In this document: piece by piece, positions 1 through 64,000 of the stretch
Layout of the letters: the number at the start of each line of letters is the position of its first letter
How positions within the stretch are numbered: position 1 is the stretch's first letter
Source of the DNA: a virus
Lineage: Duplodnaviria; Caudoviricetes
DNA length: 64,000 nt
Reading direction: 5' to 3' (one strand)
Virus record (IMG/VR): IMGVR_UViG_3300032038_000001
Coordinates: 32,001 to 96,000 of that record
The notes under the pieces: model-generated
Told to the model about the DNA's origin: nothing
What the model saw: the letters and a program-made list of their open reading frames with translations, nothing else
Database searches by the model: none
Made by a program: the position numbers and the translations under genes

Positions 1-29
1 CCCGAAGGTATACTCTCTCACATTAATTA

Positions 30-737
30 TTAGTGACCGCGAATCTTTCTGTTAAGTTCTTCAGCCAAATTGAAATTTTTCTTTGACTTTTTACTCTTAT
101 CAGTATATCTATAGACTGTGTAAATGAATTCTCCAGTCTCCTGTTTATTCAGCTTCTTAATCTCTACCATAAACTTCCGACCTGTATGCTCAATATCTAC
201 GAGCATATCATAAAATATTCTTACTGGGTCAAGAAGCATCAGAACGACCTTTGTATCCTTGTCTACCTGATGAATCCTAGGGACAGAAAGCGTCACCAGA
301 TTTCTTGAGCTTTCTCTTGATACCTCCTTCTGGCGGCACCAAGCGGAACTCTGGAATAATGTTCTGTCTTTTTTATCGTACTGGTATGCTTCAAGAATCT
401 TCCAATACGGTGCTGAAATATTAGCATAGTTGCCAGTATTTCGTGTGGGGTTAAACATCGGAAGTTCATCCCGATTATTCTTTCCTTTTTCCTTTGCTCT
501 CTTATCCTCGATTACGTCGAGGCTGAGAGTAATAGCCAGCGGAACAAATTTCCTACTAGCTTCTCCAGAGTCCACATGCACATCAATATTAGGTGCATCG
601 ACTCCTGATGCGCGGAGTTTCGCGCTTACTGCATCAAATTTCTTCTGAAGATATCTCTCAACATGCTCAGTAGAAATTTCGATGAACAGCCTGTTCATGT
701 CAGGTGTAAGTCCCGATCTTGTTTTAATCATAGCCAT
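30..737 (-). CDS. hypothetical protein (235 aa)
   Basis: Long ORF with GAAAGGGG RBS upstream; no recognisable motif. Confidence 0.75.
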   Translation of the reverse strand: MAMIKTRSGLTPDMNRLFIEISTEHVERYLQKKFDAVSAKLRASGVDAPNIDVHVDSGEASRKFVPLAITLSLDVIEDKRAKEKGKNNRDELPMFNPTRNTGNYANISAPYWKILEAYQYDKKDRTLFQSSAWCRQKEVSRESSRNLVTLSVPRIHQVDKDTKVVLMLLDPVRIFYDMLVDIEHTGRKFMVEIKKLNKQETGEFIYTVYRYTDKSKKSKKNFNLAEELNRKIRGH

Positions 738-923
738 ATTAACACGGCCCCTTTCTGTAAATTCGGTAAACTAGATTAACGATTACGTTTACCATAAAAA
801 TGATGTATAACTTCGCATCAAAAACAATTTTTGTTGCTTAAAGTTAAATTAAAGTTATATAAATATTAAAAAATAATTAAAAAAAAAATAAGTCGCAAGT
901 GATTTCACTTGCGACTTAAAAAC

Positions 924-1736
924 TTAATTTATGTATATGCCATTGTCATAGACAATAACATATTTAACCGGACTTTGCCAAGCCCAGTCAAATTGAGCTT
1001 CATTAGAGCCCATGAGGATTACATCCTCGGGAAGATAATCCTCATCGACGACGAATTCTATCATTCCGCCATCGGCTCCAACATAGCCATTCCCATCGAC
1101 TGTATCGCAATAGCGTTTACAGTCAGAGAGAACACATTGTAGACGCAGTCCATTTTCCAGGACCACATCCACGAACTGGCCTTTTCTGCTCGTTATCTCC
1201 TGACCGAGGGCAATACAGTACCTACCCCCGACCAATCTGATCCCTGTTGTGGGATCAGTTGAACCGTACCAAGCCTGTAACATATATTGTTCAGACTCAG
1301 TATCAGTAATTGTCCTATAATCCATATAGGACATCCTGGTACTTTGATACCCTGACGGAGCATAATAAATTTCTCCATCGAGAGCACCAACTGAAGATTC
1401 TTCGGATTCTGATGACGATGAAGATATTTCTTCTAGTATCTTTTTCATATCCTCATCATCGTTGTTATTGAAGCTTTCACTATTAGTTTGAGGTGAACAA
1501 GCTTCAATGAATTTCACCTCAACACCACCAGACCCGTTGTTATTTTCTACCTGTGATTCATGAATCACAGGTAGTTTTTTACTCTCCGAAATTCGGAGAG
1601 CTGTTATCGTAACCGACAACGTTCCACAAAATGCTACCGTTACAATCGCAGCAACTGTAGCTAGAACTCGTACAGCACCCCATCGACCAATCATCTTTCT
1701 CCACAGTTTTTCTACCATCATCATTGTTCTTCTCAT
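924..1736 (-). CDS. membrane-anchored protein with possible cell-wall-acting (3D/DPBB-like) C-terminal domain
   Basis: N-terminal hydrophobic helix, Ser/Glu linker, C-terminal GIRLVGGRYCIALG...VDVVLENG...SDCK..DT segment; AGGAGG RBS. Confidence 0.5.
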   Translation of the reverse strand: MRRTMMMVEKLWRKMIGRWGAVRVLATVAAIVTVAFCGTLSVTITALRISESKKLPVIHESQVENNNGSGGVEVKFIEACSPQTNSESFNNNDDEDMKKILEEISSSSSESEESSVGALDGEIYYAPSGYQSTRMSYMDYRTITDTESEQYMLQAWYGSTDPTTGIRLVGGRYCIALGQEITSRKGQFVDVVLENGLRLQCVLSDCKRYCDTVDGNGYVGADGGMIEFVVDEDYLPEDVILMGSNEAQFDWAWQSPVKYVIVYDNGIYIN

Positions 1737-1920
1737 TTTTTTAACCTCCTGTTTTTTATTTTTTATAATGAGAATTACATAGCACCTTTAAGTATTTATT
1801 ATTATTTAGGTGTATGCTATTATATGATATATAATCGTGATATTTAAAAAAACGCAACCATTAAAAATGAATTAAAAATACTACAATCGTTTAAATCAAA
1901 TAAAAAGGAGTATTCTCATA

Positions 1921-3105
1921 ATGAAATATAATGGATATGTTATAAGTGATATTCATATAGGTGCTAAAGATGTTGATAAACTATATGAAGAATACACTAA
2001 AATGTTCATAGATATTATTAAAAAAGATAAAGTTGATTTTATTGTGATATGCGGTGATTATTTTGATCATAAGTTATTCTTAAACGATAAAGAGTCTGCA
2101 TATGCATATGCTATGATGGTAGATTTAATTAAAGCTACCAACGAAGATACAAAAATACGTATTGTATATGGAACTGAATCTCACGAGTGTAAACAGTATG
2201 AGATAATATCAAAACTAAATAGTATTTATAATAGAGATATTAAAGTTATAAAATACGCATCAGACGAATTCTTATTTAAAGACTTGCATATTTTGTATCT
2301 TCCGGAAGAGCATATTATAGATAAACATGAGTATTATAAAGACCTCTTTGATAACGAAACACCTTACAATTATATATTTGGACATGGGGTTATCCGAGAA
2401 GCCATGAAAGAGGCTGCTGTACAATTAGAAAATGATAAGAGGAAACGAAAAAAAGTTCCAGTGTTTTCAACAAGTGAATTTAGAAAGATATGTATAGGTG
2501 AAACATACTTCGGCCATTATCATGTCAATACTGAATTTGATGGGGTTTATTATGTTGGTTCATTTACTAGATGGCAGTTTGGAGAAGAAGCGTCTAAAGG
2601 ATTCTATAAAATATCATGTGATACTAGTAAAAATAAATATAAACATAAGTTTATAGAGAATACTATGGCTCCAATTTATAAAACGATATCATTTGGTTAT
2701 GATAATAATATATTTAATTCTATAGAAGATATGGAAGAGAAACTTAAAAAAATTGATGAAATTCTGTCAAACAAAGTTTTTGATAATGTGCGATTTATAT
2801 TCAATATTCCTACAGATTATGAAGACCCTGAATTTTTGATTTTATATCTGAAAGAAAGATATAAATTTAATGATAAAGTAAAAGTAGAAATAGTAAATGG
2901 ATATATTGACGTTAAACGTAAACAACAAAAAGAAGAAGTGCAGAAAGAGAATACGAAGTATTCATTTATATTTGACAAAAATATGAGTCTTGAAGATAAG
3001 ACTTCACATTTTATAAAAATAGAATATAATCGAGATATATCATCCGAAACTATCTCAAAATATTTATATAAACCATTAACCGAAATCTTGAAAGGAAATG
3101 ATTAA
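1921..3105 (+). CDS. SbcD/Mre11-like metallophosphoesterase nuclease
   Basis: SDIHIG, GDYFD, GTESHE, GHG and FGHYH motifs. Confidence 0.85.
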   Translation: MKYNGYVISDIHIGAKDVDKLYEEYTKMFIDIIKKDKVDFIVICGDYFDHKLFLNDKESAYAYAMMVDLIKATNEDTKIRIVYGTESHECKQYEIISKLNSIYNRDIKVIKYASDEFLFKDLHILYLPEEHIIDKHEYYKDLFDNETPYNYIFGHGVIREAMKEAAVQLENDKRKRKKVPVFSTSEFRKICIGETYFGHYHVNTEFDGVYYVGSFTRWQFGEEASKGFYKISCDTSKNKYKHKFIENTMAPIYKTISFGYDNNIFNSIEDMEEKLKKIDEILSNKVFDNVRFIFNIPTDYEDPEFLILYLKERYKFNDKVKVEIVNGYIDVKRKQQKEEVQKENTKYSFIFDKNMSLEDKTSHFIKIEYNRDISSETISKYLYKPLTEILKGND

Positions 3106-3107
3106 AA

Positions 3108-3704
3108 ATGAGAAAGCCTAAGTTTATTATCGTTATTAACGGTAAAGGTGGTGCTGGAAAAGATACATTGGTTGAAATGGCTAGAAAACATTTTTCAGTA
3201 GAAAATATTTCATCAATAGACCCAATAAAAGATGCTGCCCTTTATCTAGGATGGACTGGAGATAAAAGTAATAAATCTAGAAAATTTCTTGCAGATTTGA
3301 AAAAGCTAGTAACAGATTTTAACGATTATCCAACAGTATCTCTTATAACAAAAACTATAACATTTTTAAAAAGTAATAGTGATGTATTATTTGTTCATAT
3401 ACGTGAAGGAGAAGAGATTACTAAATATATTAATAATGTATTAAAAGTTACTAAACAAGATCAAAATAATACAGTATCTCCATATGAATATAGAATAATT
3501 ACATTATTAATACGTAGGGAATCGAAAAATAATAAAGAATACGGTAATACATCGGATGATAATGTTGAAAATTATAAATATATGTATACTTTTCATAATG
3601 ATTTACCATTGGATGAAACAGAATATGTATACCTAATGTTCTTATTAGGTATATTTAACGAAATAAAAAACAAACAACCGACAATTCCATATATTGATGA
3701 TTAA
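3108..3704 (+). CDS. P-loop (deoxy)nucleotide kinase-like protein
   Basis: N-terminal NGKGGAGKDT Walker A, DPIK and HIRE motifs. Confidence 0.65.
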   Translation: MRKPKFIIVINGKGGAGKDTLVEMARKHFSVENISSIDPIKDAALYLGWTGDKSNKSRKFLADLKKLVTDFNDYPTVSLITKTITFLKSNSDVLFVHIREGEEITKYINNVLKVTKQDQNNTVSPYEYRIITLLIRRESKNNKEYGNTSDDNVENYKYMYTFHNDLPLDETEYVYLMFLLGIFNEIKNKQPTIPYIDD

Positions 3705-3750
3705 AAACGTAAAAAAAGAGTGTGTATAGATATATACACACTCTTTTTTA

Positions 3751-4524
3751 TTACCATGCAAATAAAAATACTATAATTGCTAAAAATTTTGATATTGCTT
3801 CCTTAAAGAAAAGACTTATCTTTGTACATACTTTTTCAATTAAACCAACTTTTTTAGGAATAACTTCTGCACCAAGAATATCTCTTTTAATTTCTATCTT
3901 ACTTACTTCTGCTTCTATTTCTTGTATTTTATTAATACACTTATCAATAGTTGCAAAAACTGATGAATGTCCAGTAAGTTCAGATGTAAAAAATTTTATA
4001 GCACTATTTGTACTAATAGTTATTTCTTTATCAGCTATAGCATCTAATTCATTTTCATACTTTTTTCTAGTTGATTCAAATTTAATTAAATCTTTATCAA
4101 TTTCTGCAACGGACTCATATTTAGTCTTCTGCATTTTAGTGAGTTGTTTCATTAAATCAGATGCCATACGTACATATTTTTCTTTATATTTTTCAACATC
4201 TTTACTTTTTACTGTTCGTTCTCCAGCAAGTTGTTTAGCTATCAAAGTTCTTCTTATTTCTTCAAGTTTCTTCTTTGTTGTTTTTTCTCGAATTAATGTA
4301 TTCCATTTAGTCTTAATATCAATTGCAAATTCACGCAATGATATTATAAGTTTTTTAAAAAACATAGAAACTTTATGCATAAAACTTTCATGTTCTTTTT
4401 CAGTAACATAATGATTATCGTATATAAATTCTGTATATTCGAGGATAGCTTGATCGAGTTTATTTGAATTTATTGATAAAGCAGTTTCAAATGCTAAATC
4501 ATTATTATATAAAAAATCTTTCAT
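3751..4524 (-). CDS. probable virion (internal head) protein
   Basis: Helical Lys/Glu-rich ORF with hydrophobic C-terminus; AACA-N6-TA promoter at 4556-4567. Confidence 0.5.
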   Translation of the reverse strand: MKDFLYNNDLAFETALSINSNKLDQAILEYTEFIYDNHYVTEKEHESFMHKVSMFFKKLIISLREFAIDIKTKWNTLIREKTTKKKLEEIRRTLIAKQLAGERTVKSKDVEKYKEKYVRMASDLMKQLTKMQKTKYESVAEIDKDLIKFESTRKKYENELDAIADKEITISTNSAIKFFTSELTGHSSVFATIDKCINKIQEIEAEVSKIEIKRDILGAEVIPKKVGLIEKVCTKISLFFKEAISKFLAIIVFLFAW

Positions 4525-4623
4525 TTATTTTCACCTCTATAAATATTATTATAGTTAGTACAATGTTTCGGATAGAAAATAAACTAGATTGAATATATGC
4601 TATTCAATCTAGTTTATTTCTTT

Positions 4624-4824
4624 TTATTCTAGTGATTTATAATAAAGAGTGCAGTGACAATAACCTTCAAAGTTAGAATCTTTTATTTGATCTCTGAACT
4701 CTTTACACATACACTTATTATCAGGTATCTTTTCAATTCTACAAGGGCAATATCCATCATTTTCTTTCAAACTCTTACGAACTTCGTCAACAATGGATTT
4801 ATCTTGATTTAGCTTTACTGACAT
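4624..4824 (-). CDS. ferredoxin-thioredoxin reductase catalytic chain-like protein
   Basis: GYCPCR...CMC..F....G.CHC.LY matches the CPC/CxC/CHC pattern of FTR beta. Confidence 0.8.
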   Translation of the reverse strand: MSVKLNQDKSIVDEVRKSLKENDGYCPCRIEKIPDNKCMCKEFRDQIKDSNFEGYCHCTLYYKSLE

Positions 4825-4845
4825 TAATTATATCACCCTTTCGGA

Positions 4846-5547
4846 TTACATTCCAGTAGAACCTATTCCACCGGTTCGTTTTTTATTTTGTACGCCATCA
4901 AGTATTTCTGTTGCAGTTATTCCATAAGACATAAATATACCCTGAGCAAATCCTGTACCAGCACTAACTTCAAATGGCTCTTGGTGTGTATTATTATTTT
5001 CTTTAGTTATTATTTTACCATCATTATCAAATGACATTTTAGCTGTATTATCAAATCCATCATATACTATTTTTATCATAATATGACCATAATTATTAGC
5101 ATTGTAATAATCACTATCAATTATGCCTACAGTATTTACAATTGATAATCTGTACTTAAATCCCTGACCACTCCTAGGGAATAATGCCAAAAAGCATCCT
5201 TTAGGCATTTTTGATCTAATTCCTGTAGGAATTGTTATATCGGTACCACAATTTAATTTTAAATCAAACGGTATAAAGAAATCATGCCCAGCACTATCAG
5301 AAGTTCCTCTTTCAGGAAGTTTAATATTATTAAAAATATTATGTACCATATCTTCTGGAGCATCACCATATAACTTACACCAGTCTTTATAATACTGCTC
5401 AAAGGGAACCTTTTCAAAATCTGGATTAGATTTTTTAATAGCTTTTTCAATCATTTCCTGTTGACCAAGTATTGTAGGGCCTCCTTGGAAAAATCCAGGA
5501 TCGATTTCAGAATTTGGGGTAATTAATTTTGGTGTCATAAAAAACAT
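4846..5547 (-). CDS. dut: trimeric dUTPase
   Basis: All five motifs present: SAGHD, PRSG, GIIDSDY, AQG, RTGGIGSTG. Confidence 0.9.
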   Translation of the reverse strand: MFFMTPKLITPNSEIDPGFFQGGPTILGQQEMIEKAIKKSNPDFEKVPFEQYYKDWCKLYGDAPEDMVHNIFNNIKLPERGTSDSAGHDFFIPFDLKLNCGTDITIPTGIRSKMPKGCFLALFPRSGQGFKYRLSIVNTVGIIDSDYYNANNYGHIMIKIVYDGFDNTAKMSFDNDGKIITKENNNTHQEPFEVSAGTGFAQGIFMSYGITATEILDGVQNKKRTGGIGSTGM

Positions 5548-5642
5548 CCTTTCAAATAAAAATTTATCTAAATGTGAGAAAGAAAATAAAGATGTATGGC
5601 ATATATTTCATTACCATACATCTTTATTTATATATAGGGGAG

Positions 5643-5930
5643 TTAATTATGAATGCCTATCATTTCATCGAAACTAACATCATCTGTAGCTTCAAGTAAC
5701 ATATTAATTTCTCTCTGGTCATCACTATCATCAGATGGCATCTGATTTACTATATCTTTTGCCTCTATAAGATCAACAAGAGATTCTTTTATATACTGCG
5801 ATTCAGCTTTGTCAACTCTATCAGCAATGATATCTTCATTTGCCATTTCACGTACAAATGCTACTTCGTGTAAAAACGTAGCACGCTTACGGCGAATCTT
5901 ATCAACTGCATTTTCAATCATTAGGATCAT
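5643..5930 (-). CDS. small acidic late/virion protein
   Basis: GAAAGG RBS; AACA-N6-TA at 5951-5962. Confidence 0.55.
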   Translation of the reverse strand: MILMIENAVDKIRRKRATFLHEVAFVREMANEDIIADRVDKAESQYIKESLVDLIEAKDIVNQMPSDDSDDQREINMLLEATDDVSFDEMIGIHN

Positions 5931-6016
5931 TCCTTTCTATAAAAATATATTATGGTACTGTTTTAAAATAAAAAAAAGAAGAGTGAATTTGTAACATTCA
6001 CTCTTCTTAATATAAT

Positions 6017-8104
6017 TTAATGCTTATCGCTCATTAATTTAGAATACTCTTTAAGATGATCAGTTGAAATTTCTGGTTTGAAAAATGCATCTATATATGA
6101 CGCACCAGTTCTCTTATCATATACATCATCACTTAAGAATAACTTCTTGATATTTTGGAAAGATAAACTAATCAACGGGGATTCGTTCATTTCCAATGCC
6201 TTTCTTACGGTTAATATTGAATATCTAGGCATCTTCTTCTGACTAAAATCAGGTCTTGAATATATATCTTCCTCTGAACGAATTAGTCTGTTTATTATTA
6301 TCTCTGCAGCTACATTATTTGCCGAAATACCAGACTCTATTAACAACTCCAAGAATCTCTGACTCATAGAATCAATTGTCTCATTTATACCATCACATTT
6401 ATTTTTGTTGATGAGATCCATCAAATCATACAATGGCTTTGTTAACTCCTGATTCATGATAACAACCTCAAAGAGTTTAATGTTATCATCAAGATCCTTA
6501 AATTTTATAAGACCTTTGTTTTTCTTCATGAGGTCTAATGCCTCACGAGAGACAAATATTTCTTTTTCATTGAGTGTATAGATGGGAATATCTTCTTCAG
6601 AGGAATCTTCTATATTTTTAATATAGAATTTACCATTCTCTATTACGGTGTTATATAGTGAGTCATCATCCATTTCTTCAACTTTCGATAGATCGTTTGG
6701 ATCTATATAAATCGCATAATCGTTAATATCATCAACAAACGGATTGTAATTAACTATTGGATTTATTTCACCACATACTATGGTAAAGAATTTATGAAAA
6801 TCCTCATTAAACTTAACAACCTCTGAGTTTGTTGTCAGAAGATGTTTAGTCGAAAGAATTGATTGGTTGACAACCTTAGTAACTTCCTCACTTTCAAATG
6901 CCGCAAAACCATCAGAGATATCCTGATTTATTACAGCTGTAAGTCCTACACAACGAGGGCAAACCTTATTACTATCTCTACATGCACACGTAGCAGGTGA
7001 ACGTACAAGAATCTTCTTTCCAATAAGATGCTTACACTTTGACGAATCGAGAAGTGATAAATAATCAGACTCCGTTTCTTTGAAATACTTTCCATTTAGC
7101 TTATTGAGAATTTTTTCATTCTTAACATCATAAGTAACTAAATGTGAAGTACCACAATCTGATATATCTGTTGATATCGACAATGTTCTTGCAAGAAGCA
7201 AAACCATTTTTCCGAAATAACCTGCTCGTCCCATTACTTTTTTATTAGTAACTAATGACTTTCTAGCACCAGTTGCATCCGTATATAAATCAGATGGTTT
7301 TGTCAATCCTTTATAAACGGTAGAATTCTGGATAGGCATCGGTAATGTCTCACCAGTTAATGTAGGTTTGAGACCTTCTGATATAGTAAATTCTCTGAGC
7401 TGTTTCAGTTTTATACCTGTTTTTGCAGTAAGAATTACACCTATTCCATTATTAGGTGATGACTTGAAAATATCAATAGTCCTTTTTTCAAACTCATCGA
7501 GTTTAACTTCAATATCATGCGGTGCCATGCCATCAGAGAACTGATACTCCATCATTTCCCTAAATTCAGTATTTTCTTCATACATATTGATGAATGTCTG
7601 AGCGTCAAAATTCAAACCCAGTATCAAAGAAAAATCCTGAGATATTTTTCTAAGATTATAAAGCACTTCTGATATTGAGTAGTTGACAAAAGTATTTTTA
7701 ACATGATATTCTCTTAAAATAGTTATCAGACGACTGTTGATATAATCATTTATTCGAGGAATATCATTATAACAATCTAAAATAAAACTTTTATCAAGAA
7801 CTTCAAGATCATTAAGCTCTGTGAATGGATACCACAGAATCATATTAACGTAGAAGTGTCTCAGCTCAAGTTCATGTGTTTCGTTATCATTCTTATAGAA
7901 CTTAAACTTTATGGGGAATTCTCTGCATTCCCTTATAACAAAACAGCCTTTAACTATATTTCCAAGTTTTGTTATAAATATATTATAGTCATCATGGCTG
8001 TTTAAATAATCAGAAATTATATATAATGGTTTTAACCACTCTTTTAATTCCTTTCTATTATTTATTATTGGTACGTCTTTCATTAAGTTGAACGACATAT
8101 GCAA
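6017..8104 (-). CDS. multisubunit RNA polymerase beta' C-terminal subunit
   Basis: GARKSL..K....AGY (bridge helix), DCGT, RSPATC...CPRCVG zinc site, Q.ILSTKH trigger-loop region. Confidence 0.9.
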   Translation of the reverse strand: MHMSFNLMKDVPIINNRKELKEWLKPLYIISDYLNSHDDYNIFITKLGNIVKGCFVIRECREFPIKFKFYKNDNETHELELRHFYVNMILWYPFTELNDLEVLDKSFILDCYNDIPRINDYINSRLITILREYHVKNTFVNYSISEVLYNLRKISQDFSLILGLNFDAQTFINMYEENTEFREMMEYQFSDGMAPHDIEVKLDEFEKRTIDIFKSSPNNGIGVILTAKTGIKLKQLREFTISEGLKPTLTGETLPMPIQNSTVYKGLTKPSDLYTDATGARKSLVTNKKVMGRAGYFGKMVLLLARTLSISTDISDCGTSHLVTYDVKNEKILNKLNGKYFKETESDYLSLLDSSKCKHLIGKKILVRSPATCACRDSNKVCPRCVGLTAVINQDISDGFAAFESEEVTKVVNQSILSTKHLLTTNSEVVKFNEDFHKFFTIVCGEINPIVNYNPFVDDINDYAIYIDPNDLSKVEEMDDDSLYNTVIENGKFYIKNIEDSSEEDIPIYTLNEKEIFVSREALDLMKKNKGLIKFKDLDDNIKLFEVVIMNQELTKPLYDLMDLINKNKCDGINETIDSMSQRFLELLIESGISANNVAAEIIINRLIRSEEDIYSRPDFSQKKMPRYSILTVRKALEMNESPLISLSFQNIKKLFLSDDVYDKRTGASYIDAFFKPEISTDHLKEYSKLMSDKH

Positions 8105-8195
8105 CGCCTTCCTTTCTACTTTTTTATTAAGGTGTGAATAATAAAATAAGATTCTAGTAGTAAAAACTTACTACTAGAATCTTATTATTACTATA

Positions 8196-9068
8196 TCACT
8201 TTGTCAGAGATGAGTCCATGAATTTGTTTATAACCCCTAAGTTCTTCATGAAGATAATATATAAGTCTTCATTATTAACCGCATAAGATATACTCTCTAT
8301 ATTCTTGAGAGTACTATCAATAGTGGAATATTCTCCCCATATTTTAGCTGTTTCATAAGGGTCATCAACGAACGCCTTGTGACAGAAAGGAGCTATTATT
8401 AGATGCTTGTTGCCTATTTTTGTAGCAGCCTCAAAAGTATCACTAATAAGCCTGTTAATAACTTCAAGTCCTGTCGGACGTTCAATACCATCCTTCATAT
8501 ACTTTACAGATGGTTCTGAAATAAGAAGTAGATTAATCTTAAACGGATTTTTACGTATCTTGCCTGTATTATCATCCAAAAATACAAACAGCTGAGGTAT
8601 CATCAGCACGTTAGTAAATGATGTCTTATCATCTTCATTAATCGACTTCCAATCATTTTCAATTTTATCATATACTGCTGCCAATGTTGAAGTTCTCATT
8701 AGAGTACCAACAATTGAATCATCCAGCATATTGAAAATTTCTGTTGCTGATTTTTTATTGACGATATGAACTACCGTCTGGGTGTCAGCATCAGATAACT
8801 TCGAAAGCATTTCACCCATTTTCCACATAGTTGTAAGGTTTGACGTCACGTCAACCATAAATGATGATGAACTAAGGGCTATCTTTTCATTAGTTAAGAT
8901 ACCCTCAATTCTCGAGCATACAGCGTTGTTTAAAGATTCTGAAATAAAGGGTTCGAGAGAAACCTTTTCACCTTTAACAAATTTAACTTTTCCTGACTGC
9001 AAAATTTTTATATTCTGCTGTGCAACAGAATATTCGTCCTTCTTTTTCTTCTTCTTACTCATAAACAT
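8196..9068 (-). CDS. degenerate DUF2263/TIGR02452 (bacterial PARG-like macrodomain) protein
   Basis: LMRTSTL, PQLFVFLDD, PFKINLLLISEP, GNKHLIIAPFCHKAFVDDP, SISYAV blocks in family order; GGG...QEE catalytic motif absent. Confidence 0.55.
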   Translation of the reverse strand: MFMSKKKKKKDEYSVAQQNIKILQSGKVKFVKGEKVSLEPFISESLNNAVCSRIEGILTNEKIALSSSSFMVDVTSNLTTMWKMGEMLSKLSDADTQTVVHIVNKKSATEIFNMLDDSIVGTLMRTSTLAAVYDKIENDWKSINEDDKTSFTNVLMIPQLFVFLDDNTGKIRKNPFKINLLLISEPSVKYMKDGIERPTGLEVINRLISDTFEAATKIGNKHLIIAPFCHKAFVDDPYETAKIWGEYSTIDSTLKNIESISYAVNNEDLYIIFMKNLGVINKFMDSSLTK

Positions 9069-9110
9069 TTTAAACCTCCTAGTTTATAATATTTTTTATA
9101 TATTTCATCA

Positions 9111-10424
9111 TTAAAATGAATCAATATCATTTGTTTTAAGAGAATTATCTATTTTCTCTATACACAGAGCCTGGAGATATGCTGGAGAAATCGTAAAATT
9201 ATCATCAACAGTTTCAATGTCGATAACATCTGAAATATCTAATCCATATATATTACACATTTCTTCTGCTTCCTGCTTATTAAATTCTTCCATTTCTATA
9301 TGCAAGTCAAACCTACCATATCTTTTAACAGCAGGATCTAACTTATCATAATAATTTGTAGTTGCAACTACAATGGAAATAGGATAATATACACCGTCCT
9401 TTGCTTTGTAATAATAAGTGGGAGGATTATCCAAAAATTCAAGAAGAGATGATAATACAGAATCATTTCGTATTTTATTATCATCATTCTCACGTGATGA
9501 ACAGATGCAATCTATGTCATCTATTGCAAACAGTTTAGGCTCCGCCTCTCGCCATGTTTCTATCCCGGCGTCATTATTTCTAAAGAATTGCGGTGACATA
9601 ACACAAACTTGTTTGATACCAAGGCGTTTAGCTAAAGCTTTGCAAAAAGTACTTTTACCAGTACCGGGTTTTCCGTAAATTATTATTGATAATTTACACG
9701 GTATACCTTTCTTATAATATATAGGTATTTTATCAACCCAATTATCAATATAGGAAAGTAACTCGTTTTTATCACGAATAACCATCTGATCAAATGATTT
9801 AAAGATAGTATCTTTAGGAGATTTTCTTTCATCACAGTCGTATACTATTTGTTCTGTAACTATCTCCTGTCTAATATCCTTATATTTATCAACCATCTCA
9901 AAATATTTGTTTTTATATTTTGAAAATTTTTTACCAATAAAATATAAACTCCATACTCTTATATATGGATATGGACGACCGGAGTCGTTAAGTTCGATTT
10001 TTAATAATGCATAGTTACCATTATTAAATTCAGCGACATATACACCATCATTTAATTTATATTTTTTCAGCTTATTTGCTGTTACATTATCATCAGCGTA
10101 TTTTCGATCACGAATATGATAATCGGCATTAATATCATTTTTTGATATACCACTTTTATTCTTCTTATTATGCTTACAAATAAATTTGCAGGCACATAAA
10201 AATTCTACATTGACATCAGTGCCATAAGGAGATACAGTACCACCTATTTTTATAGCAAGATGATTTTCTATCAACGCTGGAATTTTACGTATTATTTCAT
10301 TACAATCATTAAATGTATTATTGAATACGTAATCATCATACAAGTGCTGAAGTATTGAGTCACCCTTAAATGAAGAATTATCATTATCGTAAATATTTAT
10401 ATCGTTTATATTCATTCTTTTCAC
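9111..10424 (-). CDS. AAA+ ATPase
   Basis: GKPGTGKST Walker A, AIDDID Walker B, TTN sensor, LDPAVKRYGRFD. Confidence 0.9.
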   Translation of the reverse strand: MKRMNINDINIYDNDNSSFKGDSILQHLYDDYVFNNTFNDCNEIIRKIPALIENHLAIKIGGTVSPYGTDVNVEFLCACKFICKHNKKNKSGISKNDINADYHIRDRKYADDNVTANKLKKYKLNDGVYVAEFNNGNYALLKIELNDSGRPYPYIRVWSLYFIGKKFSKYKNKYFEMVDKYKDIRQEIVTEQIVYDCDERKSPKDTIFKSFDQMVIRDKNELLSYIDNWVDKIPIYYKKGIPCKLSIIIYGKPGTGKSTFCKALAKRLGIKQVCVMSPQFFRNNDAGIETWREAEPKLFAIDDIDCICSSRENDDNKIRNDSVLSSLLEFLDNPPTYYYKAKDGVYYPISIVVATTNYYDKLDPAVKRYGRFDLHIEMEEFNKQEAEEMCNIYGLDISDVIDIETVDDNFTISPAYLQALCIEKIDNSLKTNDIDSF

Positions 10425-10520
10425 TCCTCAACATTTTTTAAAAAGAAGTCAACTAAAAAATAATAAAGCATATAAAAATGAGGCTATTACTATTAATAGT
10501 AATAGCCTCATTTACTTTTT

Positions 10521-11219
10521 TTATTTCTTGTTCTTCTTTTTATCTTTCTTCTTATTCTTTTTTTTATTCTTTTTTTCTTTTTTGATTTCGTTTAACAGCT
10601 GTGAGTTAAACTTATCAGAAAAAGTATCAATGTATTCAACCGAACCATCGCTTTCTATAGTTACTATAAATCGTAACTTTTTTTCTTCTTTTTCTTCATG
10701 ATATAACATTTCAACCTGATTTGCTATTATAGTAAAAAGCGTTGATATGTCATCGGATGAAACTCTTTTTCTTTTCTTTTTCTTACCACAAGTTGATGAT
10801 AAATCAGACGAATTAAACACTATAAGTGTTTCTTCGCTATTTTCTGATTTTTTTATTATATTAATTATTTTTGATACGCCTACTCCAACGGATAACCAAA
10901 ACTTAGTAGTCATATACGGTTTATATGCATATATTTTAGCATTATATACATCACAACCGTTTGCTGAATCATCATTTGAATCTGGTTCTACTCTTTCGCT
11001 GAATTCAAACAAAACATCACCGTCCTCATTTTCAGGACTATCTTCATCTGAGTCCATCGGATCCGTTAATGATACAGTTATCATTCGTTTACATTCATAG
11101 TGTTTTATTAATGAATGTAAATTCTCATCTTGCGTCTTGAGGTGCTCAATTAAAAGACCGTCACCTCTTTCATAAAATCCAGTTTCAAGATCATGTGCAA
11201 CTCTTACTTCTTCTGCCAT
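10521..11219 (-). CDS. hypothetical protein with Lys-rich tail
   Basis: ORF with AAGGA RBS in a minus-strand operon. Confidence 0.65.
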   Translation of the reverse strand: MAEEVRVAHDLETGFYERGDGLLIEHLKTQDENLHSLIKHYECKRMITVSLTDPMDSDEDSPENEDGDVLFEFSERVEPDSNDDSANGCDVYNAKIYAYKPYMTTKFWLSVGVGVSKIINIIKKSENSEETLIVFNSSDLSSTCGKKKKRKRVSSDDISTLFTIIANQVEMLYHEEKEEKKLRFIVTIESDGSVEYIDTFSDKFNSQLLNEIKKEKKNKKKNKKKDKKKNKK

Positions 11220-11234
11220 TTTTAACCATTCCTT

Positions 11235-11750
11235 TCAATAATTTAAATGTAAACGATTGATTACATCATCAACCGTTTTGTAATTTTGTTTACTATTAAA
11301 TGTATAATCATACATATAATAAAATAACTTATATGATGATATATTACAATAGTTATTATGATTTGATATACCATGGTCTTTGTGTATCAAATTCGTTGTA
11401 ATTAAATCAGTATATTTTTGATTTAATTTGTTATCAATGGTTTGCTTTATATACCAAAGTTTAAAGTATATCTTTGAATATACTTCAGTCAAATCATTTT
11501 CTTCTTTATTTGTCCCAACTATTGAAAACTCATTTCCTTTTTCATCATTAAGAGAAATAGAAACTAGTTCATTAAGACAATTATTTTTCTGATACTCGTT
11601 ATACTCTTTTTTACTAATGTATGTCTTAGTAAAAAGAAATACTTTCATATCACGTTGCTGTTTGAAAAGTTTGCTAAGCACTTTACTGTTTGTAAAAGCG
11701 TAAAGTGTAGCAAGCTTTTCTTTTTTAAAGAAAAATTTATAGATTGTCAT
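11235..11750 (-). CDS. hypothetical protein (paralog of 34146-34691)
   Basis: Shared YA.T..K.L.K.F...R.M..F...ISK.EYN.Y pattern. Confidence 0.65.
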   Translation of the reverse strand: MTIYKFFFKKEKLATLYAFTNSKVLSKLFKQQRDMKVFLFTKTYISKKEYNEYQKNNCLNELVSISLNDEKGNEFSIVGTNKEENDLTEVYSKIYFKLWYIKQTIDNKLNQKYTDLITTNLIHKDHGISNHNNYCNISSYKLFYYMYDYTFNSKQNYKTVDDVINRLHLNY

Positions 11751-12027
11751 CGCTCAACAGACCATGCCGTCTTTCTTGCATTTCTTGATACCTTTCGGTA
11801 TCATACACTGCATCACCATTTCCAGCTCTCATATCCTTGATTGCCTTTCGAATTGTTTTGATGGCCTTTTTATACTCCTTTTCGTCTATACCATCACGAA
11901 TGATATATGCGTCAAAGAGTTCTAAATACTCTTCTAAAGAGTCAGCGTCTCTATTGAGCTCATTTTGATCATACCCTTGATCAAAATGTTTTTTATTCTT
12001 CTTATTCTTTTTTCCCATTTCAATCAC
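11737..12027 (-). CDS. hypothetical early protein
   Basis: GAGGTG RBS; TATATTAT element at 12066-12073 on the minus strand. Confidence 0.65.
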   Translation of the reverse strand: MIEMGKKNKKNKKHFDQGYDQNELNRDADSLEEYLELFDAYIIRDGIDEKEYKKAIKTIRKAIKDMRAGNGDAVYDTERYQEMQERRHGLLSDDNL

Positions 12028-12136
12028 CTCATTTTTATATAATTAAAGAATAAGTATACCATAAAATAATATATAACCGTACAAGAAATCGAAAAAACAA
12101 TGGTTTAAGAAGTCTTAAATTCAAGGGAGTGAGAAC

Positions 12137-13342
12137 ATGGCTTTACTCGTTAATGAACAAAATATGATTGACCAAAACATCTTTAAATTTGAAGATAGAT
12201 TAAAATCTCCTACAGCAAGATTTTTAGACACAAGTCCAACATTTGTTACATATTATCATATAAATGTGGATGAGACAACAGTTGATGAGGGATATAAGGA
12301 TGTTGCATCAATAATTGGTTTTAGATCACCTATTAAATATAAAAAAATAGAAAATTTTCCGATGTATGGAATGGAACAAATTGTATTATCATTACAAGAA
12401 CAAGAACAAGGACTTGATACAGAATTTACTGGTGATTCTATAATTCTACCAGGAACTATAAAACCTCTGGAAAATGATTTTTTCATGATTCCTATACTTC
12501 ATGATGTATATTTATTTAGAATTACTGAAATTGCATACGATACAGTAATGCCCGATAATTTTTATAAAGTGTCATTTCAACTTGAATATATTGATCAAGA
12601 AAAAGTTGAAGCACTTGAAAAACAAGCTAACGAGCAATATACATGTATTCTTGACAATATTGGTACAGAAAATAAATGTATAATTGAAACTGGGGTAATG
12701 CAAAAGATAAAAGATATTGAAGCAATGTATAATGATATGGCTTCAACATATCTTGCATTATTTTATGATGATAGGCATAATTGTTTACTCGGGGATTTAG
12801 GATTGGGTAAAAAAATCTATGATCCCTATCAAACTGATTTTATAAACAGACATTCGTTATTTAATCAAAAGAATAATCTCAAGACAATAATACTCACAGA
12901 TCAAGTAAATGATAAGATGTTTAAGTTGAAATATGAAAAAACAGTATACAGATTTCTTGAAAGAAGAGATTATACAAGAGTAAACAATTTTAAGTATACA
13001 TATTTCCAGGGTTCATCTTATCACGAAACTACATTTTATAGATGGGCCGATGGCAATGTACAGATATTAGATATACCATCAATCATTAGTGAAAAAGATT
13101 ATGATATATTTTCAGATGAATTTGTAATGTCTATAAAGACAAATGGATTTACACAATCTAAACATGCCGAACTTATACAGGGATTTATGAGAGATAAAGC
13201 TTTATCTATTAATTCTATTCCATTAGATTTAAATGAAGAATTATATAATCTCAATAATAGTTTGGAAGTATTCTTTATAACACCGATTATAATGTATATA
13301 ATTCAAACCGTTGTTAATGATACTATACGAAATAAAATATAA
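12137..13342 (+). CDS. conserved jumbo-phage virion structural protein
   Basis: 401-aa ORF with GGGAG RBS and AACA-N6-TA at 12096-12107; structural role is inference. Confidence 0.55.
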   Translation: MALLVNEQNMIDQNIFKFEDRLKSPTARFLDTSPTFVTYYHINVDETTVDEGYKDVASIIGFRSPIKYKKIENFPMYGMEQIVLSLQEQEQGLDTEFTGDSIILPGTIKPLENDFFMIPILHDVYLFRITEIAYDTVMPDNFYKVSFQLEYIDQEKVEALEKQANEQYTCILDNIGTENKCIIETGVMQKIKDIEAMYNDMASTYLALFYDDRHNCLLGDLGLGKKIYDPYQTDFINRHSLFNQKNNLKTIILTDQVNDKMFKLKYEKTVYRFLERRDYTRVNNFKYTYFQGSSYHETTFYRWADGNVQILDIPSIISEKDYDIFSDEFVMSIKTNGFTQSKHAELIQGFMRDKALSINSIPLDLNEELYNLNNSLEVFFITPIIMYIIQTVVNDTIRNKI

Positions 13343-13385
13343 AAAAAAGACAGATTGAAGTGTTTTCTTCAATCTGTCTTTTTTA

Positions 13386-13691
13386 TTATCTAACAAGCTT
13401 GATTAATTTAAATCTGAGACTATTCATTCTATCATAGAACTCTGTCTCAGTGTTTTCATCATCAAATCCTGCATCATAAATATATTGATAACCAAGATCC
13501 ATATTTTTTGAAATCATATTAAATAAAAACTGAATATCAAGTCTTGATTTTGGTACTTTCTTCATCTTAAAATATACTGGAAATACCGCATAGAATTCCT
13601 TGTCATAATCTAGACCATATTGTTGATATAGATGTTTAAGGTCCTCATTTATTTCCATCATTTTTGATATAGTTTTTTCAATTGGTGCCAT
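13386..13691 (-). CDS. hypothetical protein (tandem paralog of 13758-14075)
   Basis: Shared N.D....Y..Y.L..D....FP....DI...N....NM.LG..Y. Confidence 0.65.
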   Translation of the reverse strand: MAPIEKTISKMMEINEDLKHLYQQYGLDYDKEFYAVFPVYFKMKKVPKSRLDIQFLFNMISKNMDLGYQYIYDAGFDDENTETEFYDRMNSLRFKLIKLVR

Positions 13692-13757
13692 ATATAGTCA
13701 CCATTCCTTTCATTTTTATTTTTCAAAATGATAATATATAAGTATTAATAAAAATAT

Positions 13758-14075
13758 TTATGTAACTTCTACAATAACAGAAAATGGATATTGGATTTTA
13801 TTTTTTATTTCATCAAGTTCTTTATGCACATTGTTATTATCAGAATATGAAAATCCTAAATTCATATTATATAAAACAACGTTATATGCGCTGTATATAT
13901 CAAATGTATTTAATGAAATTTCATTTCTAAAAAGAAAATCTGGAAACTTTTGAACAGGAACATCAAACGATAAATTATATTTTTCATACACTTTTAATAT
14001 ATCATCGTTCATTCGTTGAAATCCTTTAAGCATCGTATGAGCGCCTATTAAATCATTGATAACTCTTAGTGCCAT
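13758..14075 (-). CDS. hypothetical protein (tandem paralog of 13386-13691)
   Basis: Same pattern; AAGGAG RBS. Confidence 0.65.
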   Translation of the reverse strand: MALRVINDLIGAHTMLKGFQRMNDDILKVYEKYNLSFDVPVQKFPDFLFRNEISLNTFDIYSAYNVVLYNMNLGFSYSDNNNVHKELDEIKNKIQYPFSVIVEVT

Positions 14076-14142
14076 ATATCAATAACTCCTTTCAGTATAC
14101 AATAAAGAAGAGATAGAATACTCTATCTCTTCTTTATTTTTT

Positions 14143-14991
14143 TTATCCCTTATGAAGTACCTTACCAATTGCGGCAAGAGGACCAGATGACGATGTTGTC
14201 AGCTTCTTATAATATACCTTCATTCTCTTAGTAGCCTCAGACTTATACTTTTTAACAAGCTTAGCTCTAAGAATCTTTCTCATTCTATTTACTTTCTTAA
14301 GTTTCCTATAATCAGGATCATTATGAGCAGATGCAGAAACATTAACAGCAAGTGCAAAAAGTTGCTTCTGCTTTGCCTCCTTATCAAGACGAACAATCAT
14401 CTTCTTATTATAGTTCTTCTTTTCAGTAAACAGACCAAGGTCTGATGCCATTTCATTTATATCTGATTCAAGAAGCAGACCTTCATTTATAGCAGCCTGT
14501 ACATCCTCGGCAGATTCTATAAACTTCTTCTGTTCTTCCTTATTCATTTCATCCTTAATCAGGACAGTAGTTGCAGCAACACCCATCATGTCATCTGCTT
14601 CCTGCTCTTCCTCAGGTGAGAGTTCTACCTCGTCATCTTCATCATCAACAAGAGCATCTGCCTCATCATCAGAAAGTTCTGCGTCAAGTTCAGCTAACTC
14701 TTCGTCGCTCATTTCATCAGGATCGAAATTATCGTCATCATCATCTTCTTCTTCAGAATCTTCTGCATCAGAAACAACTCCGATGGTATCATCATCACAG
14801 TCATCTCCATATTCATTTCCACATCCATCTCCGCATTCGTTGCCGCACAGATTACCACACTCTTCAGTGTCAGGTTCTGACTGGGCATCAATATCTTCAT
14901 CTCTCATTGTATCGTCATCTTCTGATTCTGTAAAGATATTTCCCCTCTTAGAAGGAAGGGGGCTGTTAAGTAAATCTTTAAAATTACTCAT
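14143..14991 (-). CDS. virion/scaffold-like protein with acidic N-terminus and basic C-terminus
   Basis: Long D/E tract then K/R-rich domain after LFTE; AACA-N6-TA at 15026-15037. Confidence 0.55.
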   Translation of the reverse strand: MSNFKDLLNSPLPSKRGNIFTESEDDDTMRDEDIDAQSEPDTEECGNLCGNECGDGCGNEYGDDCDDDTIGVVSDAEDSEEEDDDDDNFDPDEMSDEELAELDAELSDDEADALVDDEDDEVELSPEEEQEADDMMGVAATTVLIKDEMNKEEQKKFIESAEDVQAAINEGLLLESDINEMASDLGLFTEKKNYNKKMIVRLDKEAKQKQLFALAVNVSASAHNDPDYRKLKKVNRMRKILRAKLVKKYKSEATKRMKVYYKKLTTSSSGPLAAIGKVLHKG

Positions 14992-15150
14992 TTTTATATC
15001 ATTCCTTTCGTAAATAAAAAATATTTATAGTGTTGTTTCTCGATTTAATACATACGAAGTATTAATATAATGTCTGATTTTAAAATATTAAAAATGATTG
15101 GTTTGATGACATTTGATTAACTTTCATTTTCATTAATAAATATTGAAAGG

Positions 15151-17439
15151 ATGAATTATATGAATGCAATAAATATAAAAGAGAAAAGTGATTTCATTGA
15201 TAAATATGTAAAAAAGATGACAAAAATAATGCATAAATGTAATCCTGATTGGGATAAAGATAAAATAAAAAAAGTAATATATAAAATGATAGAAGAACAG
15301 GGGATGAGCCCTGATATAAATTTGGATAATAATTATACCGGAAATAACAAAGATACTACATTGATAAGCGTATTTGATTGGATTCTTAAGACTAACCCAC
15401 TTATAGCTGGAAATGGTACATTTTATAGAAATCAAAATGAAGCATTGAATCCAATAGCTGTCATGCTTGATGAATGGGCTGCAAACAGAAAATCATACAA
15501 GAGTCAGATGTTCTCTGTTGGTGAACTTGAAGGATTTGATAGTTATCACTATTCAGAACTTGATAGATTACAACTTAATGAAAAAATAAACATGAATTCA
15601 TGGTATGGTGGTTCAGGTGCACCATCTGCGGCATTTTATTCTAAATGGAGTGGTCCTGCAACTACATTAACTGCTCAATCGGTTATTTCTACAGCGGAAA
15701 CTACATTTGAAGCATTTCTTGCTGATAACTATGTGTTTTTAAATCTCACTGAATTAATGGAATGGATACAAATAGTACTTTCCGAAGAATGCGAGATAGA
15801 TAAATGGGTCGAACACAAATCCATTGATGATGTAATGGGAAGACTTAGTAAATCTATTTTACAGCCTGAATATAATGATGAAGATATTTTATATTCATTC
15901 TTAAGTTCTTTAAGTGATGAAGACTTAACAAGATTATATTATAAAAATAATATGATAGAATTTATTAATAATCATGAATTTATTCAAGATATTATAAAAA
16001 CAATTTTTTCATCTGTTGAAAATCTTGAACATGTTGACGAAAAAGATAGTGAGTGGTTAAATAAAATACCAGATCATTATTATAATGATTTTATTAATAA
16101 AAGTGCTCATGACTGGAATAAGTTTGTCAATAAACAATATTTCATGGATCCTAATAGCCCCCCTAAAAGTATTAAAGATATACTATCAGTTTTATCTGAC
16201 TATTTAATGAAATATTGTTATGTCAGATACTTATCTGTAGATAGAATTTATAGACTAAGAAATTTTCAAAGAAGAGTTGTAACAGTTATTGATACAGATT
16301 CAAACTTTTTATCTCTCGATACTTTAATTAATTTTATCTTTGATAAAATAGTTAAAGATGAGACATATGGAAGAGATACTGAATATAACCAGTTTATTAT
16401 TGTCAATACAATAACTTTTACTATTACTAACGTAATAAAAGATATGTTTGAATATTATGGTAAATGCGCAAATATTCCCGAAGAGTATAGACCAAGATTT
16501 GACATGAAAAATGAATTTTTCAATACACTTCTTGTAATCGGTAAAGCTAAAAAAAGATATATATCCAAACAGAGACTTCGTGAGGGAAATCTTTTAGTTC
16601 CATCAAAATCAGATATTAAAGGTTTTGATTTGAAAAAAGCATCAACATCTGAATATGCAGAAAAAATATTTATGAAATTAATTAATGATCATATTCTAAA
16701 TTCTGATACTATAGAATTAAGAGAAATGATTAAAGGTATAAAACAATTTAAGGAAGATATAAAAGATTCTATTCTTAGAGGTGAGAGAACTTTCTTACCC
16801 AATGGTAGTGCTAAAGAACTTGGTGCATATAAAGACCCAGGAACAAGTCAAAGCGTACGTGGTGCTTTAACATGGAATCTTCTTTATCCTGATAATACCA
16901 TTGATTTCCCGTCTAAAGTTAGTCTTGTTAAAATGAATATATTTAAGGAAGAAGATATAGAAGATTTAAGAGATAAAGAACCTGATATATATAATAAGAT
17001 TATCAATGGAGTATTTAATGATACAACAGGAATATTTGTTACTAAATCATGGGATAATGGCATAGACTATGTTAATCCAAAGAAAAAGAAATGGTATGAT
17101 GATATTCCAAATAAATATAAGACAAAATATAAAAAACTTGGACCACAGGCATGGAATGAATTTGTAGATAAATTCTTGGAAGAAAATAATAGTCCTGAAA
17201 AAATAAAAGGAAACTGGATATATAAGAAAAAAGGATTACAGGTTTTGGCAATACCTAGTAACGCAACAATACCCGAATGGGCATTACCATATATAGATTA
17301 CAGTACAATGATAAATAATATTATTGCACCATTTGAACCAGTCCTTGAAATCTTTGGAGCACAGTTTACGGAAGAAGGAAAGACTAAAAACGGTGTTAAT
17401 AGAAAAACTAATACAATAACAAATATTATAAAATTTTAA
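15151..17439 (+). CDS. family B DNA polymerase, split phiKZ/AR9-type subunit
   Basis: KINMNSWYG (motif B), DTDS (motif C), KKRY, KG; motif A and exonuclease motifs not seen. Confidence 0.88.
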   Translation: MNYMNAINIKEKSDFIDKYVKKMTKIMHKCNPDWDKDKIKKVIYKMIEEQGMSPDINLDNNYTGNNKDTTLISVFDWILKTNPLIAGNGTFYRNQNEALNPIAVMLDEWAANRKSYKSQMFSVGELEGFDSYHYSELDRLQLNEKINMNSWYGGSGAPSAAFYSKWSGPATTLTAQSVISTAETTFEAFLADNYVFLNLTELMEWIQIVLSEECEIDKWVEHKSIDDVMGRLSKSILQPEYNDEDILYSFLSSLSDEDLTRLYYKNNMIEFINNHEFIQDIIKTIFSSVENLEHVDEKDSEWLNKIPDHYYNDFINKSAHDWNKFVNKQYFMDPNSPPKSIKDILSVLSDYLMKYCYVRYLSVDRIYRLRNFQRRVVTVIDTDSNFLSLDTLINFIFDKIVKDETYGRDTEYNQFIIVNTITFTITNVIKDMFEYYGKCANIPEEYRPRFDMKNEFFNTLLVIGKAKKRYISKQRLREGNLLVPSKSDIKGFDLKKASTSEYAEKIFMKLINDHILNSDTIELREMIKGIKQFKEDIKDSILRGERTFLPNGSAKELGAYKDPGTSQSVRGALTWNLLYPDNTIDFPSKVSLVKMNIFKEEDIEDLRDKEPDIYNKIINGVFNDTTGIFVTKSWDNGIDYVNPKKKKWYDDIPNKYKTKYKKLGPQAWNEFVDKFLEENNSPEKIKGNWIYKKKGLQVLAIPSNATIPEWALPYIDYSTMINNIIAPFEPVLEIFGAQFTEEGKTKNGVNRKTNTITNIIKF

Positions 17440-17532
17440 AAAAAATAGGGCATGATACTTCTATATCATGCCCTATTAGATTTTATAATAAAAAATCATT
17501 TATATATAAACAAAATTATAGCAATGAATTAC

Positions 17533-17605
17533 GCGTCATTAGCTCATCTGGCAGAGCACAAAACTTTTAATTTTGGGGTACGGGGTTCGAGTCCCCGATG
17601 ACGCA
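17533..17605 (+). tRNA. tRNA-Lys(TTT)
   Basis: GCGTCAT/ATGACGC acceptor stem, CAAAA-CTTTTAA-TTTTG anticodon arm, GTTCGAG T-loop; no encoded CCA. Confidence 0.93.
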
Positions 17606-17609
17606 TTAA

Positions 17610-17695
17610 GGAGAAGTACCCAAGTGGTTGAAGGGTCTGGTCTTGAAAACCAGTAGGCTGTAACAGGTGCAAGGGTTCGAATCCCTTCTTCTCCG
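17610..17695 (+). tRNA. tRNA-Ser(TGA)
   Basis: GGAGAAG/CTTCTCC acceptor stem, CTGGT-CTTGAAA-ACCAG anticodon arm, long variable arm. Confidence 0.93.
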
Positions 17696-17747
17696 TTATT
17701 AATAATATATAAGCCGCTGTGGTGGAATAGGCAGACACAAGGGACTT

Positions 17748-18390
17748 TAAAACTAATTTATATTGGATATTTATATTTTTTTTTGAAAAGGAATGAAATA
17801 TATGAAGATAGATAATATGTATATCTATGTGAATCAGAAAGATCATAGGGTAAGAGCCTATTATAAAGATTCAAATGGTAAATTACATACTAAATCATAT
17901 CCAAGAATTTTAATGGAAAAGAAATTGGGCAGACCATTAAAGCCATATGAAGATGTTCATCATATAGATGGTAATCCTGAAAATAATTCTTTAGAAAATC
18001 TAGAGATAAAGATTCATGGCAAACATCAAAAAGAACATAATCACAAGAAATATAAACCTAAGAAACATAAATGCGATCTATGTGGTAAAAAATTCACATG
18101 GTCTGTTAATGCTCAAAGGTTTCATGCTAGGTGGTTAAGAAAAGGTATTAAAAACCTATTCTTTGTTCCAAGCATTGTATTGGTACATATGGTAAACAAG
18201 AGCAGATTAGAAGGAATTCTAATGCTGAATGACAGCTAAACGGTGAAGCCTTTCCCAATGGTAACGCCGTGCCAAATACTTTTTAAAGTATGTGCGTAGA
18301 GACTTTACGCTGTCTATCCAGAACGGATAAAGACAAAGTCCAGACCACAAACATAAGTTTTTTTATGGCAGTGAAAACTGTAGTGGTAAG
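17748..18390 (+). mobile_element. group I intron in tRNA-Leu anticodon
   Basis: Follows U and ends in G; P3 GACAGC/GCTGTC, P7 GACTTT/AAAGTC, R-like GTAGAGACT, S-like AAGACAAAGTCC. Confidence 0.9.
17793..18239 (+). CDS. intron-encoded HNH homing endonuclease, apparently frameshifted near 18150
   Basis: MEKKLGRPL...VHHIDGNPENNSLENL...H HNH motif; CDLC zinc half-site, with CSKHC in the -1 frame. Confidence 0.85.
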   Translation: MKYMKIDNMYIYVNQKDHRVRAYYKDSNGKLHTKSYPRILMEKKLGRPLKPYEDVHHIDGNPENNSLENLEIKIHGKHQKEHNHKKYKPKKHKCDLCGKKFTWSVNAQRFHARWLRKGIKNLFFVPSIVLVHMVNKSRLEGILMLNDS

Positions 18391-18487
18391 AAAATCCCTC
18401 GGTAGCAATATCGTACGAGTTCAAGTCTCGTCAGCGGCATTATCAAAATAAAAAAATATTTTTTTTATTTTGTATAAACATTATATT

Positions 18488-18858
18488 AATGGGAATAAAA
18501 AAATCCCATGAAGATAACACTGTGGGTGAGAGAGCTAATAAAGCACAATGCAGCTTATCAGAATTTAGAATTGCAGCAACGGGTGCGTGAAGCTCAACAA
18601 CAAAAATCCATCTGCAGTAGAGCCGCATACCATGCGGTAATTTATCAAATAGGCGGCAGCCGACCTTGTAGATAAGGTATACGCACTGAGTATAAAATCG
18701 ATGTACAGAGAAGTTGAAAAGGTCATATAAACAGATAACGTACGAATCGGTTGGACTCTGAGTAAATGTATGCGTTGATCTCGTGCGATAAATAACGCCG
18801 CCTTTAAAAAATAATTTATTTTATATAAATGAGTGAGTGGTTATTAACCACTCACTCA
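18488..18858 (+). ncRNA. candidate structured ncRNA A
   Basis: Lies between AACA-N6-TA (18477-18488) and terminator hairpin (18830-18858); GC-rich relative to flanks; AGGCGGC/GCCGCCT long-range stem. Confidence 0.5.
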
Positions 18859-18920
18859 ATTTCCCATTTCATAAAACAAATATATAAAAAATTTTTTATT
18901 AGAAAGGATTGATTTTTATT

Positions 18921-19277
18921 ATGAATAAGAACTATCAGGGTTCAGTAAGATTTATTGATGATGAATCGTTACTTACTGAGTCATTTGGTATGACCGGAGA
19001 TATTGTATTTGTAATAGTTCCTGGCAAAACTACGACAACCGAAAAATATGTCAAGGCATCATCTACAACATCAGGTGCTCTTAAAGTTGTAGCTAATGAT
19101 GCTGATCCTTTTGATTCTACAACACAGATCAAGATTGGTGATGTTTCATCGGATGTCGAGGGTGTTGAAGTTGGTGACTATGTAGTAAAGAAAGAAATTT
19201 CTACTACAACTCCTGCAACATCTTCAGCAGCATATGTAAAACTTGATAAGGAATGGATTGCATTCCCAACTGCTTAA
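18921..19277 (+). CDS. small late/virion protein
   Basis: GAAAGGA RBS, AACA-N6-TA at 18875-18886, Thr/Ser-rich. Confidence 0.65.
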   Translation: MNKNYQGSVRFIDDESLLTESFGMTGDIVFVIVPGKTTTTEKYVKASSTTSGALKVVANDADPFDSTTQIKIGDVSSDVEGVEVGDYVVKKEISTTTPATSSAAYVKLDKEWIAFPTA

Positions 19278-19296
19278 AAAATATACTAATAAATAA

Positions 19297-19340
19297 AAAA
19301 GATGAACTAGGAGAAATTTATTCTCCTAGTTCATCTTTTA
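19297..19340. terminator. bidirectional intrinsic terminator
   Basis: AAAAGATGAACTAGGAGAA...TTCTCCTAGTTCATCTTTT inverted repeat. Confidence 0.8.
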
Positions 19341-19451
19341 AAGTAGACAGGGTTGCATACACATTTATGGGCTTTTGAGCATATTCAACATTAATTTTAT
19401 GTTCATATAAAAAAAGTGAATTATTTTTTTATTTTACTACAACATATAATT

Positions 19452-19865
19452 AATAGAATTTCCATGTTAGAGTGTTAATAGTTAACTCTATTCACCGTTG
19501 GAGATCTAGTAAGTGCCGCATGAACCTATACAACGGTTGAGCGTGACGAACAAGTTCGGTGTACAAACCGTATCAGTTGACGCAACCTGAGCGGCGATTC
19601 CTAGACAGCGCAGCTATAGTGAATAATTCAAGTCTCAGAACATGTTGGAGATAGCATTGAGTATCAGTATACAAGTCTATGATCATATGATAGCTAGTCG
19701 TGGTATTTTCATACCTTTCGAAGGCGTCAGTGGAGGACTATGTTACTTGAGAAAGACGAAGGAGATGTGTTAAAGAGATTTTAAATGCGCTGTCTTTTGA
19801 AAATTATTTATCTTTATTATAAAAATATGTGAGAGTGAGGATTTCCTCACTCTCACATATTTTTT
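19452..19865 (+). ncRNA. candidate large structured ncRNA B
   Basis: Lies between AACA-N6-TA (19441-19452) and terminator (19825-19865); many nested and crossing helices incl. AGACAGCGCA/TGCGCTGTCT; no ORF >=60 aa. Confidence 0.65.
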
Positions 19866-19895
19866 TATTATCTATACTATTACATGTTTTGATAT

Positions 19896-21086
19896 TTACT
19901 TCTTCCTCTTTTTAAGTTCAGATATCTGAACTTTGGCTTTTTCTATTTGCTGCATACGGCTATTATTAGCATTTTGTATATTTCTTATAGTATTTCTATT
20001 TTTAAATTTATTTTTAGATAATTCTTCTACTCGTTTATTGGCACGTTCAATTTGTCGTTCTAATAACTCTATGTATGATTCTTGATCCATGATTTTACTG
20101 TCAATTCCACCATACCCATCCTTATTATATAAGTCTGGATGTTTGTCAATTGCATATAATTCTGCTCTATTACTCATATCTATTGCTTTCTTATCTTCAT
20201 CGTCTCGTCTTTTTTCATAGTTCTCATAGCTTTTATCAGCTGCATAATTAACTGCAGCCCCCGTGGCTATACCAGCGGCTATACCAGCAGCAGCTATGCC
20301 AACACCAGTTTTTATCTTTTTATTTCTGAATTTTTTATAGTCTTCATATTTCTTTTTTTCGGCTTCAGTAAGTTTTTCCTTCTTCTTTATCTTTTCTTTT
20401 ATTCTTTTTATTTCTTCTTTATATGCATTACTTGCTTCTAACAGTAATATCATCTTATCTTCAGATAACTTACCTTCATTATATTTTTCAAATATCAAAT
20501 TTGTTATTAACACACTCTCATTAACTTCATTAAATAATGATTTATTTTTATCGATAGCTTCAAGTATATTATAATATTTCTTTTGTGTTGATTTTGGAAG
20601 GATTTTTGGATTTATCTTCTTGAGTTGCATTTTTATATTATTGATTATACTCAATATATTTGCATCCACATATTTTCGTCCATTAGTTGCAGAATGAATT
20701 ATGAGACCAATAGCAGCAAAAATTAATGTAAAAAATCCAGCAGCAATTCCTAAAACTGTTAAATCTAAAAGTATGGCTCTTATTAAAACAATAGAAGATA
20801 ATATTGAACATATAATTGCTCCAATAGCCTTTGATTCTTGTAATCCTAATTCATAAGGTTCTTTTTCAAGAATCATACATATTTTGATAATATCGTCACC
20901 ATATTTATCAATAAATTTCTTACCTTGTGATGCATTGATAAGTTCAGAAGGTAAGGCATCCCGAATTTCACATATTTTATCTACAAGCCCGTCAAATGGA
21001 AAATTAAATAATTTTTCAGTATAAATATCATAATCAAAACTATCATTATTACATTCATAAATTGAATCGTCTAAAAAATTATACAT
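19896..21086 (-). CDS. probable virion protein with two hydrophobic segments (polyprotein-like)
   Basis: Late promoter 21119-21130; internal LIFEKY.EGK.SED.MILLLEA module; ATG at 21086 has the better RBS. Confidence 0.6.
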   Translation of the reverse strand: MYNFLDDSIYECNNDSFDYDIYTEKLFNFPFDGLVDKICEIRDALPSELINASQGKKFIDKYGDDIIKICMILEKEPYELGLQESKAIGAIICSILSSIVLIRAILLDLTVLGIAAGFFTLIFAAIGLIIHSATNGRKYVDANILSIINNIKMQLKKINPKILPKSTQKKYYNILEAIDKNKSLFNEVNESVLITNLIFEKYNEGKLSEDKMILLLEASNAYKEEIKRIKEKIKKKEKLTEAEKKKYEDYKKFRNKKIKTGVGIAAAGIAAGIATGAAVNYAADKSYENYEKRRDDEDKKAIDMSNRAELYAIDKHPDLYNKDGYGGIDSKIMDQESYIELLERQIERANKRVEELSKNKFKNRNTIRNIQNANNSRMQQIEKAKVQISELKKRKK

Positions 21087-21226
21087 ATTATCACACCATC
21101 TTTTCATTAAAAATATTTTATTGATTTGTTTTTTTTGATCAGTCTATCTACACTTTCCCAGTACCAAATTCTTCATGATTTATAATCTCCTTATTTTTTT
21201 CAATCCTTTCAATATATACAAAAAAT

Positions 21227-22564
21227 TTATCTAAAACCTATTTTATTTTTTTTCATACGTTGACGTTCTTGCTGTTCTCTCTCAAGTCTATGACCATCCT
21301 CTAGACCTTGTTTATAATAGTCTCTATTCAACTCTCTAGTCATACGTTTATATTTTTCAGCCATTTTATCATCATGATTTTGAAGTGCTATAGATCCTCC
21401 AATTACTGCAGCTCCTGCTAATGCTGCAGCACCAACGCCTTTTGTAATTTTCTCATTTTTATTACGTTTTGCTTTTAATAATACTCTCTTCTCAGCAGGA
21501 AAAAGTTCTTCTCCTCTTTTATATTTATTATAAACTCGATTTATTTCAGCAGCAGTTATCTCACCATATAAGTATTGGTCTTCAAGTTGTTTATTATATT
21601 TTTTATCTGCTGCAGTTTTTAATTTTTTAACTTTACAATTTTTAATAGCATTAGAATAATTCGCTTCTAGTAATAAATCATTTCTATCAATATGAGCTTC
21701 AAACGCACAAATGGTATCAATTAAATTCATAGTAGATTCATAAGTAATAATATCTCTATCATATCTTTCTACAACTGATTCAATCATATATAGATATTTA
21801 TATGAATCACTGATAATATCATCAACAGAACCTTTTATATAAATTTTTTTATCTTTTCCAATATGAAGTTTTTTACCATATTTTGATGCTCTCCATTCTC
21901 TGTTCTTTTTTAATAAATTTTTATTATATGCAGCAACTTCATCATTTATCTCTTTAGCTTCACGGTCAAATTGACGTCCTATTTGTTTAACATATTTTTT
22001 TGATATTTTTTGTTTATTATCAGTCCCTTGTCCATAATATCGTCTTACCGCTTCTTTATCACGTTCATTGTCTAGTAAGTCTACTCCGTTGTCAAGATTA
22101 ATTCCTGATTTTCTATAACTAGCAACATATTCATGTTTCCATGCAGGTAAAGATACTTTTCCGCCACCTTTTACTTTATATCTTTTAGCATTATTAGCCC
22201 TCTTTTCAACGTTGCTAACCTTAGCTTCTACTGCATTAACTTCAGAAACTGTCTTGGCATTTGATAAATCACTTTTAGCTTCTTTTAAAGAGGCGTTAAA
22301 TTTTTCTCGTAAATTTAATAAATTTTTCTCACCATCGGTATCGCCACTTTTTTTACAAAGAACAATAACTGCTGAAATACCTGCTACAACTAAGAGTGTT
22401 GCTGCAATCTTTTTAGCAACAGCTTTCTTCTTCTTAGCAAGTTCTTTTTTCTCATTATTATCATTATTATCATTCTTATCTGCTTCTAATAATAATATCA
22501 TCGTATCTTCACTAAATTTACCCTCAGCATATTTCTCAAATATTAAATCTGTTAAATCATACAT
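21227..22564 (-). CDS. probable virion protein with two hydrophobic segments (paralog of 19896-21086)
   Basis: Late promoter 22634-22645; N-terminal LIFEKYAEGKFSEDTMILLLEA and a second LLLEA. Confidence 0.6.
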   Translation of the reverse strand: MYDLTDLIFEKYAEGKFSEDTMILLLEADKNDNNDNNEKKELAKKKKAVAKKIAATLLVVAGISAVIVLCKKSGDTDGEKNLLNLREKFNASLKEAKSDLSNAKTVSEVNAVEAKVSNVEKRANNAKRYKVKGGGKVSLPAWKHEYVASYRKSGINLDNGVDLLDNERDKEAVRRYYGQGTDNKQKISKKYVKQIGRQFDREAKEINDEVAAYNKNLLKKNREWRASKYGKKLHIGKDKKIYIKGSVDDIISDSYKYLYMIESVVERYDRDIITYESTMNLIDTICAFEAHIDRNDLLLEANYSNAIKNCKVKKLKTAADKKYNKQLEDQYLYGEITAAEINRVYNKYKRGEELFPAEKRVLLKAKRNKNEKITKGVGAAALAGAAVIGGSIALQNHDDKMAEKYKRMTRELNRDYYKQGLEDGHRLEREQQERQRMKKNKIGFR

Positions 22565-22713
22565 TTCAATTCACTCCTTTACAAATATAAAAAAAACTGG
22601 TATGATGAATATTCATCATACCAGTTTCATCATTATTAAATTGTTTTTTTTTTGTATAAATATGAAAATTATCTAATACACTTCTTTAAAATTTTTTAAA
22701 TAGGTGAATAACA

Positions 22714-23763
22714 ATGACAAATAAAGAAACTAAACTTGATTTAATTCACGCCCTTGCTAATAGGGATGTATATTTTAAACAAGTAAATGATGTTGAATAT
22801 AGAACTAGATGCCCTTTTTGTGGTGATTCTGATAAAAAATGGACTGGACATCTGTATATAAGAATTAATCCAGATGATAATTTTAATCCAGTTTTTCATT
22901 GTTTTAAATGTGAAGAATCTGGTATTATTAATGCTGATAATTTATCTACATTTGATATAGATGATGTTAATCTTAAAGCAAATCTTTCAACTCTTAACAA
23001 AACATCAAAAAAAGTTGATAATAAAAATATATCAAGTGGTACTAGAAACAAATATTTTGATTATCAACTTCCAGAAATAAAAAGAGGAAAGAAAACTGAG
23101 TATATAGAAAAAAGACTTGGGCTTAAATTCAATGAAGAACAATTCAAAAAAATGAAGTTGGTAACTTCATTAAGGGATTTCTTAATTTTAAACGGAATTA
23201 AAAAACTTACATGTAAAAATCAAATAGCGTATATGTTGGAAGACCATTATGTAGGATTTTTATCTTTTGGTAATTCTCATATACTATTTAGAGATATAAC
23301 CGATAAGGAACACATAAAATGGATAAAATATCCTATAACTGAAGAAAGTAAAGACAACAGATTATTCTATTCGATGGAAGCCTCTATTGATGTTATGAGT
23401 ACCGAACAGTTAACAATAAATCTAGCTGAAGGAGTGTTGGATACACTATCTGCTTGCTATAATTTAGGATTTAATGATTCTAACACTATGAATATTTCAG
23501 TGTCTGGAAAGTATTATGATAGATTATTACTATATTTAATAGATATGGGTTTAGTTGGTAGTAATATCATAATAAATATATTTTCAGATAATGATGCTAT
23601 GTATAATAAAAAAAATAATAATCCAACAACTATAGAATACTATAGGAATCTGCTTAAGAATTATAAGCACTTGTATGGGCAAGTGAACGTGTATTATAAT
23701 TTAGCTGGAAAAGATATAGGAGTTCCAAGACAAGAAATAAGTCTAAAAAAAATAATATTATAA
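22714..23763 (+). CDS. DNA primase
   Basis: CPFCGD...CFKC zinc finger, AEG..D TOPRIM motif, SDND, KDIG. Confidence 0.85.
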   Translation: MTNKETKLDLIHALANRDVYFKQVNDVEYRTRCPFCGDSDKKWTGHLYIRINPDDNFNPVFHCFKCEESGIINADNLSTFDIDDVNLKANLSTLNKTSKKVDNKNISSGTRNKYFDYQLPEIKRGKKTEYIEKRLGLKFNEEQFKKMKLVTSLRDFLILNGIKKLTCKNQIAYMLEDHYVGFLSFGNSHILFRDITDKEHIKWIKYPITEESKDNRLFYSMEASIDVMSTEQLTINLAEGVLDTLSACYNLGFNDSNTMNISVSGKYYDRLLLYLIDMGLVGSNIIINIFSDNDAMYNKKNNNPTTIEYYRNLLKNYKHLYGQVNVYYNLAGKDIGVPRQEISLKKIIL

Positions 23764-23768
23764 AAAAA

Positions 23769-23810
23769 TAATGGTGGTGTGTAAGATTAAATCTTACACA
23801 CCACCATTTA
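23769..23810. terminator. bidirectional terminator between convergent genes
   Basis: ATGGTGGTGTGTAAGAT/ATCTTACACACCACCAT inverted repeat. Confidence 0.8.
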
Positions 23811-23835
23811 TTCAATTCAGATTTTTACATTCTTC

Positions 23836-25965
23836 TTATTGTATAAAAGTCTTCTTTATATATTCTTTATAGTCATTAACTCCAACTATTGGAATATTAT
23901 ATTTCTTAGCTTTTTCAACTTTAGAAGACTCTACACCAATGACCGGAACTACTAGAACTGATGTGTCTTTAGTAAGGCTATCTTTAACCTCCCCACCATT
24001 TTCAACAGTCCACTGCTCAAGTTCTTTATCTCTTACCTTAGTGAAAACTACTGAAAATCTTGAACCAGACTTTTTGTCTTCTAGTAATATCAGTTCATTT
24101 TCAAGAAATTCTATCAGTTTCTCATTATCTCTAACACCATCAATTATTTTTCGAGCTGTTTTATCTTTTATACCTGGTATAACAGTAAGAACCGCTACAG
24201 CTTTTTCTGGTTTATCATCAAGAGATAACTCTAACAGGTCATCAAATGAAATCATACTAAATACTTTCTCAAATGTTTTAGTAGATACTCCTTCAATACC
24301 AAGAGAACCTAACATCTGAGAATTTGGTACTTCTTTATGTGCATTGATTTCATTGATAAACAAATCAACACTCCTACTACCAAACCCATCAAGTTTTTCA
24401 ATTTTCTTTCTATGCTTTTCAAGCTTATAGATATCCTCAATTTTTTCAAGATACCCTTGTTCATAAAGGGCATCTACTGTCGCATATGATATACCATCTA
24501 TATGCATTTTATTAAAATAATTGAGAATTCTACCTTTTATTTTACAGGGGCATTTTGGATTATTGCAAAACATAATGTCTCCACTTTCAGATGTTTCAAG
24601 TGGTTCCATACACTCTGGGCAACACCACGGTAACTCTATTGGTTCATTTCCTGATTTTTTACACTTAGGGTCATTCGGGTCAAATACAATATATGGAATT
24701 ATATCATATAATACTTTTACCTTATCACCCTTAGCAAGACTAAGATCTTTAAATCTTCCCATAGAACCAAGAGATACGTTTTCTATTGTGTTACCTTTAA
24801 GCTTAATAGGTTTAATTTCAGCAACAGGATTTATTCTACCAAATAGCCCAGCTGTAAATTTTATATTCTTTATCTTTGAATATCCAACTTCTTCAGTAAA
24901 CTTATAAGCAACTTCAAATTTTTGTTTATTATCAGACCTACCAAGTATCTTCTGAATTTCAGGATTAATGATATATATTACCATACCATCACATCTTAGA
25001 CCATTGGTATATTTGTGATCAAATGCAAACTTTCGCATAGCTTCTCTATCAGAAAGTCTGCATCTTAAATATGGAGTATTAAATGCTCCAGGAGCTAACT
25101 CTTGTAACGATTCAACTTTACCATATTTTTCATCAGGTACAAGCTTGGAATATCTGAGTTGCATTATCTGTAAATAATTAACTCGATCATCAACTTCATC
25201 AGAATTTAGTATACTCGATACTATCGACCGTGACTGTTTATAGTCAGTATGATATTCTTTATTATATCTTTCAAAGTCTTCATCTGACATCATTATCTCT
25301 GTTTTAATGCCATATTCAGTATCCATTTCAGGACCTTTGTCAACCCAATTAAATATATGCGTTATATCTTGAGCTTCATTTGTCTCAGTGAATCCTCTTG
25401 TTAATACTCTCTGGAGATAACCGTCCTTTGAATATTCAAATATAGCAGACACACCATCAAACTTAGGAAAACAGTAAATTTCTTCATCTGAAAGATTTAC
25501 CTGTTCACCAGTTTTCGAGAATATCTTTGCTTCAGATGATTTAATCCAGTCATCAAGAGTTCTTCTACTTTTATTCTCAAGATTATCTTCATCAGTCAAC
25601 GCATATACCTTATCAAGTGTACCTCTAAGAGATGGATACTTATGATATCCAACTTTTCCATTTGTAACAATGGGAACAGTTATACCAAGAGTATCATCAA
25701 CCTGTGATAACATTTCATAAATCTTGTCATACTCCGAATCTGTCATACCTGTTTCTTCGCCTGAATAATTGTAAATCGTCTGAGCGCAGTCAACCAGTAC
25801 CTTCACATTGCTTACGTCTTCATGAGGTATTTCATCAAATTCAAGTGTTTTTTCAATCTCTTCACGTACCTCAGTTGATTTCATTAAATCAATAAGGTCA
25901 CTTAATTTTTCTGGATGACTCGAAACCTCACTTTCAAGTTTCTGCAGTTTGTCAAAAATATACAT
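23836..25965 (-). CDS. ligA: NAD-dependent DNA ligase
   Basis: PKFDG, TRG, DGMV, AYKF, OB fold, CPEC..C..C zinc finger, HhH repeats, BRCT; start MYIFDK after AAGGAG. Confidence 0.93.
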   Translation of the reverse strand: MYIFDKLQKLESEVSSHPEKLSDLIDLMKSTEVREEIEKTLEFDEIPHEDVSNVKVLVDCAQTIYNYSGEETGMTDSEYDKIYEMLSQVDDTLGITVPIVTNGKVGYHKYPSLRGTLDKVYALTDEDNLENKSRRTLDDWIKSSEAKIFSKTGEQVNLSDEEIYCFPKFDGVSAIFEYSKDGYLQRVLTRGFTETNEAQDITHIFNWVDKGPEMDTEYGIKTEIMMSDEDFERYNKEYHTDYKQSRSIVSSILNSDEVDDRVNYLQIMQLRYSKLVPDEKYGKVESLQELAPGAFNTPYLRCRLSDREAMRKFAFDHKYTNGLRCDGMVIYIINPEIQKILGRSDNKQKFEVAYKFTEEVGYSKIKNIKFTAGLFGRINPVAEIKPIKLKGNTIENVSLGSMGRFKDLSLAKGDKVKVLYDIIPYIVFDPNDPKCKKSGNEPIELPWCCPECMEPLETSESGDIMFCNNPKCPCKIKGRILNYFNKMHIDGISYATVDALYEQGYLEKIEDIYKLEKHRKKIEKLDGFGSRSVDLFINEINAHKEVPNSQMLGSLGIEGVSTKTFEKVFSMISFDDLLELSLDDKPEKAVAVLTVIPGIKDKTARKIIDGVRDNEKLIEFLENELILLEDKKSGSRFSVVFTKVRDKELEQWTVENGGEVKDSLTKDTSVLVVPVIGVESSKVEKAKKYNIPIVGVNDYKEYIKKTFIQ

Positions 25966-26078
25966 ACTAATACTCCTTTCAAAAAATTTTTTTATAAGTA
26001 TGATTATATGAAAAATAATATATAATAGTAAAAAAGAAGCTGGCACTGTTATATCTCAACAGTGCCAGCTTAAAAGAA

Positions 26079-28412
26079 TTACATAAATTTGCCAGTAAAC
26101 TCATCCAGCATAAATGGTGTTAATATCTTTTTATCAGTAGGATATTTATCCGGCTGATCGGTACAGATGAGATCAGCTTCTTCAGCTGTATCTACAATAA
26201 TTCCACGTGCGGGAGTATTGTACCTAATGATATCTGCCATGCTAGTACGATTTCTCATCAGCACTGATCTTACAGCATTTCGGATAGTACTGTGAGTTGA
26301 ATTTATATTTCTGGTTGCGCCCTGAACATCTGCAGTCATATCAACCCAGTATACTTCTCTATCAACCAGGTCTATGACAACTGGTATAACCGAAGTCGAT
26401 TCTGAGTTTATGTCCATGTTCATTTCAACCTTCTCAGGAATGAAAATAGATTTCTGATCAACTATATCGTTGTCAGTCATTTCCATATACCCTGCTCTTG
26501 AGTTGAATTTCTCAAATGGCATTGACGTAAATGAGTGTACTGTTATAATACAGTATCGGTAACCTGCTGTTACAGCCTTGTTGATATTAACATCAACAAA
26601 CTCCGTTGAACCAAGACCGTCCTCTGGTCCACCATTCACAATGTCACCACTGTGGATACATATATAATTATTGTCACTATCTCTTAGCCTCATATTAGTA
26701 TAGTTTACATACTCAATCACTTTTGGCTTGTCGAGACTATCAATGAAGATTGCAGATAAATCTTCATCAACTCTTATCTCACAGCCAGTATCATCATTAT
26801 AGTTCGTCCACCAACAGAACGACCTTAAAATGTTTGTGTCTGGTTTGAGTTTCCATTTGCTTCCTCTAGTACAAGGTCGCATGCTATCGCTAGCAGATCT
26901 CTGGCTGAAGGGTACAATATACCCTTCGAAACTGGGATCTATATAGATACCACCTATATAAGGTTTTCCCATATTTCTCATTTTAAGAACCAATGAATTA
27001 ATTCTAATTATGTCCTTACATATACTAGAATCAATTGGTGTCATTGTATTCTCTATTGAAAATACCTTTGAGATATCTCCTTTTATGATAAAATCTCGCA
27101 TGGGTTTATTTTCCATACGATCTTTAAAATGATCTGTTATCTGGTATAGCATCAGGCTAGGTAAGTCTTCAATTATATCTCGATAAATTGATAACACTTC
27201 TCTTTTTTCTTCGATAGAAGAATTCGAGAGCTTTGAAAGAAGTCTGTCTAAAGACCTTCCAAGCATGCCAGGTCTGGTCTTGAGTTCATTAGCAGCAGCA
27301 ATAATCTGACCATTATTGATGAGTTTTTCAACTTGAGAATTGAAGCTTTCAGGTCTCTTACCATTTCTAATTGATGAGAAAGCCCTTACCGCACCCGTGT
27401 AGATATTGATATATTTACCTGGGTGAATTTTTTCACCAACACGTTTCCAGATTTCTGGGTAACGCCACATATCATCTATGACGTTATAGATATTCTTTTG
27501 GCACAGATTATTCAACGCGTTCATTAAAAATCGATATTCTCGATTTTTGAGGTTTACAAACCTCGTCTTCTTACTAAGACTTACATCTCCTCCAGAAAGT
27601 GCAACGTAAAAACGAAGAATATCTGTTGCAGTTTTGAGATTTTTCTCAACCTCAACAAAATTAATTTTATTATTTTTGCTGAGTTGACCAAGAACGAACA
27701 TTGCATTTTCTTTAAAAGGCATCTCTGGTAACACCATTGGAACATACAAATGTTCAATATAAAAGGCGATGAACCTCTTATCGTCATCAGACAATGAAAC
27801 TGGCGACGTTGATATGTTTATAAACATATCGTCGATCTCTGTCAGAGATTTTACCAATGAAATTCTCTTAAGAGAATTGAGTGAATTTTTAATAATGGTT
27901 TCAAAATCTGATGAGCGTTTTTCTTTTTCAGCTACAAGATAGCTGAGTCTTTCAGCATCTCTAGGCTGAAAGATTCCATCTGTCATATAATGAATTACGG
28001 CATTAAACAGTAATTCATCGTCAGACATTTCCATGACTTCGTACGGAAATCCTGGATACATCGGGATGTAAACTTTATCATCCCCGGTTATTTTTCGAAC
28101 CGTTTCTACAATGGATTTTAAAGCTCTACCTATGTCAGCAAGTGTCTTTTCACTTGCTCCATTATATTCATTGATGATAAAGTTATTATCATCAGGAGTT
28201 ATAATGTACCCCATTCGCATTAATTCAGCATTAGCGGTTGCCAGAACTGCTTCAATAGTAGAATTTCTGGCTTCTATGTTTTCCGACTTCTCGGGAATGA
28301 TAGGCCAGAAAACCGAACATCTTCTTTTCATAAGATGTTCATTTAATCTGTCCATAATAAATGGACTGTTAAAGTTAACATTAGTTCTTGTGTTTGTACT
28401 TGTTTTCATCAT
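26079..28412 (-). CDS. large helical protein with C-terminal TerD-like domain (Ter-associated, possibly Ro/TROVE-related)
   Basis: TATDILR, ..HPG, RPGMLGRSLDRLL in the helical part; DLSA, HSGDI.NG, EFVD in the TerD-like part. Confidence 0.65.
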   Translation of the reverse strand: MMKTSTNTRTNVNFNSPFIMDRLNEHLMKRRCSVFWPIIPEKSENIEARNSTIEAVLATANAELMRMGYIITPDDNNFIINEYNGASEKTLADIGRALKSIVETVRKITGDDKVYIPMYPGFPYEVMEMSDDELLFNAVIHYMTDGIFQPRDAERLSYLVAEKEKRSSDFETIIKNSLNSLKRISLVKSLTEIDDMFINISTSPVSLSDDDKRFIAFYIEHLYVPMVLPEMPFKENAMFVLGQLSKNNKINFVEVEKNLKTATDILRFYVALSGGDVSLSKKTRFVNLKNREYRFLMNALNNLCQKNIYNVIDDMWRYPEIWKRVGEKIHPGKYINIYTGAVRAFSSIRNGKRPESFNSQVEKLINNGQIIAAANELKTRPGMLGRSLDRLLSKLSNSSIEEKREVLSIYRDIIEDLPSLMLYQITDHFKDRMENKPMRDFIIKGDISKVFSIENTMTPIDSSICKDIIRINSLVLKMRNMGKPYIGGIYIDPSFEGYIVPFSQRSASDSMRPCTRGSKWKLKPDTNILRSFCWWTNYNDDTGCEIRVDEDLSAIFIDSLDKPKVIEYVNYTNMRLRDSDNNYICIHSGDIVNGGPEDGLGSTEFVDVNINKAVTAGYRYCIITVHSFTSMPFEKFNSRAGYMEMTDNDIVDQKSIFIPEKVEMNMDINSESTSVIPVVIDLVDREVYWVDMTADVQGATRNINSTHSTIRNAVRSVLMRNRTSMADIIRYNTPARGIIVDTAEEADLICTDQPDKYPTDKKILTPFMLDEFTGKFM

Positions 28413-28489
28413 TTTTTCATCCTTTCAAATTAGCTTACTGACTGTACACAATTTTTTAAGTCAGTAAATAGTTTGGCGTTTAAATAAAA

Positions 28490-28529
28490 AATAAACTGGA
28501 GAACCTGTGCACGGATTCTCCAGTTTATT
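28490..28529 (-). terminator. intrinsic terminator in the leader of the TerD-like gene
   Basis: ATAAACTGGAGAA/TTCTCCAGTTTAT stem followed by a U-tract on the minus strand. Confidence 0.75.
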
Positions 28530-28537
28530 GATAGTTT

Positions 28538-28730
28538 AAACTCATGTTTCATATTTTGTATCTTAAGCATTGAAACTAGTATATTCTTTTCATTTTTTTT
28601 TTAATTAGAAGGAAGTTTCAATATATTGATATTATGAATCATGAGTTAAACTTTTTGTAACCCACTTAAGCAAAAACAGTAGAATACAAATATAATTCTT
28701 TTTAGAAGGAACTGTTTTCATAGTGTGGGA
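28538..28730 (-). ncRNA. two tandem copies of a structured RNA element (stem-UCCUUCUAA...CU-stem-GCUUAAG)
   Basis: Copies at about 28538-28648 and 28661-28730; stems differ in sequence but stay paired, flanking motifs identical. Confidence 0.65.
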
Positions 28731-28843
28731 GGATTTATGAAAGAATATTTTCTTTCACTATTACCATAATATATTATATAATTAAAAGTAAAAAAGTGTT
28801 TTTCACTTTTTTGATTAATTTAATGTATATTTGTAAATAAAAA

Positions 28844-30076
28844 TTAATAATTAAATTCTTCTTCAGGAACTTCCATTTCTTCAGGTCTTATAGCTGAGAG
28901 TCTAGATTCAAGAACTGGTATAATATTAGAATAAAGAATATTATACAATTCTCTATTATCTTTAAAATCTTGATGCATCCCCTTAAGAGTGAATTTATTA
29001 TCTTTATTATCAGCAAAATAATAACCGTTTCTATTACCACCAAGAATACCTATTTCTTTTGCATAATTTACCGATGACCTCAATGAATCTATTCCTCGTA
29101 CTTTATCATATATAAGAGGTACAGTTTGTCCGGCTTGGTTAGTTCTAGATTTTATTATTTCGAGCCTTACACCAAAACCATCAAATCCATCATCTTCAAG
29201 TGTATATTTTTCACTACCTACTGCTACAAACTTAATTAAGATATGAGCCAAAAACTGCGGTGTTTTTCCTCCTGGTAAAGCCTCGTCTTGTTTTAAATAA
29301 AGCATTTCAGACGGTGTTTTAGTAATACCCATTCCAGGATTTGTTTTTATCTGATTAATGGCTATGAGTGTAATATTTGCAGTTCTTATATATGGAAGAA
29401 TTTCATTAAAAAATCTTCCTATCTCACCAGTAAGTCTCATTCTATCAGTCTGAGTTCCTATTTCTTCAAGTTTGGCTAATTCTTTTTTATCATTTTCATT
29501 GAGACTCATAGTAATGGTCGCTATGGAATCAAGTATAATAACGGTTGGTTCATATAGTGTTATCTCTTCACCAAACTCATTAAGTTTACCTGTTTTATAC
29601 TTATATTTATCAGGATTACTTGTTTTCTCCATATATACATCCATTATTGTTTTTTTCATATCTTCAAGTGTTGTTTTTTCCTGCCTAAGAATATATTTAC
29701 CCTGAGCCATCTCAGACATGTTAAATCTTGTAAGAGCTTGAATACGTGTATAATTTAATGCCTGTTCAAGGTCAAAATGAATAACTATACCATTATCAAA
29801 ACCTCTTACTATATTAGCTGCTATCTGAATAGCAGTTGTTGTCTTAGAAGTTGACGGCTTACCGATAAATTCGATATAAGATCCTGCTGTAATACCTATT
29901 GATGGATATGTGTCAATCAACGAATTATCATCATTAAAAACATTCACTTTATATCCAAGGTAATAATCAAGGACTGGAAATCCTGTCTTATACGAAATTA
30001 CAGACGCGTTACAGTCAAAATAATTTGTTTTCTTCCCAGTACTTCTAAGTGCTTCAACTAAAAAATTTTTTCCCAT
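28844..30076 (-). CDS. RecA/UvsX-like recombinase
   Basis: GKPSTSKTT Walker A variant, DLEQA, IILDSIA, INQI, PGG, KSR. Confidence 0.85.
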   Translation of the reverse strand: MGKNFLVEALRSTGKKTNYFDCNASVISYKTGFPVLDYYLGYKVNVFNDDNSLIDTYPSIGITAGSYIEFIGKPSTSKTTTAIQIAANIVRGFDNGIVIHFDLEQALNYTRIQALTRFNMSEMAQGKYILRQEKTTLEDMKKTIMDVYMEKTSNPDKYKYKTGKLNEFGEEITLYEPTVIILDSIATITMSLNENDKKELAKLEEIGTQTDRMRLTGEIGRFFNEILPYIRTANITLIAINQIKTNPGMGITKTPSEMLYLKQDEALPGGKTPQFLAHILIKFVAVGSEKYTLEDDGFDGFGVRLEIIKSRTNQAGQTVPLIYDKVRGIDSLRSSVNYAKEIGILGGNRNGYYFADNKDNKFTLKGMHQDFKDNRELYNILYSNIIPVLESRLSAIRPEEMEVPEEEFNY

Positions 30077-30093
30077 TTTTAATTACTCCTTTT

Positions 30094-30429
30094 TTATATT
30101 ATATAAAATAAAATTATGCACAGTGCTATCGTTACTATATTTAGAAAGAATGATAAAAACTGAAAGTATTTGATTTTAGTAATAGTATCAACAAGCTCGT
30201 CCAAATCATGTGATAAACACTCAATCATTTCACCCTGTTCTTTACATAATAACGCAGTTTCATGTATGAAAGAAAAATTTTGATCTATTGATTTTTTTAA
30301 TTCATCATGAACACCTTTATGTATATCCATATTTTCATCAATACGTTTACTAATTTTATCAAGTGAACACAGCATCTCTGCTTCAGTCGTACGAATACTT
30401 GTATGTTCATTTTTTATATTTCTACCCAT
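30094..30429 (-). CDS. coiled-coil protein with C-terminal transmembrane helix
   Basis: AAGGAG RBS; hydrophobic C-terminus. Confidence 0.6.
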   Translation of the reverse strand: MGRNIKNEHTSIRTTEAEMLCSLDKISKRIDENMDIHKGVHDELKKSIDQNFSFIHETALLCKEQGEMIECLSHDLDELVDTITKIKYFQFLSFFLNIVTIALCIILFYII

Positions 30430-30531
30430 TCTTATCTCTCCTTTATATTTTAAAGTTATGTGAAAGTTCTATTCAATATATTAAAGTAAATTTAAAGTAT
30501 TATTATCGACAGAAAACAATGAACTAACGAG

Positions 30532-30936
30532 GTGATTATTATGATTACTAGGTTAAGTACTGATGTTAATATTGATTCTAATATGATAGGTATTGTCATG
30601 AGTGATATTCCAGTATCAAATATAAATCAAGGTATACCATTATATATACCTCTTTTTATGTGTAATATAGAAAATAGCAACCCATCTATATCTATTGCAA
30701 AAACATACGGGAATAGTATTTTTAAAAATGCACAATCATGTAAACCTCATATTTCTACAATATTGAAACAACAGAATTATTTGACTGCCAAACTTAATTT
30801 AAATAGTGATATTAACCATATTATTTCAATTGATGAAAAGGGTAATCGATATATTAAAAAAGGTACTAAAGTACAGTCTGAATTTATTCATTCTAAAATA
30901 TCCGATTTAAGATTTAATACAAATATAAATTTTTGA
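30532..30936 (+). CDS. late hypothetical protein (baseplate-associated?)
   Basis: AACA-N6-TA at 30515-30526; GAGGTG RBS, ATG probably 30541. Confidence 0.55.
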   Translation: MIIMITRLSTDVNIDSNMIGIVMSDIPVSNINQGIPLYIPLFMCNIENSNPSISIAKTYGNSIFKNAQSCKPHISTILKQQNYLTAKLNLNSDINHIISIDEKGNRYIKKGTKVQSEFIHSKISDLRFNTNINF

Positions 30937-30957
30937 AATAAGGAGGATTAATCATCT

Positions 30958-31353
30958 ATGTCTATACCTGTTACTATAACCGAGCAGATTAATAATGCTG
31001 AAAAATGGGAGATATCTTACAGAACACTACACCCCTCTGCAATACTAAAAGATGAATTTAGCTCTAGGAACATAGAAATTCCGTTTTCATCATTAACTAA
31101 TAAATACAGACATTTTTTAAGCAAAATCGTCAGAACTACAACATTGGATGATAAATTACAGGCTAGATATAAACAGAGACCAAAATTAGTTTCATACGAT
31201 TTATATGGAACTACAGAATTATGGAATGATATACTTATATTAAATAATTGCTTTTCTACTATTGAATTTAATCCAGTTGTTATAAAAGCATATAACCCTG
31301 ATAAATTGAAAGAATATATCAACGAGATTTTGATTCTGGAAAAATTGATATAA
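30958..31353 (+). CDS. baseplate wedge protein (T4 gp53/LysM-like)
   Basis: RPKLVSYDLYGTTELWNDILILNN signature. Confidence 0.7.
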   Translation: MSIPVTITEQINNAEKWEISYRTLHPSAILKDEFSSRNIEIPFSSLTNKYRHFLSKIVRTTTLDDKLQARYKQRPKLVSYDLYGTTELWNDILILNNCFSTIEFNPVVIKAYNPDKLKEYINEILILEKLI

Positions 31354-31373
31354 ATTAAATTTTATTTTTCTAT

Positions 31374-31580
31374 AACATTCTATTAAGGGGGAACCCCTAC
31401 CGGCTGGGGGAGCGAAAAGCGAGCCCACAAATGGGGGATAAAAAAATAAAAAAAAGAGAAGAAAAATAAAAAAAGAGAAAGATAAAAGAAAATAAATAGA
31501 ATAAGAAAGAGAAGGAAAACCCTGAATAACTTAAAAAATATGAAGATAGAAGGAGATTCGTACTCCTTCTATCTTTTTTA
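31374..31580 (+). other. candidate transcription-primed replication origin
   Basis: Promoter, three G5 runs, about 80-nt near-pure purine tract, terminator; near the strand-bias switch. Confidence 0.45.
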
Positions 31581-31680
31581 TCCAGTTTTTCTTAATAATA
31601 AATATATATATACGTTTTGGTTTTTATGTTTATTTTGACAATATGATATACAAAATAATTTATTTATGAGGTGATATTCA

Positions 31681-32871
31681 ATGGGTATTGATTTAAATAA
31701 TCAACAAATTGATTGTACTTATAAAATGGAACAATGGTGGAAGAATGGCACTAAACAGAGATTTGAAATAACCTCAAAAGCTGGTTGTGGTAAAACAACA
31801 GTAGCTAAGTATTTAATAGATAGAATAGGGTTAAAACAAGATGAAGTATTAGCTATGGCATTTATGGGTAAAGCTGCTTTACAATTATCAAAACAAGGAT
31901 TAAAAGCTAGAACTATTCATTCTGCTATTTATGACTATGAAAAAGTTTTAGCCAGAGATGAAAATAAAAAAATTATATTTAATTCAAATGGTAAACCAAA
32001 AATGATATCAAAATTCTTTTTAAAAGACCATCTACCTAAAAAGGTAAAACTCATTTTAATAGACGAAGGTTCTATGGTAGATGAAAAAATAGCTAAGGAT
32101 ATTGAAAGTTTTGGTTTACCAATTATTGTTTTAGGTGACTTAAATCAGTTACCACCTGTGTACGGTAATCCATATTTTTTACAAAATCCTGATTATGAAT
32201 TAACACAAATAATGAGACAAGCAGAAGATGACCCCATAGTAAGACTTGCTGATGATATTTTGAACGGTAAAGAACTACATCCTGGTATATATGGAAATTC
32301 AGCAGTAATAAACAGAAGCGATATTAATATTAATTATTTTACTAAATCTGATATAATTCTTTGTGGTACTAATAAAACAAGATTTAATATTAATAATTTT
32401 TGTCGTTCTGATATAAAAAAAATAATCAAATTGGAATACCCTCACATTGGTGAAAAAGTTATTTGCAGAAAGAATAATTGGGATAAATGTATTGATGACA
32501 CATTATATATGACCAATGGTACAACAGGGTATGTTGAGAATATATATAGGGATAGTTTTAATGGTAAAACTATGTGTATGGATTTCCGTCCAGACTTTTC
32601 TAAAAAGTGTTTTAAAAATGTTACATTTAGCTATAAGCATATGTATGAAATTCCAGGAACACAAAATGATGAAGACTCATTTATTGATAAATTTAATGAT
32701 AAAATGGAGTACGCATATGCTATTACTGTTCATAGCTCCCAAGGTAGTCAATGGGATAAAGTTTTATATTTTATGGAAAATATGATGAGAACAGAACTTG
32801 ATAGAAGACGACTAAATTATACAGCTATAACAAGAGCTGCTAAACAGATAGTAATTGTGTTGAACAGGTAA
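31681..32871 (+). CDS. Dda/RecD-like SF1B helicase
   Basis: AGCGKTT, TIHS, DEGSM, GDLNQLPPV, RQ, YAITVHSSQGS, YTAITRA. Confidence 0.92.
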   Translation: MGIDLNNQQIDCTYKMEQWWKNGTKQRFEITSKAGCGKTTVAKYLIDRIGLKQDEVLAMAFMGKAALQLSKQGLKARTIHSAIYDYEKVLARDENKKIIFNSNGKPKMISKFFLKDHLPKKVKLILIDEGSMVDEKIAKDIESFGLPIIVLGDLNQLPPVYGNPYFLQNPDYELTQIMRQAEDDPIVRLADDILNGKELHPGIYGNSAVINRSDININYFTKSDIILCGTNKTRFNINNFCRSDIKKIIKLEYPHIGEKVICRKNNWDKCIDDTLYMTNGTTGYVENIYRDSFNGKTMCMDFRPDFSKKCFKNVTFSYKHMYEIPGTQNDEDSFIDKFNDKMEYAYAITVHSSQGSQWDKVLYFMENMMRTELDRRRLNYTAITRAAKQIVIVLNR

Positions 32872-32898
32872 ATATTTATATATTATTTTTGTAAAGGA

Positions 32899-33240
32899 GT
32901 GATAAATATGGCATCATCAAGGAATGTCTACCAGCAGAAAACAGTTGTTTCAGTACCTAAACAAGAACTGATGGAAAATGTAGTTCTTAATACAAATTTA
33001 GGTAAGAAAGAACTAAGAATCGTCTTGTTTCTTCTTACGGAACTAGATGGTTGGTCAGAACCAATAAACGGTGGTTCTGACCCAAAAAACTTTAAAGTCA
33101 TAGATTTCAAGAGGATTGCAAAAACTCTTGATATGGACACAAAAGATGTTAAAAAATCTATAAAGAGTCTGGTACGTGAATGGATTATCGAACAAGGTAA
33201 CAGTAATTCTGGTACTGATGGTTATAGATTTAGATTTTAA
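32899..33240 (+). CDS. winged HTH DNA-binding protein
   Basis: IAKTLDMDTKDVKKSIKSLV...I pattern; TATATTAT at 32879-32886. Confidence 0.6.
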   Translation: MINMASSRNVYQQKTVVSVPKQELMENVVLNTNLGKKELRIVLFLLTELDGWSEPINGGSDPKNFKVIDFKRIAKTLDMDTKDVKKSIKSLVREWIIEQGNSNSGTDGYRFRF

Positions 33241-33248
33241 AAAAAGGA

Positions 33249-33701
33249 GTGATTAAAAAAATGAATGAGCCGCCATCTAAAAAAATTATGCTTTTTGGTT
33301 CAAGAAGTATAAACTTCTTAACAGACGAAGTAAAAGCAATTTTATTCGCACATATGTATCGTGGAGATCACATATTAATAGGTGACTGTATTGGTGCTGA
33401 TTACAGTGTTCAAAAGTTTTTGTTTGAACGTAATTACCCTTTCGTCACGGTATATACCAGCGGTCATATGCCTAGACATATAGCTAACGAGCATTGGTCT
33501 GTGAAGGCTGCCAAAGTCAAGCTTGAGGATTATGAGTCCGAGAGCGAATACTACAAAGTAAAAGATATGTTAATGGTATCAGATTGCGATGAAGCAATTG
33601 CAATATGGAACGGGGAATCCCGCGCTAGTAAAAATAATATAGATACATTAATTGCTTTGAATAAAAGTAACATTGTATTTATATATCCACAGTTGGTTTA
33701 A
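33249..33701 (+). CDS. SLOG (YspA/DprA-like) protein
   Basis: GSRS, GDCIGAD, KD..M...CD..IAIWNGESR. Confidence 0.7.
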   Translation: MIKKMNEPPSKKIMLFGSRSINFLTDEVKAILFAHMYRGDHILIGDCIGADYSVQKFLFERNYPFVTVYTSGHMPRHIANEHWSVKAAKVKLEDYESESEYYKVKDMLMVSDCDEAIAIWNGESRASKNNIDTLIALNKSNIVFIYPQLV

Positions 33702-33726
33702 TAATTAAACAGAAAGGAAAATAGAT

Positions 33727-34139
33727 ATGTATAAAACTTTTAATTTTAAAAATGAAACAGAAGAGAAGAAGCTCTCGTTCATGTTGTAGATAATACAGTA
33801 CGAACTGTATTTTATGATAAAAACAATAAACCATATAATGTGGGAATAATCATCCCTCATGAAGAGTTTTTTAATGCAGAGATGACTTTTGCTTATGAAC
33901 AGCAGCCTGAACTGGACTTTATTATCGGGCTTGGTCCGAGAAAAAGAACAATCTCATTGAGGACTTCTAAACCCGATGTGAATGTTGGGATTATAGCAAA
34001 AGAAACATTTGGTGGGGGTGGTCATGCTGCTGCTGCAGGTGGACGGCCTGGTCATCCGTTATTCGTTAAACTAATAACTGAATATTATGACGGAATGGAT
34101 GGTAAAGTCATTCCTCCAATATATTCATCAGTTGAGTAA
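33727..34139 (+). pseudogene. stand-alone DHHA1-domain protein, frameshifted near 33765
   Basis: SLRT...VG.IAK..FGGGGHAAAAG; RBS-linked ATG at 33727 is in a different frame from 33840-34139. Confidence 0.65.
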
Positions 34140-34145
34140 AAAAAA

Positions 34146-34691
34146 ATGAAAATATATTTGTTTTATAAAATAGGAGACGATGTAGGCATATATAACAAAC
34201 CAGTTATATATGCCTACACATCTCATAAAGAACTAGCCAAAAAATTTTGCCAAATGAGAAATATGGATTTATTCCTTGAAAAAATTGAGAATATATCCAA
34301 AAATGAGTATAACGCCTATACTCAAAGTTTACACAGTCGTGGTAAAGAACTGATAGAAACAACTCTTATTACTAACGGTGATTCTTATAATGATATAAGA
34401 AGAATTCCGATGGTTATCACACAACACGAAGAAGAGGTTGTTTGTTTAAGAACAGATGATGTGTATGCTGAGATAGGTAAACATACTAATTTTTGGTCAG
34501 GGTATTTTAATGATGAATTAAAGGATGCCCTCGATAAATTATACTATTTCGATTTAATGGCATTTTCATCTTCAATGGAACTATCGCTTGTTTCATTTTA
34601 TGATGAAAACAAACCGTTAAAACCATGTATCGAAATTGATCAATTGCAATATTTCATTTTTCATTTCGGTAATACAATGAAAGTTAAGTAA
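34146..34691 (+). CDS. hypothetical protein (paralog of 11235-11750)
   Basis: Shared N-terminal pattern. Confidence 0.65.
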   Translation: MKIYLFYKIGDDVGIYNKPVIYAYTSHKELAKKFCQMRNMDLFLEKIENISKNEYNAYTQSLHSRGKELIETTLITNGDSYNDIRRIPMVITQHEEEVVCLRTDDVYAEIGKHTNFWSGYFNDELKDALDKLYYFDLMAFSSSMELSLVSFYDENKPLKPCIEIDQLQYFIFHFGNTMKVK

Positions 34692-34754
34692 TTTTAATTT
34701 GAGGGGTGATTATAGATTTTCACCCCTCTTTTTTATTGAAAGGATGATAAATAA

Positions 34755-35246
34755 ATGGGAAATATATTATCTAAAATTAATTCATCGGATGTAATTAACC
34801 CCTTTTCAAAAAATAATGAAAAAAATGCAGCAAAAGTTATAAATAGTGATCCAATTGCACAATCTAATATTATTAATGAAACTGGAACAGCAAGTAAACT
34901 ATTAAAGACTGTTGCGGATGGTCAGGTAATTAAATCGGCAATAAATGCTGGGCTATCTAATCCAGATATTCCTGTTGTAAAGGAATATGGAATACATGAA
35001 AATAGTGAATGTAAAGAAGATGATGCTATATTTATAGATTCACGAGATGACAACAATTTATATCATATAATTGCTGATAATAGTGCAGAAATATGGAAAT
35101 ACGATCCTCTTAAAACACATGGAAATATACGTGATGATGATGAATTCGTGAAATGCTGCGTAGAATATCTAAAAGAATTGAATACAGATGAACAGGAACG
35201 TATACTACGTAGAATACAACAAGAATTAGATAGAGATAACAAATGA
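34755..35246 (+). CDS. hypothetical protein
   Basis: GAAAGGA RBS, 163 aa. Confidence 0.65.
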   Translation: MGNILSKINSSDVINPFSKNNEKNAAKVINSDPIAQSNIINETGTASKLLKTVADGQVIKSAINAGLSNPDIPVVKEYGIHENSECKEDDAIFIDSRDDNNLYHIIADNSAEIWKYDPLKTHGNIRDDDEFVKCCVEYLKELNTDEQERILRRIQQELDRDNK

Positions 35247-35288
35247 TAATATCTATATCAATATACGTATATTAAAAAGATAAATATA

Positions 35289-35432
35289 TATATTATTTTT
35301 AATGTAATATATAGGTGAGTAAAAACATCTATATGTTATAAAGAAAACATATACGGTTCTTTACCACATGTCAAGTGGATTTCATTACCCGTAGTCAAAA
35401 GAAATGAAAAAAGTACATAGGAGGTACTTAAA
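35289..35432 (+). promoter_or_regulatory. early-type promoter and structured leader
   Basis: TATATTAT at 35289-35296; hairpin plus TTTCATT-AC-loop-GT-CAAAAGA-AATGAAA stem before AGGAGG. Confidence 0.55.
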
Positions 35433-36368
35433 ATGGAAGTAAAAGTAACAAAAATAGTAAGAGGGTCAATTTTCACAGTCGATGACCACAACCCGACCGG
35501 CGATATCCCATCACACAATTATATCGTCATAAACATGGGTGCTGACAGCATACCATGTGCTAAAGTAATGTGTATGGGGATAACCTCATGCCGGAACGCA
35601 TCACCGACAAATATTTTTCATGACATGATGCCTATAGTCATGAGTAATGGCTATAAATGTTATGTCGATACAACGAAAGTTTACTTCTTTAGACCCCAGG
35701 AGGTAAACTTAAATAGATTTAAGGGCAGTATTGATCTATTGATAGTAGAAAAGCTGTTAAAAGTTTTTCTAATACGGGTGGGTCTACTGCCTTTAGAGGA
35801 GTATTCAGTATTAAAGAAGGAACTGGGGTTGATAGATATATCGACCCCACAGAAGAACAAGTCTCCTCTAACTTCTGTAGATGAGGAAGACACGGTTTCT
35901 GTAACTTCTTCCTCATCTACAGAATCTTCTAAGATTTCTTCATCTGATAAAGATGAAAAGAAAGTCAAAGAAGAAAGTAAAAAGGATGAAATAGCAACAC
36001 CATGGTACCCACGGTTGATAGCTGAGTATACAGACGAGCAGCTCGAAAGAGCTCTTGTCATACTGAAATCTGGCGACGCCGAATGGTGTGCCAGAGAGAT
36101 GCGTTGCAACAGTCACAGCGCAGTAAAACATAAATTAAAGAGGATTACTGAGGAGATTAATCTAAGAACTCCTCAAAAATTCTCTGAAAAATTCCAGAAA
36201 TTCGGCTCAAAACCGGAATTCTGGGAAAAAAGTGACTTAGAGCGCTTCTCTAAGCTCTTTACAAGTGACAGAGAACAACTCGAAGTCGAAAGTGGTCAAA
36301 AGACCACACAGTTGTTCAAAATATTTGATACAGTCAAAAAGGAATTGAAAAGGAGGGGAATAAGATAA
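35433..36368 (+). CDS. MazF/PemK-like domain fused to two helical repeats
   Basis: RGSIFTV...HNYIVIN...VMCMGITS...YVDTTKV...FKGSI...VGL follows PemK order. Confidence 0.5.
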   Translation: MEVKVTKIVRGSIFTVDDHNPTGDIPSHNYIVINMGADSIPCAKVMCMGITSCRNASPTNIFHDMMPIVMSNGYKCYVDTTKVYFFRPQEVNLNRFKGSIDLLIVEKLLKVFLIRVGLLPLEEYSVLKKELGLIDISTPQKNKSPLTSVDEEDTVSVTSSSSTESSKISSSDKDEKKVKEESKKDEIATPWYPRLIAEYTDEQLERALVILKSGDAEWCAREMRCNSHSAVKHKLKRITEEINLRTPQKFSEKFQKFGSKPEFWEKSDLERFSKLFTSDREQLEVESGQKTTQLFKIFDTVKKELKRRGIR

Positions 36369-36510
36369 TATAAAAATAAAAGATGGATGATTTATAAATC
36401 ATCCATCTTTTATTTTTTTATATTTTTTACCACACATCAATAAAATGTTGATTTGGTTATATATTATTTTTTTGCATAAATTGATTAAACATGAAAGGAA
36501 GATAAAAATT

Positions 36511-39500
36511 ATGCCAGAAGTACAAAAGTATTCATTAACAGACGAATTACAGAAAGCAAACGAAAAGTATCAGGGATCTGCGGCATTACTTGGTATGTCG
36601 GTTTTAACAACTCCCGGATATATAAATTCGATGCGTTCAGTAATGTTTACTGCTCACCTTAAGCAGTTCTTGAATCTTCAGAATCCTGAGTTTCCTTTTG
36701 TTTTCACCAATGCTGAAAATGTTGTAGGAAGACATAGTTCTGGATATAAGAAAGCAAAAAATAAGTTGAAAGTGTACAGAAAGGTAGCCAAATACGATGA
36801 GATATTGGATACACCCAATATCTATAAGCTGTTTGTATTCGATACTGAAAAGAAGTGTTATGATGTTATTACACGTAAATCTGTTGAAGATTTAACAGAA
36901 CATTTCGGTTTTGAATACAACAACGATGTTATTGACTCGTTTGACGAGGGTGATACAATTAATAAAGGCACAGTACTTTATAAGTCAACATCGTATGATG
37001 AAGACATGAACTATGCATATGGTAAGAATGTTACTATGATGTATACTCTTGACCCTTACACATCAGAAGATGCTGCTGTTGTAAGTAGAAGTCTTGCTGA
37101 ATCAATGACATCTATTGAAACAGAAGTAATCAGTATCGGTCTTAATGATAATGATTACTTTGTTAATTTACAAGGAGAAAAATATTCTCTTATTCCCGGA
37201 AAGAAAGGAAAGTATAAACCTCTTCCTGATATAGGAGAAGTTGTTAGTGGTCATCTTGCCGCAATAAGACGTCAGTTTAATAATCAGCTGTTATTCGATT
37301 TTAATGCTGACAGTCTTAATCAGATTCATGAGGGTGACCTTGTTTATTATATTGGTAATGGTAATGAAGTAATTGACTATACAATATATAATAACAATGA
37401 GAATATTGTTGATAATGCTTTTACAGAGCAGATTAATAAATATCTCAACGGACAGAATAAGTATTATCAGGAAATTCTTGAAGCATGTGAAGAGATAATA
37501 AAATCGGGATTTGAATATAGTCGTGAAATAGATTATCTCTATAAACGTGCAAAAGATATGCTTGATAGTAAGAAAAAGTGGCGAGAAGGCGAGAATGCGT
37601 TTTCTAACATGGTAATCGAAATACAAGTTAAGAAAGTTGTTCCTCTTGCTAAAGGGCAGAAAATAACCGGTCGTTATGGAAACAAATCAGTTATTTCGGA
37701 AATACGAGAAGATGAAGATATGCCGTTTACTGAAGATGGTAGACGAGTTGATTTACTTCTCAATTTGTTAGCGTTGATAAATCGTACAACATCATTTCCA
37801 ATGTACGAAATCATATCAACATCTATTGCATACAAGGTACGTAATAGAATGAAGGAGTTAACCACTTATAATGAAAAAGAAGAACTTCTTTTTGATTTCA
37901 TCAAACAGTACAATGAAGTTGAATATGAAAGGATGTGGAAACTTTATTGTGATATGAGTGCTGATGAAAAGAAAGATTTTATAGATGATGCTATAGAAAC
38001 TGGAATTTATCTTCATCAGCCACCTCTGTGGGAAACAAAACCTATTTTCCATAGAATACAAGGTATACTTCAAAAGTATGATTGGCTTAAACCAGATAAT
38101 GTCTATATCAATAAATGGGGTCGTAAGATGAAGATTCTTAATAATTATTGGATAGGCGATATGTATGTTCTTAAACTCAAGCAGACTGATAGAAAAGGAT
38201 TTATAGTACGAAGCACTGGTGCAATAGATACCAAAGGTCTTCCTACTAAAAGTTATAAGTCAAGATCACACCTTGAGCAGTATTCCGGTAACGCGATCCG
38301 CTTTAACTACACCAGAGCGGAAATACTAGTAATAGTATTTAGTAAAACTCTTTTAATTGCTGGGAAATCTCTCTGAGACAATCAGCAGCGAAGTTAAAAT
38401 ACTCTAAAAACTCTTTTATTATTTAAATAATATAACAGAATTATAAAAATATAATAATGGAGTTGATTATATATGACGGATATTAATTTAGATGAAAATC
38501 GAAATTATAATGAAGAGATATGGCACAAAATAATATATGATGATTTAAAAGGGAACTATTCAGTTAGTAATATGGGTAGAGTTAGAAATGACACTACTGA
38601 AAAGGTTTTAAAACCATGGGTTACTAATAAAGGATATTTAGCTATATACTTACCAGCAAAGAAAAACACTGGAAAAAAAGTATGTAGATTTACTATTCAT
38701 TGGTTGGTCTTAGCTATGTTTACTGATGAACATGAAAAAATATACGATTCTAGATGGATAGTAAATCATAAAGATGGTATTAAACACCATAGCTATTTAT
38801 CAAATTTAGAATGGGTCACTTATAGTGGAAATTATAATCATGCAATTGAAAACGGACTATGTAATAATTATGGAGATGAAACAAAAAATTCATCACATAC
38901 TTCAGAAGAAGTAAGAAAAATTGCAGAATTATTAGTTCTTGATAAATCATACCAAGAAATTATTGAAATTATGGGATATGAAAATAATTTTAATACACGA
39001 AATTTTCTCAGTAGTATTGGAACAAGAACTAAGTGGAAGAATATAACAAAAGATTATAATTTTAAAACACATACGAAATCAACTATATATAAATATTCCG
39101 AAAAAACTATTCATAAAATATGCAAATGTATAGAAGACGGTTATAGGAATTATGAAATAATTAATGAGCTTCATATAACAGATAAAAAAGAAGCTAAAAA
39201 ATATTTATCTCTCATTTATAGAATTAAAAAGCATACAGCTTTTAAAGAAATATCTAAAAAATATAATATGTGAGTATTTTAAAACGTTCAACGACTATCG
39301 AAAGGGTAGTTATAAGAGAAATCTTATAATGAGTAACTGAGTAGAGTAGTGCCTTTATAGGTTAGTATTATAGTGAGATTAGCTGTAAGTAAATCTATTA
39401 AAACGAAACGGAGAGCTCCTGTATTATGGTAACAATAATATGGGATGATGATATAGTCTAATCTTTATAGCGATATAAAGTAGTAGTAAAAAATGTGGTG

Positions 39501-39952
39501 AATTTGAGACTCTTAACTTCACAATAGGAATACTTCCTGATGATATAGCGTTATTCAATGCTATGTATAGAACATCAATTAAGGGAAGAAAAGACCTTGT
39601 GAAGTTACTATTCCAGCCATCTGATGGAGATTCTATACAGAAAATTGATTCATCATATACATCTCGTGTTGCTGAGATATTTAATGTATATCTTAAGTCT
39701 CTCTCTATTGATTTAGAGTTTGTAGATGAAGATAATGTTATTTATTCATATGATGATACAACTCTGACTAATCATGAACTTAATGGAGTTGAGTATTTTT
39801 GTACAGATTATCAGTTCCTTCTTATTAAAAGAAGAGCTGAAATACGTGAAGAAATTCTTTCAGAGAATGCCATGTTGGCTGAAGAAGAATTGGAAAGAAT
39901 GATTGACGAGGAACTTAAGAGACGGAACTATCTTACTGGTTCTGTAGATTAA
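36511..39952 (+). CDS. multisubunit RNA polymerase beta C-terminal subunit (exons 36511-38303 and 39496-39952, 749 aa spliced)
   Basis: SEDA, GQKITGRYGNKSVIS, NR, YVLKLKQ; splicing restores IRF-GEFE (RFGEME equivalent) with 2250 nt in frame. Confidence 0.92.
38304..39495 (+). mobile_element. group I intron (IA-like) in RNAP beta-C gene
   Basis: P1 CCGCTTT/AGAGCGG with U.G at 38303, P10 CACCA/TGGTG, AATTGCTGGGAA, AATCAGCAG, TTCAACGACTA, GATATAGTCT, terminal G39495. Confidence 0.92.
38473..39273 (+). CDS. intron-encoded NUMOD4-HNH homing endonuclease
   Basis: EIW...YSVSNMGRVRN (NUMOD4), HWLV..F, VNHKDG.K.....NLEWVT...N..HA; own AACA-N6-TA at 38434-38445. Confidence 0.9.
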   Translation: MTDINLDENRNYNEEIWHKIIYDDLKGNYSVSNMGRVRNDTTEKVLKPWVTNKGYLAIYLPAKKNTGKKVCRFTIHWLVLAMFTDEHEKIYDSRWIVNHKDGIKHHSYLSNLEWVTYSGNYNHAIENGLCNNYGDETKNSSHTSEEVRKIAELLVLDKSYQEIIEIMGYENNFNTRNFLSSIGTRTKWKNITKDYNFKTHTKSTIYKYSEKTIHKICKCIEDGYRNYEIINELHITDKKEAKKYLSLIYRIKKHTAFKEISKKYNM

Positions 39953-40028
39953 AATAATAATACACATGAGTGATAAATTAAAAAATCACTCATGTGTATT
40001 TTATTAATATTTACTTGGAGGTAAAAAA

Positions 40029-40685
40029 ATGACTAATAGTGAATTATATACAAAAATAAAAGAAAAAACTAATACTCCTTTACTGTTTGCCGAGATGGAA
40101 ATGTTGAGTAATGTTATAAGACGTGAGAGTGTGGACACTCTCATAAAAATCTTTAAAAATTCCCCATATTATTTTGATAGTATTGAAAGTCTATGCGATA
40201 TAATAATTTTCAAAAAAGAATGGACTGAATTATACGAAAAGATATTAAACTTAAAAAAAATTGATGATAATTCAGACGATATAAACAGACTGACTAATGA
40301 GTTGTATGACTTAGAGAAAAAATATACTCCTTTACACTCAGCATTAATATCGGCTATAAGTAATGTTAACGAATATGTAGATAAGATTGACGAAAATCTT
40401 TTATCTAGTATATTATATTCCATTTGCTTTGAATATGCTATTTCGGGTAATTATACACATTTTCTTTCCTGTAATATTCATCACTACAAGGATAATACGT
40501 ATATCAGTACTAGATTTAAATGTAATCTTGTAAATGAATTTGATCATTTACACATGATTAAACTTATTAAAAAAGTAAATAAATTTTTAGGTAATGAATA
40601 TGAATTTGATAATAAGTATATTAAATATACTATTATTGACGGTTATTTTAGATTAACAATAAGAATACCGGATTCAGTCGGTTAA
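40029..40685 (+). CDS. hypothetical protein
   Basis: GGAGG RBS, 218 aa. Confidence 0.65.
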   Translation: MTNSELYTKIKEKTNTPLLFAEMEMLSNVIRRESVDTLIKIFKNSPYYFDSIESLCDIIIFKKEWTELYEKILNLKKIDDNSDDINRLTNELYDLEKKYTPLHSALISAISNVNEYVDKIDENLLSSILYSICFEYAISGNYTHFLSCNIHHYKDNTYISTRFKCNLVNEFDHLHMIKLIKKVNKFLGNEYEFDNKYIKYTIIDGYFRLTIRIPDSVG

Positions 40686-40761
40686 GAGAGTTTTCCTTTT
40701 CAAATATAGGGAACATAGAAAAGAAGAGAGTGATGATATATCATCACTCTCTTCTTTTTTT

Positions 40762-41253
40762 TTATATTTTTCTTATTGTTGGTTTAAGACCTTGACCAGC
40801 ATAGAGCTTTTTAAATCCAATTGCATCAGATTCAGAAAGGAATGTCTGTCCGAGTATATCTTTTCCATCATATTCATAACTTACATTTAGAGCTCTAAGC
40901 CTATTTGTTATCTTAGCTAACTGAAGAGGTGACGCATTTACTGCAAATACCAGCTGATACCTTTCAGTTTTATGTGTAATAGTTCTACTATTATGAGCTC
41001 TTTTAGATACAGGCTTCTTGGTTTCTGAAATAGATGGAGATGAAACAGTATTTTCAATAACTGGTTCTTCCTTATTGTTGTTATCCATTACAGTCTGTAC
41101 CTGATAATCAGATTCTTCATTAACTGATAAAGGAACATTTTCAAATGAAATTTCATTAGTTTCAGTCACATCATTTACAACTTCATTATCAATGATATTA
41201 TCTGGAGCTTTATATAAATTTTGTGACTTATTATTTCTATTTTTCTTAGCCAT
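40762..41253 (-). CDS. hypothetical protein, possible C-terminal SPOR-like domain
   Basis: AGGAGG RBS; disordered N-terminus; G.F.S.SDA...K.....GLKPTI. Confidence 0.5.
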   Translation of the reverse strand: MAKKNRNNKSQNLYKAPDNIIDNEVVNDVTETNEISFENVPLSVNEESDYQVQTVMDNNNKEEPVIENTVSSPSISETKKPVSKRAHNSRTITHKTERYQLVFAVNASPLQLAKITNRLRALNVSYEYDGKDILGQTFLSESDAIGFKKLYAGQGLKPTIRKI

Positions 41254-41377
41254 AAGAAATCCTCCTTTTATAAAATGTTTATTATATTGTGGGTATTTTT
41301 TATATTTATTACATCATATTCTCATTTTTTATAATGACAAATATTTAAGTATTTTTTTTTTGAAAGATGGTGAGTAT

Positions 41378-41815
41378 ATGAGAGAATTTGCACGTTCTGA
41401 ACATATGAGAGAAAAATGTCATTATTGTGGTTGTAAGAATAAACTTTATACTGATATTATTGATAAACAAACTGGTAAAATTGCTGGTCACACGCTTAGA
41501 TGCTGTGCCTGCGGAAGAATAGTAACGTTCATTGACCCTAATTATTATGGTATAACAGAAAAATCTAATATTCCAATAATTGACTTTATGAATGGTAAGT
41601 TTATTGCTGGAAAGCAGAAATGTATATTTGAACAATATTGTCCCCATAAAAACTGCGGACTTTACGGTTCAAGACCTCCTCATAAAACAAATCCTGATTC
41701 TGATAAACATACTAAATGCGATTGTAATTGTGAGTGTTGTGAGAACACTGGCTGTGAATTTCAATATCTTAATAAACTACATATTAAAGCTTCAAATGGA
41801 CCACGTTTTAAGTGA
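41378..41815 (+). CDS. Cys-rich zinc-binding protein
   Basis: CHYC, CCAC, C...CPHKNC, CDCNCECC; start at MREF. Confidence 0.65.
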   Translation: MREFARSEHMREKCHYCGCKNKLYTDIIDKQTGKIAGHTLRCCACGRIVTFIDPNYYGITEKSNIPIIDFMNGKFIAGKQKCIFEQYCPHKNCGLYGSRPPHKTNPDSDKHTKCDCNCECCENTGCEFQYLNKLHIKASNGPRFK

Positions 41816-41852
41816 TTAAAAAAATATTTAAGAAAGGTAAGTGTGATCCATA

Positions 41853-42656
41853 ATGTTAAATGATGAGTATTCGTATGAGCCAACTGATATTGACGACGAG
41901 CTCTTTCTGTCTGAGGTACCTCTTAATCTACTACAAAAATCTATTGAAACACAATTTCAAGACCCACTCGAAAATAGAAAGAGAGATTATATCCAGACGT
42001 ATATAACAAAATATGATTTTTCAAAACAAAATCTTGAAGGTGATGAGGCTGAAGAACTAGAGCAAATGAATGCTAGGTTCTTATCATTCATAACAAAAAT
42101 ATTTGATGTTTATTTAGGAATAGGATTTCCAGAATTAGAAGATATGGATGACGAAGAAGCACATGAACTTATTCTACAAACATATCGTTTCTTCATAAAA
42201 AATATAAAGAAGAATTTTGTTTATCTCATTTTTAATTACATTGATCAAAACTTGGAAGAGCTGGTTAATGATGATGAAATTTGTCCTAAGAAGAGAGATG
42301 TCACAACTCTCAATTTTAAAGGTGAAATTGAAAATGAGAATGATATTACAATCATATCTAATCTAGGTTCGGTTGTTTCTTATATTTTAAATCAAGACTT
42401 CTCCGTTGATGATTTCTTCGATTTAATAAAGTCTAACAGTAATTGTCTTGAAACAGAATATGTGGAAGAAAAGTTTGATGAATTTTTAATAACTGGAAAT
42501 TTTGTAAATAATTATATCAATATGGTTGATTCTAGTTTTAGAATTGAACTAGAATCAAAGATAAGAAATAAAATACTGAAAAAGTATCCTAAAAGAACAA
42601 GAAAAGAAATTGAAGACGAAATTGAAAATACGGAAATTGTTGATAACGAAGATTAA
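41853..42656 (+). CDS. acidic conserved hypothetical protein
   Basis: 267-aa ORF with RBS. Confidence 0.7.
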   Translation: MLNDEYSYEPTDIDDELFLSEVPLNLLQKSIETQFQDPLENRKRDYIQTYITKYDFSKQNLEGDEAEELEQMNARFLSFITKIFDVYLGIGFPELEDMDDEEAHELILQTYRFFIKNIKKNFVYLIFNYIDQNLEELVNDDEICPKKRDVTTLNFKGEIENENDITIISNLGSVVSYILNQDFSVDDFFDLIKSNSNCLETEYVEEKFDEFLITGNFVNNYINMVDSSFRIELESKIRNKILKKYPKRTRKEIEDEIENTEIVDNED

Positions 42657-42767
42657 TGCTTAATGTGGTGGTTCATTAAGAAACTATTAATCAATTATAT
42701 AATATTTATTTGTATAAACACTAAGGTTTATATATAATCTTTTTAAAATCTGAAAGGAGTAATATCT

Positions 42768-43460
42768 ATGTTTTTTGGAAAAAACAATAATAACGGAGGA
42801 GTAAATGTTAACACATCATTTTATACCTCGTATAGTAATGAGTCATTACTTACTGTGGGTGGATGGAACCGAAATCTGTCAATAAAGCTTGCACCCTCAA
42901 CAGGTAAAGATGCAAATGGTCTAACACAGTATACTCAGGACCAGAATCAAATAATTAACACGAGTATACGGGAAGAAAATGCAATAGCTCTTCTTGAAGG
43001 CTATAAAGAAGTAATTCTTCCAGCTATTAAAGATAAGAAAGATGCTAAGATCACTATTTCAATAGGAAGTGGTGATACTAAAAAAGCACTTTCTATTATG
43101 TATAAGGATGGTAATGCAATCCTTGAACTGGCTACAAATATCAACGAGTCAGGTGTAACTGACGAAAGTCATGTTTATAAGCATACTTTTAATAAGAAGG
43201 GATATGCTGTTGATTATAAATGGGAAGATGGAACAGCGGAAGTAGTAGATACTGAAGCAGACCTTATTAACTTCATGAAGAAGATAGAGAAGATGCAGGA
43301 TTTAGTACCTACAACTGCTCATAGTATCAAGTATTCAGAAGCAAATAAGGCAGCATATAAAAATAATAATCAGAATAACAGTGATTATCAATCAAACTAT
43401 TCAGCACCGTCAAATACATTTAACGGTTCTGATATGGGCGATTTCCTGCCTTATTCGTAA
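42768..43460 (+). CDS. probable single-stranded DNA-binding protein
   Basis: Beta-rich core, N/Q/S linker, SSB-like acidic-hydrophobic tail DMGDFLPYS. Confidence 0.5.
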   Translation: MFFGKNNNNGGVNVNTSFYTSYSNESLLTVGGWNRNLSIKLAPSTGKDANGLTQYTQDQNQIINTSIREENAIALLEGYKEVILPAIKDKKDAKITISIGSGDTKKALSIMYKDGNAILELATNINESGVTDESHVYKHTFNKKGYAVDYKWEDGTAEVVDTEADLINFMKKIEKMQDLVPTTAHSIKYSEANKAAYKNNNQNNSDYQSNYSAPSNTFNGSDMGDFLPYS

Positions 43461-43534
43461 ATAAAAACCAAACGAGTGAAATTTAATATTAAATTTCACT
43501 CGTTTTTTTTGTAATAGAAAGGGGTTGATTAGTT

Positions 43535-44242
43535 ATGTCTGAACGTCATATATATGTCACATCTGATACCATATTCACAAATTCTCAATGTCTGTTTGTT
43601 GAATATAATGACGTTATTAAAATGCCAATGTTTGTACTCTTGTTAATTTTAAAAAATAATGAGAGTATGAAAAATATATTTGATATGAGAGAAATTGACT
43701 ATCTTTCACTTCCTGAGTTATATGAATGGTATACCACACGAAAACATATAAATTTTTTAGAAGATTTACCATTAAAGGTAAGTAATCTACCTGATAATTT
43801 TTTTGATGAGACATTGAATGATTTAATGCTTAAATCAAAAGATTTATATAATAACATTGGTGAATTAAGCTTTGCTGATGTAATACGTATGGTGATTGCT
43901 CAAGAAAAATTAGTTAAACGAATAGTAATTTATAATAAGGAAAATAATGATTTTATTCGTAATGATGTGCATGAAATGTACGGCGATCATGTTGAATTTA
44001 TATATGGAGATTTTCGAGAGGTTATTGAAAATATCCCTAATGATTCGACATATGTATTTTCAGATATAAATAAAATTAATATATTAGCAGAAATGGAAAG
44101 ATTAAATTTCGCATCTATTCTGATACCACATGGATATAGATATAATTCAATTGATAGTGAAACTTATAAAGTAAATTTTGAAGAATTACTTTCAAAGTTT
44201 ACATTTAAATATGAGTTTTTTAATCCAATTGCTATCAATTGA
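43535..44242 (+). CDS. conserved hypothetical protein
   Basis: 235-aa ORF with RBS. Confidence 0.65.
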   Translation: MSERHIYVTSDTIFTNSQCLFVEYNDVIKMPMFVLLLILKNNESMKNIFDMREIDYLSLPELYEWYTTRKHINFLEDLPLKVSNLPDNFFDETLNDLMLKSKDLYNNIGELSFADVIRMVIAQEKLVKRIVIYNKENNDFIRNDVHEMYGDHVEFIYGDFREVIENIPNDSTYVFSDINKINILAEMERLNFASILIPHGYRYNSIDSETYKVNFEELLSKFTFKYEFFNPIAIN

Positions 44243-44302
44243 TTTATAATAATCTAGAATACAATTTTTATAACAAGTTTTTTTGAGAGGAGTAGATTAA
44301 AT

Positions 44303-46396
44303 ATGAATAACTACGAAATTGATAAAAATATCAAGGAAGCTACTGTTGGAGTTGATATGAGCTCTGACGACGGTAGACGCTTTAAAAAAGAACCTAGGAT
44401 AAATGTAATATCAAAAGAAGAATTTGAAGAAAGAACTCAACAGGTATTTCATCTCCTGTGGAAGCATCTTTCAAAGTCGTTTGGTCCATATGGTGCTCCG
44501 ACTTTAATAAATAATTATCCTTATAGACACGTAACAAAAGATGGATATACAATAATGAAGCATCTTTCTATGGATTGCTCAGAAACTCTGGTTGACCAGG
44601 CTATTGCTGATATGGCGGCAGATATATGTGGTAGACTTAACTATTCAGTTGGTGATGGTACCACATCTGCAGTTATTGCAACAAATAGTATTTTCCAGAA
44701 TTATTGTAATTCTAAAAAGTGGTTTAAGGATAACTATATTCTTCCTCGTGACATACTTCAAAAGTATGCCATTATTAAAGAAGAACTTATTAAGCGTCTT
44801 CATGAAAAATCAAGACCAGTAACTAAAGAGAATTTATATCAGATAATTCATGATGTTGTCTATATATCAAGTAATGGTGATGAACAGATAACTGATTATA
44901 TATCTGATTTATATAGAGAACTTGGTTGCCCTGCTATTTCTTGTGCACTTTCTCCTGATGGTGTGACAAGAAAAACTTTGATAAGCGGCTATAAGTTCGA
45001 AGCAACGCTTACTGATAAGCTTTATATTAATTCAGATGATAATACATTAAAGTTAAATGAAGCAGATATTGTCATCTTTGAAACAAAGATAACACGTGAA
45101 ACTTATGAAACGATTCTCATGCCTCTCAATAATAATTGCAGAGCTAGAGGAAGACATCTTATAGTTATGGCACCTTATTATGATGAGATTGCTCTTAAAC
45201 AGGTTATTGCTCGTGATTTAAATAATGAGTATTCCAAGAATAAGGATATTAATATGATTCTTATGACATATCGTGCAACATCGGCACATGCTAAGAGAAT
45301 TATAAATGATTTTGCAGTTCTTGCAAATACACTTATAATTGATAGAGCTATAGAAAGGTCTATTAAGGACGATATTGCAGGTGGTAGACAAGTATTTGAG
45401 ATATTTAATATTGATAATAGAGATATACCGTCTATAAATAATATAGCGTTCCCCATTGATAATTCTACTGGTGATGTCCATGTTGTATATGACAATCCCA
45501 TTATTTTTACAGGTATAAATGAAGTTCCTGAAGGATTTTCTATTCCTAATCTTATAGATAATCCAATAAGGCTAGGATATGCAGGAGATATTTCTCTTGG
45601 TCTCGATTCTTCTGTATTCGGTAAGTTCTTCTATGATGAACATCGTTTTGATACAATATATCATGATGCAAAGGATATACTCGAAGCGACTGAGAAGAAG
45701 TATCAAAAGCTTGGAACATTCAATTACGAAGTTTCTCAGGCACAGGAAAGATTCTATTCATTGAATCTTAAGATGGGACTCATTGAAGTTGGTGCGGATA
45801 GTGAACTTTCACAGAAGCTGTTAAAAGATGCTGTGGATGATGCTATTAAGGCAGCAGCAAGTGCTTTTAATTTTGGAGTAATTAATGGATGCAATGTTGA
45901 CCTTATCTCGTGTATTGAAGAATCATTGCAGAGTAAACTTCATGAGAATACTGTTGATACTACTGACATAGTATTATACAAGATTCTCAGAGGTGGATTT
46001 AGAGATGTGTATAAGACAATACTCGATAGTGCTATAGGAAATTTTGAGATCGAAATCAATAAGTGCCCTAATGGTTTTCCTAAGGAACTTCATATTGGTA
46101 TGATTAAAAATATATTCCCTGATTATGATAAATTAAATGAACTTATCATGTCATTACTTAGTAAGGAAGATTCGTCTACAGATGAAGAAGTACACATCAA
46201 AACTTCTTTAATTGATCTTATTATAGACTATTCTGTTAAGTATGGTCTCGTGTTTGATGTAGCATCTAAGACTTTTACTAATAGAGTAATTAATTCTTGT
46301 AGAACTGATGAAGAAATCCTTAAGGCAACGATTGATTTGATTTCGCTGTTAATTACTGGAAATCAGATGGTTGTAACACAGAAACATAATTTCTAA
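44303..46396 (+). CDS. GroEL-like phage chaperonin
   Basis: SFGPYG, VTKDGYTI, VGDGTTSA, ISSNGD, DAVDDAIKA, GVINGC. Confidence 0.9.
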   Translation: MNNYEIDKNIKEATVGVDMSSDDGRRFKKEPRINVISKEEFEERTQQVFHLLWKHLSKSFGPYGAPTLINNYPYRHVTKDGYTIMKHLSMDCSETLVDQAIADMAADICGRLNYSVGDGTTSAVIATNSIFQNYCNSKKWFKDNYILPRDILQKYAIIKEELIKRLHEKSRPVTKENLYQIIHDVVYISSNGDEQITDYISDLYRELGCPAISCALSPDGVTRKTLISGYKFEATLTDKLYINSDDNTLKLNEADIVIFETKITRETYETILMPLNNNCRARGRHLIVMAPYYDEIALKQVIARDLNNEYSKNKDINMILMTYRATSAHAKRIINDFAVLANTLIIDRAIERSIKDDIAGGRQVFEIFNIDNRDIPSINNIAFPIDNSTGDVHVVYDNPIIFTGINEVPEGFSIPNLIDNPIRLGYAGDISLGLDSSVFGKFFYDEHRFDTIYHDAKDILEATEKKYQKLGTFNYEVSQAQERFYSLNLKMGLIEVGADSELSQKLLKDAVDDAIKAAASAFNFGVINGCNVDLISCIEESLQSKLHENTVDTTDIVLYKILRGGFRDVYKTILDSAIGNFEIEINKCPNGFPKELHIGMIKNIFPDYDKLNELIMSLLSKEDSSTDEEVHIKTSLIDLIIDYSVKYGLVFDVASKTFTNRVINSCRTDEEILKATIDLISLLITGNQMVVTQKHNF

Positions 46397-46422
46397 GAGA
46401 TTGAGAGGGGATTTTTTAAATA

Positions 46423-47235
46423 ATGGCAAAATCCAAATATCAATCCATTGGCGAATTTATGTATTCCCCTTTTGGTCTTAATTCGTCAATGGAAAAAAAT
46501 AATAAATACGAAAGCTTGTATAATACATTTGTTAAAGCAAACAAGATATACATTGCTGGATATACTAATATTGAGGACTCATATTACGTTCACGTTAAAA
46601 TTCCGTCAGAATCCCAAAAAGATGGAAAATATGAGTATGATGTTGTAATAAGATTTTTCACAGATAAACCTGAACTTAAACGTGCTAATAGTTTAAGAGC
46701 ATATTATATGCAATTTTTCAGTAATAGTCCTAGTTTTATATATAAATACGCCGCTTTATATAAAAAAGAAGACTATTTAATCAAAGTTTTATATGATAAA
46801 CTTGATCCTGAATATAGCAATGTGATGCCCACTAAAACTAATGCAGATATGGAATTATCATATGATAAATCTATTTATTTTGCTTGTAAATTTTTATCAG
46901 ACGGGCGATTCAGATATTTAAATAAAGTTGGTCTTTTGCTTCAAAAAAAGAAGACACCTGCTAAGTTTTTCTCAGATATCTCCGATTTTCAGTCAATTAA
47001 ATTTGACCGCGAATTAATGGATGTTGAGAAAAAACTCAAGAGAGATATTCAAAATAAACGAACACCTGAGGAACATAAAGATCGGAAAAAACTTAATGAT
47101 TTAAAAAAAATACAGGCAGGTTCATCAACATTGAAAGACAAGACTCATACCTCTATATCTCGTAAACCTAAAATTACGGGCAATTCACATAAAAAAACAA
47201 AAATAGTTGCAAGAAAAACTACTAAAAAGAATTAG
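46423..47235 (+). CDS. conserved hypothetical protein with basic tail
   Basis: HVKIPSES...YDVVIRF...FSNSPSF.Y block. Confidence 0.7.
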   Translation: MAKSKYQSIGEFMYSPFGLNSSMEKNNKYESLYNTFVKANKIYIAGYTNIEDSYYVHVKIPSESQKDGKYEYDVVIRFFTDKPELKRANSLRAYYMQFFSNSPSFIYKYAALYKKEDYLIKVLYDKLDPEYSNVMPTKTNADMELSYDKSIYFACKFLSDGRFRYLNKVGLLLQKKKTPAKFFSDISDFQSIKFDRELMDVEKKLKRDIQNKRTPEEHKDRKKLNDLKKIQAGSSTLKDKTHTSISRKPKITGNSHKKTKIVARKTTKKN

Positions 47236-47287
47236 TTATATATTATTTTTTTTGCAATTAATTATGTTTAGAGAGGGGCATATTCAC

Positions 47288-49030
47288 ATGGCAAAAAAGA
47301 AAAAAAATAGTGACGGAATCAATGGCTGGAAACCAACAAAAGAAAGTCAGATGATAGTCACTCAGGATGGTAAACTTTTTGTTTGCAACTTTGACAAAGT
47401 CTTCGGTTATCCAAACTTGGAAGTTTATAATCGATTTATTATAAACAGACAGGCGTATAAAAATCAGTTGCCGGTAATCATCAATTATATCAATTATTTT
47501 ATTAATTTTTACGACACTGATCATGAGCTTGTACTCGGATATTTGAAGGTTAAGTATGCACTGGACAAAAATAAGGAATTCAATCAGGACAATATGAAAG
47601 CATATATAGCTTTTTTATATGAAGTTATATTAACGCCGACTATTGTTGATAAGATAATTAGACTCACCGAGGATAATTATCATGAAGACATTGAAGCTGA
47701 AAGTGACGATAAAAAGAAATATCAGAAAAACAAGAAAAAATACCTTGAAAGTCTGGAATTCACTAATCAGCATGTTAAGATATTACTTTCAATATCATTA
47801 GCAATGAGAATTCTTTGTCCGGTGATTTTTCATTATTTCAGTATTAATAATATTAATGCTGGTAAAGATGATAACGAGTTATTTGATTTTTATCTTGGAT
47901 TATTTAAGCTATTCGGTTACGGTACAACTTTTGAGCTATATGATTCTGATAATAATCTTTTGAAATCTGACATTGACAGAAGTGTAATAGATGAAGCTCT
48001 TAAAAACGGTGAAATCTATTTCGATTCAACACTTAATAATCGTGAAGGATATAGAATAAAGGACAGTAATAACTATTATGCTCTTACACGAATCGATATG
48101 TATAATAAACTTTTCGTATATGTAAAAGCTAAAGTTCTTGAAAGCTACAGTAATAACTCGATAATTTTTGATCAGAGAGAAATAATGGGAAAAGATATAT
48201 ATTGGGTTATTAATAACTTCACGAAAAATATGTTAGTAAGTTCTATCATAGTCAAATATAAATTTGGTAGTAAAGAAGAAAAAACAAATATAATCGGTCT
48301 CAATAAGACTGTTTTAAAATATCAACTCAATTACTATCTCAAGGAACAGTATAAGAAAACAATGATTGAGGTTACTGATACAAAGAATTCTGATGAATTA
48401 TCTGGTGCGGATAAGATGCTTATGAATCTTACTAAACTTGATGAAGGAATTATGGTCTATGCTGATATAAATATTGACTCTACAGTCAATATGATAAAGA
48501 AGTTAATAGACATTCCGATATCTGATGAAGAAGTAAACTATTATATGAAACATCACGTGCCCTCTAAAATACAGATACAGTTGGTGTATTCATATTATAC
48601 AAAATATTTTCACTCGTATAGAGATTTAAACCTTTTAACACGACGTGATTATATAACTTTACTGTTATTATTGAAGAAAAAGTTACTTATTGAGTTAGGA
48701 TATGAGGAAGAAGATGGCACAATTCATCAAGCTGCATTACCTTATATTCTCACAGGTAATCTGGAGGATAAGTTAAACACTAGGATTATACGGAATAATA
48801 AGTTTATTTCTAAAGTGGAAGAATCCTATCTCTATAAGAACTTGGTTGAAACTAAGTTTTTCTTATTACAACAGATAAAACCTGATTATGTTTTATCTCT
48901 TCTGAGCAGTATTATCAATTCTAAATTCACATACATTGTATATGAAAGACCTGATTTATTAGGTCATGAGATAAACTATTCTGAAGATAAAATAAGTGAT
49001 GAACTTTTATTCTTCTTAAACAGTATATAA
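47288..49030 (+). CDS. probable non-virion RNAP promoter-specificity subunit (AR9 gp226/phiKZ gp68-like)
   Basis: Helical 580-aa ORF two genes after the chaperonin, with TATATTAT at 47239-47246; assignment rests on recalled synteny. Confidence 0.45.
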   Translation: MAKKKKNSDGINGWKPTKESQMIVTQDGKLFVCNFDKVFGYPNLEVYNRFIINRQAYKNQLPVIINYINYFINFYDTDHELVLGYLKVKYALDKNKEFNQDNMKAYIAFLYEVILTPTIVDKIIRLTEDNYHEDIEAESDDKKKYQKNKKKYLESLEFTNQHVKILLSISLAMRILCPVIFHYFSINNINAGKDDNELFDFYLGLFKLFGYGTTFELYDSDNNLLKSDIDRSVIDEALKNGEIYFDSTLNNREGYRIKDSNNYYALTRIDMYNKLFVYVKAKVLESYSNNSIIFDQREIMGKDIYWVINNFTKNMLVSSIIVKYKFGSKEEKTNIIGLNKTVLKYQLNYYLKEQYKKTMIEVTDTKNSDELSGADKMLMNLTKLDEGIMVYADINIDSTVNMIKKLIDIPISDEEVNYYMKHHVPSKIQIQLVYSYYTKYFHSYRDLNLLTRRDYITLLLLLKKKLLIELGYEEEDGTIHQAALPYILTGNLEDKLNTRIIRNNKFISKVEESYLYKNLVETKFFLLQQIKPDYVLSLLSSIINSKFTYIVYERPDLLGHEINYSEDKISDELLFFLNSI

Positions 49031-49132
49031 ATATATAAAGAGTGTATAGAAAAATTTCTATGCACTCTTTATTTTTTATATTATTAATTACATCATCATA
49101 ACTTTATATACACAAGGAGGAAATATACAAAA

Positions 49133-49651
49133 ATGTCAGTAGAAAAACGAAATGAGTACATAAGTTGGCATGAATATTTTATGCTATTAGCTCAAGTGTC
49201 AGCTTTAAGAAGCAAAGACCCTAGATGTCAGGTCGGATGCTGTATCGTAGACCCAAATAATAATAAAGTTATTTCTCTTGGATATAATGGTTTCCCAAGA
49301 GGAATTAACGACGATACATTCCCATGGTCTAAATCATCAAATAAATATAGTGAACAAAAATTTGCATATGTAGTTCATGCTGAACTTAATGCAATATTGA
49401 ATGCTGGTAGAGCACTTAATGGTACACATATGTATGTAACCCACTTTCCATGTAACGAGTGTTGTAAAGCAATCATTCAGGCAGGGATAACCGACATATT
49501 TTATCTAAATGATTATGATGGAGGAAGTGAGTCTACAACTGCATCAATCAATATGATGAATGCAGTTAAAATAAATATACATCGGATTAAAAAATCCGAT
49601 TTTGATTTAGTTGATTATATGGATAAATATAGTAAAGATAGAAATAATTAA
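49133..49651 (+). CDS. dCMP deaminase
   Basis: RSKDP..QVG, GYNG, HAELNAI, PCNECCKAIIQAGI. Confidence 0.92.
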   Translation: MSVEKRNEYISWHEYFMLLAQVSALRSKDPRCQVGCCIVDPNNNKVISLGYNGFPRGINDDTFPWSKSSNKYSEQKFAYVVHAELNAILNAGRALNGTHMYVTHFPCNECCKAIIQAGITDIFYLNDYDGGSESTTASINMMNAVKINIHRIKKSDFDLVDYMDKYSKDRNN

Positions 49652-49830
49652 TCTATATTATTCATATAAAAATAATTGGTACTTTAAACCAACATAATAC
49701 TTGATGCAATGATATGCATCAAGTATTATTTTTTTATTTGTTCTTTAATTAAGAATTTCTTTTTATAAAATTAAATAAAAAATGGAGAATTACATTTATT
49801 TAATTCATTTCAGAAAGGAAGAATTAAAAT

Positions 49831-50061
49831 ATGACAATTACTGTTTATAGTACTGGCTGTCCTAAATGTAAAGTACTTGAAACAAAATTAAAGCAAAAAA
49901 ATATTAAATATACGATAAATAATGATATTGAAGTAATGAAATCACTTGGATTTTCAACAGTACCGATGATGGTTGTTGAATACGTTGACCGAGATACCGA
50001 AACATTTGATTTTAAAGGAGCCATTGAATGGGCTAATTCTATGGATTATCAAGTTGAATAA
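49831..50061 (+). CDS. glutaredoxin/NrdH-like redoxin
   Basis: CPKC and TVP motifs; directly upstream of nrdD. Confidence 0.8.
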   Translation: MTITVYSTGCPKCKVLETKLKQKNIKYTINNDIEVMKSLGFSTVPMMVVEYVDRDTETFDFKGAIEWANSMDYQVE

Positions 50062-50089
50062 ATTTTTTTAGAAAGGATTTGAATATATC

Positions 50090-52024
50090 ATGGATATTCG
50101 GTTAAATACTGGTAGAGATTTTGATTTTGCTATTGATAATTTACGAAGAAAGTATGGAGAGAGTTTTGAATATCTTAATGGACTTCATCCGACACAATTA
50201 AATTTTTCCAACTTTATTGATGCTTTTATTGATAAAAACGTTGCTGATGTTACTATAGACGGAAATGCGAATGCACATCATAAAGATGTTGTTTCATTGG
50301 AAGCTGAAAAAGATAAGTCTATAGATAAGCTTTTTGCAGCGAACAAAATTTTTTATGAAATGGAAAAGAAGTATGGACAACAAACTGCTAGAGAATGGCT
50401 TGAAACCGAATGGACTGGTGGATTTTATTTACATGATTTCCCATCAGCAACATTAAAGCCATATTGCTATGCATATGATTTAGACAGACTTGCAAGAGAA
50501 GGTCTATTCTTTATTGAAAATTATAATTATAAACCCGCGCAGCATTTAACTACATGGTTTGATGATGTGATAGAATATATTTCATACATGTCAAATAGAA
50601 CTTCTGGTGCTGTAGGGTTGCCTAATGTACTAGTATGGGCATTTTATTTCTGGAAAAAAGATACTGAAACTGGATACTGTATTAAGAATCCTGAATATCA
50701 TATAAGACAAAATTTCCAGAAATTTATTCATAGACTGAATCAGCCGTTTATGCGTGTTGACCAAAGTGCGTTTACGAATGTATCAATTTTTGATAGATAT
50801 TACTTGGAAGAATTATTTGGCGGACTTGAGTTTCCCGATGGTTCTCTGGCTATTGATTATATTGATGAGATACTTAACCTTGAAAAAATTTACATGGAAG
50901 TAACATCTGAAGTTCGTAATGAAAATATGTTCACATTTCCTGTATTAACTTATTCTCTTTTATATGATTACGAAAATGAGAAATTTGTTGATGAAGAATT
51001 TGCAAGGTGGTGTTCTGATCATAATTGTCAGTGGAATGATAGTAACTTCTTCATTTCGGATAATGTTGGTGTACTGAGTAATTGCTGTAGACTTCTCAGT
51101 GATACATCTAAACTGGATGCATTTATTAATTCTATTGGTGGTACAGCATTGTCAATAGGTAGTGTTAAGGTTAACACTATTAATCTTATGCATATATTCT
51201 ATGAACTTGGTGATAATATTGATAAGGCAGCTTATCTTAAAATACTTAAGGACCGAGTTATTCTTTGCTGTAAAACACTTGATAGAGTACGACACATAAT
51301 TAAAAGAAACCATGAAAAGGGCATATTACCCAACTATGTTGAAGGCGGAATTGAGATGAGCAAGCAGTATTGCACTGTTGGTATGCTTGGTCTTTATGAA
51401 GTAATTAAATCTTTTGGTTTTACATCTGAAGATGAGTTTGGAAACATTTCATATACTGATGAGGGAATACAGTTTGCTGAAGAGATTTTTAGTGTTATAA
51501 ACACTACAAAGGATAACTTTACCGATGAATATTCGTTTAACCTTGAGTCAGTACCTGCTGAAAGAGCAGCTGTTATTCTTTGTGCAAAAGATAACTTACT
51601 GTTTAATAGGGACAGTGATACATTTATATACTCTAATCAATGGATTCCTCTTACTGCTAAGTGTACAATTCAAGAGAAGATAAGGTTATCGTCAATTCTT
51701 GATAAAAAATGTGGTGGTGGCGCAATCGCTCACATTAATATAGAAAATAATTTTCCCAATACGGATATGGCTTGGGATATGCTTAATGAAATTGCAAGAA
51801 AAGGCGTTATGTACTTTGCATTCAACACAAGAATAAATGTGTGTGAAAATCACCATGGCTTTGTTGGAACAAATATATGTCCAACCTGCGGAAAACCTGT
51901 ATATGATACGTATCAGCGTATAGTTGGATTCCTTGTTCCGTCAAAAGCATATTCTAAAGAAAGGTTTAAAGAGTTTAATGCGAGACAATGGTACTCATTT
52001 GCACAACTCAGGAATGAAGGATGA
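50090..52024 (+). CDS. nrdD: anaerobic (class III) ribonucleotide reductase, no ATP cone
   Basis: YLHD, PYC, FTFPV, SNCCRL, ESVPAE, GGG, zinc ribbon, RIVGFL glycyl-radical motif. Confidence 0.93.
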   Translation: MDIRLNTGRDFDFAIDNLRRKYGESFEYLNGLHPTQLNFSNFIDAFIDKNVADVTIDGNANAHHKDVVSLEAEKDKSIDKLFAANKIFYEMEKKYGQQTAREWLETEWTGGFYLHDFPSATLKPYCYAYDLDRLAREGLFFIENYNYKPAQHLTTWFDDVIEYISYMSNRTSGAVGLPNVLVWAFYFWKKDTETGYCIKNPEYHIRQNFQKFIHRLNQPFMRVDQSAFTNVSIFDRYYLEELFGGLEFPDGSLAIDYIDEILNLEKIYMEVTSEVRNENMFTFPVLTYSLLYDYENEKFVDEEFARWCSDHNCQWNDSNFFISDNVGVLSNCCRLLSDTSKLDAFINSIGGTALSIGSVKVNTINLMHIFYELGDNIDKAAYLKILKDRVILCCKTLDRVRHIIKRNHEKGILPNYVEGGIEMSKQYCTVGMLGLYEVIKSFGFTSEDEFGNISYTDEGIQFAEEIFSVINTTKDNFTDEYSFNLESVPAERAAVILCAKDNLLFNRDSDTFIYSNQWIPLTAKCTIQEKIRLSSILDKKCGGGAIAHINIENNFPNTDMAWDMLNEIARKGVMYFAFNTRINVCENHHGFVGTNICPTCGKPVYDTYQRIVGFLVPSKAYSKERFKEFNARQWYSFAQLRNEG

Positions 52025-52509
52025 GAATTAGATATATTCGTGATGAAGATTTTTCAAATTATAAAAAAATCTCCATGTTGATAGGAATGGGAGTATGTGA
52101 TTGGAAATGTTGCGAAGAAGCTAATATACCTGTATCTGTATGTCAAAATTCGGAACTTGCTAGAGTTCCTGAATTAGATTATCCTATTGAGGAAATTTTT
52201 AAACGTTATATAAATAATCATATAACAAAATCAATTGTACTTGGTGGACTTGAACCATTACTTAGAAAAGATGATGTACTCGAATTAATTAAATATTTTA
52301 GAGATAATCAATGTGAAGATGATATAGTTATATACACAGGTTACTATCAATCAGAGGTGGAGAAATTCATTACAGATTTACTGAATTTGCATGTAAAAAA
52401 TGTTTATATTAAATTTGGTAGATATGTACCAGAACTCCCATCTCATAAAGATGATGTACTAGGTGTTCAATTGATAAGTAGTAACCAGTATGGAATTCAA
52501 ATATGTTAG
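52021..52509 (+). CDS. nrdG: class III RNR activating enzyme (radical SAM)
   Basis: CDWKC.....CQN, GGLEP, IYTGY, KFGRY, SSNQ. Confidence 0.88.
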   Translation: MRIRYIRDEDFSNYKKISMLIGMGVCDWKCCEEANIPVSVCQNSELARVPELDYPIEEIFKRYINNHITKSIVLGGLEPLLRKDDVLELIKYFRDNQCEDDIVIYTGYYQSEVEKFITDLLNLHVKNVYIKFGRYVPELPSHKDDVLGVQLISSNQYGIQIC

Positions 52510-52690
52510 TATAAACAATACATTATTATAACTATTCCTTTCATTTTTTTTATTACTCCTATTATATATATATGACGAAGAGACTGTGTGCGAAGGTCTC
52601 TTCGTCATTACCCCTTTATATATCTTTAAAAAAACAATCCATTAAATAATGATATTATTACAAATATAATATGGAAAGGAATGATTTATA

Positions 52691-55600
52691 ATGGCTATGG
52701 CTAAAGGATATGTTAGTACTACATACCAAATCACAAGTACAACACAACTCTCACCATCTATTGGCTATGATGGTGATATAGCATTTTTAGTTGATGATAG
52801 AAATAAGAGAGCAATTGCTCAATTTTTTAAAAGAGATGGAACATGGCAGCGGGTTAATAATAACGCAACTGCTAAAGAAATAGATGCCACTGAACTATAT
52901 GAAATGATTCTGGAAAATGGTCAACGTATAACTGATTTAAATCGTGGTATGCAAAATTATGAAGAAACAACTGATGGTACTTTAAACAATCATGCCGCAA
53001 CATTAGTTAATCATACAACATCAATAAATGAACATGAAAATGAAATTACAGAAATACAGGAAATCATTGAACATTTAGATCCTAGTGGTGGTGGCGTTGG
53101 TAAAAGCACTACTGGTGTGGAGTATGATGTTGATGGGACTTCTTATACTGGAGATGTTGGTGCTGAAGTTTTTAATAATTATGAAGATAATAAAGGTATT
53201 GGAAAATATTCACATACTGAAGGTAAAGGTAATATAAGTATTGGGCTTGCCGCTCATACAGAGGGCTATCAAACAAAAACTTCTAATACTGGCGCACATG
53301 CTGAAGGAATAATGGGTAAAGCCACTGGTATAGGTGCTCATGTTGAGGGTGCATCAACTACAATTACTGTTGATGATGAACCCGTTGAAGTGGGGTCTGA
53401 GGCATCAGGTAAAGGCTCTCATGTTGAAGGTATTTATAATATTACAGCAGCTGATGCATCTCATGCTGAAGGTAGTAGTAACCGGATTATTAGTAATGCT
53501 TCTCATGGATATAATGGATTTGCAGCACATATAGAAGGTGATAATAACGTTATTACTAATTCGGATAGTGCACATGCTGAAGGAACTCATAATGTCATAA
53601 CCGATGCCGCATATTCTCATGCTGAAGGCAATCTCACTACAGTTACTGGTTTAGGTTCTCATGCTGAAGGATATAAATCTACCGCAAGTGGTGAGTATTC
53701 ACATTCTGAAGGAAACTATACTACAGCTAGTGGAGCGGCATCTCACGCTGAAGGAAGTGGAACTAGTTCAAAAGGTATTCAATCTCATGCCGAAGGTAGT
53801 GGTTGCCAATCTATTTCTCCTTATTCTCATGCCGAAGGTGCTGGAACTACAGCAGGATCAGTTTCACAAACAACCGGTAATCCCGTAGGTGCAGGTCAGC
53901 ATGCCGAAGGCGGTGGTTGTAAGGCAATCGGAAGTTATTCACATGCAGAAGGTAGTGGTTCAACTGCAAATAGTGATTACTCACATGCAGAAGGTAACGC
54001 TAGTACAGCTAGTGGTTTAGGTTCTCATACTGAAGGATATAAATCTGCTGCAAGTGGTGAGTATTCACATTCTGAAGGAAGCAGTACTACTGCTAGTGGA
54101 GCTGCATCACACTCCGAAGGAAGTGGAACTAGTGCAAAAGGTACTCAGTCTCATGCCGAAGGAGGCGGAACAACTGCTAGTGGAGGTCAGTCTCATGCCG
54201 AAGGAGCTGGTTGTCAAGCTATCTCTCCTCAATCTCATGCTGAAGGTCTTGGAACTGTAGCGGGATCAGTTTCACAAACAACTGGTAACCCTGAAGGTTC
54301 CTGTCAGCACGCTGAAGGTGGTGGTTGTAAGGCAATCGGAAGTTATTCACATGCAGAAGGTAACGGTTCAACTGCGAACGGTGCTCAATCTCATGCCGAA
54401 GGTAACATTAGTACAGCTACTGGTATGGGTTCTCATGCTGAAGGAAGCGGAACACATGCAAATGGTGCTCAATCTCATGCTGAAGGAAATGGTTCAACCG
54501 CGAATGGCGATCAATCTCATGCCGAAGGTGGTGGAACGACTGCCACTGGTATGGGTTCGCACGCTGAAGGTGGTGGATGTCAGGCTATTTCTCCTCAATC
54601 TCATGCCGAAGGTGGTGGAAGTATAGCAGGATCAATTTCACAAACAACTGGCAAGCCCATAGGTTCCTGTCAGCATGCTGAAGGCGGTGGTTGTAAGGCA
54701 ATCGGAAGTAATTCTCATGCTGAAGGATTCGGTTCAACTGCGAATGGAGATTATTCACATGCTGAAGGTTACATCAGTACAACTACTGGTGTAGGCTCAC
54801 ATGCTGAAGGCGGTGCTTGTCAGGCAAATGGAAATTATTCTCATGCCGAAGGTAACGGTAGTACAGCTACCGGTATGGGTTCTCACGCCGAAGGATCAGC
54901 AACAAATGTAAACGGTGACTGTTCACACGTTGAAGGTTCTGGAATAACTGCAAATGGTAACTTTATTCATGCTGAAGGTGCAGGTTATACAGTTACTGGC
55001 GGTTCGTCTCATATCGAAGGTACACTACATACTGAATTAACTGCAAACATATCTCATATCGAGGGTACTGCGCATACAGGTAACATGCATATATCTCATG
55101 TTGAAGGCGCAAATAATACAGTGAATAACGAATATAATCATGTTGAAGGAACCGAAAATATAGCATATTCAAAATCAGATCGTGTTCATATTGAAGGTGA
55201 TCGAAACCATAATAATGGTGACAGAATACACATCGAAGGTATGTATAATGTTGTTAACGACAATGATGTATGTGATCATGTAGAAGGGTATAATAATGAA
55301 ATTAAGGGTATAGTAACAACCACAACTGTAGAACGTGATGAAGTACGAAAAAAAACACCATCATATTGTCATGTTGAAGGTAGTAGAAATATAATAAAAA
55401 CTAATCAATATGGTGATGATTCATCATTAGCAAGTCATCGTTATAGTCATATAGAAGGCTACCAAAATATAATTGAGGGTGGTCATGGAAGCCATGTTGG
55501 AGGAGCACAGAATATATCAGCATCTAGATGGCAGACAGTAATCGGTGTTGGTAACTTACCTGATACAAATAATGAATTTGCATTTATTATAGGTAATGGT

Positions 55601-55888
55601 TCTGCTCCTGATCCAGTAACAGGTGAACTAACTAACCAAGAAGAAATATCAGATACTTCGCCAGCTGCAGGTGAATCAGATACTATTGATTATATAATAC
55701 AAAATAAACGTAGTAATGCGTTTACTGTTAGTTGGGATGGTACTGTTAATATTGCTACCGCATTATATGTAAATGGCCAGCAAATCACACCTGGTGGCGG
55801 CGGTGGCGGTGGAATGGACGATGCTGTTATTGCCGATAATATAACTAACAGTGAAGTTGACGACATGATAAATGAAATTTGGGCATAA
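52691..55888 (+). CDS. tail fibre/adhesin with YadA-head-like HAEG repeats
   Basis: Dozens of about 14-aa SHAEG/HxEG repeats, IIGNG...RSNAFTVSWDG motif; late promoter 52633-52644. Confidence 0.85.
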   Translation: MAMAKGYVSTTYQITSTTQLSPSIGYDGDIAFLVDDRNKRAIAQFFKRDGTWQRVNNNATAKEIDATELYEMILENGQRITDLNRGMQNYEETTDGTLNNHAATLVNHTTSINEHENEITEIQEIIEHLDPSGGGVGKSTTGVEYDVDGTSYTGDVGAEVFNNYEDNKGIGKYSHTEGKGNISIGLAAHTEGYQTKTSNTGAHAEGIMGKATGIGAHVEGASTTITVDDEPVEVGSEASGKGSHVEGIYNITAADASHAEGSSNRIISNASHGYNGFAAHIEGDNNVITNSDSAHAEGTHNVITDAAYSHAEGNLTTVTGLGSHAEGYKSTASGEYSHSEGNYTTASGAASHAEGSGTSSKGIQSHAEGSGCQSISPYSHAEGAGTTAGSVSQTTGNPVGAGQHAEGGGCKAIGSYSHAEGSGSTANSDYSHAEGNASTASGLGSHTEGYKSAASGEYSHSEGSSTTASGAASHSEGSGTSAKGTQSHAEGGGTTASGGQSHAEGAGCQAISPQSHAEGLGTVAGSVSQTTGNPEGSCQHAEGGGCKAIGSYSHAEGNGSTANGAQSHAEGNISTATGMGSHAEGSGTHANGAQSHAEGNGSTANGDQSHAEGGGTTATGMGSHAEGGGCQAISPQSHAEGGGSIAGSISQTTGKPIGSCQHAEGGGCKAIGSNSHAEGFGSTANGDYSHAEGYISTTTGVGSHAEGGACQANGNYSHAEGNGSTATGMGSHAEGSATNVNGDCSHVEGSGITANGNFIHAEGAGYTVTGGSSHIEGTLHTELTANISHIEGTAHTGNMHISHVEGANNTVNNEYNHVEGTENIAYSKSDRVHIEGDRNHNNGDRIHIEGMYNVVNDNDVCDHVEGYNNEIKGIVTTTTVERDEVRKKTPSYCHVEGSRNIIKTNQYGDDSSLASHRYSHIEGYQNIIEGGHGSHVGGAQNISASRWQTVIGVGNLPDTNNEFAFIIGNGSAPDPVTGELTNQEEISDTSPAAGESDTIDYIIQNKRSNAFTVSWDGTVNIATALYVNGQQITPGGGGGGGMDDAVIADNITNSEVDDMINEIWA
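53200..55500 (+). repeat. coding tandem repeat (about 42-bp unit, TCTCATGCnGAAGG) with a larger triplicated block
   Basis: GGATCA(G/A)TTTCACAAACAAC...TGTAAGGCAATCGGAAGT recurs at about 53855, 54263 and 54629. Confidence 0.85.
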
Positions 55889-55904
55889 AGGATGGTGAAT
55901 ATTA

Positions 55905-56651
55905 ATGTCTATGATAAAAGATTCAGAACTCAGTTGGTCTTGTAATGAAGATTATTATGTAAATACAGCAGGTACTGTACTATCTGCTCATGGAACGGGT
56001 GGTACCCAATTAACAAAAACAAATAACGGTGGTGCTATTGGTGTTGAGATTAAAATGAAAAATTCATCTAATCAACTATGGTATGGACCAATGATAATTT
56101 CTACAATAGAAGCATATGCTAGATATACTCCTTCAGATTCCAATCCTTTGAAACGTTGTGCAATTAACGGTGTAACATGGTACGTTTCCACAGCAAGTTA
56201 TTGGAATTCCGATGAAGATCCTAATCATTTATTACCGTATTTAGATTTAAACGAAGCGGGTGTTCCACAGGAATACATAGATGATTTAAGTTCAGATTCA
56301 GCAGTGGAATATATTGCTAGGCTAATAATACAAGCTGCTGAGTTGACTATATTACATAAACTTCCTAGTGCGGGATATCTAAATAAATTTGTTAAGCGTG
56401 CTCTTATTAAAAATAATGAGCGTATTGTCTCATTAATTCCTAATTTAACTTATGATCAAGCACCAACTGAAGATTCTAATAACTTAGTTCGTTCTGGTGG
56501 TATATACGATTTTGTCGAACAAGAATTTACTAACAGAATAGGTAATATAAACATCGTTAAATGCACTCAGGCAGCATATGATGCTATGACCTCTCATGAC
56601 TCCAATACATTATATATAGTATTGCCAAATTCGGAGGCGAGTGGTGGATGA
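55905..56651 (+). CDS. tail-fibre-associated protein
   Basis: DQAPTEDSNNLVRSGGIY and TQAAYDAM...D.NTLYIV motifs typical of phage tail proteins. Confidence 0.7.
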   Translation: MSMIKDSELSWSCNEDYYVNTAGTVLSAHGTGGTQLTKTNNGGAIGVEIKMKNSSNQLWYGPMIISTIEAYARYTPSDSNPLKRCAINGVTWYVSTASYWNSDEDPNHLLPYLDLNEAGVPQEYIDDLSSDSAVEYIARLIIQAAELTILHKLPSAGYLNKFVKRALIKNNERIVSLIPNLTYDQAPTEDSNNLVRSGGIYDFVEQEFTNRIGNINIVKCTQAAYDAMTSHDSNTLYIVLPNSEASGG

Positions 56652-57303
56652 GTGTTTTAATTGGTGACACAAAAGCAAAACTTTATCTTGGAGATATATT
56701 ATTAAATGATGACACACCTGTTACTAGACTTCCAGATTTTAAAGGGTATGTTAATTCAGATAATGGAGTACCTATAGCAAAAACAGATACAGATTTTGAT
56801 ACATCAAAAGCTTTGATATAATTTTCTGTTTTTGGTATGGTAGTAATCCAACTGAAACATCTGGAGCTGCTATAGGAACATATGACCTGAATAGCTATTA
56901 TAAATACCCATCTATAGAAATACGTCTTGATACTGGAATATGGTATGGTGTTAGTGCGGATGGAAATTATAGCTGGGATTTAATAACAAAATCAGTAGGA
57001 CTTAGTTTCGTACAAAATTCATATAATTATATGAAAATATCACAAGATACATCTGATGAAAATCATAAGCTAATAAATGTATATCATAGTACAGATGGAA
57101 ACACGTGGTCTCTAATTGATTCTACAGATATAGGGTCGTCTACAGTATTTAATACATCAAGCGTTAAAATGTGTTTTGGTGGAAATGCACTTGCTAGTAG
57201 ATTAACCTTTCCTTCTGAAGAAGATTTTCATATGGTGATAGAGCGCTGTAAAGTGATTTCTGAAGGAATAACTATATTTGGTTATGATGATACTGCTACA
57301 TGA
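56648..57303 (+). pseudogene. tail-associated beta-rich protein, frameshifted near 56812
   Basis: ATG 56648 overlaps the upstream stop; frame ends at 56821 but the -1 frame is open through to 57303. Confidence 0.65.
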
Positions 57304-57513
57304 ACTAGTTTCCTTAAGAAGCTTGGCTATAAGGAAAATGGTATAGCAGATAAGAATTTCAATAATAAACTTTATGATGGTATAAAGTAAAAAAAAGAAC
57401 GCTGTGTAAGATTAAATCTTACACAGCGTTATTTTTTGCCAACAGATGGAACATAGATAAAAAAAGAAGCACCGCATATAATGCGGCTGAAACCCATGCG
57501 GTGCTTCTTATTC

Positions 57514-57885
57514 TTAGCGTCTGGGGAAACCTAACAGGCTAATATCCCAACCGAATATTTCCTGATAGATATGACGTTTTCTCTCGAAAGGTACGTCGTT
57601 AAACGTACCCTTCTTAGCATAGCAATATATAGTGTCTGTAAGACTATCTATAATATCATTGAGCTGGTCATTTGCCCAAACTCCAGTTGACTCAAGGTAT
57701 GCTAGCTGATAGACGTTAGGAAGTAATGCCGTTTTGAACAGCGGCATTAACTTATCTTCATTGTTGTCGATATACAGCAAAGATACCGATGATGTGCATT
57801 TCGCAAAAAGTTCGGTATATGTTGTAGCATCTTCATCAACGAGAGAGTTAATAGCTGTGAGAATGTTCTTTACTACGGTATTCAT
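57514..57885 (-). CDS. early hypothetical protein
   Basis: AGGAGG RBS, conserved structured leader, own terminator. Confidence 0.7.
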   Translation of the reverse strand: MNTVVKNILTAINSLVDEDATTYTELFAKCTSSVSLLYIDNNEDKLMPLFKTALLPNVYQLAYLESTGVWANDQLNDIIDSLTDTIYCYAKKGTFNDVPFERKRHIYQEIFGWDISLLGFPRR

Positions 57886-58086
57886 ATCATTAGTCCTCCT
57901 TTAGAACTATACTTTGTTTTCTTGACAAGAGTAAACAAAGGAACATATAAAATGTTCGAAAAACTCTTTTAATAATTTTTATGTAATCTTCGTTAATAAT
58001 TAACTCGACGCCTTCGCTATGAAGTTGAGGTAATTATTTATTGATTACACCGATATAGTATATAATTATAATATTTGATTTTACGG
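57886..58086 (-). promoter_or_regulatory. early promoter and conserved structured leader (copy 1)
   Basis: Shares CCTTCGCTATGAAGTT and TTGAC-N4-GTAAACA blocks with 59322-59526. Confidence 0.7.
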
Positions 58087-58151
58087 AAAAATAAAGAGAG
58101 TGATAGATTAACTTCTATCACTCTCTTTATTCTTTTTGTATCTTGTATATA

Positions 58152-58715
58152 TCACTTTTTTTGAGCAATTATATCATAAAAATGCCATTTTTTATTATTT
58201 GATTCTCTGATATATTCGATTTCATCTAATTTTATTATTTTATATTTTTGTAGATATTTTTTTACCTCCTCTATAGTGAAAGTATTGATTGACTGATTAT
58301 TTTTCCAATCATCTCTATCTCCAAATAGTTGCCCTACAAAATATCCATTATTATTTATAGAATTATAAATTTTATTCCATAAATTATCAAAATATTTTGG
58401 ATTACAAAAAGGAATACTAAAAAACGCTGTAATCGCATCAGTTTTAGGTAGTTTAATATTTTCAAATTCATGTTCTAAAAATGTTACATTTTCTTTTATA
58501 CTTTCATCAGCTCTAGATAATATATACTGTTTATTTAATTGTCTATCTACAGCCAAAACCTTAATACCATGATTTAGCATATATATAGTTTCATTTCCAC
58601 TACCACACCCTAAATCAATAGCATCTTTTATTTTATAATTATTTAAAAAATATATTAATAATTTGCTTACATCGTTATTATATGTTCTTTTTTGGTAATT
58701 TCTCCAATCTTTCAA
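58152..58715 (-). CDS. class I SAM-dependent methyltransferase (TehB-like)
   Basis: AIDLGCGSG, VLAVD, GYFVGQLFG; TTG start after AAGGAG. Confidence 0.85.
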   Translation of the reverse strand: MKDWRNYQKRTYNNDVSKLLIYFLNNYKIKDAIDLGCGSGNETIYMLNHGIKVLAVDRQLNKQYILSRADESIKENVTFLEHEFENIKLPKTDAITAFFSIPFCNPKYFDNLWNKIYNSINNNGYFVGQLFGDRDDWKNNQSINTFTIEEVKKYLQKYKIIKLDEIEYIRESNNKKWHFYDIIAQKK

Positions 58716-58931
58716 ATATTTTCAACTCCTTTCTCATTGATTAGACCGTTAAGTGATGTAAGAATGTTCTTCATTAACAATTAGCTCGACACAGTTATTA
58801 TAATATTTGTTACTGAGATAGAATATAATTATAATAATTGATTTTATGGAAACACAATTATATAAAAAAAAGAGCGAGTGTTGCAATTCGCAACACTCGC
58901 TCTTATATAGCCTTATCGTAGCTGCATTATA

Positions 58932-59321
58932 TTATATGACAGTCTTAAGTGCAGATATGATAGCTTCTGCGTTGTCGAGGATGATATCCTCAATATCATG
59001 AGTAGTACTAACATCAGGACCCCCAAACCCGTCGTTGAGGTCATTGACTTTAACTCGGATTATCATGGATCCTGTTGCGGACCCCTCCTTATTTGTGGTT
59101 GTTATTTCACAATCTCCAAAACTATCCAAGTGGGTGCTGTTGGGAACTACAGTATGAAGACGGATTAAACAGTTATTGGTCATAAGAATTTTCTTATTTC
59201 TCCATCCAATAATTTGGTTTTCTCCGTCATAGATTTCTGTACTGGTCTGAAATTCAGTTTCTGCTATGAGCGATATTAACGCTCCAACTGCAACTGCAGA
59301 AATCTTGTTGAAAGTATACAT
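58932..59321 (-). CDS. early hypothetical protein
   Basis: AAGGAGG RBS, conserved structured leader. Confidence 0.7.
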   Translation of the reverse strand: MYTFNKISAVAVGALISLIAETEFQTSTEIYDGENQIIGWRNKKILMTNNCLIRLHTVVPNSTHLDSFGDCEITTTNKEGSATGSMIIRVKVNDLNDGFGGPDVSTTHDIEDIILDNAEAIISALKTVI

Positions 59322-59526
59322 ATGATTACCTCCTTGTAATCATACTCTGTTTTATTGACTGTGGTAAACAGAAGGAACATAGAAGTTCCGAGAAACCACA
59401 TTGTTGTTTTTATGTAATAAGTTATATATATAACTTAACCTGATACCTTCGCTATGAAGTTAGGGTAAGATATTATATATTTTATTACCTAGAGATAATA
59501 TATACATAAAATTATTAGGTTTACGG
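59322..59526 (-). promoter_or_regulatory. early promoter and conserved structured leader (copy 2)
   Basis: TATATTAT at 59495-59502; same blocks as 57886-58086 with compensatory stem changes. Confidence 0.7.
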
Positions 59527-59583
59527 TTTTATAATAAAAAATCATATATATATAAACAAAACTATAGTAATAAAAAATCATAC

Positions 59584-59654
59584 TGGGGTATCGCCAAGAG
59601 GTAAGGCAACGGACTTTGACTCCGTCATCATCAGTTCGAATCTGGTTACCCCAA
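59584..59654 (+). tRNA. tRNA-Gln(TTG)
   Basis: TGGGGTA/TACCCCA acceptor stem, ACGGA-CTTTGAC-TCCGT anticodon arm, TTCGAAT T-loop; AACA-N6-TA at 59555-59566. Confidence 0.92.
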
Positions 59655-59789
59655 TAAAAATAGGAAGTATAAATATTATACTTCCTATTTTTCATTTATC
59701 ATAAATGGTTATATATTATTTTTTTGGTATTGTAAAAATTGTTTTGCATTATCATAAAAACTTATCATTAATAAAATTTTAAAGGAGTA

Positions 59790-60506
59790 GTGATTTTTAT
59801 GTCAGAAAAAACTATGAAGTATTTGGAGTATTACAAGTTGAATGCTTCAGAAAACGAGGATGATATACGTATCATCTGTGAAACAGCTAACAAGAGGCTG
59901 TCGACTTTTAATACAAAGTTTTCAGACTGGAAACTTCTCGGAGCGTTTTTCTGTAAAACCTTCGAATCAATCCTGATGAGTCTTAAGAAACTTGAAAAGG
60001 AATGGTCGAGTTTCGAGATAAATTTCTGTGATCGCTTTGTTGTCGGATACTCCACGTCTGATAACGAAGACGATGAAAAGAACGGAAATTTTGTGCCTTA
60101 TATTAGACACATAAGCGCAGAAAAGAAAGAATATAATTATGATAGCGAATCAACTGCAAATAGTAAGTTCGCGTCATGGGTAATGGACAATCTGAATTCG
60201 CAGGTCGATTTAATAAATAAGATTGCTGGTGAAGCAATACCGAATTTAAAGGAAATTGGTATTGCTTTAACATCATCAGATGCCGTAATAGTAATATTCA
60301 CGGTTATATATGAAACTATTGTTTCGTATCTCAAAGCTAAGAGAGCAAATGAGGGAGAATTTGAATACGAAATCAATTTCCTAAACTGCTTCTATATTGG
60401 AGTACAGGAAAGTGAAGATGGTGCTGGCGACGTATACATCAGACCTAACATCGCGAACAAGCTTTTCATAAAAGATGATACTGTAGCATCATCTAAATAC
60501 GAATAA
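59790..60506 (+). CDS. conserved hypothetical protein
   Basis: AAGGAG RBS; TATATTAT at 59712-59719; two internal FEINF repeats. Confidence 0.7.
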   Translation: MIFMSEKTMKYLEYYKLNASENEDDIRIICETANKRLSTFNTKFSDWKLLGAFFCKTFESILMSLKKLEKEWSSFEINFCDRFVVGYSTSDNEDDEKNGNFVPYIRHISAEKKEYNYDSESTANSKFASWVMDNLNSQVDLINKIAGEAIPNLKEIGIALTSSDAVIVIFTVIYETIVSYLKAKRANEGEFEYEINFLNCFYIGVQESEDGAGDVYIRPNIANKLFIKDDTVASSKYE

Positions 60507-60583
60507 TATCACAAAAGTCGGACGAGATTATATCAACTCCGACTTTATTTTTTAATACAATTCATAATTTATGATATGAAAGG

Positions 60584-62386
60584 ATGGAGATTAATGTGAA
60601 AAAGTCACTTAAACACTATGTATCACATTTTGAAGACGAATTGAATCTCCCACTACTTAATAAATCTAATGACAGACCCCTTGTAGATTATATTATTGAT
60701 GCATGGAAATCTCTGGAGGTTGTCGATTCTATTAAGTGTGTTGATTTTATATACACCGACAAAGAATCTGATATAGATATTAATAAGCATATCTATAAAA
60801 GAGATAAAACAAAGAAGAAGAAAGATCGATATGACTACAAGTTCATTAGCGATAATCGTTGTGGTAAACTTACAGTTAAATTAGAGATTTCTATACCAGA
60901 AGTAAATCCTGATACTGGTGAAAAATATATTCATACTCATAAGATGACCAAGTCAATGCTTATTCCTCTGCAGGATGAAGATGGATATTATTTTATTAAG
61001 GGTAAGAAATACTATATAATTTATCAGATGCTCGAGAAGTCAACATATACTTCAGCATCTACACTTACTCTTAAAAGCTTAATGCCAGTAGCAGTTAAGC
61101 GTAATGTTATAGAAGTTTCTGAATCCACCAGAAACAATATAACTGATGAGAAGCTTAAACAAAGTGGTTTTAAAGCTACTGATACCGAGGGTAAAACTTA
61201 TATGTTACCTGTATATTATGTTTTCATGTTTAAGAAAGAAGTTCCGATAATTCTTTTCTATCTTTCTCATGGACTTTCATATACGTTAACATTTTTAGAA
61301 GTTCATAATGTTATGAGTTTCATTCCCGAGATTCCTTCAGTACTTGATCCAGATATGATTTATTTTCAGTTGAGCAGTAAATGCTATATTGAAGTAAATC
61401 GCAAGCTTTTCAATAAATATCCGTATATTCAGTCTATCGTTGGTGGTTTTCTCACAGTTTGTACGAACCGAGTAACAATTGACCAACTTGATGACCCAGA
61501 AATATGGATTAGAAAAATATCTAATCCCAATAACTATGAAAAAGGTTTGGGAATATTGAAGTTCTTCAATCGTTTGATTGATGAGACTACAAAATCAACA
61601 GTTCTTATTCATCCATATCATAAAGATAATATCTACACAATGCTTCGTTGGATGATGCAGGAATTTAATGAATTGAGATTAAAAGATAATCTTGATTTAA
61701 AAAATAAGCGATTAAGATGTAATGAATATATCGCATCATTGCTTACTGTTGAATTTAGTAAAAGACTCAACAGGATATTATCAAAAAGGGATAAAGCAAC
61801 TTATGAATCGTATAAAGAATTATTTAAATTCCCTGGTGATATTCTGATACAGAAATGCCATTCATCTGGAATATTAAGATTTGATGACTCTGTAAATGAT
61901 ATGAATTTCTTTTCAAAGACCAAGTACACAACTAAAGGTCCACATTCATTGGGAAATAAAAACTCTAATAATGTCGGTATTAAGTATCGTTCACTTCATC
62001 CATCATTTTTAGGTTATATTGATATTCTTGTATGCGGTAATAGTGACCCTGGAACAAGTGGTGTATTAAGCCCATTCACGGATATGAAAAGTTTATATTT
62101 TGACGATTCAAATGAACCAGACGATTTTGCATATCGTCTAAGTAAAGACCTTGAAGAAATATTTTCAAAGAAAGGAATTGAGTATATTAAATTTGATTTC
62201 GAAAATGAAAAGGATTTTTATGATACTCTCCTTGCTATGAAGAAATATATTTCTGATAATGTATCTGTTTCAGGAACATCAAGAGAAGGACACTATGAAA
62301 TAGTTGTCGATGAAAATATTGATACACTTGATGAAACAGATAACGAGTTCGAATCTAATGAGGAGACTACTCCTTCAGAAGAATAA
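60584..62386 (+). CDS. multisubunit RNA polymerase beta N-terminal subunit
   Basis: IP....GYYFIKGKKY..IYQ, NLDLKNKRLR..E, RSLHPSFLGYID....SDPGTSG. Confidence 0.88.
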   Translation: MEINVKKSLKHYVSHFEDELNLPLLNKSNDRPLVDYIIDAWKSLEVVDSIKCVDFIYTDKESDIDINKHIYKRDKTKKKKDRYDYKFISDNRCGKLTVKLEISIPEVNPDTGEKYIHTHKMTKSMLIPLQDEDGYYFIKGKKYYIIYQMLEKSTYTSASTLTLKSLMPVAVKRNVIEVSESTRNNITDEKLKQSGFKATDTEGKTYMLPVYYVFMFKKEVPIILFYLSHGLSYTLTFLEVHNVMSFIPEIPSVLDPDMIYFQLSSKCYIEVNRKLFNKYPYIQSIVGGFLTVCTNRVTIDQLDDPEIWIRKISNPNNYEKGLGILKFFNRLIDETTKSTVLIHPYHKDNIYTMLRWMMQEFNELRLKDNLDLKNKRLRCNEYIASLLTVEFSKRLNRILSKRDKATYESYKELFKFPGDILIQKCHSSGILRFDDSVNDMNFFSKTKYTTKGPHSLGNKNSNNVGIKYRSLHPSFLGYIDILVCGNSDPGTSGVLSPFTDMKSLYFDDSNEPDDFAYRLSKDLEEIFSKKGIEYIKFDFENEKDFYDTLLAMKKYISDNVSVSGTSREGHYEIVVDENIDTLDETDNEFESNEETTPSEE

Positions 62387-62457
62387 AAAACAGAATGAAG
62401 ACAGGAGGTATGATATCTTCTGTCTTCATTATTATTTAAATAATAAGGAGAATTATA

Positions 62458-62756
62458 ATGATGGATAAAATTTCTACATTGATATATACAGGTATAAGTG
62501 CTAATGATGGTAGTAGTATATATATATGTATTTTCAATACTGTAAAAAATCTGGATCTGGTATTGGATTATTATTTGATTATAATATGAATATAAAAGCT
62601 AGAGTTACTTTTGATGATGTTGAAGATGAAAAAGAATTTGAAAACTTTATTAAATCAAATATGATAACATTATATAACGCTAAGCAAATTTCATTTAATG
62701 ATTTCGTTTTAGCACTTAATGCAGCATCAATGAAAGTCTCACCCATTAAATGTTAG
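62458..62756 (+). pseudogene. hypothetical protein, frameshifted in a (TA)n run near 62520
   Basis: AAGGAG-linked ATG at 62458 is out of frame with 62526-62756; removing one AT unit fuses them. Confidence 0.55.
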
Positions 62757-63020
62757 TAATATTTATATAATATTACTTTATATGTAAAAATGTTTTTATA
62801 TTATGAAAGGACGAATAATGCGTGAAAAAGATATTTGAAATAATAACTAATATATCTGTAATATTAATTATTATACTAGGTTGTATAATAATTGGATTAG
62901 TTATAAAATTTTTAGTAGTTATAGGAGACGTTTTATTATACGGTCTCGCTGGAATATGTTTATTAATTATTATTCTACTATGTATTTCTCGATAAAATAA
63001 TAAAAAAGAGGTGAAAAAAA

Positions 63021-63515
63021 ATGGATGTTGTAATATATTCAGATGGTGCTGCAAGAGGTAATCCGGGACGCGGCGGATATGGAACGATAATACTATATGA
63101 AGATAGTGAAGGTAATAAGTTTCAGAAGGAACTAACTGCTGGTTATATAAAAACCACAAATAACCGAATGGAACTAATTGGTGCCATCAGAGGTCTTCAA
63201 GCATTAAACACACCATGCAAAGTATCGCTTTATTCAGATAGCCAGTACCTATGTAATGCATTCAATAAGGGATGGATATGGAGCTGGCTTAAAAAGAAAT
63301 GGAAGAAAGCTGATGGCCAGTCAGTAAAAAATGTAGACCTTTGGAAAGATCTTTTAAAACTCATAAAAATACATGAGGTTAAATTTATATGGATCAAAGG
63401 TCATGATGGAAATGAATTCAATGAGCGGTGTGATAAGTTAGCTACAGATTCTGCTGATAACAATGCTACTCTTGAAGATAAAAATTATTCGGACGAGGGT
63501 GAGGCGGATGTATAA
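63021..63515 (+). CDS. rnhA: ribonuclease HI
   Basis: SDGAARGNPGRGG, TTNNRMEL, SDSQY, VKNVDLW, WIKGH, NERCDKLA. Confidence 0.95.
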   Translation: MDVVIYSDGAARGNPGRGGYGTIILYEDSEGNKFQKELTAGYIKTTNNRMELIGAIRGLQALNTPCKVSLYSDSQYLCNAFNKGWIWSWLKKKWKKADGQSVKNVDLWKDLLKLIKIHEVKFIWIKGHDGNEFNERCDKLATDSADNNATLEDKNYSDEGEADV

Positions 63516-64000
63516 AGCATCTATGGAACTTGGTAGAATTAATAAAGTTATAAAATTAAAATTTGAACTTATTATTCAGTCCGATGATGAGAAAAAAAAT
63601 TATCAAAAGTTGATCAATAAGTTTAATTTTAATGGTAATAATTATCTTAAATTAAATCCAAGACCATTTGTTGTGGTAGACATATCTTCAAAAATTGATG
63701 AAGCATGGTCGACAAATCAGTCGTTTTCATTAACTAAACCATATATGTTTATGTTTATAAGTGCACTATCATCAATGATTTCTGAGTATAGAACGATAAA
63801 AGATTTATTTTACTATAATACCAATAATGATTTGGTGTATAATAATAGATATACTGAATTGGTAAGTAAAAATATATCTGTTTCATCAGGTAAACATGTG
63901 CGATTAGAACCATGTGTTATTAGAAATGATGAAGTACAAGATAAAGCATATGAAGGTTGTATCATGTATATTAATACAAGAGATAACTTTGCATATATGA
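63508..64000 (+). CDS. hypothetical protein, runs off the window end
   Basis: ATG 63508 overlaps the rnhA end; frame stays open to the window edge. Confidence 0.65.
   Translation, partial: MYKASMELGRINKVIKLKFELIIQSDDEKKNYQKLINKFNFNGNNYLKLNPRPFVVVDISSKIDEAWSTNQSFSLTKPYMFMFISALSSMISEYRTIKDLFYYNTNNDLVYNNRYTELVSKNISVSSGKHVRLEPCVIRNDEVQDKAYEGCIMYINTRDNFAYM

Follow-up and report, generated by a model that had tools for sequence, protein, structure and literature searches.

The tRNA-Leu(UAA) intron of subgroup IC3 is the oldest known type of intron in bacteria. The locus considered here, a tRNA-Leu(UAA) gene of a jumbo phage that is split within its anticodon, raises the question of whether the insert belongs to this class, whether the gene still yields a tRNA, and whether the insert is mobile. 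In a review of 2014, all phage introns then known lay in protein-coding genes, despite the many tRNA genes of phages (Hausner et al. 2014, PMC3984707). Williams (2020) collected 5,292 group I introns that interrupt tRNA genes of bacterial genomes and defined the type 'Leu.3Ug', in a study that does not treat phages, while the paper on Lak megaphages described introns in phage tRNA genes as previously unreported and termed them enigmatic (Devoto 2019, PMC6784885). A search of the open-access literature turned up no description of a group I intron in a tRNA gene of a phage.

The window, that is, the whole 64,000-nt stretch that was analysed, comprises bases 32001-96000 of an IMG/VR virus record of 250,395 bp with a G+C content of 31%, which is complete according to CheckV. 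The record is an uncultured jumbo phage of the ruminant gut. Near-identical DNA is found in gut metagenomes of cattle and sheep from 13 studies, and the carrier is, as the initial annotation had proposed, non-cyanobacterial. It may reasonably be called a phage of an anaerobe of the gut, but not one of a cyanobacterium. Neighbouring genes encode, among others, a divergent DNA polymerase of family B, a head-tail joining protein and an NAD-dependent ligase. Only one relative of the polymerase was found (L318, 67% identity). It has no tRNA cluster downstream, and is therefore uninformative on the gain of the intron in the phage's own lineage.

Four tRNA genes are present in the phage genome, namely Lys(UUU), Ser(UGA), Leu(UAA) and Gln(UUG), and each matches the commonest codon of the phage for its amino acid. 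The codon UUA makes up 37% of the leucine codons, and tRNA-Leu(UAA) is the sole leucine tRNA found in the 250,395-bp genome. This gene occupies positions 17713-18439 of the plus strand. When the two exons (Table 1) are joined, ARAGORN reads an 84-nt tRNA-Leu(UAA) whose cloverleaf is normal and whose variable arm is long, and the same program with introns allowed reports tRNA-Leu(taa) over the whole interval. The insert of 643 nt lies between U34 and A35 (CUU/...G/AAAA, where slashes mark the splice sites), which bears out the position between the U and the A of the anticodon assigned to it beforehand. The 35-nt 5' exon is identical in the uninterrupted tRNA-Leu genes of three other phages (L082, L063 and L043).

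Such a gene is easily overlooked. Default ARAGORN and Rfam at its gathering threshold missed both the tRNA-Leu gene and the intron, and reported the Lys, Ser and Gln tRNAs alone; a search of the phage's own genome with the Rfam family RF00028 returned two other sites and not the tRNA-Leu locus. Since phage tRNA genes of this kind escape the standard tRNA finders, the tRNA repertoires of phages are undercounted.

Table 1. Features of the split tRNA-Leu(UAA) locus, in positions of the window.
Feature	Position	Strand	Evidence
tRNA-Lys(UUU) and tRNA-Ser(UGA), upstream, same cluster	17533-17695	+	ARAGORN, Rfam tRNA
tRNA-Leu(UAA) 5' exon, positions 1-34, ending C32-U33-U34	17713-17747	+	ARAGORN, spliced sequence and intron option
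P1 5' strand C-U-U/U, 5' splice site after U17747	17745-17748	+	Read from sequence; pairs with 18199-18202
Group I intron, IC3 'Leu.3Ug' type, 643 nt	17748-18390	+	Rfam RF00028, model R1, covariation
Shine-Dalgarno-like AAGGA, 9 nt ahead of ATG 17802	17788-17792	+	Read from sequence
HNH N-terminal part, frame 0: beta-sheet DNA-binding region, H-N-H motif, first CxxC	17802-18154	+	Pfam, PHROG
A5 run, 1-nt deletion, HNH frameshift	18150-18154	+	Extra A in X2, X16 and X18 contigs
HNH C-terminal zinc-knuckle part, -1 frame: second pair of Cys, QEQ..R tail, TGA 18230-18232	18155-18232	+	Three-frame translation, homologue alignment
Internal guide sequence (P1 3' strand) A-G-A-G	18199-18202	+	Read from sequence; GAG conserved in ten-phage alignment
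P2 hairpin, GGAA tetraloop 18213-18216	18203-18227	+	10/10 pairs with two-sided changes in relatives; MFE fold
P3	18231-35 / 18310-14	+	Covariation, MFE fold
P4, enclosed by P3 together with P5, P6 and the 5' strand of P7	18240-45 / 18265-70	+	Covariation, MFE fold
P5, plain hairpin	18248-50 / 18260-62	+	Covariation, MFE fold
P6 plus inner stem	18271-72 / 18294-95	+	Covariation, MFE fold
P7 pseudoknot, spanning P3' and P8	18301-04 / 18337-40	+	Covariation
P8	18315-19 / 18325-29	+	4/5 pairs with double changes
P9	18344-48 / 18383-87	+	Covariation, MFE fold
P9a, GAAA loop, among inner hairpins of P9	18369-72 / 18377-80	+	Covariation, MFE fold
tRNA-Leu(UAA) 3' exon, from A35	18391-18439	+	ARAGORN

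The insert has the anatomy of a group I intron. In a permissive scan, the Rfam model Intron_gpI (RF00028) matched positions 18140-18363 over its full length (1-253) with 49.7 bits (E 1.6e-11), which is 0.3 short of the cut-off of 50; scores of 18-20 bits were used by Williams (2020) for discovering introns of group I within tRNA genes. All the helices from P1 to P9 can be identified, so that the complete core ascribed to the insert by the initial annotation is present, including the P7 pseudoknot, the U.G pair at the 5' splice site and the terminal G. The wobble pair of P1, U17747.G18200, and G18390 before the 3' splice site are conserved in all relatives. The guide GAG is invariant or nearly so in an alignment of ten phage introns, and the final column of that alignment is an invariant G. 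P1 has only four base pairs; it is equally short in the classical tRNA-Leu introns L245 and L312. An unconstrained minimum free energy (MFE) fold of 18197-18392 recovers P2-P6, P8 and P9 (z = -3.95), P7 being a pseudoknot that cannot appear in such folds. The core carries neither P5abc nor a P7.1/7.2 extension, and thus has the compact IC3 layout; between the 5' strand of P7 and P3' there are only 5 nt (18305-18309).

Homologous introns were gathered by pattern scans of IMG/VR followed by nhmmer. In phages they occur in tRNA-Leu(UAA) (L165, on the same contig as L121, and L150, L196, L197, L176 and L191a), and also in tRNA-Lys(UUU) (L174), tRNA-Ser(UGA) (L144) and a CAU tRNA (L191b), settings that were confirmed by in-silico splicing. 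The Leu, Lys and Ser members share the guide GAG and insertion after C32-U33-U34; in the CAU tRNA, the guide is GGG and the insertion follows U33. Two of the relatives in tRNA-Leu, L176 (198 nt) and L191a (176 nt), are ORF-less. The window intron is not a one-off, and on these comparisons it is a member of a sizeable phage family.

Other searches were less productive. An exact 22-mer from the ribozyme core had no match in viral contigs, and a blastn search with 17500-18500 among 50,697 phage records returned tRNA matches and no relative of intron length. One 66-base blastn match falls within the intron (81.8% identity over query 826-891, E 4e-6), in the Kolpuevirus 'frurule' of Bacteroides cellulosilyticus. 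An 18-mer from P8/J8-7 was found at 73 loci, mostly cyanophage introns of the psbA type; these lie outside tRNA genes and carry extra sequence between the 5' strand of P7 and P3', and they were set aside, the covariance model described below giving them only 20-70 bits.

Ten phage introns were aligned with MAFFT to look for covariation. With P7 included, the structure is paired in 92.1% of cells, against 33-36% when the partners are slid; 30 of the 44 pairs show two-sided changes, and none of 500 shuffles was as good. P7 was left out of the fitting and is yet 100% paired, with C-G replaced by A-U in three of the ten sequences. A covariance model, R1, was then built from these ten phage sequences only. 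It scores the phage tRNA-intron family at 118-195 bits; the window copy is its second-best match, with 190.1 bits, and its only match in the genome. A weaker match (L171, 68.7 bits) lies in a gene that ARAGORN reads as tRNA-Ile(UAU), with a candidate splice site.

The same model decides the class of the intron. A loose pattern yielded 120 bacterial loci, mostly chance matches, among which R1 was full-length in six, each in tRNA-Leu(UAA) at CUU/..G/AAAA. These are the introns of a Nostocaceae cyanobacterium (L245, 72.8 bits), L312 (80.9 bits) and four from proteobacteria, Dokdonella, Lysobacterales, Cupriavidus and L296 (74-87 bits). With the bacterial members added, 94.1% of cells are paired and 33 of 40 pairs covary, in an alignment that was fitted to the model and is thus biased towards the structure. 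Because a model made from phage sequences alone finds cyanobacterial and proteobacterial tRNA-Leu introns at full length, the window intron is classed as an IC3 'Leu.3Ug' intron in a phage. The U34/A35 site with its CUU/AAAA context is the 'Leu.3Ug' setting, and the classical tRNA-Leu(UAA) position given in the initial annotation is borne out. The phage members, scoring 118-195 bits among themselves, form a lineage of their own. In a tree of the ribozymes, the HNH-bearing phage introns are grouped (88/66 support) and little else is resolved; no donor or direction is drawn from it.

Taken together with the state of the nuclease gene discussed below, the locus is very likely to be a working tRNA-Leu(UAA) gene with a self-splicing intron of the classical IC3 'Leu.3Ug' type, in which the nuclease has most likely lost its function and the intron is retained as a passenger.

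The P1 loop of the intron, 450 nt in length, holds a gene for an HNH endonuclease that is probably I-HmuI-like. The ORF-less state that is usual for the class therefore does not apply here. The gene is preceded by a putative ribosome-binding site, and purine-rich sites are found at an equal distance before the ATG in L165 and L197. Its 3' end extends over the guide sequence, P2 and P3, and the stretch that encodes the C-terminal part doubles as guide sequence, P2 and J2/3; in some relatives, the reading continues through P3-P5. The ORF matches Pfam HNH_3 with 30.1 bits (cut-off 24.8) and PHROG 14913 (E 1.2e-16), and aligns with intact proteins of 150-188 residues encoded at the same position in L121, L197, L320 and L326. 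The family comprises 160 clusters at E <= 1e-5, almost all without a name. A peptide co-encoded with P3-P4, AE(C).LNG, occurs in 52 of 120 HNH homologue clusters and is a weak proxy for location in a tRNA-Leu intron. The invariant residues are H56, H57, D59, N64, N65, N69, H78, H82, C94, C97, C125 and C129; the HH-D-NN-N-H-H signature is invariant in 32 homologues and is present in the window.

An AlphaFold model of the intact form has a pLDDT of 90.4. Its best match in the PDB is I-HmuI (1u3e; Z 7.7, rmsd 3.3 over 79 residues, within 4-84), at a Z below 8, which is the tool's grey zone for common arrangements, followed by I-PpoI (Z 6.1). Foldseek of the same model against the PDB gave no significant match (E 0.29), and a sequence search of solved structures gave just a weak zinc-finger match, to ZBTB24.

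Homing introns are expected to leave alleles with and without the insert, and these are found among relatives. A degenerate pattern for the clade identified 12 viral contigs, mostly of 210-252 kb. The HNH gene is intact in L165, L197, L320, L324 and L326 and truncated in L323, L325 and L321, while L196, L319 and L322 have remnant introns of 292-335 nt, that of L196 with recognisable ORF fragments. One clade of introns occurs in clearly different tRNA-Leu backbones. An intron of 621-622 nt is present in L320, L324 and L325 and precisely absent from L063, L082 and L043, in DNA that is about 95% identical with flanks of 93-100%; these alleles belong to relatives in the clade, and not to the window phage's own lineage. 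By the evidence of these alleles, the intron lineage has probably been mobile recently. Uninterrupted candidate targets are also common: the 23-mer that bridges the junction in genes without the intron is present in 118 viral contigs or more, and uninterrupted, near-identical tRNA-Leu genes are present in the same sheep sample as the intron-bearing phage. Because the target sequence is so widespread, the suggestion of the initial annotation that the nuclease might cut tRNA-Leu genes of hosts or rivals is plausible.

It is possible to go further and to propose that the nuclease and the intron act as weapon and shield, the HNH enzyme cutting every uninterrupted tRNA-Leu(UAA) gene in the cell. 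The genes of the host and of co-infecting phages share the anticodon arm ...GGGACUU/AAAAUCCC..., and would all be cut, while the intron, by dividing the site, would protect the copy of the phage itself. Since the guide GAG needs only CUU, the family might also reach any tRNA in which C32-U33-U34 is present (Leu UAA, Lys UUU and Ser UGA). As a whole, this proposal is speculative and rather unlikely to hold.

In the window strain itself, the nuclease gene is broken. A 1-nt deletion in the A-run places C125 and C129, the last two of the four invariant cysteines, out of frame, and frame 0 continues past the run to a TAA at 18237-18239. The contigs of three other samples, a 27-kb contig across the locus from sheep-gut DNA (X2) and contigs from the cattle RNA libraries X16 and X18, have six A residues; a fourth (X4) has five, as in the window. 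With the extra A and the substitutions of the sister strains, the ORF is open for 143 codons and equals the database protein P0089, the cluster of which has 17 member sequences. The loss of the two cysteines makes it most likely that the nuclease is dead in the window strain, and the copy is probably not homing-competent on its own. Thus, the HNH ORF in the 5' loop that runs into the ribozyme is indeed there, in a frameshifted form, and the description of the insert as a mobile, homing version suits its lineage and probably not the window copy. On this comparison of strains, the nuclease is decaying in the window strain.

One could argue instead that the nuclease is still made in this strain and the intron fully homing-competent, A5 being a sequencing or assembly error, or the frame being restored by a -1 ribosomal shift on U-AAA-AAC (18149-18155) or by polymerase slippage. 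Homopolymers are prone to errors, the heptamer resembles an X-XXY-YYZ slippery site, and a -1 shift exactly at the A-run restores the conserved HNH C-terminus. However, X4 comes from an independent RNA-library run and is more than 99% identical, so that A5 there and A6 in the three others look like a true polymorphism of strains. The first base of the heptamer is U and not A, the intact relatives need no shift, and the truncated and remnant ORFs of relatives show that decay is common in the clade. A functional nuclease in the window strain is therefore unlikely, and a recently broken one is the preferred reading.

Whether the intron is still removed from the tRNA is a separate matter. The contigs from RNA libraries over the locus are unspliced; contigs cannot show rare spliced forms, and precursor RNA or carried-over DNA is possible. 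No spliced junction appeared in the contigs of the runs. A single apparent joint in the DNA run X2 was rejected as one, because it includes 22 foreign letters and is part of the tRNA of another organism, and it is neutral on splicing. The ribozyme might conceivably be inactive, leaving a dead tRNA pseudogene with a selfish insert, or might depend fully on a protein cofactor; splicing is so far a deduction, P1 is short and the Rfam score lies marginally under the cut-off. This is very unlikely, given that every core helix is intact and that the window copy ranks second among the matches to the family model, and the short P1 is shared with the classical tRNA-Leu introns. The gene is also the phage's only tRNA for its commonest leucine codon, and a sheep-gut contig with 14 base differences and 4 gaps relative to the window along 1,301 bases retains the entire intron. 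That proteins remove the insert, as has been suggested for the 'enigmatic' or tRNA-shaped introns of phage tRNAs or for archaeal bulge-helix-bulge introns, is scarcely credible even though non-group-I inserts exist in the tRNAs of Lak phages (PMC6784885), since the insert has a full group I core that covaries and is homologous to that of self-splicing tRNA-Leu introns; its ends are U/...G/, and it can be explained without a tRNA-like or bulge-helix-bulge shape. The intron is thus probably self-splicing.

We infer the following course for splicing and for cleavage, including the target of the nuclease and its effect on hosts. The Lys, Ser and Leu genes of the tRNA cluster would be transcribed together and the intron would fold, with the guide GAG (18200-18202) pairing to C32-U33-U34 of the 5' exon to form P1 and its U.G wobble at the splice site, while the paired anticodon stem would hold the exons together. 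An external guanosine would attack after U17747, and the freed 5' exon would then attack after the terminal G18390, giving a mature tRNA-Leu(UAA) that would decode UUA, the commonest leucine codon of the phage. The HNH gene in the 450-nt P1 loop would be served by its own ribosome-binding site. Where the enzyme is intact, it would nick or cut the tRNA-Leu(UAA) genes that co-infecting phages carry without an intron, and the intron would spread as these are repaired from the copy that bears it. In the window strain, the deletion would have broken the nuclease, with the intron kept as a passenger.

The element can be compared with several known systems. The tRNA-Leu(UAA) intron of cyanobacteria and plastids has the same site (CUU/..G/AAAA), a P1 formed by CUU and GAG, a compact P2-P9 and GNRA-type loops on P2 and P9, and differs in being carried by a cell or plastid rather than a jumbo phage. 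The six bacterial tRNA-Leu introns that were fetched measure 220-266 nt, whereas the P1 loop of the window intron is expanded by 450 nt with the HNH gene. I-Ssp6803I, the homing endonuclease of the tRNA-fMet intron of Synechocystis, belongs to a nuclease family other than HNH. The Synechocystis intron (Bonocora and Shub 2001, listed in PMC3984707) is similarly a group I intron of bacterial type in a tRNA anticodon loop with its own homing endonuclease for the anticodon region, but it lies in a different tRNA, at a different position in the loop, and is cellular rather than viral.

Among phage introns, those of the SPO1 DNA polymerase gene (I-HmuI) and of other HNH nickases such as I-PfoP3I (PMC3428280) also are group I introns encoding an HNH endonuclease. 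They interrupt protein-coding genes and are not of the IC3 type, whereas the ORF of the window intron sits in L1 and extends into the guide sequence, P2 and P3. For the C-terminal half of the nuclease, the model predicts a four-Cys knuckle and a long helix, where I-HmuI has a DNA-binding tail instead. T4 SegB (PMC13096335) resembles the intact enzyme, in the role proposed for it, as a selfish nuclease that biases the inheritance of a phage tRNA region in co-infection, but is free-standing in a tRNA gene cluster, not in an intron, and the tRNA genes are uninterrupted. The Lak megaphage introns (Devoto 2019, PMC6784885) likewise occur in tRNA genes of large gut phages; no class was assigned to them and one may encode a tRNA, in contrast to the window intron, which is a classifiable group I intron with a homing endonuclease gene.

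No new mechanism is involved: ribozyme, nuclease family and homing logic were all known before. The element is real and well preserved. It is a variant of a known intron that is carried by a phage and encodes an endonuclease, the gene of which has freshly been broken in the window strain. It means that the tRNA-Leu(UAA) IC3 intron circulates in jumbo phages with its homing endonuclease at every stage from intact to lost, and that phage carriage offers a natural route by which tRNA introns may move from one bacterial lineage, or one tRNA isoacceptor, to another.

The periphery of the tRNA-Leu(UAA) intron differs from strain to strain, unlike its core. This follows from 9-10-nt duplications of the ACAAACATAA type in the strains of two cattle RNA-library runs, X16 and X18, which lie at 18346-18358 of the window, within the hairpin at the periphery that sits between P9 and P9a; no difference between strains falls in the paired helices of the core, P2-P8. 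In X16, an oligo-dT RNA library, a 675-nt contig covers the unspliced intron (window 17777-18440). Its end at 18440 is one base beyond the 3' end of the tRNA-Leu, which weakly hints at a 3'-processed, unspliced precursor, while the position of this end may also be due to chance.

Further matches to group I introns are found in the same phage genome (see table). The region at 36445-39480 (+) of the window is likely to contain the second group I intron of the genome. Since an ORF with a NUMOD4 motif and a partial Intron_gpI match come after the fragment encoding Rpb2 domain 6, it is suggested that the RNA polymerase gene in this region is split. The third match is located outside the window.

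Features related to the intron matches and tRNA inserts
Feature	Sequence	Positions	Strand	Remarks
RNA polymerase beta-type gene fragment	window	36445-38376	+	Rpb2 domain 6
NUMOD4-motif ORF	window	38473-39273	+	downstream of RNA polymerase beta-type fragment
Intron_gpI partial match	window	39346-39480	+	35.1 bits; 3' of NUMOD4-motif ORF
Third Intron_gpI match of the genome	locus L001	G000:C1:171501-171912	-	46.1 bits; outside window
Two tRNA genes with short inserts	L121	966-1103 and 3247-3376
Tandem introns, cyanophage psbA-type gene (example)	L138	10363-11176		many further loci alike

In L191, one of the compared loci, two tRNAs less than 1 kb apart (3385-4353, -) are each split by an intron: a tRNA-Leu(UAA) by one of 176 nt, and a CAU tRNA by one of 201 nt inserted after U33, with an uninterrupted tRNA-Ile(UAU) between them. 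In a 218-kb relative, L121, about 59 nt are inserted into a tRNA-Thr(UGU)-like gene, which matches the Rfam tRNA model at 45.3 bits over 135 nt; ARAGORN places another insert, of 55 nt, in a tRNA-Lys. Both inserts are too short to be group I introns, and they resemble the 'enigmatic' tRNA introns of Lak phages.

Cyanophage psbA-type genes contain group I introns in tandem, two or three per gene, and share with the tRNA intron family the 18-mer ATCCAGAACGGATRAAGA, which spans P8 and J8/7. They differ from this family in having extra helices and a low score with R1, the covariance model built from ten phage tRNA introns.

The guide sequence, P2, P3 and P4 (window 18199-18245 and homologous loci) also encode the C-terminal peptide of the nuclease, QEQ..R..AE(C).LNGE, which is kept in 52 of 120 homologues. 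The conservation of this dual-coded peptide may be due as much to constraints on the RNA as to those on the protein.

What the first reader, a model, noticed from the sequence alone, without database searches (positions are those of the whole stretch)
19452..19865. Large multi-pseudoknotted ncRNA candidate (RNA B) with its own promoter and terminator
Seen: ORF-free, GC-enriched unit starting at AACA-N6-TA and ending at a hairpin with a U-tract. Helices found by eye: UAGAGU/ACUCUA, UCUAG/CUAGA, GCCGC/GCGGC, GAAC/GUUC, CGGU/ACCG, a perfect 10-bp AGACAGCGCA/UGCGCUGUCU about 180 nt apart, GCUAU/AUAGC, UAGUC/GACUA, GGUAU/AUACC. Crossing pairings: ACCGUUG/CAACGGU, UGACGC/GCGUCA, UCAAGU/ACUUGA. No tmRNA tRNA-like ends, RNase P GAGGAAAGUCC or group I P7 seen. 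Known: ornate RNAs such as ROOL and GOLLD occur near phage tRNAs but are longer. Inference: possibly a new class of large structured phage RNA.
Basis: partly seen in the sequence, partly recalled or inferred. Interest (0 to 1): 0.8.

Follow-up and report, generated by a model that had tools for sequence, protein, structure and literature searches.

The report
Jumbo-phage RNA with leucine-tRNA-derived segment
A cattle-gut jumbo phage carries, beside its tRNA genes, a gene for a roughly 345-base folded RNA that shows up in rumen RNA samples, matches no catalogued RNA family and appears to contain a reworked piece of a leucine tRNA; its job is unknown.

Summary
It lies in a 250-kb AR9/PBS1-related phage behind an AR9-type late promoter (predicted +1 = 19452). 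Contigs from four independent rumen metatranscriptomes cover it and all stop at 19790-19791, so the stable RNA is probably about 345 nt and excludes the terminator. Five strain variants show frame-breaking indels and near-invariant core helices (1/96 vs 38/253 variable columns). Overall covariation is not significant; no distant homolog was found. New here: 19556-19595 matches the 3' half of tRNA-Leu(UAA) in register (26/40; second-best site in the genome; above 3000 shuffles), while D-loop GG, T-loop, UAA, A73 and CCA are lost. No Rfam family matches. Best guess: a stable late scaffold or decoy RNA of the ROOL/GOLLD kind; function not shown. The scan has noted other uncatalogued jumbo-phage RNAs and tRNA-Leu mimics on other genomes, none resembling this sequence.

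The parts
19441..19452 (+). AR9-type late promoter AACA-N6-TA; predicted +1 = A19452
   Evidence: Consensus and +1 from PMC5312081; motif lies upstream of 45/231 ORFs in this genome vs 11-24 for other spacer lengths; identical in all variants
19452..19799 (+). RNA B, inferred stable transcript of about 345 nt (strand inferred from the promoter)
   Evidence: RNA-library contigs 19473-19790, 19475-19790, 19549-19790 and 19604-19791 in four studies; no conserved ORF
19454..19508 (+). 5' hairpin (19454-64 with 19499-508; inner helix 19468-73 with 19485-90)
   Evidence: Pair probability 0.77-0.98, z -2.4; 0 of 61 columns variable in four strains
19515..19596 (+). Domain 1, closed by GCCGC/GCGGC; its 3' half (19556-19595) matches the variable arm, T arm and acceptor strand of tRNA-Leu(UAA) in register, without elbow, anticodon, A73 or CCA signatures
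   Evidence: a rival non-cloverleaf fold
19557..19570 (+). Variable-arm-like hairpin, 4 bp with a 6-nt loop, as in Oscillospirales tRNA-Leu(UAA)
   Evidence: invariant in six strains
19577..19584 (+). Loop segment at the T-loop position; candidate 8-bp long-range pairing with 19766-19773; rival partners 19541-19547 and 19472-19478
   Evidence: Two G-U to A-U changes; chance about 0.05; rival local helix preferred by RNAalifold
19603..19795 (+). Domain 2, closed by the perfect 10-bp helix 19603-12 with 19786-95
   Evidence: Only stem above chance; pair probability 0.97; invariant; RNA contigs end inside its 3' strand
19619..19672 (+). Irregular hairpin in domain 2 holding the three compensatory pairs found (19622/19668, 19624/19666, 19636/19648)
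   Evidence: structure fitted after seeing the variants; not significant in an unbiased null; low pair probability in the window sequence alone
19745..19800 (+). Invariant purine-rich 3' segment with the candidate long-range partner
   Evidence: 0 of 56 columns variable vs 20 of 99 fourfold sites in the primase gene, p 8e-5
19821..19864 (.). Intrinsic terminator hairpin, probably shared with the convergent 403-aa gene; not part of the stable RNA
   Evidence: not reached by the four RNA contigs that cover RNA B

Best explanation
RNA B is a non-coding RNA made late in infection by the phage's own RNA polymerase from 19452, then trimmed back to the foot of its last helix (about 19795-19799). Terminal helices would protect both ends. 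It has a 5' hairpin, a domain built from a recycled tRNA-Leu(UAA) 3' half, and a 193-nt domain closed by a 10-bp helix. It most likely acts in trans as a stable scaffold or decoy, not in decoding: it keeps the acceptor helix and long variable arm of a leucine tRNA but cannot be charged or read codons, and so may bind tRNA-handling proteins (synthetase, modifying enzymes, tRNA-cutting defence nucleases) beside the phage tRNA cluster. Shown: sequence features, strain conservation, presence in RNA libraries, likeness to tRNA-Leu. Inferred: start, strand, timing, 3' trimming, fold details, every functional step. Odds: real ncRNA gene about 0.85; tRNA-Leu origin of domain 1 about 0.65; scaffold or decoy role about 0.35.
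For: RNA contigs in 4 of 4 studies laid, ending within one base of each other, while the upstream 119-aa gene is covered fully in only one run and the 19280-19470 spacer is not bridged. Purifying selection on helices and ends. Frame-breaking indels. Promoter. A model of domain 1 picks out tRNA-Leu as its best non-self hit. A profile of 70 tRNA-Leu(UAA) 3' halves ranks 19556-19595 second in 250 kb (26.8 bits) and above all 3000 shuffles (24.2 vs maximum 16.0). In-register identity is 28.6/56 for Leu(UAA) vs 16-20 for most other tRNAs. ROOL and GOLLD lie near phage tRNA islands, and some GOLLD RNAs embed a tRNA (PMC12990946).
Against: No distant homolog. Compensatory pairs 2 vs 1.7 expected in an unbiased null. 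Folding energy is ordinary. Contigs cannot show strand, start or level, the runs were chosen for holding this stretch, and no DNA run was laid beside them. Gapped alignment and nhmmer do not find the tRNA likeness significant (z 0.85; E 15), and the profile window was chosen after seeing the match; RNA A also gives a weak tRNA-Leu match. RNAalifold prefers a non-cloverleaf fold of domain 1. No partner protein was identified.
Confidence: 0.4

Rival explanations
1. The RNA self-assembles without protein into dimers or cages, as ROOL, GOLLD, OLE and ARRPOF do, perhaps as virion cargo or storage. The loop at 19577-84 has two copies of a 7-nt partner (19472-78, 19767-73), and GUUAAC palindromes lie at 19481-86 and, in most strains, 19576-81.
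For: Duplicate partner sites; late promoter and position beside a tRNA cluster like ROOL and GOLLD.
Against: A 7-nt partner is expected by chance with p about 0.19; shorter than ROOL (550-600 nt) and full GOLLD (700-830 nt); no family match.
Confidence: 0.2
2. The tRNA-like domain is a processing signal: host RNase P, Z or similar enzymes cut beside it and release the 193-nt domain 2 as the working RNA.
For: One study's contig covers domain 2 only (19604-19791); another lacks 19473-19548.
Against: Two studies give one contig across all domains; T-loop and D-loop signatures and a 7-bp acceptor stem, which RNase P needs (PMC4201824), are absent; the domain-2-only contig has depth 6.
Confidence: 0.15
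3. A decaying tRNA-Leu duplicate plus flanking sequence that is transcribed and stable but does nothing.
For: Found in one narrow clade only; absent from the same slot in the 79%-identical sister clade; ordinary folding energy; no significant covariation.
Against: 0/61 and 0/56 variable columns at the two ends and 1/96 in core helices against 20/99 at fourfold sites; dedicated promoter kept; same 3' end in four studies.
Confidence: 0.1
4. A ribozyme of a new or disguised class; two loops are joined in one library (90-nt loop 19553-19642).
Against: No hammerhead, group I, group II, RNase P, HDV, twister, pistol or glmS core by pattern or Rfam; the joint has a 4-nt microhomology typical of template switching and appears in one run only.
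Confidence: 0.07
5. A base-pairing or Y-type regulatory RNA that targets mRNAs or a Ro60 protein through its invariant 3' segment.
For: Invariant unpaired purine-rich 19745-19785, which holds one GNCGAAG heptamer like the bacterial Y RNA motif.
Against: No TROVE/Ro60 gene in the genome; no YrlA match; no strong complement elsewhere in the phage genome; one such heptamer is expected by chance about one time in ten (my estimate).
Confidence: 0.08

Closest known systems
ROOL (RF03087) and GOLLD (RF02032) large phage RNAs
   Same: Stand-alone, multi-domain, non-coding, beside a phage tRNA cluster, function unknown; some GOLLD RNAs embed a tRNA.
   Different: About 345 nt vs 550-830 nt; no covariance-model match; dense pseudoknotting and oligomers not shown; the embedded piece is a degenerate tRNA half, not an intact tRNA.
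Class II tRNA-Leu(UAA) of Oscillospirales and of this phage
   Same: GCCGC/GCGGC acceptor helix, 14-nt variable arm, and ungapped spacing from the anticodon arm to the acceptor strand; 26/40 identity to the consensus 3' half.
   Different: No D-loop GG, no TTCRA T-loop, T stem out of register, no UAA, G instead of A73, no CCA, embedded in a longer RNA; not found by ARAGORN or RF00005.
Bacterial Y RNAs (YrlA)
   Same: tRNA-resembling module inside a non-coding RNA, also in phages (PMC4201824).
   Different: YrlA keeps D and T arms and lies next to Ro60; RNA B lost those signatures, is three times longer, and the genome has no TROVE gene.
tmRNA
   Same: Similar length; tRNA-like part plus a larger folded domain.
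   Different: The tRNA-like part is internal, the ends do not pair, there is no CCA and no conserved tag frame.

Membership tests
ROOL | Match to RF03087 (gathering 99 bits), about 575 nt | tested here: not met
   No match at E 10 locally or in the genome; the control genomes did not ring either, so the genome search has no positive control
GOLLD | Match to RF02032 conserved 3' domain | tested here: not met
   Best genome hit 5 bits elsewhere; none here
ROOL/GOLLD-like ornate RNA (as a kind) | Encoded near a phage tRNA island as a stand-alone unit | tested here: met
   tRNA-Lys, Ser, Leu(intron) end 1.0 kb upstream; own promoter and terminator
ROOL/GOLLD-like ornate RNA (as a kind) | Extensive covariation-supported structure with several pseudoknots | tested here: inconclusive
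ROOL/GOLLD-like ornate RNA (as a kind) | RNA-only oligomers | not testable with these tools
   Needs biophysics or cryo-EM
tRNA-Leu | Acceptor helix, long variable arm and class II spacing | tested here: met
   (acceptor only 5-6 bp)
tRNA-Leu | D-loop GG, T-loop TTCRA, 7-nt UAA loop, A73, free 3' end for CCA | tested here: not met
   Sequence; no tRNA call
tmRNA | Paired 5'/3' tRNA-Ala-like ends with CCA and a tag frame | tested here: not met
RNase P RNA, group I, group II, SRP, T-box | Conserved core motifs or Rfam match | tested here: not met
Small self-cleaving ribozymes | Known catalytic core motifs | tested here: not met
   Patterns recalled from memory and Rfam; activity itself not testable
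Bacterial Y RNA (YrlA) | Adjacent Ro60/TROVE gene and conserved D/T arms | tested here: not met
   No TROVE in the genome while the control rang in 2 genomes; host Ro60 not tested

The most novel reading that the evidence does not exclude
RNA B founds an undescribed class of large phage RNAs in which a tRNA-Leu gene was recycled as a folding module: its acceptor and variable arm are kept as a handle for tRNA-binding proteins while the old T-loop is rewired into a long-range or intermolecular pairing, giving an abundant late decoy or self-assembling scaffold that shields phage translation from host tRNA-directed defence.
Probability: 0.2. Interest if true: 0.8.

Novelty: new variant of a known kind. 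Interest (0 to 1): 0.52.

Why it matters
Large phage RNAs near tRNA clusters (ROOL, GOLLD) have solved structures but no known function or origin. A compact 345-nt example that is detectable in rumen RNA and seems to carry a recycled tRNA-Leu half offers a candidate route from tRNA to large structured RNA, and is small enough to probe, mutate and image. Interest is held down because the family is one narrow clade here, covariation is not significant, most of the proposed pseudoknots failed, and no function is shown.

Tried and rejected
Homolog hunts that gave nothing or chance hits: blastn in phages and plasmids; DNA patterns in viral, genome and metagenome contigs (checked in 20, 28, 48, 63); protein-led locus searches; covariance models on sister-clade loci, 33 viral records and the own genome: no paralog, and no alignable homology to RNA A or to the sister clade's RNA. 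A full-length model could not be calibrated. My own three compensatory pairs look significant against the tool's shuffle (2/500) but not against a null that relocates mutations, so I do not count them as proof. Helices 14 and 15 and one pair were entered off register and are ignored. Gapped alignment to tRNA-Leu was not significant. Uncovered parts are not evidence of absence. Ro60/Y RNA and hammerhead leads from earlier notes were tested and not met. The candidate list of Fremin et al. 2023 (PMC10690425) could not be checked: no supplements are held, so prior listing there is not excluded.

Full report
Setting. The window lies in a 250,395-bp virus record. Its DNA polymerase is closest to those of Bacillus jumbo phages AR9, PBS1 and BpSp among cultured phages (27-30%). 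Sequencing runs that hold the region are mostly bovine gut, and the phage's tRNA-Leu exon matches Ruminococcus and other Oscillospirales tRNAs, a hint at the host only. Gene order: DNA polymerase, tRNA-Lys, tRNA-Ser, tRNA-Leu(UAA) with a group I intron and HNH gene (17713-18439), RNA A, a 119-aa gene, RNA B, then a convergent 403-aa gene.

Observation. AACA-N6-TA is the AR9 late promoter with +1 at the last base (PMC5312081) and is enriched upstream of ORFs in this genome (45/231 vs 11-24), giving +1 = 19452. But the number of stems of 6 bp or more equals chance (11 vs 11.2), only the 10-bp helix stands out (2/150 shuffles), and the strong folding score comes from the terminator (z -4.4 with it, 0.05 without). 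Helices found by eye are therefore not evidence on their own.

Expression. I laid four rumen metatranscriptomes from four studies on 16400-20900. RNA B is covered by stand-alone contigs: 19475-19790, 19473-19790, 19549-19790 (two pieces) and 19604-19791, with depths of 15, 148, 147-187 and 6. All stop inside the 3' strand of the 10-bp helix, about 30 nt before the terminator, although DNA contigs run on. RNA A behaves alike (ends at 18802 in two runs). Limits: these are contigs, so strand, start and level are not shown; the runs were chosen for holding this stretch; no DNA run was laid. I take it as moderate evidence for a discrete stable RNA of about 345 nt.

Conservation. Through the neighbouring protein I obtained five distinct strain variants, 93-94% identical. 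Indels of 1, 2, 4, 5 and 6 nt rule out a conserved reading frame. In four strains, fourfold sites of the primase gene vary at 20/99, whereas 19452-19512 varies at 0/61, 19513-19602 at 5/90 and 19745-19800 at 0/56; 19603-19744 varies at the neutral rate (31/142). Helices taken from the single-sequence fold vary at 1/96 columns vs 38/253 elsewhere. Recombination can inflate these p-values, but the pattern fits selection on structure. The sister clade (polymerase 79% identical) has a different RNA in the A slot and no RNA B in the stretch I could see. No distant homolog was found in any collection.

Fold. Kept in all strains: the 5' hairpin, GCCGC/GCGGC, AACC/GGUU, CGGU/ACCG, the 10-bp helix and GGUAU/AUACC; being invariant, they carry no covariation. 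Not kept: UGACGC/GCGUCA (69% paired, broken independently on each side), GCUAU/AUAGC, UAGUC/GACUA, and one pair each of ACCGUUG/CAACGGU and UCAAGU/ACUUGA; shorter 5-bp cores of the last two remain possible. The variants instead suggest an irregular hairpin at 19619-19672 with three compensatory pairs, and an 8-bp pairing of 19577-84 with the invariant 19766-73 in which two G-U pairs become A-U. Both were fitted after the fact. An unbiased null gives 2 supported compensatory pairs against 1.7 expected, the 8-bp match has p about 0.05, and RNAalifold pairs the same segment locally with 19541-47. So 'multi-domain, folded' is supported and 'multi-pseudoknotted' is not.

tRNA-Leu link. A covariance model of domain 1 gave, unprompted, an intron-less phage tRNA-Leu(UAA) as its best non-self hit (14 bits, E 0.12; up to 18 bits on records preselected for this tRNA). 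From the anticodon-arm position to the acceptor strand, 56 nt align without gaps. A profile of 70 tRNA-Leu(UAA) 3' halves ranks 19556-19595 second in the whole genome after the real tRNA (26.8 bits; 26/40 identical to consensus) and above all 3000 shuffles of RNA B (24.2 vs maximum 16.0). Other tRNA types score lower in register. Caveats: the half was chosen after seeing the match (in five of seven windows tried the site ranked second or third; the 5' half and the full-length profile did not find it), and gapped alignment and nhmmer do not reach significance. The D-loop GG, T-loop, UAA, A73 and CCA are absent, so it is not a tRNA and may no longer fold like one. I put tRNA-Leu ancestry at about 0.65.

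How it most likely works. Inferred: the phage's non-virion polymerase makes the RNA late; exonucleases trim it to the 10-bp helix; terminal helices keep it stable. With no frame, no known catalytic core and no downstream gene to control, it should act in trans. The retained acceptor helix and long variable arm are the parts of tRNA-Leu that proteins recognise (own knowledge), so my best guess is a scaffold or decoy for tRNA-handling proteins, working with the adjacent tRNA cluster (about 0.35). Rivals: RNA-only oligomer as in ROOL, GOLLD and ARRPOF (0.2; PMC12990946), processing precursor of domain 2 (0.15), neutral relic (0.1), Y-type or pairing RNA (0.08; no TROVE gene), ribozyme (0.07). None is tested.

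Comparison and novelty. No Rfam family matches at gathering or E 10, and seven literature searches found no description; the Fremin 2023 candidate set could not be checked. It resembles ROOL and GOLLD in setting but is not a member. Earlier notes of this scan describe other uncatalogued jumbo-phage RNAs and a phage tRNA-Leu mimic family said to keep the D and T arms and replace the anticodon arm (unchecked). RNA B shares no sequence words with them and shows the opposite pattern: elbow lost, variable arm kept.

Verdict. Probably a real, expressed, clade-restricted ncRNA gene with a probable tRNA-Leu-derived segment; fold only partly determined; function unknown. New variant of a known kind; interest 0.52.

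Noticed in passing
window 18488-18805 (+): RNA A: own late promoter, RNA contigs ending at 18802 in two studies, a compensatory CGCAC/GTGCG to CGTAC/GTACG change, weak likeness of 18659 onward to the 5' half of tRNA-Leu, and an 11-nt motif shared with RNA B (18685, 19653). It diverges more between strains (84%) than RNA B.
   Followed up: partly
L090:9481-9882 and L086:72-460: The sister clade carries a different, about 400-nt GC-rich RNA in the RNA A slot, closed by GGCGGCTC/GAGCCGCC; no Rfam match.
   Followed up: partly
window 19403-19297 (-); L090:10598-10716; L119:8003-8100: A small unit of about 95 nt with its own AACA-N6-TA promoter and terminator, back to back with RNA B, is alike in three phage clades (shared TTGAATA start and CCTG near the end): candidate third small RNA.
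   Followed up: partly
window 19553-19642, run X8: A 120-nt contig reads as a 90-nt circle joining two AACA sites that both lie in predicted loops (depth 187, one run only). Template switching, tandem duplication or a real circle: unexplained.
   Followed up: no
window 17713-18439; L090:9114-9436; L119:4742-4828: tRNA-Leu(UAA) has a group I intron with HNH gene here, an ORF-less 239-nt intron in the sister clade, and no intron in a third; the intron is covered by RNA contigs.
   Followed up: partly
window 18909-19277; L084:5001-5516: The gene between RNA A and RNA B varies in length by whole internal repeats (118, 171, 194 aa); no Pfam or PHROG family; weak feature likeness to tail-fibre repeat proteins (under 0.9).
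   Followed up: partly
window 26079-28412 (-): The 777-aa protein resembles TerD-family and Prok-RING_4 clusters by structure, not TROVE by profile.
   Followed up: partly
L119:7350-7950 and 14150-14420: Three copies of a short unit (hairpin, ribosome-binding site, 40-50-codon ORF, terminator) resembling small toxin-antitoxin or mobile cassettes.
   Followed up: no
genome C1:144150-145420 (outside the window): Two nested group I intron-like segments on the minus strand with repeated core motifs.
   Followed up: no

What the first reader, a model, noticed from the sequence alone, without database searches (positions are those of the whole stretch)
26079..28775. Tandem covarying RNA elements and a terminator upstream of a TerD/Ro-like gene: candidate ribonucleoprotein system
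Seen (minus strand, after an early-type TATATTAT at 28766-28773): two elements with the same layout. Copy B is AAAACAGU-UCCUUCUAA-..AAAGAAU..-CU-ACUGUUUU-UGCUUAAG, closed by CCCAC/GUGGG. Copy A is AUUGAAACU-UCCUUCUAA-..AAAGAAU..-CU-AGUUUCAAU-GCUUAAG, extended by AACUCAUG/CAUGAGUU. The stems differ in sequence but both pair perfectly while unpaired motifs are identical, which points to conserved RNA structure. A strong terminator (28490-28529) separates them from the 777-aa gene. Known: some Ter-system proteins are linked to Ro/TROVE-type RNPs, and Ro binds Y RNAs encoded beside it. Inference: these are Y-like small RNAs bound by the adjacent protein, or protein-binding sites of an autoregulatory attenuator.
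Basis: partly seen in the sequence, partly recalled or inferred. Interest (0 to 1): 0.85.

Follow-up and report, generated by a model that had tools for sequence, protein, structure and literature searches.

The report
Y-RNA-like RNAs beside Ro60-like TerD protein
Two small folded RNAs in front of a jumbo-phage gene belong to a large RNA family, absent from Rfam, that lies beside one protein family (a helical domain partly shaped like Ro60 plus a TerD domain) in phages and many bacteria, so the two probably form an RNA-protein particle built like Ro60 with its Y RNAs, though binding has not been shown.

Summary
Two tandem elements (28661-28729 and 28559-28631, minus strand) share one layout with different, fully paired stems, and a strong terminator (28490-28529) follows them before the 777-aa gene.

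A covariance model built only from other phages finds both copies (E 1e-7 and 5e-6). It finds nothing else in the 250-kb genome.

The same RNA has a fixed "handle": P1, a CUA bulge, a 10-bp P2, UCCUUCUAA, a variable module, an AUUU bulge. It gave 338 matches in 80 phage loci and 144 matches in 76 of 80 bacterial loci. Every match listed is on the strand of a homologous gene, and matches lie upstream and downstream about equally often.

Some copies carry a permuted tRNA-like module that matches Rfam YrlA below threshold.

Best reading: trans-acting Y-RNA-like RNAs that partner the adjacent protein. Binding is inferred, not shown. A purely cis-acting attenuator is disfavoured.

I found no paper on this pair. 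This scan has noted the same system before on many other genomes.

The parts
28791..28815 (-). Terminator-like hairpin ending the upstream UvsX-like recombinase gene (28844-30076); it sets the 5' limit of the RNA unit
   Evidence: Sequence AAAAAGUG-AAAA-CACUUUUUU; inverted repeat I22; kept in relative L289; gene identity from PHROG 97
28766..28780 (-).
   Evidence: Read directly; identical in L289; not called by the sigma-70 scan
28737..28758 (-). Small 5' hairpin (9-bp stem, 4-nt loop) ahead of copy B, possibly the 5' end of the transcript
   Evidence: Present in the MFE fold; kept in L289 with one change beside the loop
28661..28729 (-). Handle RNA, copy B: P1 CCCAC/GUGGG, 5' bulge ACUA, P2 UGAAAACAGU/ACUGUUUUUG, UCCUUCUAA, 21-nt variable module with a small hairpin, 3' bulge CUUAA
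   Evidence: Model R1, built without window sequences, matches 28662-28728 at 31.0 bits, E 5.4e-6. The handle is identical in L289 while the module diverges
28534..28651 (-). Handle RNA, copy A: core at 28559-28631 (P1 UAUC/GAUA, AAUA, P2 UAUUGAAACU/AGUUUCAAUG, UCCUUCUAA, A-rich 27-nt module, CUUAA) inside a long outer stem
   Evidence: R1 matches 28564-28625 at 36.9 bits, E 1.3e-7. MFE fold. Between window and L289 the outer stem shows two compensatory pair changes and one repaired mismatch
28481..28529 (-). Strong intrinsic terminator (16-bp stem, 8-nt loop, U tract) ending the two-RNA unit before the protein gene
   Evidence: Terminator scan: 3 found in the region against 0.1 expected; identical in L289
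28435..28467 (-). 9-bp hairpin in the leader of the protein gene, just before the ribosome-binding site GAAAGGA (28420-28426); role unknown
   Evidence: Inverted repeat I20, 100% complementary; kept in L289 with a change that still allows a G-U pair
26079..28412 (-). 777-aa protein: N-terminal alpha/beta part (about 1-180), helical-repeat domain (about 180-480, Ro60-like arrangement), TerD beta-sandwich (about 525-717) and a C-terminal alpha/beta tail. The presumed partner of the RNAs
26031..26070 (-). Terminator-like hairpin after the protein gene
   Evidence: AGCUGGCACUGUU...AACAGUGCCAGCU followed by a U tract, read directly

Best explanation
The intergenic stretch is a small-RNA transcription unit: promoter-like AT box, 5' hairpin, copy B, copy A, strong terminator. 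It encodes two members of a large, apparently undescribed family of 'handle RNAs'.

Each RNA has a constant handle: helix P1, a CUA-type bulge opposite an AUUU-type bulge, a 10-bp helix P2, then UCCUUCU(AA). It also has a fast-evolving variable module. In this phage the handle is a lineage-specific variant, ACUA and GCUUAAG.

Inferred: the handle is the docking site for the protein encoded next to it, a helical-repeat domain arranged like the Ro60 ring and fused to a TerD domain where Ro60 has vWA. The variable modules, which in relatives include permuted tRNA mimics like those of YrlA, would present or recruit other RNAs or enzymes. On this reading the pair works like Ro60 with Y RNAs, probably in RNA (tRNA) surveillance or repair during infection or stress.

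Shown here: the RNA structure, family membership, gene linkage and the TerD fold.
Inferred only: physical binding, separate transcripts and the cellular role.
For: 1. Membership. Model R1 was built from 26 RNAs of other phages. It finds exactly the two window copies (E 1.3e-7 and 5.4e-6; next best 0.86) and nothing else in the 250-kb genome.

2. Structure. In the seed alignment 97.1% of cells pair, against 60% in shuffles; 143 cells change on both sides against 44; the covariation score is 0.93 against 0.12-0.22 when partners are slid. On 112 distinct matches the figures are 95.4% and 573 against 173. The first P2 pair is U-G in 46 of these and U-A in 43, which fits RNA read from this strand rather than DNA.

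3. Linkage.
- 338 matches in 80 phage loci, with every listed match on the gene's strand.
- In five whole phage genomes of 156-461 kb, 19 of 20 matches lie beside the gene.
- 144 matches in 76 of 80 bacterial loci from many phyla, all on the gene's strand.

4. Trans-acting. The best 150 phage matches are 81 upstream, 69 downstream and none inside the gene. Up to six matches lie in one phage genome. In the window a terminator separates the RNAs from the ORF.

5. Selection within this lineage. In an 89%-identical relative the handles are 100% conserved while the modules diverge, and copy A's outer stem shows compensatory changes.

6. Y-RNA likeness. A long-form member matches Rfam YrlA at E 7.3e-6 through its T arm, closed acceptor stem and D arm. 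That is the build described for YrlA in PMC4201824.

8. Context. RtcB is a neighbour in 7 of 80 bacterial loci and a Thg1-like gene in 3 of 80. Phage copies sit among tRNA arrays.
Against: - No binding, expression or processing data exist.
- No sequence homology to TROVE: no Pfam hit in 21 homologues and hhalign probability 0.2% against a Ro60 alignment.
- The window's two copies have no tRNA-like module and lack the Ro60-binding motif GNCGAA. Rfam gives nothing for them.
- The seed RNAs were picked by a script that required pairing, which inflates the paired percentage. The slid-partner control and the blind recovery of the window copies mitigate this.
- This phage has no RtcB, so a repair role is not supported by its own gene content.
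- No promoter for the protein gene was found after the terminator. RNAs and mRNA may therefore share one transcript, which leaves room for a cis effect.
Confidence: 0.65

Rival explanations
1. Cis-regulatory leader. The two elements are operator sites in the 5' leader of the 777-aa gene. The protein binds them and controls read-through of the terminator at 28490-28529 (autoregulatory attenuation). No trans-acting RNA is involved.
For: - The elements lie upstream and are followed by a strong terminator directly before the ORF.
- No separate promoter for the ORF was detected.
- In bacteria most copies lie 100-400 nt upstream of the gene.
- A weak AU-rich complementarity exists between copy A's P2 5' strand and the foot of the terminator (I9, 75%).
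Against: - In phage relatives 69 of the best 150 copies lie downstream of the gene, and bacterial loci also have copies just after the gene.
- Arrays of up to six copies with different modules, some of them tRNA mimics, are not expected of an operator.
- The G+C-rich core of the terminator stem has no alternative partner.
Confidence: 0.12
2. Stand-alone decoy or mimic RNAs. The RNAs act mainly by themselves. For instance they could act as mimics of a tRNA anticodon arm or of whole tRNAs, soaking up host tRNA-targeting nucleases or tRNA enzymes. The neighbouring protein would only process, stabilise or sense them and would not form a lasting particle with them.
For: - The invariant 9-mer UCCUUCUAA is identical to the 3' end of the anticodon stem plus the loop of tRNA-Arg(UCU) genes seen in L126 and L152.
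- In long forms the 9-mer sits where the anticodon loop of the permuted tRNA-like module would be.
- Phage copies lie among tRNA arrays.
Against: - The 9-mer is not closed into a 7-nt loop, and a 9-mer identity can be chance.
- Strict co-occurrence with one protein family across phyla argues for a direct partnership.
Confidence: 0.12
3. Tandem riboswitch. Each element binds a small ligand, perhaps one related to the unknown ligand of TerD domains, and controls the terminator.
For: Tandem arrangement before a terminator; a short invariant unpaired motif beside conserved helices.
Against: - Copies lie downstream of the gene about as often as upstream.
- The loop region is hypervariable in length (19 to over 100 nt) and in content, which leaves little room for a conserved pocket.
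- The RNA is tied to one protein family rather than to a pathway.
- No Rfam riboswitch matches.
Confidence: 0.03

Closest known systems
Bacterial and phage Ro60 (Rsr) with Y RNAs, especially YrlA/YrlB (Rfam RF02553; Chen et al. 2014, PMC4201824; Thermus phage Ro60, PMC12135203)
   Same: - Small RNAs are encoded within a few hundred bases of the protein gene, on the same strand and often in several copies.
- Each RNA is a long stem formed by its 5' and 3' ends plus a variable module. In some members the module is a permuted tRNA mimic (T arm, closed acceptor stem, D arm); the YrlA model matches one at E 7.3e-6.
- The protein's helical domain superposes best on Ro60.
- RtcB is an occasional neighbour.
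- The system occurs in both bacteria and phages.
   Different: - No TROVE signature by Pfam or hhalign.
- The C-terminal domain is TerD, not vWA.
- An extra alpha/beta region of about 180 residues lies at the N terminus.
- The RNA stem lacks the Ro60-binding GNCGAA / GGUCCGA motif. It carries GGCUA...UCCUUCUAA...AUUUCC instead, or ACUA...GCUUAAG in this phage.
- All matches to the YrlA model are below the Rfam threshold, and the window copies do not match it at all.
- No canonical TROVE was found in this phage or in five bacterial genomes that carry the protein.
TerD family proteins of the tellurite-resistance (Ter) stress system (PF02342; PDB 3ibz, 2kxt, 2qz7)
   Different: Canonical TerD proteins are single domains of about 190 aa in ter operons. 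Here the domain is the C-terminal half of a 700-800-aa protein with its own RNAs, and no ter genes are nearby.
NCBIfam NF041916, MXAN_6230/SCO0854 family RING domain-containing protein
   Same: It shares the helical and TerD core: E 4.6e-82, protein residues 353-740 on profile positions 385-757. Atlas structural neighbours include this family.
   Different: The score (276 bits) is far below the family cut-off (600). The phage protein has no RING finger; only one of 21 homologues had Prok-RING_4. No function is published for the family.

Membership tests
Handle-RNA family defined here (covariance model R1) | Significant match to a model built without the window's sequences | tested here: met
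   36.9 bits, E 1.3e-7 (copy A) and 31.0 bits, E 5.4e-6 (copy B). The next best match in 64 kb has E 0.86. There are only two matches in the 250-kb genome.
Handle-RNA family defined here (covariance model R1) | P1 and P2 helices supported by covariation | tested here: met
   for the family. The two window copies have different, fully paired P2 stems. Compensatory changes occur against L289 in copy A's outer stem.
Handle-RNA family defined here (covariance model R1) | Invariant UCCUUCU(AA) directly after the P2 5' strand | tested here: met
   Present in both copies. The seven UCCUUCU columns are 98-100% conserved in 112 distinct relatives; the AA that follows is less conserved.
Handle-RNA family defined here (covariance model R1) | GGCUA 5' bulge region and AUUUCC 3' bulge region | tested here: inconclusive
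   The window copies have (C)ACUA / AAUA and GCUUAAG in place of GGCUA and AUUUCC (alignment). The variant is kept exactly in relative L289, so it looks like a lineage-specific handle.
Handle-RNA family defined here (covariance model R1) | Lies next to a helical+TerD protein gene, on the same strand | tested here: met
   The copies lie 147-320 nt upstream of the 777-aa ORF on the minus strand. This is the same arrangement as in the 76 of 80 bacterial loci and the phage loci that have matches.
Y RNA / YrlA (Rfam RF02553) | Match to the Rfam model at its gathering score | tested here: not met
   There is no YrlA match for the window region even at E up to 10. A long-form relative reaches 37.2 bits against a gathering score of 69.
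Y RNA / YrlA (Rfam RF02553) | Ro60-binding motif GNCGAAN0-1G near the 5' end of the stem (PMC4201824) | tested here: not met
   The motif is absent from both copies. In the relative's YrlA alignment the stem columns are mismatched.
Y RNA / YrlA (Rfam RF02553) | tRNA-like module (T arm, acceptor-like stem, D arm) | tested here: not met
   The window modules are 21 and 27 nt with no T or D arm. Such a module is present in a minority of relatives: 18 of 112 are long, and 5 of those have a T-loop motif.
Y RNA / YrlA (Rfam RF02553) | Encoded beside a Ro60 (TROVE) gene | tested here: not met
   The neighbouring gene has no TROVE match. No TROVE gene is found in the genome.
Ro60 / TROVE (PF05731) | Sequence match to the TROVE profile | tested here: not met
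   There is no Pfam match at E up to 1 in any of 21 homologues. hhalign of the family against a 24-sequence Ro60 alignment gives probability 0.2%.
Ro60 / TROVE (PF05731) | HEAT-repeat ring fold | tested here: inconclusive
Ro60 / TROVE (PF05731) | C-terminal vWA domain with a MIDAS motif | tested here: not met
   The C-terminal domain is TerD.
TerD domain (PF02342) | TerD beta-sandwich fold and conserved acidic motifs | tested here: met
Transcription attenuator / riboswitch leader | Always in the 5' leader of the regulated gene | tested here: not met
   69 of the best 150 relatives lie downstream of the gene.
Transcription attenuator / riboswitch leader | Mutually exclusive terminator and antiterminator pairing | tested here: inconclusive
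   Only weak AU-rich alternatives were found (I3, I9), and none for the G+C-rich core of the stem. This was not tested by co-transcriptional folding.

The most novel reading that the evidence does not exclude
A second lineage of Y-RNA-type ribonucleoprotein particles, independent of canonical Ro60, exists in several hundred bacterial species across many phyla and in many large phages.

- The protein would be a Ro60-shaped helical ring fused to a TerD domain.
- It would dock onto a conserved RNA handle (GGCUA / UCCUUCUAA / AUUUCC, with lineage-specific variants that co-evolve with the protein).
- Swappable RNA modules, including permuted tRNA mimics, would direct the particle to RNA surveillance or repair, or in phages to countering host attacks on tRNA.
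Probability: 0.5. Interest if true: 0.85.

Novelty: new variant of a known kind. Interest (0 to 1): 0.72.

Why it matters
Ro60 with Y RNAs is the only known particle of its type. It matters for RNA quality control and for lupus and Sjogren autoimmunity, and its bacterial roles are still poorly understood.

A parallel system with a different protein architecture and a different RNA handle would:
- show that the "ring protein plus modular adaptor RNA" design arose or diversified more than once;
- give TerD domains, whose biochemical role is unknown, a concrete RNA-linked context;
- add a large RNA family to the catalogues (more than 480 matches in 160 loci here, none annotated);
- explain unannotated gaps beside "hypothetical protein" genes in cultured phages such as XacN1.

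It is directly testable in culturable hosts such as Paenibacillus, Priestia, Brevibacillus, and Xanthomonas with XacN1.

Tried and rejected
- **Rfam on the window region** at E up to 10, on the whole window, and on 15 relatives' loci: no family for the handle RNA. Only tRNAs, one tmRNA and one group I intron were found.
- **DNA search** of the intergenic region against 50,697 phage records: no match.
- **Exact pattern TCCTTCTAA..GCTTAAG in IMG/VR**: 119 or more single matches. A script found none with the flanking stems, so they are chance.
- **Close-relative search in IMG/VR** with the protein alone: nothing.
The upstream regions of the 88-93% identical proteins P0003-P0008 could therefore not be read. 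One 89% relative was reached through the metagenome scan instead.
- **A shared phage promoter word** around the TATATAAT box: not enriched in the window, 7 found against 5.9 expected.
- **Foldseek of the helical domain against PDB**: nothing at E 0.001 or better.
- **ESM Atlas**: only clusters of the same family.
- **hhalign against Ro60**: negative.
- **Conserved protein neighbours in 80 bacterial loci**: none. The recurring extra "families" were spurious ORFs overlapping the gene, mostly antisense.
- **Literature searches** for TROVE+TerD, SCO0854, MXAN_6230, Prok-RING_4 and TerD+tRNA-like: nothing on this pair. Two papers asked for by id were not held.
- **Rejected readings**: DNA-level repeat (strand-specific G-U pairs), CRISPR-like array (no constant repeat and spacer), self-cleaving ribozyme (no Rfam match, hypervariable core).
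Full report
**Setting.** The window is bases 32001-96000 of a 250,395-bp IMG/VR jumbo-phage record. On the minus strand a UvsX-like recombinase gene (28844-30076) is followed by a 431-nt gap. After the gap come a 777-aa ORF (26079-28412) and then an NAD-dependent DNA ligase (23836-26046).

**Observation.** In order, the gap holds:
- the terminator of the upstream gene;
- an AT-rich TATATAATATATTAT box;
- a small hairpin;
- copy B (28661-28729);
- copy A (core 28559-28631, inside a long outer stem 28534-28651);
- a 16-bp terminator with a U tract (28490-28529);
- a 9-bp leader hairpin and the ribosome-binding site.

Both copies read P1, a 4-nt bulge, a 10-bp P2, UCCUUCUAA, a variable module, the P2 3' strand, CUUAA, and the P1 3' strand. 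The P2 sequences are unrelated but fully paired. The joint pattern occurs twice against 0.00 expected, and nowhere else in the genome. The region folds far better than shuffles (z = -7.2). The one exception is 'AAAGAAU', which belongs to the variable module and is not conserved.

**The RNA is a family.** Homologues of the protein were collected and 80 IMG/VR loci were fetched with their alignment. Reading those loci showed the word CCTTCTAA again and again on the gene's strand, inside one layout: NNGG-CUA-(10 nt)-UCCUUCUAA-(variable)-(10 nt)-AUUU-CCNN.

A covariance model (R1) was built from 26 short forms, none from the window.
- On that seed, 97.1% of cells pair against 60% in shuffles. 143 cells change on both sides against 44. 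The covariation score is 0.93 against 0.12-0.22 when partners are slid by 1-3 columns.
- On 112 distinct model matches the figures are 95.4%, 573 against 173, and 0.88 against 0.11-0.20.
- The seed was chosen by a script that demanded pairing, and the second alignment is fitted to the model, so the percentages lean high.
- The blind test does not have that problem. R1 recovers exactly the two window copies (E 1.3e-7 and 5.4e-6; next best 0.86), and only those in the whole genome.
- The frequent U-G at the first P2 pair argues for RNA transcribed from this strand.

**Linkage to the gene.**
- R1 gives 338 matches at E up to 0.01 in the 80 phage loci. Every listed match is on the gene's strand.
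- In five complete or near-complete phage genomes of 156-461 kb, 19 of 20 matches lie beside the gene.
- The protein family is also found in 359 of the species genomes scanned. R1 finds 144 matches in 76 of the 80 best bacterial loci, all on the gene's strand. By record title these include Paenibacillus, Brevibacillus, Priestia, Clostridia, Planctomycetota, Armatimonadota, Acidobacteria, Saccharibacteria and others. Two of the four loci without a match have no upstream sequence.
- Cultured phages carry unannotated copies. Xanthomonas phage XacN1 has two upstream of ORF396, and a human-gut phage scaffold has four. Weasels2 and LpeD give weaker matches.

**Trans or cis?** Of the best 150 phage matches, 81 are upstream and 69 downstream of the gene, and none is inside it. 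A leader element would not sit downstream so often. Arrays of up to six copies with different modules also argue for separate RNAs. In the window the strong terminator ends the RNA unit before the ORF.

No promoter was detected between terminator and ORF, so partial read-through and some cis effect remain possible. The G+C-rich core of the terminator stem has no alternative partner.

**Evidence within this lineage.** A metagenome contig encodes an 89%-identical protein and has the same layout. R1 finds both copies there.

In the pairwise alignment the handles, including the unusual ACUA and GCUUAAG, are identical. Most substitutions in the RNA unit fall in the two variable modules. Copy A's outer stem shows two compensatory pair changes and one repaired mismatch. 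This is the pattern expected of a constrained docking handle with a free module.

**Likeness to Y RNAs.** About one in six relatives is long (over 100 nt). Several of these hold a permuted tRNA: anticodon-stem 3' strand, T arm, a 7-bp acceptor stem closed by a short loop, D arm, anticodon-stem 5' strand. Rfam's YrlA model matches one such RNA at E 7.3e-6 (37 bits, gathering score 69) through these arms only, and not through the stem.

This is the architecture reported for bacterial Y RNAs (PMC4201824). However, the Ro60-binding motif GNCGAA is replaced by a different handle. The window's own copies have short modules: a small hairpin in B and an A-rich stretch in A.

**The protein.** No Pfam family matches. 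PHROG 33734 has unknown function. NF041916, a RING-bearing family, matches at E 4.6e-82 but well below its cut-off and without the RING.

The AlphaFold model is good (pLDDT 84.8, pTM 0.83).
- In BFVD a phage TROVE protein has the highest probability among matches outside the family (prob 0.93, TM 0.34).

These values are within what helical repeats can reach by chance. Sequence tests are negative: no TROVE hit in 21 homologues and hhalign probability 0.2% against a Ro60 alignment. So the protein is Ro60-like in arrangement and not a demonstrated TROVE member, and TerD stands where Ro60 has vWA.

**Context.** No protein neighbour is conserved in bacteria. A minority of loci have RtcB directly upstream (7 of 80) or a Thg1-like gene (3 of 80). 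Weasels2 has RtcB 3 kb away. Phage loci are embedded in tRNA arrays. This echoes the rsr-Y RNA-rtcB linkage known for Ro60.

This phage has neither RtcB nor a canonical TROVE gene. Five bacterial carriers also lacked TROVE.

**Mechanism proposed.** The two RNAs are made as one short transcript, possibly processed further. The handle docks on the helical domain of the adjacent protein. The modules present or recruit other molecules. The particle would then act in RNA, probably tRNA, surveillance or repair, or in counter-defence. The structure, family membership, linkage and TerD fold are shown. Binding, processing and role are inferred. Confidence in the partnership is about 0.65 and in the repair role about 0.35.

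**Novelty.** I found no paper on this pair in the library searched, and Rfam 15 has no model for it. Earlier notes of this scan describe the same RNA-protein pair on many other genomes, with the same reading. These are not independent evidence, but my tests agree with them.

What this window adds:
- a diverged handle variant kept in its lineage;
- a clean promoter, two RNAs, terminator and gene layout;
- a negative profile-profile test against Ro60.

Noticed in passing
L126:5617 and L152:5296 (real tRNA genes) against every handle RNA: The invariant 9-mer UCCUUCUAA is identical to the last two anticodon-stem bases plus the 7-nt loop of phage tRNA-Arg(UCU) genes. In long-form RNAs it sits where the anticodon loop of the permuted tRNA module would be. 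This could be mimicry or chance.
   Followed up: partly
window 28435-28467 (-): A perfect 9-bp hairpin lies in the leader of the 777-aa gene, just before its ribosome-binding site. It is kept in the 89% relative with a change that still allows a G-U pair. Its role is unknown; a processing site or translational operator is possible.
   Followed up: partly
window 28589-28604 against 28480-28495 (-): The A10 run in copy A's module is complementary to the U tract of the terminator (88% over 16 nt). This is low-complexity sequence, and the run is interrupted in the relative L289, so the match is probably incidental.
   Followed up: partly
G004:C1:91499-91572 (-) (the phage genome that holds L133): One strong handle-RNA match (E 1e-11) lies about 46 kb from the helical+TerD gene and on the other strand. 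It was the only orphan among 20 matches in five whole phage genomes.
   Followed up: no
L245:2753-3991, L247:640-1377, L284:8621-9404: RtcB RNA ligase lies directly upstream of the gene in 7 of 80 bacterial loci. A Thg1-like 3'-5' nucleotidyltransferase is present in 3 of 80. Rhodococcus phage Weasels2 has RtcB 3 kb downstream.
   Followed up: partly
L122:1201-1469 and L136:1004-1406: A group I intron (90 bits) and a phage-encoded tmRNA (55 bits) lie within 1-1.5 kb upstream of the homologous gene in two IMG/VR phages, among tRNA arrays.
   Followed up: no
L282:3692-3858 (Xanthomonas phage XacN1, AP018399.1, upstream of ORF396): Two unannotated handle RNAs (E 2.5e-7 and 2.2e-4) fill the 500-nt gap before ORF396 in a cultured, published jumbo phage. 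A nucleotidyltransferase gene (ORF399) lies 1.4 kb upstream.
   Followed up: partly
window 23836-26046 (-): The NAD-dependent DNA ligase (adenylation, OB, HhH and BRCT domains) starts its Pfam matches at residue 164. The first 80-160 residues are an unassigned extension.
   Followed up: no
window 17533-17695 (+) and 59584-59654 (+): There are three phage tRNA genes: Lys-UUU and Ser-UGA in tandem, and Gln-UUG. Unlike in many relatives, they are not next to the handle RNAs.
   Followed up: no
BFVD hit H6SUA9 (Campylobacter virus IBB35): An uncharacterised 695-aa protein of a cultured Campylobacter phage is a structural relative of the helical domain (Foldseek E 6.9e-9). The family therefore probably reaches Campylobacter phages. 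Its RNAs were not looked for.
   Followed up: no

What the first reader, a model, noticed from the sequence alone, without database searches (positions are those of the whole stretch)
31374..31580. Candidate R-loop replication origin: promoter, G-runs, purine tract, terminator
Seen: AACA-N6-TA (31374-31385) leads into a very GC-rich 50-nt stretch with three GGGGG runs. An approximately 80-nt C-free, almost all A/G tract with a duplicated AAAAATAAAAAAAGAGAA follows, then a terminator (about 31543-31580). There is no ORF. Genes are mostly minus-strand left of 30.4 kb and mostly plus-strand to the right. Known: T4 origins use promoter-driven persistent R-loops, and G/purine-rich transcripts favour RNA:DNA hybrids. 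Inference: a transcription-primed origin, possibly stabilised by a hybrid G-quadruplex; it lies near RecA and helicase genes, and RNase H is in the window.
Basis: inference. Interest (0 to 1): 0.7.

Follow-up and report, generated by a model that had tools for sequence, protein, structure and literature searches.

The report
Duplicated A-rich late RNA unit
An uncultured 250-kb AR9-like jumbo phage carries two near-identical copies of a gene-free unit (late promoter, G-run head, about 90 bases of almost pure A/G, terminator) that related phages keep at the same two genome positions. It is most likely a new non-coding RNA, and the proposed replication-origin role is possible but gained no support from any test I could run.

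Summary
AACA-N6-TA sits at 31374-31385. A 52-nt head of 67% GC follows, with three G5 runs. The 91-nt C-free tract is the longest in the genome. A 13-bp terminator hairpin closes the unit.

New here:
- A second copy lies 158 kb away, inverted (promoter and head 110/110 identical).
- Relative G003 also has two copies in the same two gene contexts. The pair is alike within each genome but very different between genomes (concerted evolution).
- Positional counterparts exist in four more lineages. Sequence varies: an A-rich, non-coding stretch and at least one G run recur, but G clusters and purine purity do not.
- No Rfam family matches.

Origin tests gave no support. Skew is fully explained by gene orientation. 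RNase H is absent from two relatives that carry the unit. The promoter is the late type.

The anatomy still fits a T4-like promoter-plus-unwinding-element origin, and both copy sites lie 1-2 kb from the two main divergent gene switches.

Verdict: a conserved, duplicated late non-coding RNA gene (about 0.5), probably a protein-binding A-rich RNA. An R-loop origin gets about 0.2. The scan had already found the other copy (e1-5642599) and read it the same way.

The parts
30958..31353 (+). Upstream late gene p131 (131 aa; resembles the N-terminus of baseplate wedge gp53). Copy 1 of the unit sits between its stop codon and the terminator.
   Evidence: PHROG baseplate wedge hit at 7e-10. Weak Pfam Phage_gp53 hit. 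tblastn to AR9 gp010. Its operon has its own AACA-N6-TA at genome 62515. In G003 the homologue is likewise followed by a copy of the unit.
31351..31373 (+). T-rich upstream promoter block (AAATTAAATTTTATTTTTCTAT). The repeat shared by the two copies starts here.
   Evidence: Identical in both copies. Similar blocks precede the units of G002 and G003 and late protein genes in G009, G012, G015 and G018.
31374..31385 (+). Late-type promoter core AACA-TTCTAT-TA. The predicted transcription start is A31385.
   Evidence: Matches the AR9 late consensus, with the last base as start site (PMC5312081). In this genome 69 of 219 core matches lie in the 9% that is intergenic, and 52 of those lie within 150 nt upstream of a same-strand ORF. 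The same 14-mer drives an endolysin gene in G015/G018. Its position-weight score is only mid-rank (138th of 365).
31386..31437 (+). GC-rich head with three G5 runs, C4 and C3 runs, and the motif GAGCGAA. It includes a 5'-terminal hairpin AGGGG-GAA-CCCCU at 31386-31398.
   Evidence: Sequence. Identical in copy 2, with one substitution in strain G019. The fold is no more stable than shuffles (z -0.7). The GGGGGRACCCC hairpin is kept in G003. GAGCGAA(G) is shared with G002, G005 and G008 (P about 0.008).
31438..31519 (+). A/G-only tail. It is part of the 91-nt C-free run 31429-31519 (71% A, 20% G, 9% T), is predicted unpaired, and contains quasi-repeats.
   Evidence: Its length differs between copies and strains by indels of 1 to 22 nt. 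It is the purine maximum of the genome.
31514..31541 (+). Conserved 3' block GGAAAACCCTGAATAACTTAAAAAATAT. The duplicated module ends here.
   Evidence: 25 of 26 identical between copies and present in strains AUXO and G019. The short frames that start here differ in every copy (read directly from the sequences).
31543..31581 (+). Intrinsic terminator: 13-bp stem, 7-nt loop, T6. It is specific to this locus and is not part of the repeat.
   Evidence: In strain AUXO only the loop changes. In G002, which lacks a unit here, a terminator follows the p131 homologue directly.
31681..32871 (+). Downstream Dda/RecD-like helicase gene. It is not part of the unit and was used to find relatives.
   Evidence: PHROG Dda-like helicase hit at 2e-83. 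Homologues.

Best explanation
The stretch is a self-contained late transcription unit that makes a non-coding RNA of about 200 nt. The phage's non-virion RNA polymerase starts at A31385. The RNA begins with a small GC hairpin and a G-run-rich head, continues through about 85 nt of unpaired A-rich (here A/G-only) sequence, and ends at an intrinsic terminator.

The genome keeps two copies: this one, and an inverted one at genome 221.5-221.7 kb. Recombination keeps them alike. Relatives keep one, two or tandem copies at the same places.

My inference is that the free RNA is the product. Its long, single-stranded, poly(A)-like tract would act as a platform or decoy for an A-tract-binding protein of the host or phage. 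Candidates are an Hfq-type distal face, ribosomal protein S1, or a single-strand-specific nuclease. Hairpins at both ends would protect the RNA from exonucleases.

Shown: the anatomy, the duplication, the conservation and the absence of coding capacity.
Inferred: transcription, timing, RNA stability and the binding partner.
For: 1. Independent unit. Copy 2 lies antisense between two plus-strand genes, with its own promoter and a terminator about 115 nt beyond the repeat.
2. The duplicated module is exactly promoter + head + tail + 3' block. Each copy uses a terminator belonging to its own locus.
3. Old two-copy state with concerted evolution.
   - G003 has copies downstream of the p131 homologue and between the p429 and p149 homologues, the same two contexts as here. 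They are 94% alike over 184 nt.
   - G000 and G003 units align only in the promoter and the GGGGGRACCCC hairpin.
4. Positional counterparts, all non-coding:
   - G002 (about 470 nt, nine runs of four or more G, two purine tracts);
   - G005 (tandem pair);
   - G008 (A/C/G tail of about 150 nt);
   - G016 (G7 runs and a CCCC-GAA-GGGG hairpin).
5. What recurs is a long A-rich stretch (A 0.39-0.57, A well above T), kept in five of the six lineages though its minor base changes (G, U or C). This fits a single-stranded A-tract ligand better than an R-loop or a fold.
6. Hairpins at both ends, and repeated gain of copies (dispersed in G000 and G003, tandem in G002 and G005), fit an abundant, stable RNA.
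7. The promoter is credible. In AR9, termination at predicted terminators was seen by RNA-seq (PMC5312081).
8. No conserved ORF: the short frames differ between copies and strains.
Against: - No expression data.
- The heads are no more stable than shuffled sequence (z -0.7 to -1.5), and no covariation could be tested because close strains differ by 0-1 bases in the head.
- Between close strains the promoter and head are not measurably more conserved than flanking genes (99% against 97.5-98.7%; 97% against 93-94.5%).
- The phage encodes no Hfq or cold-shock protein, the host is unknown, and no binding partner is identified.
- G016 lacks the A-rich tail, and G001 has only a promoter plus about 55 nt plus a terminator at the p131 site. 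The 'A-tract platform' is therefore not universal.
- The same anatomy (promoter, G clusters, purine non-template strand, A+T-rich stretch) also suits an R-loop.
Confidence: 0.5

Rival explanations
1. Transcription-primed (R-loop) replication origin. The late-type polymerase fires into G clusters that nucleate an RNA:DNA hybrid. The hybrid extends over the purine/A+T-rich tract, which acts as the unwinding element. The RNA 3' end primes leading-strand synthesis, and the displaced purine strand, which cannot self-pair, loads the helicase. Two copies would mean two origins.
For: - The anatomy equals the minimal T4 oriF/oriG, which is a promoter plus a downstream A+T-rich unwinding element whose sequence is not specific (PMC3016281).
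- The two copies are the top hybrid-favouring windows on their strands.
- Runs of five or more G on the non-template strand occur in all six lineages, although such runs are rare in these genomes (6-16 per strand).
- The ancestral-locus unit lies 1.8-1.9 kb from the global cumulative GC-skew minimum in G000, G003 and G008. The second copy site (the p131 locus) is the other main minus-to-plus switch. The T4 review notes that some origins coincide with such divergences.
- G008 has an RNase H1 with four hybrid-binding domains directly upstream of its unit.
- T4 late-promoter R-loops are thought to prime replication when UvsW is absent (PMC3016281).
- A 2026 jumbo-phage review does not mention replication origins.
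Against: - Skew is wholly explained by gene orientation. The two-origin model gives b=-0.007, and the best change points (35/87.5 kb and 137.5/235 kb) are elsewhere and disagree with each other.
- The link with divergent switches is inherited by synteny, so it counts as one or two observations. The unit sits 1-2 genes away from the switch, and copy 2 and G003 cB point towards it.
- G clusters and purine purity are lost in G003 and weak in G008.
- RNase H is absent in G003 and G005 and lies 40 kb away in G002.
- C runs in the head would sequester the G runs in RNA hairpins.
- The promoter is the late class, and a strong terminator follows every copy.
- The hybrid advantage is only modestly above coding G-rich windows.
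Confidence: 0.2
2. Functionless or selfish promoter cassette. A strong late promoter with a decayed leader (for example from a lost late gene) was copied by illegitimate recombination, and its low-complexity tail expands and contracts by slippage. Any RNA made has no role.
For: - The same promoter type, and in G015/G018 the same 14-mer, precedes ordinary late genes. Earlier scan notes describe shuffled promoter-leader cassettes elsewhere in this genome.
- The tail is hypervariable by indels.
- The head is not more stable than shuffles.
- No excess conservation between close strains.
- G001 has a promoter with only about 55 nt before a terminator.
Against: - A non-coding unit persists at the same loci across lineages whose core proteins are only 42-58% identical.
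- The two-copy state is kept and homogenised in two diverged lineages, and doubled in tandem in two others.
- The extreme composition (longest C-free and G-free runs and the purine maximum of three genomes) is not what decay of a coding leader gives.
- A shared GAGCGAA(G) motif is present.
Confidence: 0.12
3. DNA-level late element of another kind. One option is a transcription-activated site for packaging initiation or concatemer processing, as transcription is needed at T7/T3 concatemer junctions (my own knowledge). Another is a recombination hot spot that starts recombination-dependent late replication.
For: - Late promoter.
- Two homogenised copies show that they do recombine: the AUXO copy-1 tail resembles the G019 copy-2 tail.
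- The copy-1 junction is a rearrangement breakpoint between G000 and G003.
- AR9-type phages package by headful (my own knowledge).
Against: - No terminase link was examined or seen.
- No iterons or significant repeats beyond the tail quasi-repeats.
- The contig ends of relatives are assembly ends, not mapped termini.
- Nothing specific points to packaging.
Confidence: 0.08

Closest known systems
T4 ori(uvsY)/oriF and ori(34)/oriG R-loop origins (PMC3016281)
   Same: A minimal module of about 100-200 bp made of a phage-specific promoter followed by an A+T-rich stretch whose exact sequence is not conserved. It lies close to recombination and helicase genes and near a transcriptional divergence. 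More than one copy per genome.
   Different: - The T4 promoters are middle-mode and are shut off late, whereas this one is the AR9 late type.
- The T4 origins are not homologous to each other, have no G clusters, and are not followed by a dedicated terminator.
- No R-loop or initiation data exist here, and skew gives no support.
ColE1 RNA II and the mitochondrial LSP-CSBII primer (G-run-stabilised persistent hybrids; my own knowledge)
   Same: G runs in the transcript close to the promoter, on the non-template strand. A hybrid G-quadruplex between the RNA and the displaced strand is conceivable with three G5 runs.
   Different: - In those systems the G run marks the RNA-to-DNA transition site. 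Here 85-110 nt of A-rich sequence and a terminator follow.
- The head also carries C runs that can pair with the G runs.
- G clusters are not conserved in G003.
Protein-sponge RNAs with repeated A-rich motifs, such as Pseudomonas CrcZ, which sequesters Hfq/Crc through A-rich (ARN-type) motifs (PMC6422490)
   Same: A non-coding RNA whose main feature is a long, unstructured, A-rich region made of many potential A-R-N or A-tract sites, flanked by hairpins. Copy number and length vary.
   Different: - CrcZ is chromosomal, about 400 nt, with discrete spaced motifs and a known partner.
- Here the tract is continuous and poly(A)-like, phage-encoded and late. No partner is known, and the phage has no Hfq.
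- This is a functional analogy only; no homology was found.
AR9 late transcription units (PMC5312081)
   Same: The promoter consensus AACA-N6-TA/G with the last base as the start site. Late units are embedded between early operons, and termination occurs at intrinsic terminators.
   Different: The reported AR9 late units drive proteins, one tRNA or antisense RNAs. No A-rich non-coding unit is described, and none lies after the AR9 gp010 baseplate wedge gene.

Membership tests
AR9-type late (non-virion RNA polymerase) promoter | AACA-N6-T(A/G) with the last base as start site (PMC5312081) | tested here: met
   AACATTCTATTA at 31374-31385. The motif is enriched in intergenic DNA upstream of ORFs. 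The identical 14-mer precedes an endolysin gene in G015/G018.
AR9-type late (non-virion RNA polymerase) promoter | The genome encodes the split multisubunit RNA polymerases that read such promoters | tested here: met
   Two beta-like (RNA_pol_Rpb2_6) genes at genome 69.0-70.2 kb and 231.9-232.6 kb. No beta-prime Pfam hit, as expected for very diverged subunits.
AR9-type late (non-virion RNA polymerase) promoter | Late timing and uracil-containing template | not testable with these tools
   No expression or base-composition data.
T4-type R-loop origin (oriF/oriG) | Promoter plus a downstream A+T-rich unwinding element within about 100 bp | tested here: met
   Promoter at 31374-31385 and a tail that is 80% A+T at 31438-31519.
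T4-type R-loop origin (oriF/oriG) | Promoter of the class that is active when replication starts and is shut off later (middle-mode in T4) | tested here: inconclusive
   The promoter is the late class by sequence. [quoted passage not shown] Timing here is unknown.
T4-type R-loop origin (oriF/oriG) | Persistent RNA:DNA hybrid, RNase H processing, and initiation of DNA synthesis at the site | not testable with these tools
   Only indirect evidence. The hybrid-versus-duplex energy ranks first on each strand. RNase HI is present in G000 but absent in G003 and G005, which carry the unit.
T4-type R-loop origin (oriF/oriG) | A replication-associated compositional shift at the site | tested here: not met
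   Third-codon-position skew is explained by gene orientation. The replication term is 0.03 or less and its change points lie elsewhere. The cumulative minima simply follow gene orientation.
G-quadruplex / G-cluster R-loop initiation element | Clustered G runs on the non-template strand just downstream of the promoter, conserved among relatives | tested here: inconclusive
   Three G5 runs in G000, nine runs of four or more G in G002, and G7 runs in G016. G003 has only one G6 run, and it pairs with a C4 run. G008 has none in its head.
Any curated RNA family (Rfam 15) | A covariance-model match at or near the gathering score | tested here: not met
   No hit on the window, apart from three tRNAs elsewhere, and none on the units of G002, G003, G005, G008 or copy 2. 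The best E-values are 0.03-0.5, to unrelated miRNA and plastid models.
Protein-sponge sRNA (CrcZ/CsrB kind) | Many copies of a short protein-binding motif in single-stranded context | tested here: inconclusive
   The tail is predicted unpaired and consists almost wholly of A-R-N / A-tract triplets. No defined spaced motif emerges, and the minor base varies by lineage.
Protein-sponge sRNA (CrcZ/CsrB kind) | An identified protein partner that the RNA titrates | not testable with these tools
   The host is unknown. The phage has no Hfq or CSD gene.
Base-pairing (antisense) sRNA | Better-than-chance complementarity to target mRNAs | tested here: not met
   Duplex energies of the tail against 230 phage 5' regions equal those of the reversed and shuffled tails (mean -12.3 against -12.3; minimum -25 against -24 to -28). 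Host targets could not be tested.

The most novel reading that the evidence does not exclude
The module is a transcription-primed replication origin of an AR9-like jumbo phage, a group for which I found no described origin. A phage-polymerase promoter fires into G clusters and a purine/A+T-rich unwinding tract. The element is kept in two copies, homogenised by gene conversion, at the two principal divergent gene switches of the genome.
Probability: 0.2. Interest if true: 0.75.

Novelty: new variant of a known kind. Interest (0 to 1): 0.5.

Why it matters
- Replication origins and non-coding RNAs of AR9-like and other non-nucleus jumbo phages are essentially uncharted. A 2026 review of jumbo phages never mentions an origin and gives non-coding RNAs one sentence.
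- This unit is compact, easy to recognise and conserved by position. A rumen jumbo-phage clade keeps, duplicates and homogenises it, which implies a real function.
- If it is an RNA, it would be a new kind of phage late RNA built around an internal poly(A)-like tract. That could be a decoy for host RNA-binding proteins or nucleases.
- If it is an origin, it would give the first handle on how these uracil-DNA, host-polymerase-independent phages start replication.
- Either way the 230-bp module is a well-defined object for a deletion, a Northern blot or DRIP, once a cultured relative is found.

Tried and rejected
- **Rfam:** gathering and permissive searches on the window and on five related loci found nothing.
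- **Nucleotide search of GenBank phages:** no match.
- **Exact-pattern scans for the head:** one scan found nothing and another returned a single unrelated coding repeat. The hairpin pattern found only G003, the close strain G019 and unrelated phages. The metagenome scan gave one close strain, AUXO.
- **The look-up of encoding contigs was closed.** The 65-72% helicase relatives seen could therefore not be fetched.
- No RNA or coverage evidence was available, and read laying was not used.
- **The search for related loci:** the helicase alone and the p149 alignments both failed.
- **Element next to the helicase in relatives:** absent, and absent after the p131 homologue in G002, G005 and G008.
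- **Structured-RNA head:** not supported by energy z-scores. Covariation could not be tested.
- **Antisense targets of the tail in phage 5' regions:** none beyond the controls.
- **Inverted complementarity between the T-rich promoter block and the tail** (possible cruciform or self-targeting): at chance level (P 0.05-0.5 in G000, about 0.9 in G002 and G003).
- **Iterons or other repeats around either copy:** none convincing.
- **Small ORFs in the tail or 3' block:** the frames differ in every copy and strain, so this was rejected.
- **Replication signal in skew:** rejected.
- **General RNase H linkage:** rejected.
- **Phage-encoded Hfq or cold-shock partner:** none.
- **AR9 counterpart at the gp010/helicase region:** none.
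- **Extra purifying selection on the head between close strains:** not detectable.

Full report
**Context**

The window is bases 32001-96000 of a single 250,395-bp IMG/VR virus contig with 30.9% G+C, estimated complete. Its Dda-like helicase is only about 35% identical to those of AR9, PBS1, Staphylococcus S6-like and Listeria LPJP1 jumbo phages. It has hundreds of metagenomic relatives on contigs of 220-265 kb. The genome encodes two beta-like RNA polymerase genes. It is therefore a distant, uncultured member of the AR9-like group. Earlier scan notes call it a rumen phage.

**The observation**

- AACA-TTCTAT-TA at 31374-31385.
- A 52-nt head of 67% G+C, with G5 runs at 31387, 31406 and 31433.
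- A 91-nt C-free run at 31429-31519 (65 A, 18 G, 8 T). It is the longest in the genome.
- The near-duplicate AAAAATAAAAAAA(A)GAGAA at 31442 and 31462.
- A perfect 13-bp hairpin plus T6 at 31543-31581.
- No ORF between the p131 gene (ends 31353) and the helicase gene (starts 31681).

The UvsX-like and helicase genes flank the site, and an RNase HI gene lies at window 63024-63455.

**A second copy**

A genome-wide scan for purine tracts and GC islands found the same element at genome 221,516-221,719 on the minus strand.
- The repeat starts about 35 nt upstream of the AACA box.
- Promoter and head are identical over 110 nt.
- The tail differs by about 8 substitutions and three indels (1, 4 and 15 nt).
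- The repeat ends at GAATAACTTAAAAA.
- The terminators are different and belong to each locus. Copy 2 lies antisense between two plus-strand ORFs (p429 and p149), and its terminator is about 115 nt beyond the repeat.

The duplicated thing is therefore a promoter-head-tail module, and at least copy 2 is an independent unit.

**Relatives**

Handles G001-G018 are relatives reached through a helicase alignment. I fetched G002, G003, G005, G008 and G019 whole.

- **G003.** UvsX is 78% and the helicase 55% identical to G000. It has two copies: one directly downstream of the p131 homologue and one between the p429 and p149 homologues, the same two contexts as in G000. The G003 copies are 94% alike over 184 nt. 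Compared with G000 they share only the promoter block and the GGGGGRACCCC hairpin. Their tail is A/U-rich, looks like (AAU)n, and has almost no G.
- **Close strains.** AUXO012855499 carries copy 1 and G019 carries copy 2. Their heads are nearly invariant and their tails differ by many indels. The AUXO copy-1 tail resembles the G019 copy-2 tail more than it resembles G000 copy 1. Together these facts indicate an old two-copy state kept uniform by gene conversion.
- **G002.** One unit of about 470 nt with nine runs of four or more G and two purine tracts, next to the p429 homologue. Its promoter AACAGATTAGTAAT is close to that of G003 (AACATATTAGTAAT).
- **G005.** A tandem pair in a 1-kb gene-free gap, 2 kb from the p149 homologue.
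- **G008.** A unit with an A/C/G tail of about 150 nt, 2 kb from the p149 homologue.
- **G016.** G7 runs and a CCCC-GAA-GGGG hairpin but no A-rich tail, next to a homologue of a G000 gene at 228.5 kb.
- **G001.** Only a promoter, about 55 nt and a terminator after the p131 homologue.
- **No unit after the p131 homologue** in G002, G005 and G008.
- **AR9.** No unit after gp010.

No unit matches any Rfam family.

**What is conserved**

1. A late-type promoter with a T-rich upstream block.
2. Absence of coding capacity.
3. At least one run of five or more G in the sense strand.
4. A short motif GAGCGAA(G), in four of the five lineages compared (P about 0.008 against shuffles).
5. A long A-rich stretch with A far above T, in five of six lineages.
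6. A terminator.

What is not conserved: G clusters, purine purity, the sequence of the tail, and the copy number.

**Promoter**

The AR9 late consensus is AACA-N6-TA/G with the last base as start site, found at 94 mapped starts (PMC5312081). In this genome 69 of 219 core matches lie in the 9% that is intergenic, and 52 of those lie within 150 nt upstream of a same-strand ORF. The local consensus is AAAACA-N6-TAA. The unit's promoter scores mid-rank because it has ATAACA. The identical 14-mer AACATTCTATTAAG, with the same T-rich block, drives an Amidase_3 endolysin in G015/G018. I therefore treat it as a real late promoter. Its timing is inferred.

**Tests of the origin idea**

- **Skew.** The cumulative GC skew has a local minimum at about 62 kb and its global minimum at 219.8 kb, close to the two copies. 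These minima coincide with cumulative gene orientation, and the genome has 46 orientation blocks. Third-position GC skew read on the coding strand is positive in nearly every block (43 of 46) whatever its direction. A regression gives orientation a=0.135 and a replication term of 0.03 or less. The best change points (35/87.5 kb for GC3, 137.5/235 kb for AT3) are neither at the element nor consistent with each other, and the two-origin model gives b=-0.007. Skew therefore carries no replication signal.
- **Position.** In G003 and G008 the ancestral-locus unit also lies 1.8-1.9 kb from the skew minimum. The p131 locus is the other main switch in G002 and G005. This is suggestive, but it is inherited by synteny.
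- **Hybrid energy.** Nearest-neighbour RNA:DNA against DNA:DNA energies put the two copies first on their strands (-21.5 and -23.1 kcal per 100 nt, z about -4.3), but the next windows reach -17.7.
- **RNase H.** It is next to the unit only in G008, where it carries four hybrid-binding domains. It is absent from G003 and G005.
- **Comparison with T4.** T4 oriF and oriG are a middle-mode promoter plus an A+T-rich unwinding element, and they are switched off late (PMC3016281). The anatomy here fits. The promoter class does not obviously fit.

**Tests of RNA-level ideas**

- The whole unit folds better than shuffles (z -4.5), but this comes from the terminator.
- The heads alone do not fold better than shuffles (z -0.7 to -1.5).
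- The tail is predicted unpaired.
- The tail has no better-than-control complementarity to phage 5' regions.
- Its apparent complementarity to the T-rich promoter block is chance.
- The phage has no Hfq or cold-shock gene.

**Conclusion**

The best-supported reading (about 0.5) is a discrete late non-coding RNA gene, kept in two homogenised copies. Its defining part is an internal, single-stranded, poly(A)-like tract between protective hairpins. I infer that it binds or decoys an A-tract-binding protein, by analogy with A-rich sponge RNAs such as CrcZ (PMC6422490). This is an analogy, not membership of that family.

| Reading | Probability |
|---|---|
| Late non-coding RNA gene | about 0.5 |
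| R-loop replication origin | about 0.2 |
| Functionless promoter cassette | about 0.12 |
| Other DNA-level late element | about 0.08 |

The R-loop origin cannot be excluded without wet-lab data.

The scan had already met the other copy (e1-5642599) and reached the same ranking. I tested its claim of positional conservation myself. It holds, with an addition: both copy sites are shared with G003.

Noticed in passing
L059:54-1301 (G008 80,191-81,438, + strand): A 415-aa RNase H1 with four tandem N-terminal hybrid-binding domains (Cauli_VI x4) plus the catalytic domain, directly upstream of G008's A-rich unit. That number of hybrid-binding domains is unusual for a phage protein.
   Followed up: partly
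L001:5789-6238 (genome 221,789-222,238, +) and homologues in G002, G003, G005 and G008: p149 is a small protein with a lysine-rich N-terminus, a coiled-coil-like middle and a hydrophobic C-terminal segment, and no family hit. It stays within 0-2 kb of the unit in G000, G003, G005 and G008 (about 10 kb in G002). It is a possible functional partner or simply a syntenic marker.
   Followed up: partly
L001:5440-5475 minus strand (genome about 221,469): A second AACA-N6-TA motif (AACATTTAAATA) lies between the end of copy 2's repeat and its terminator, followed by ATG and a 34-codon frame without a clear ribosome-binding site. It is conserved in strain G019.
   Followed up: no
Proteins P0003, P0015, P0017, P0026-P0028, P0043, P0066, P0080 and others: Many close homologues of the helicase are 530-690 aa long instead of about 394 aa, and some carry a LAGLIDADG_3 domain (PF14528). 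This suggests intein or homing-endonuclease insertions in the helicase gene of related phages.
   Followed up: no
G008 241,165-241,905 and 243,253-243,684: The UvsX-like recombinase of G008 matches in two pieces about 1.3 kb apart. The gene appears to be interrupted, perhaps by an intron, intein or mobile element.
   Followed up: no
window 30958-31353, compared with AR9 gp010 (L168:537-3083): p131 corresponds only to the N-terminal part of the 848-aa AR9 baseplate wedge protein (gp53-like). In this clade the domain is a separate small gene.
   Followed up: partly
window 31600-31680: The helicase gene has its own upstream signals after the terminator (TTGACAATATGATATAC... then GAGGTG-N8-ATG). 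ATATGATATAC recurs at window 24484 and may be part of an early promoter of this phage.
   Followed up: partly
window 17533-17695 and 59584-59654: Three phage tRNA genes: Lys-UUU, Ser-UGA and Gln-UUG.
   Followed up: no
L176 (G001 about 72,900-73,010, minus strand): After the p131 homologue, G001 has the T-rich block plus AACA-AAAAGG-TA, followed by about 55 nt with a small AU hairpin and a terminator. This is a minimal promoter-to-terminator unit with no G runs and no A tail.
   Followed up: partly
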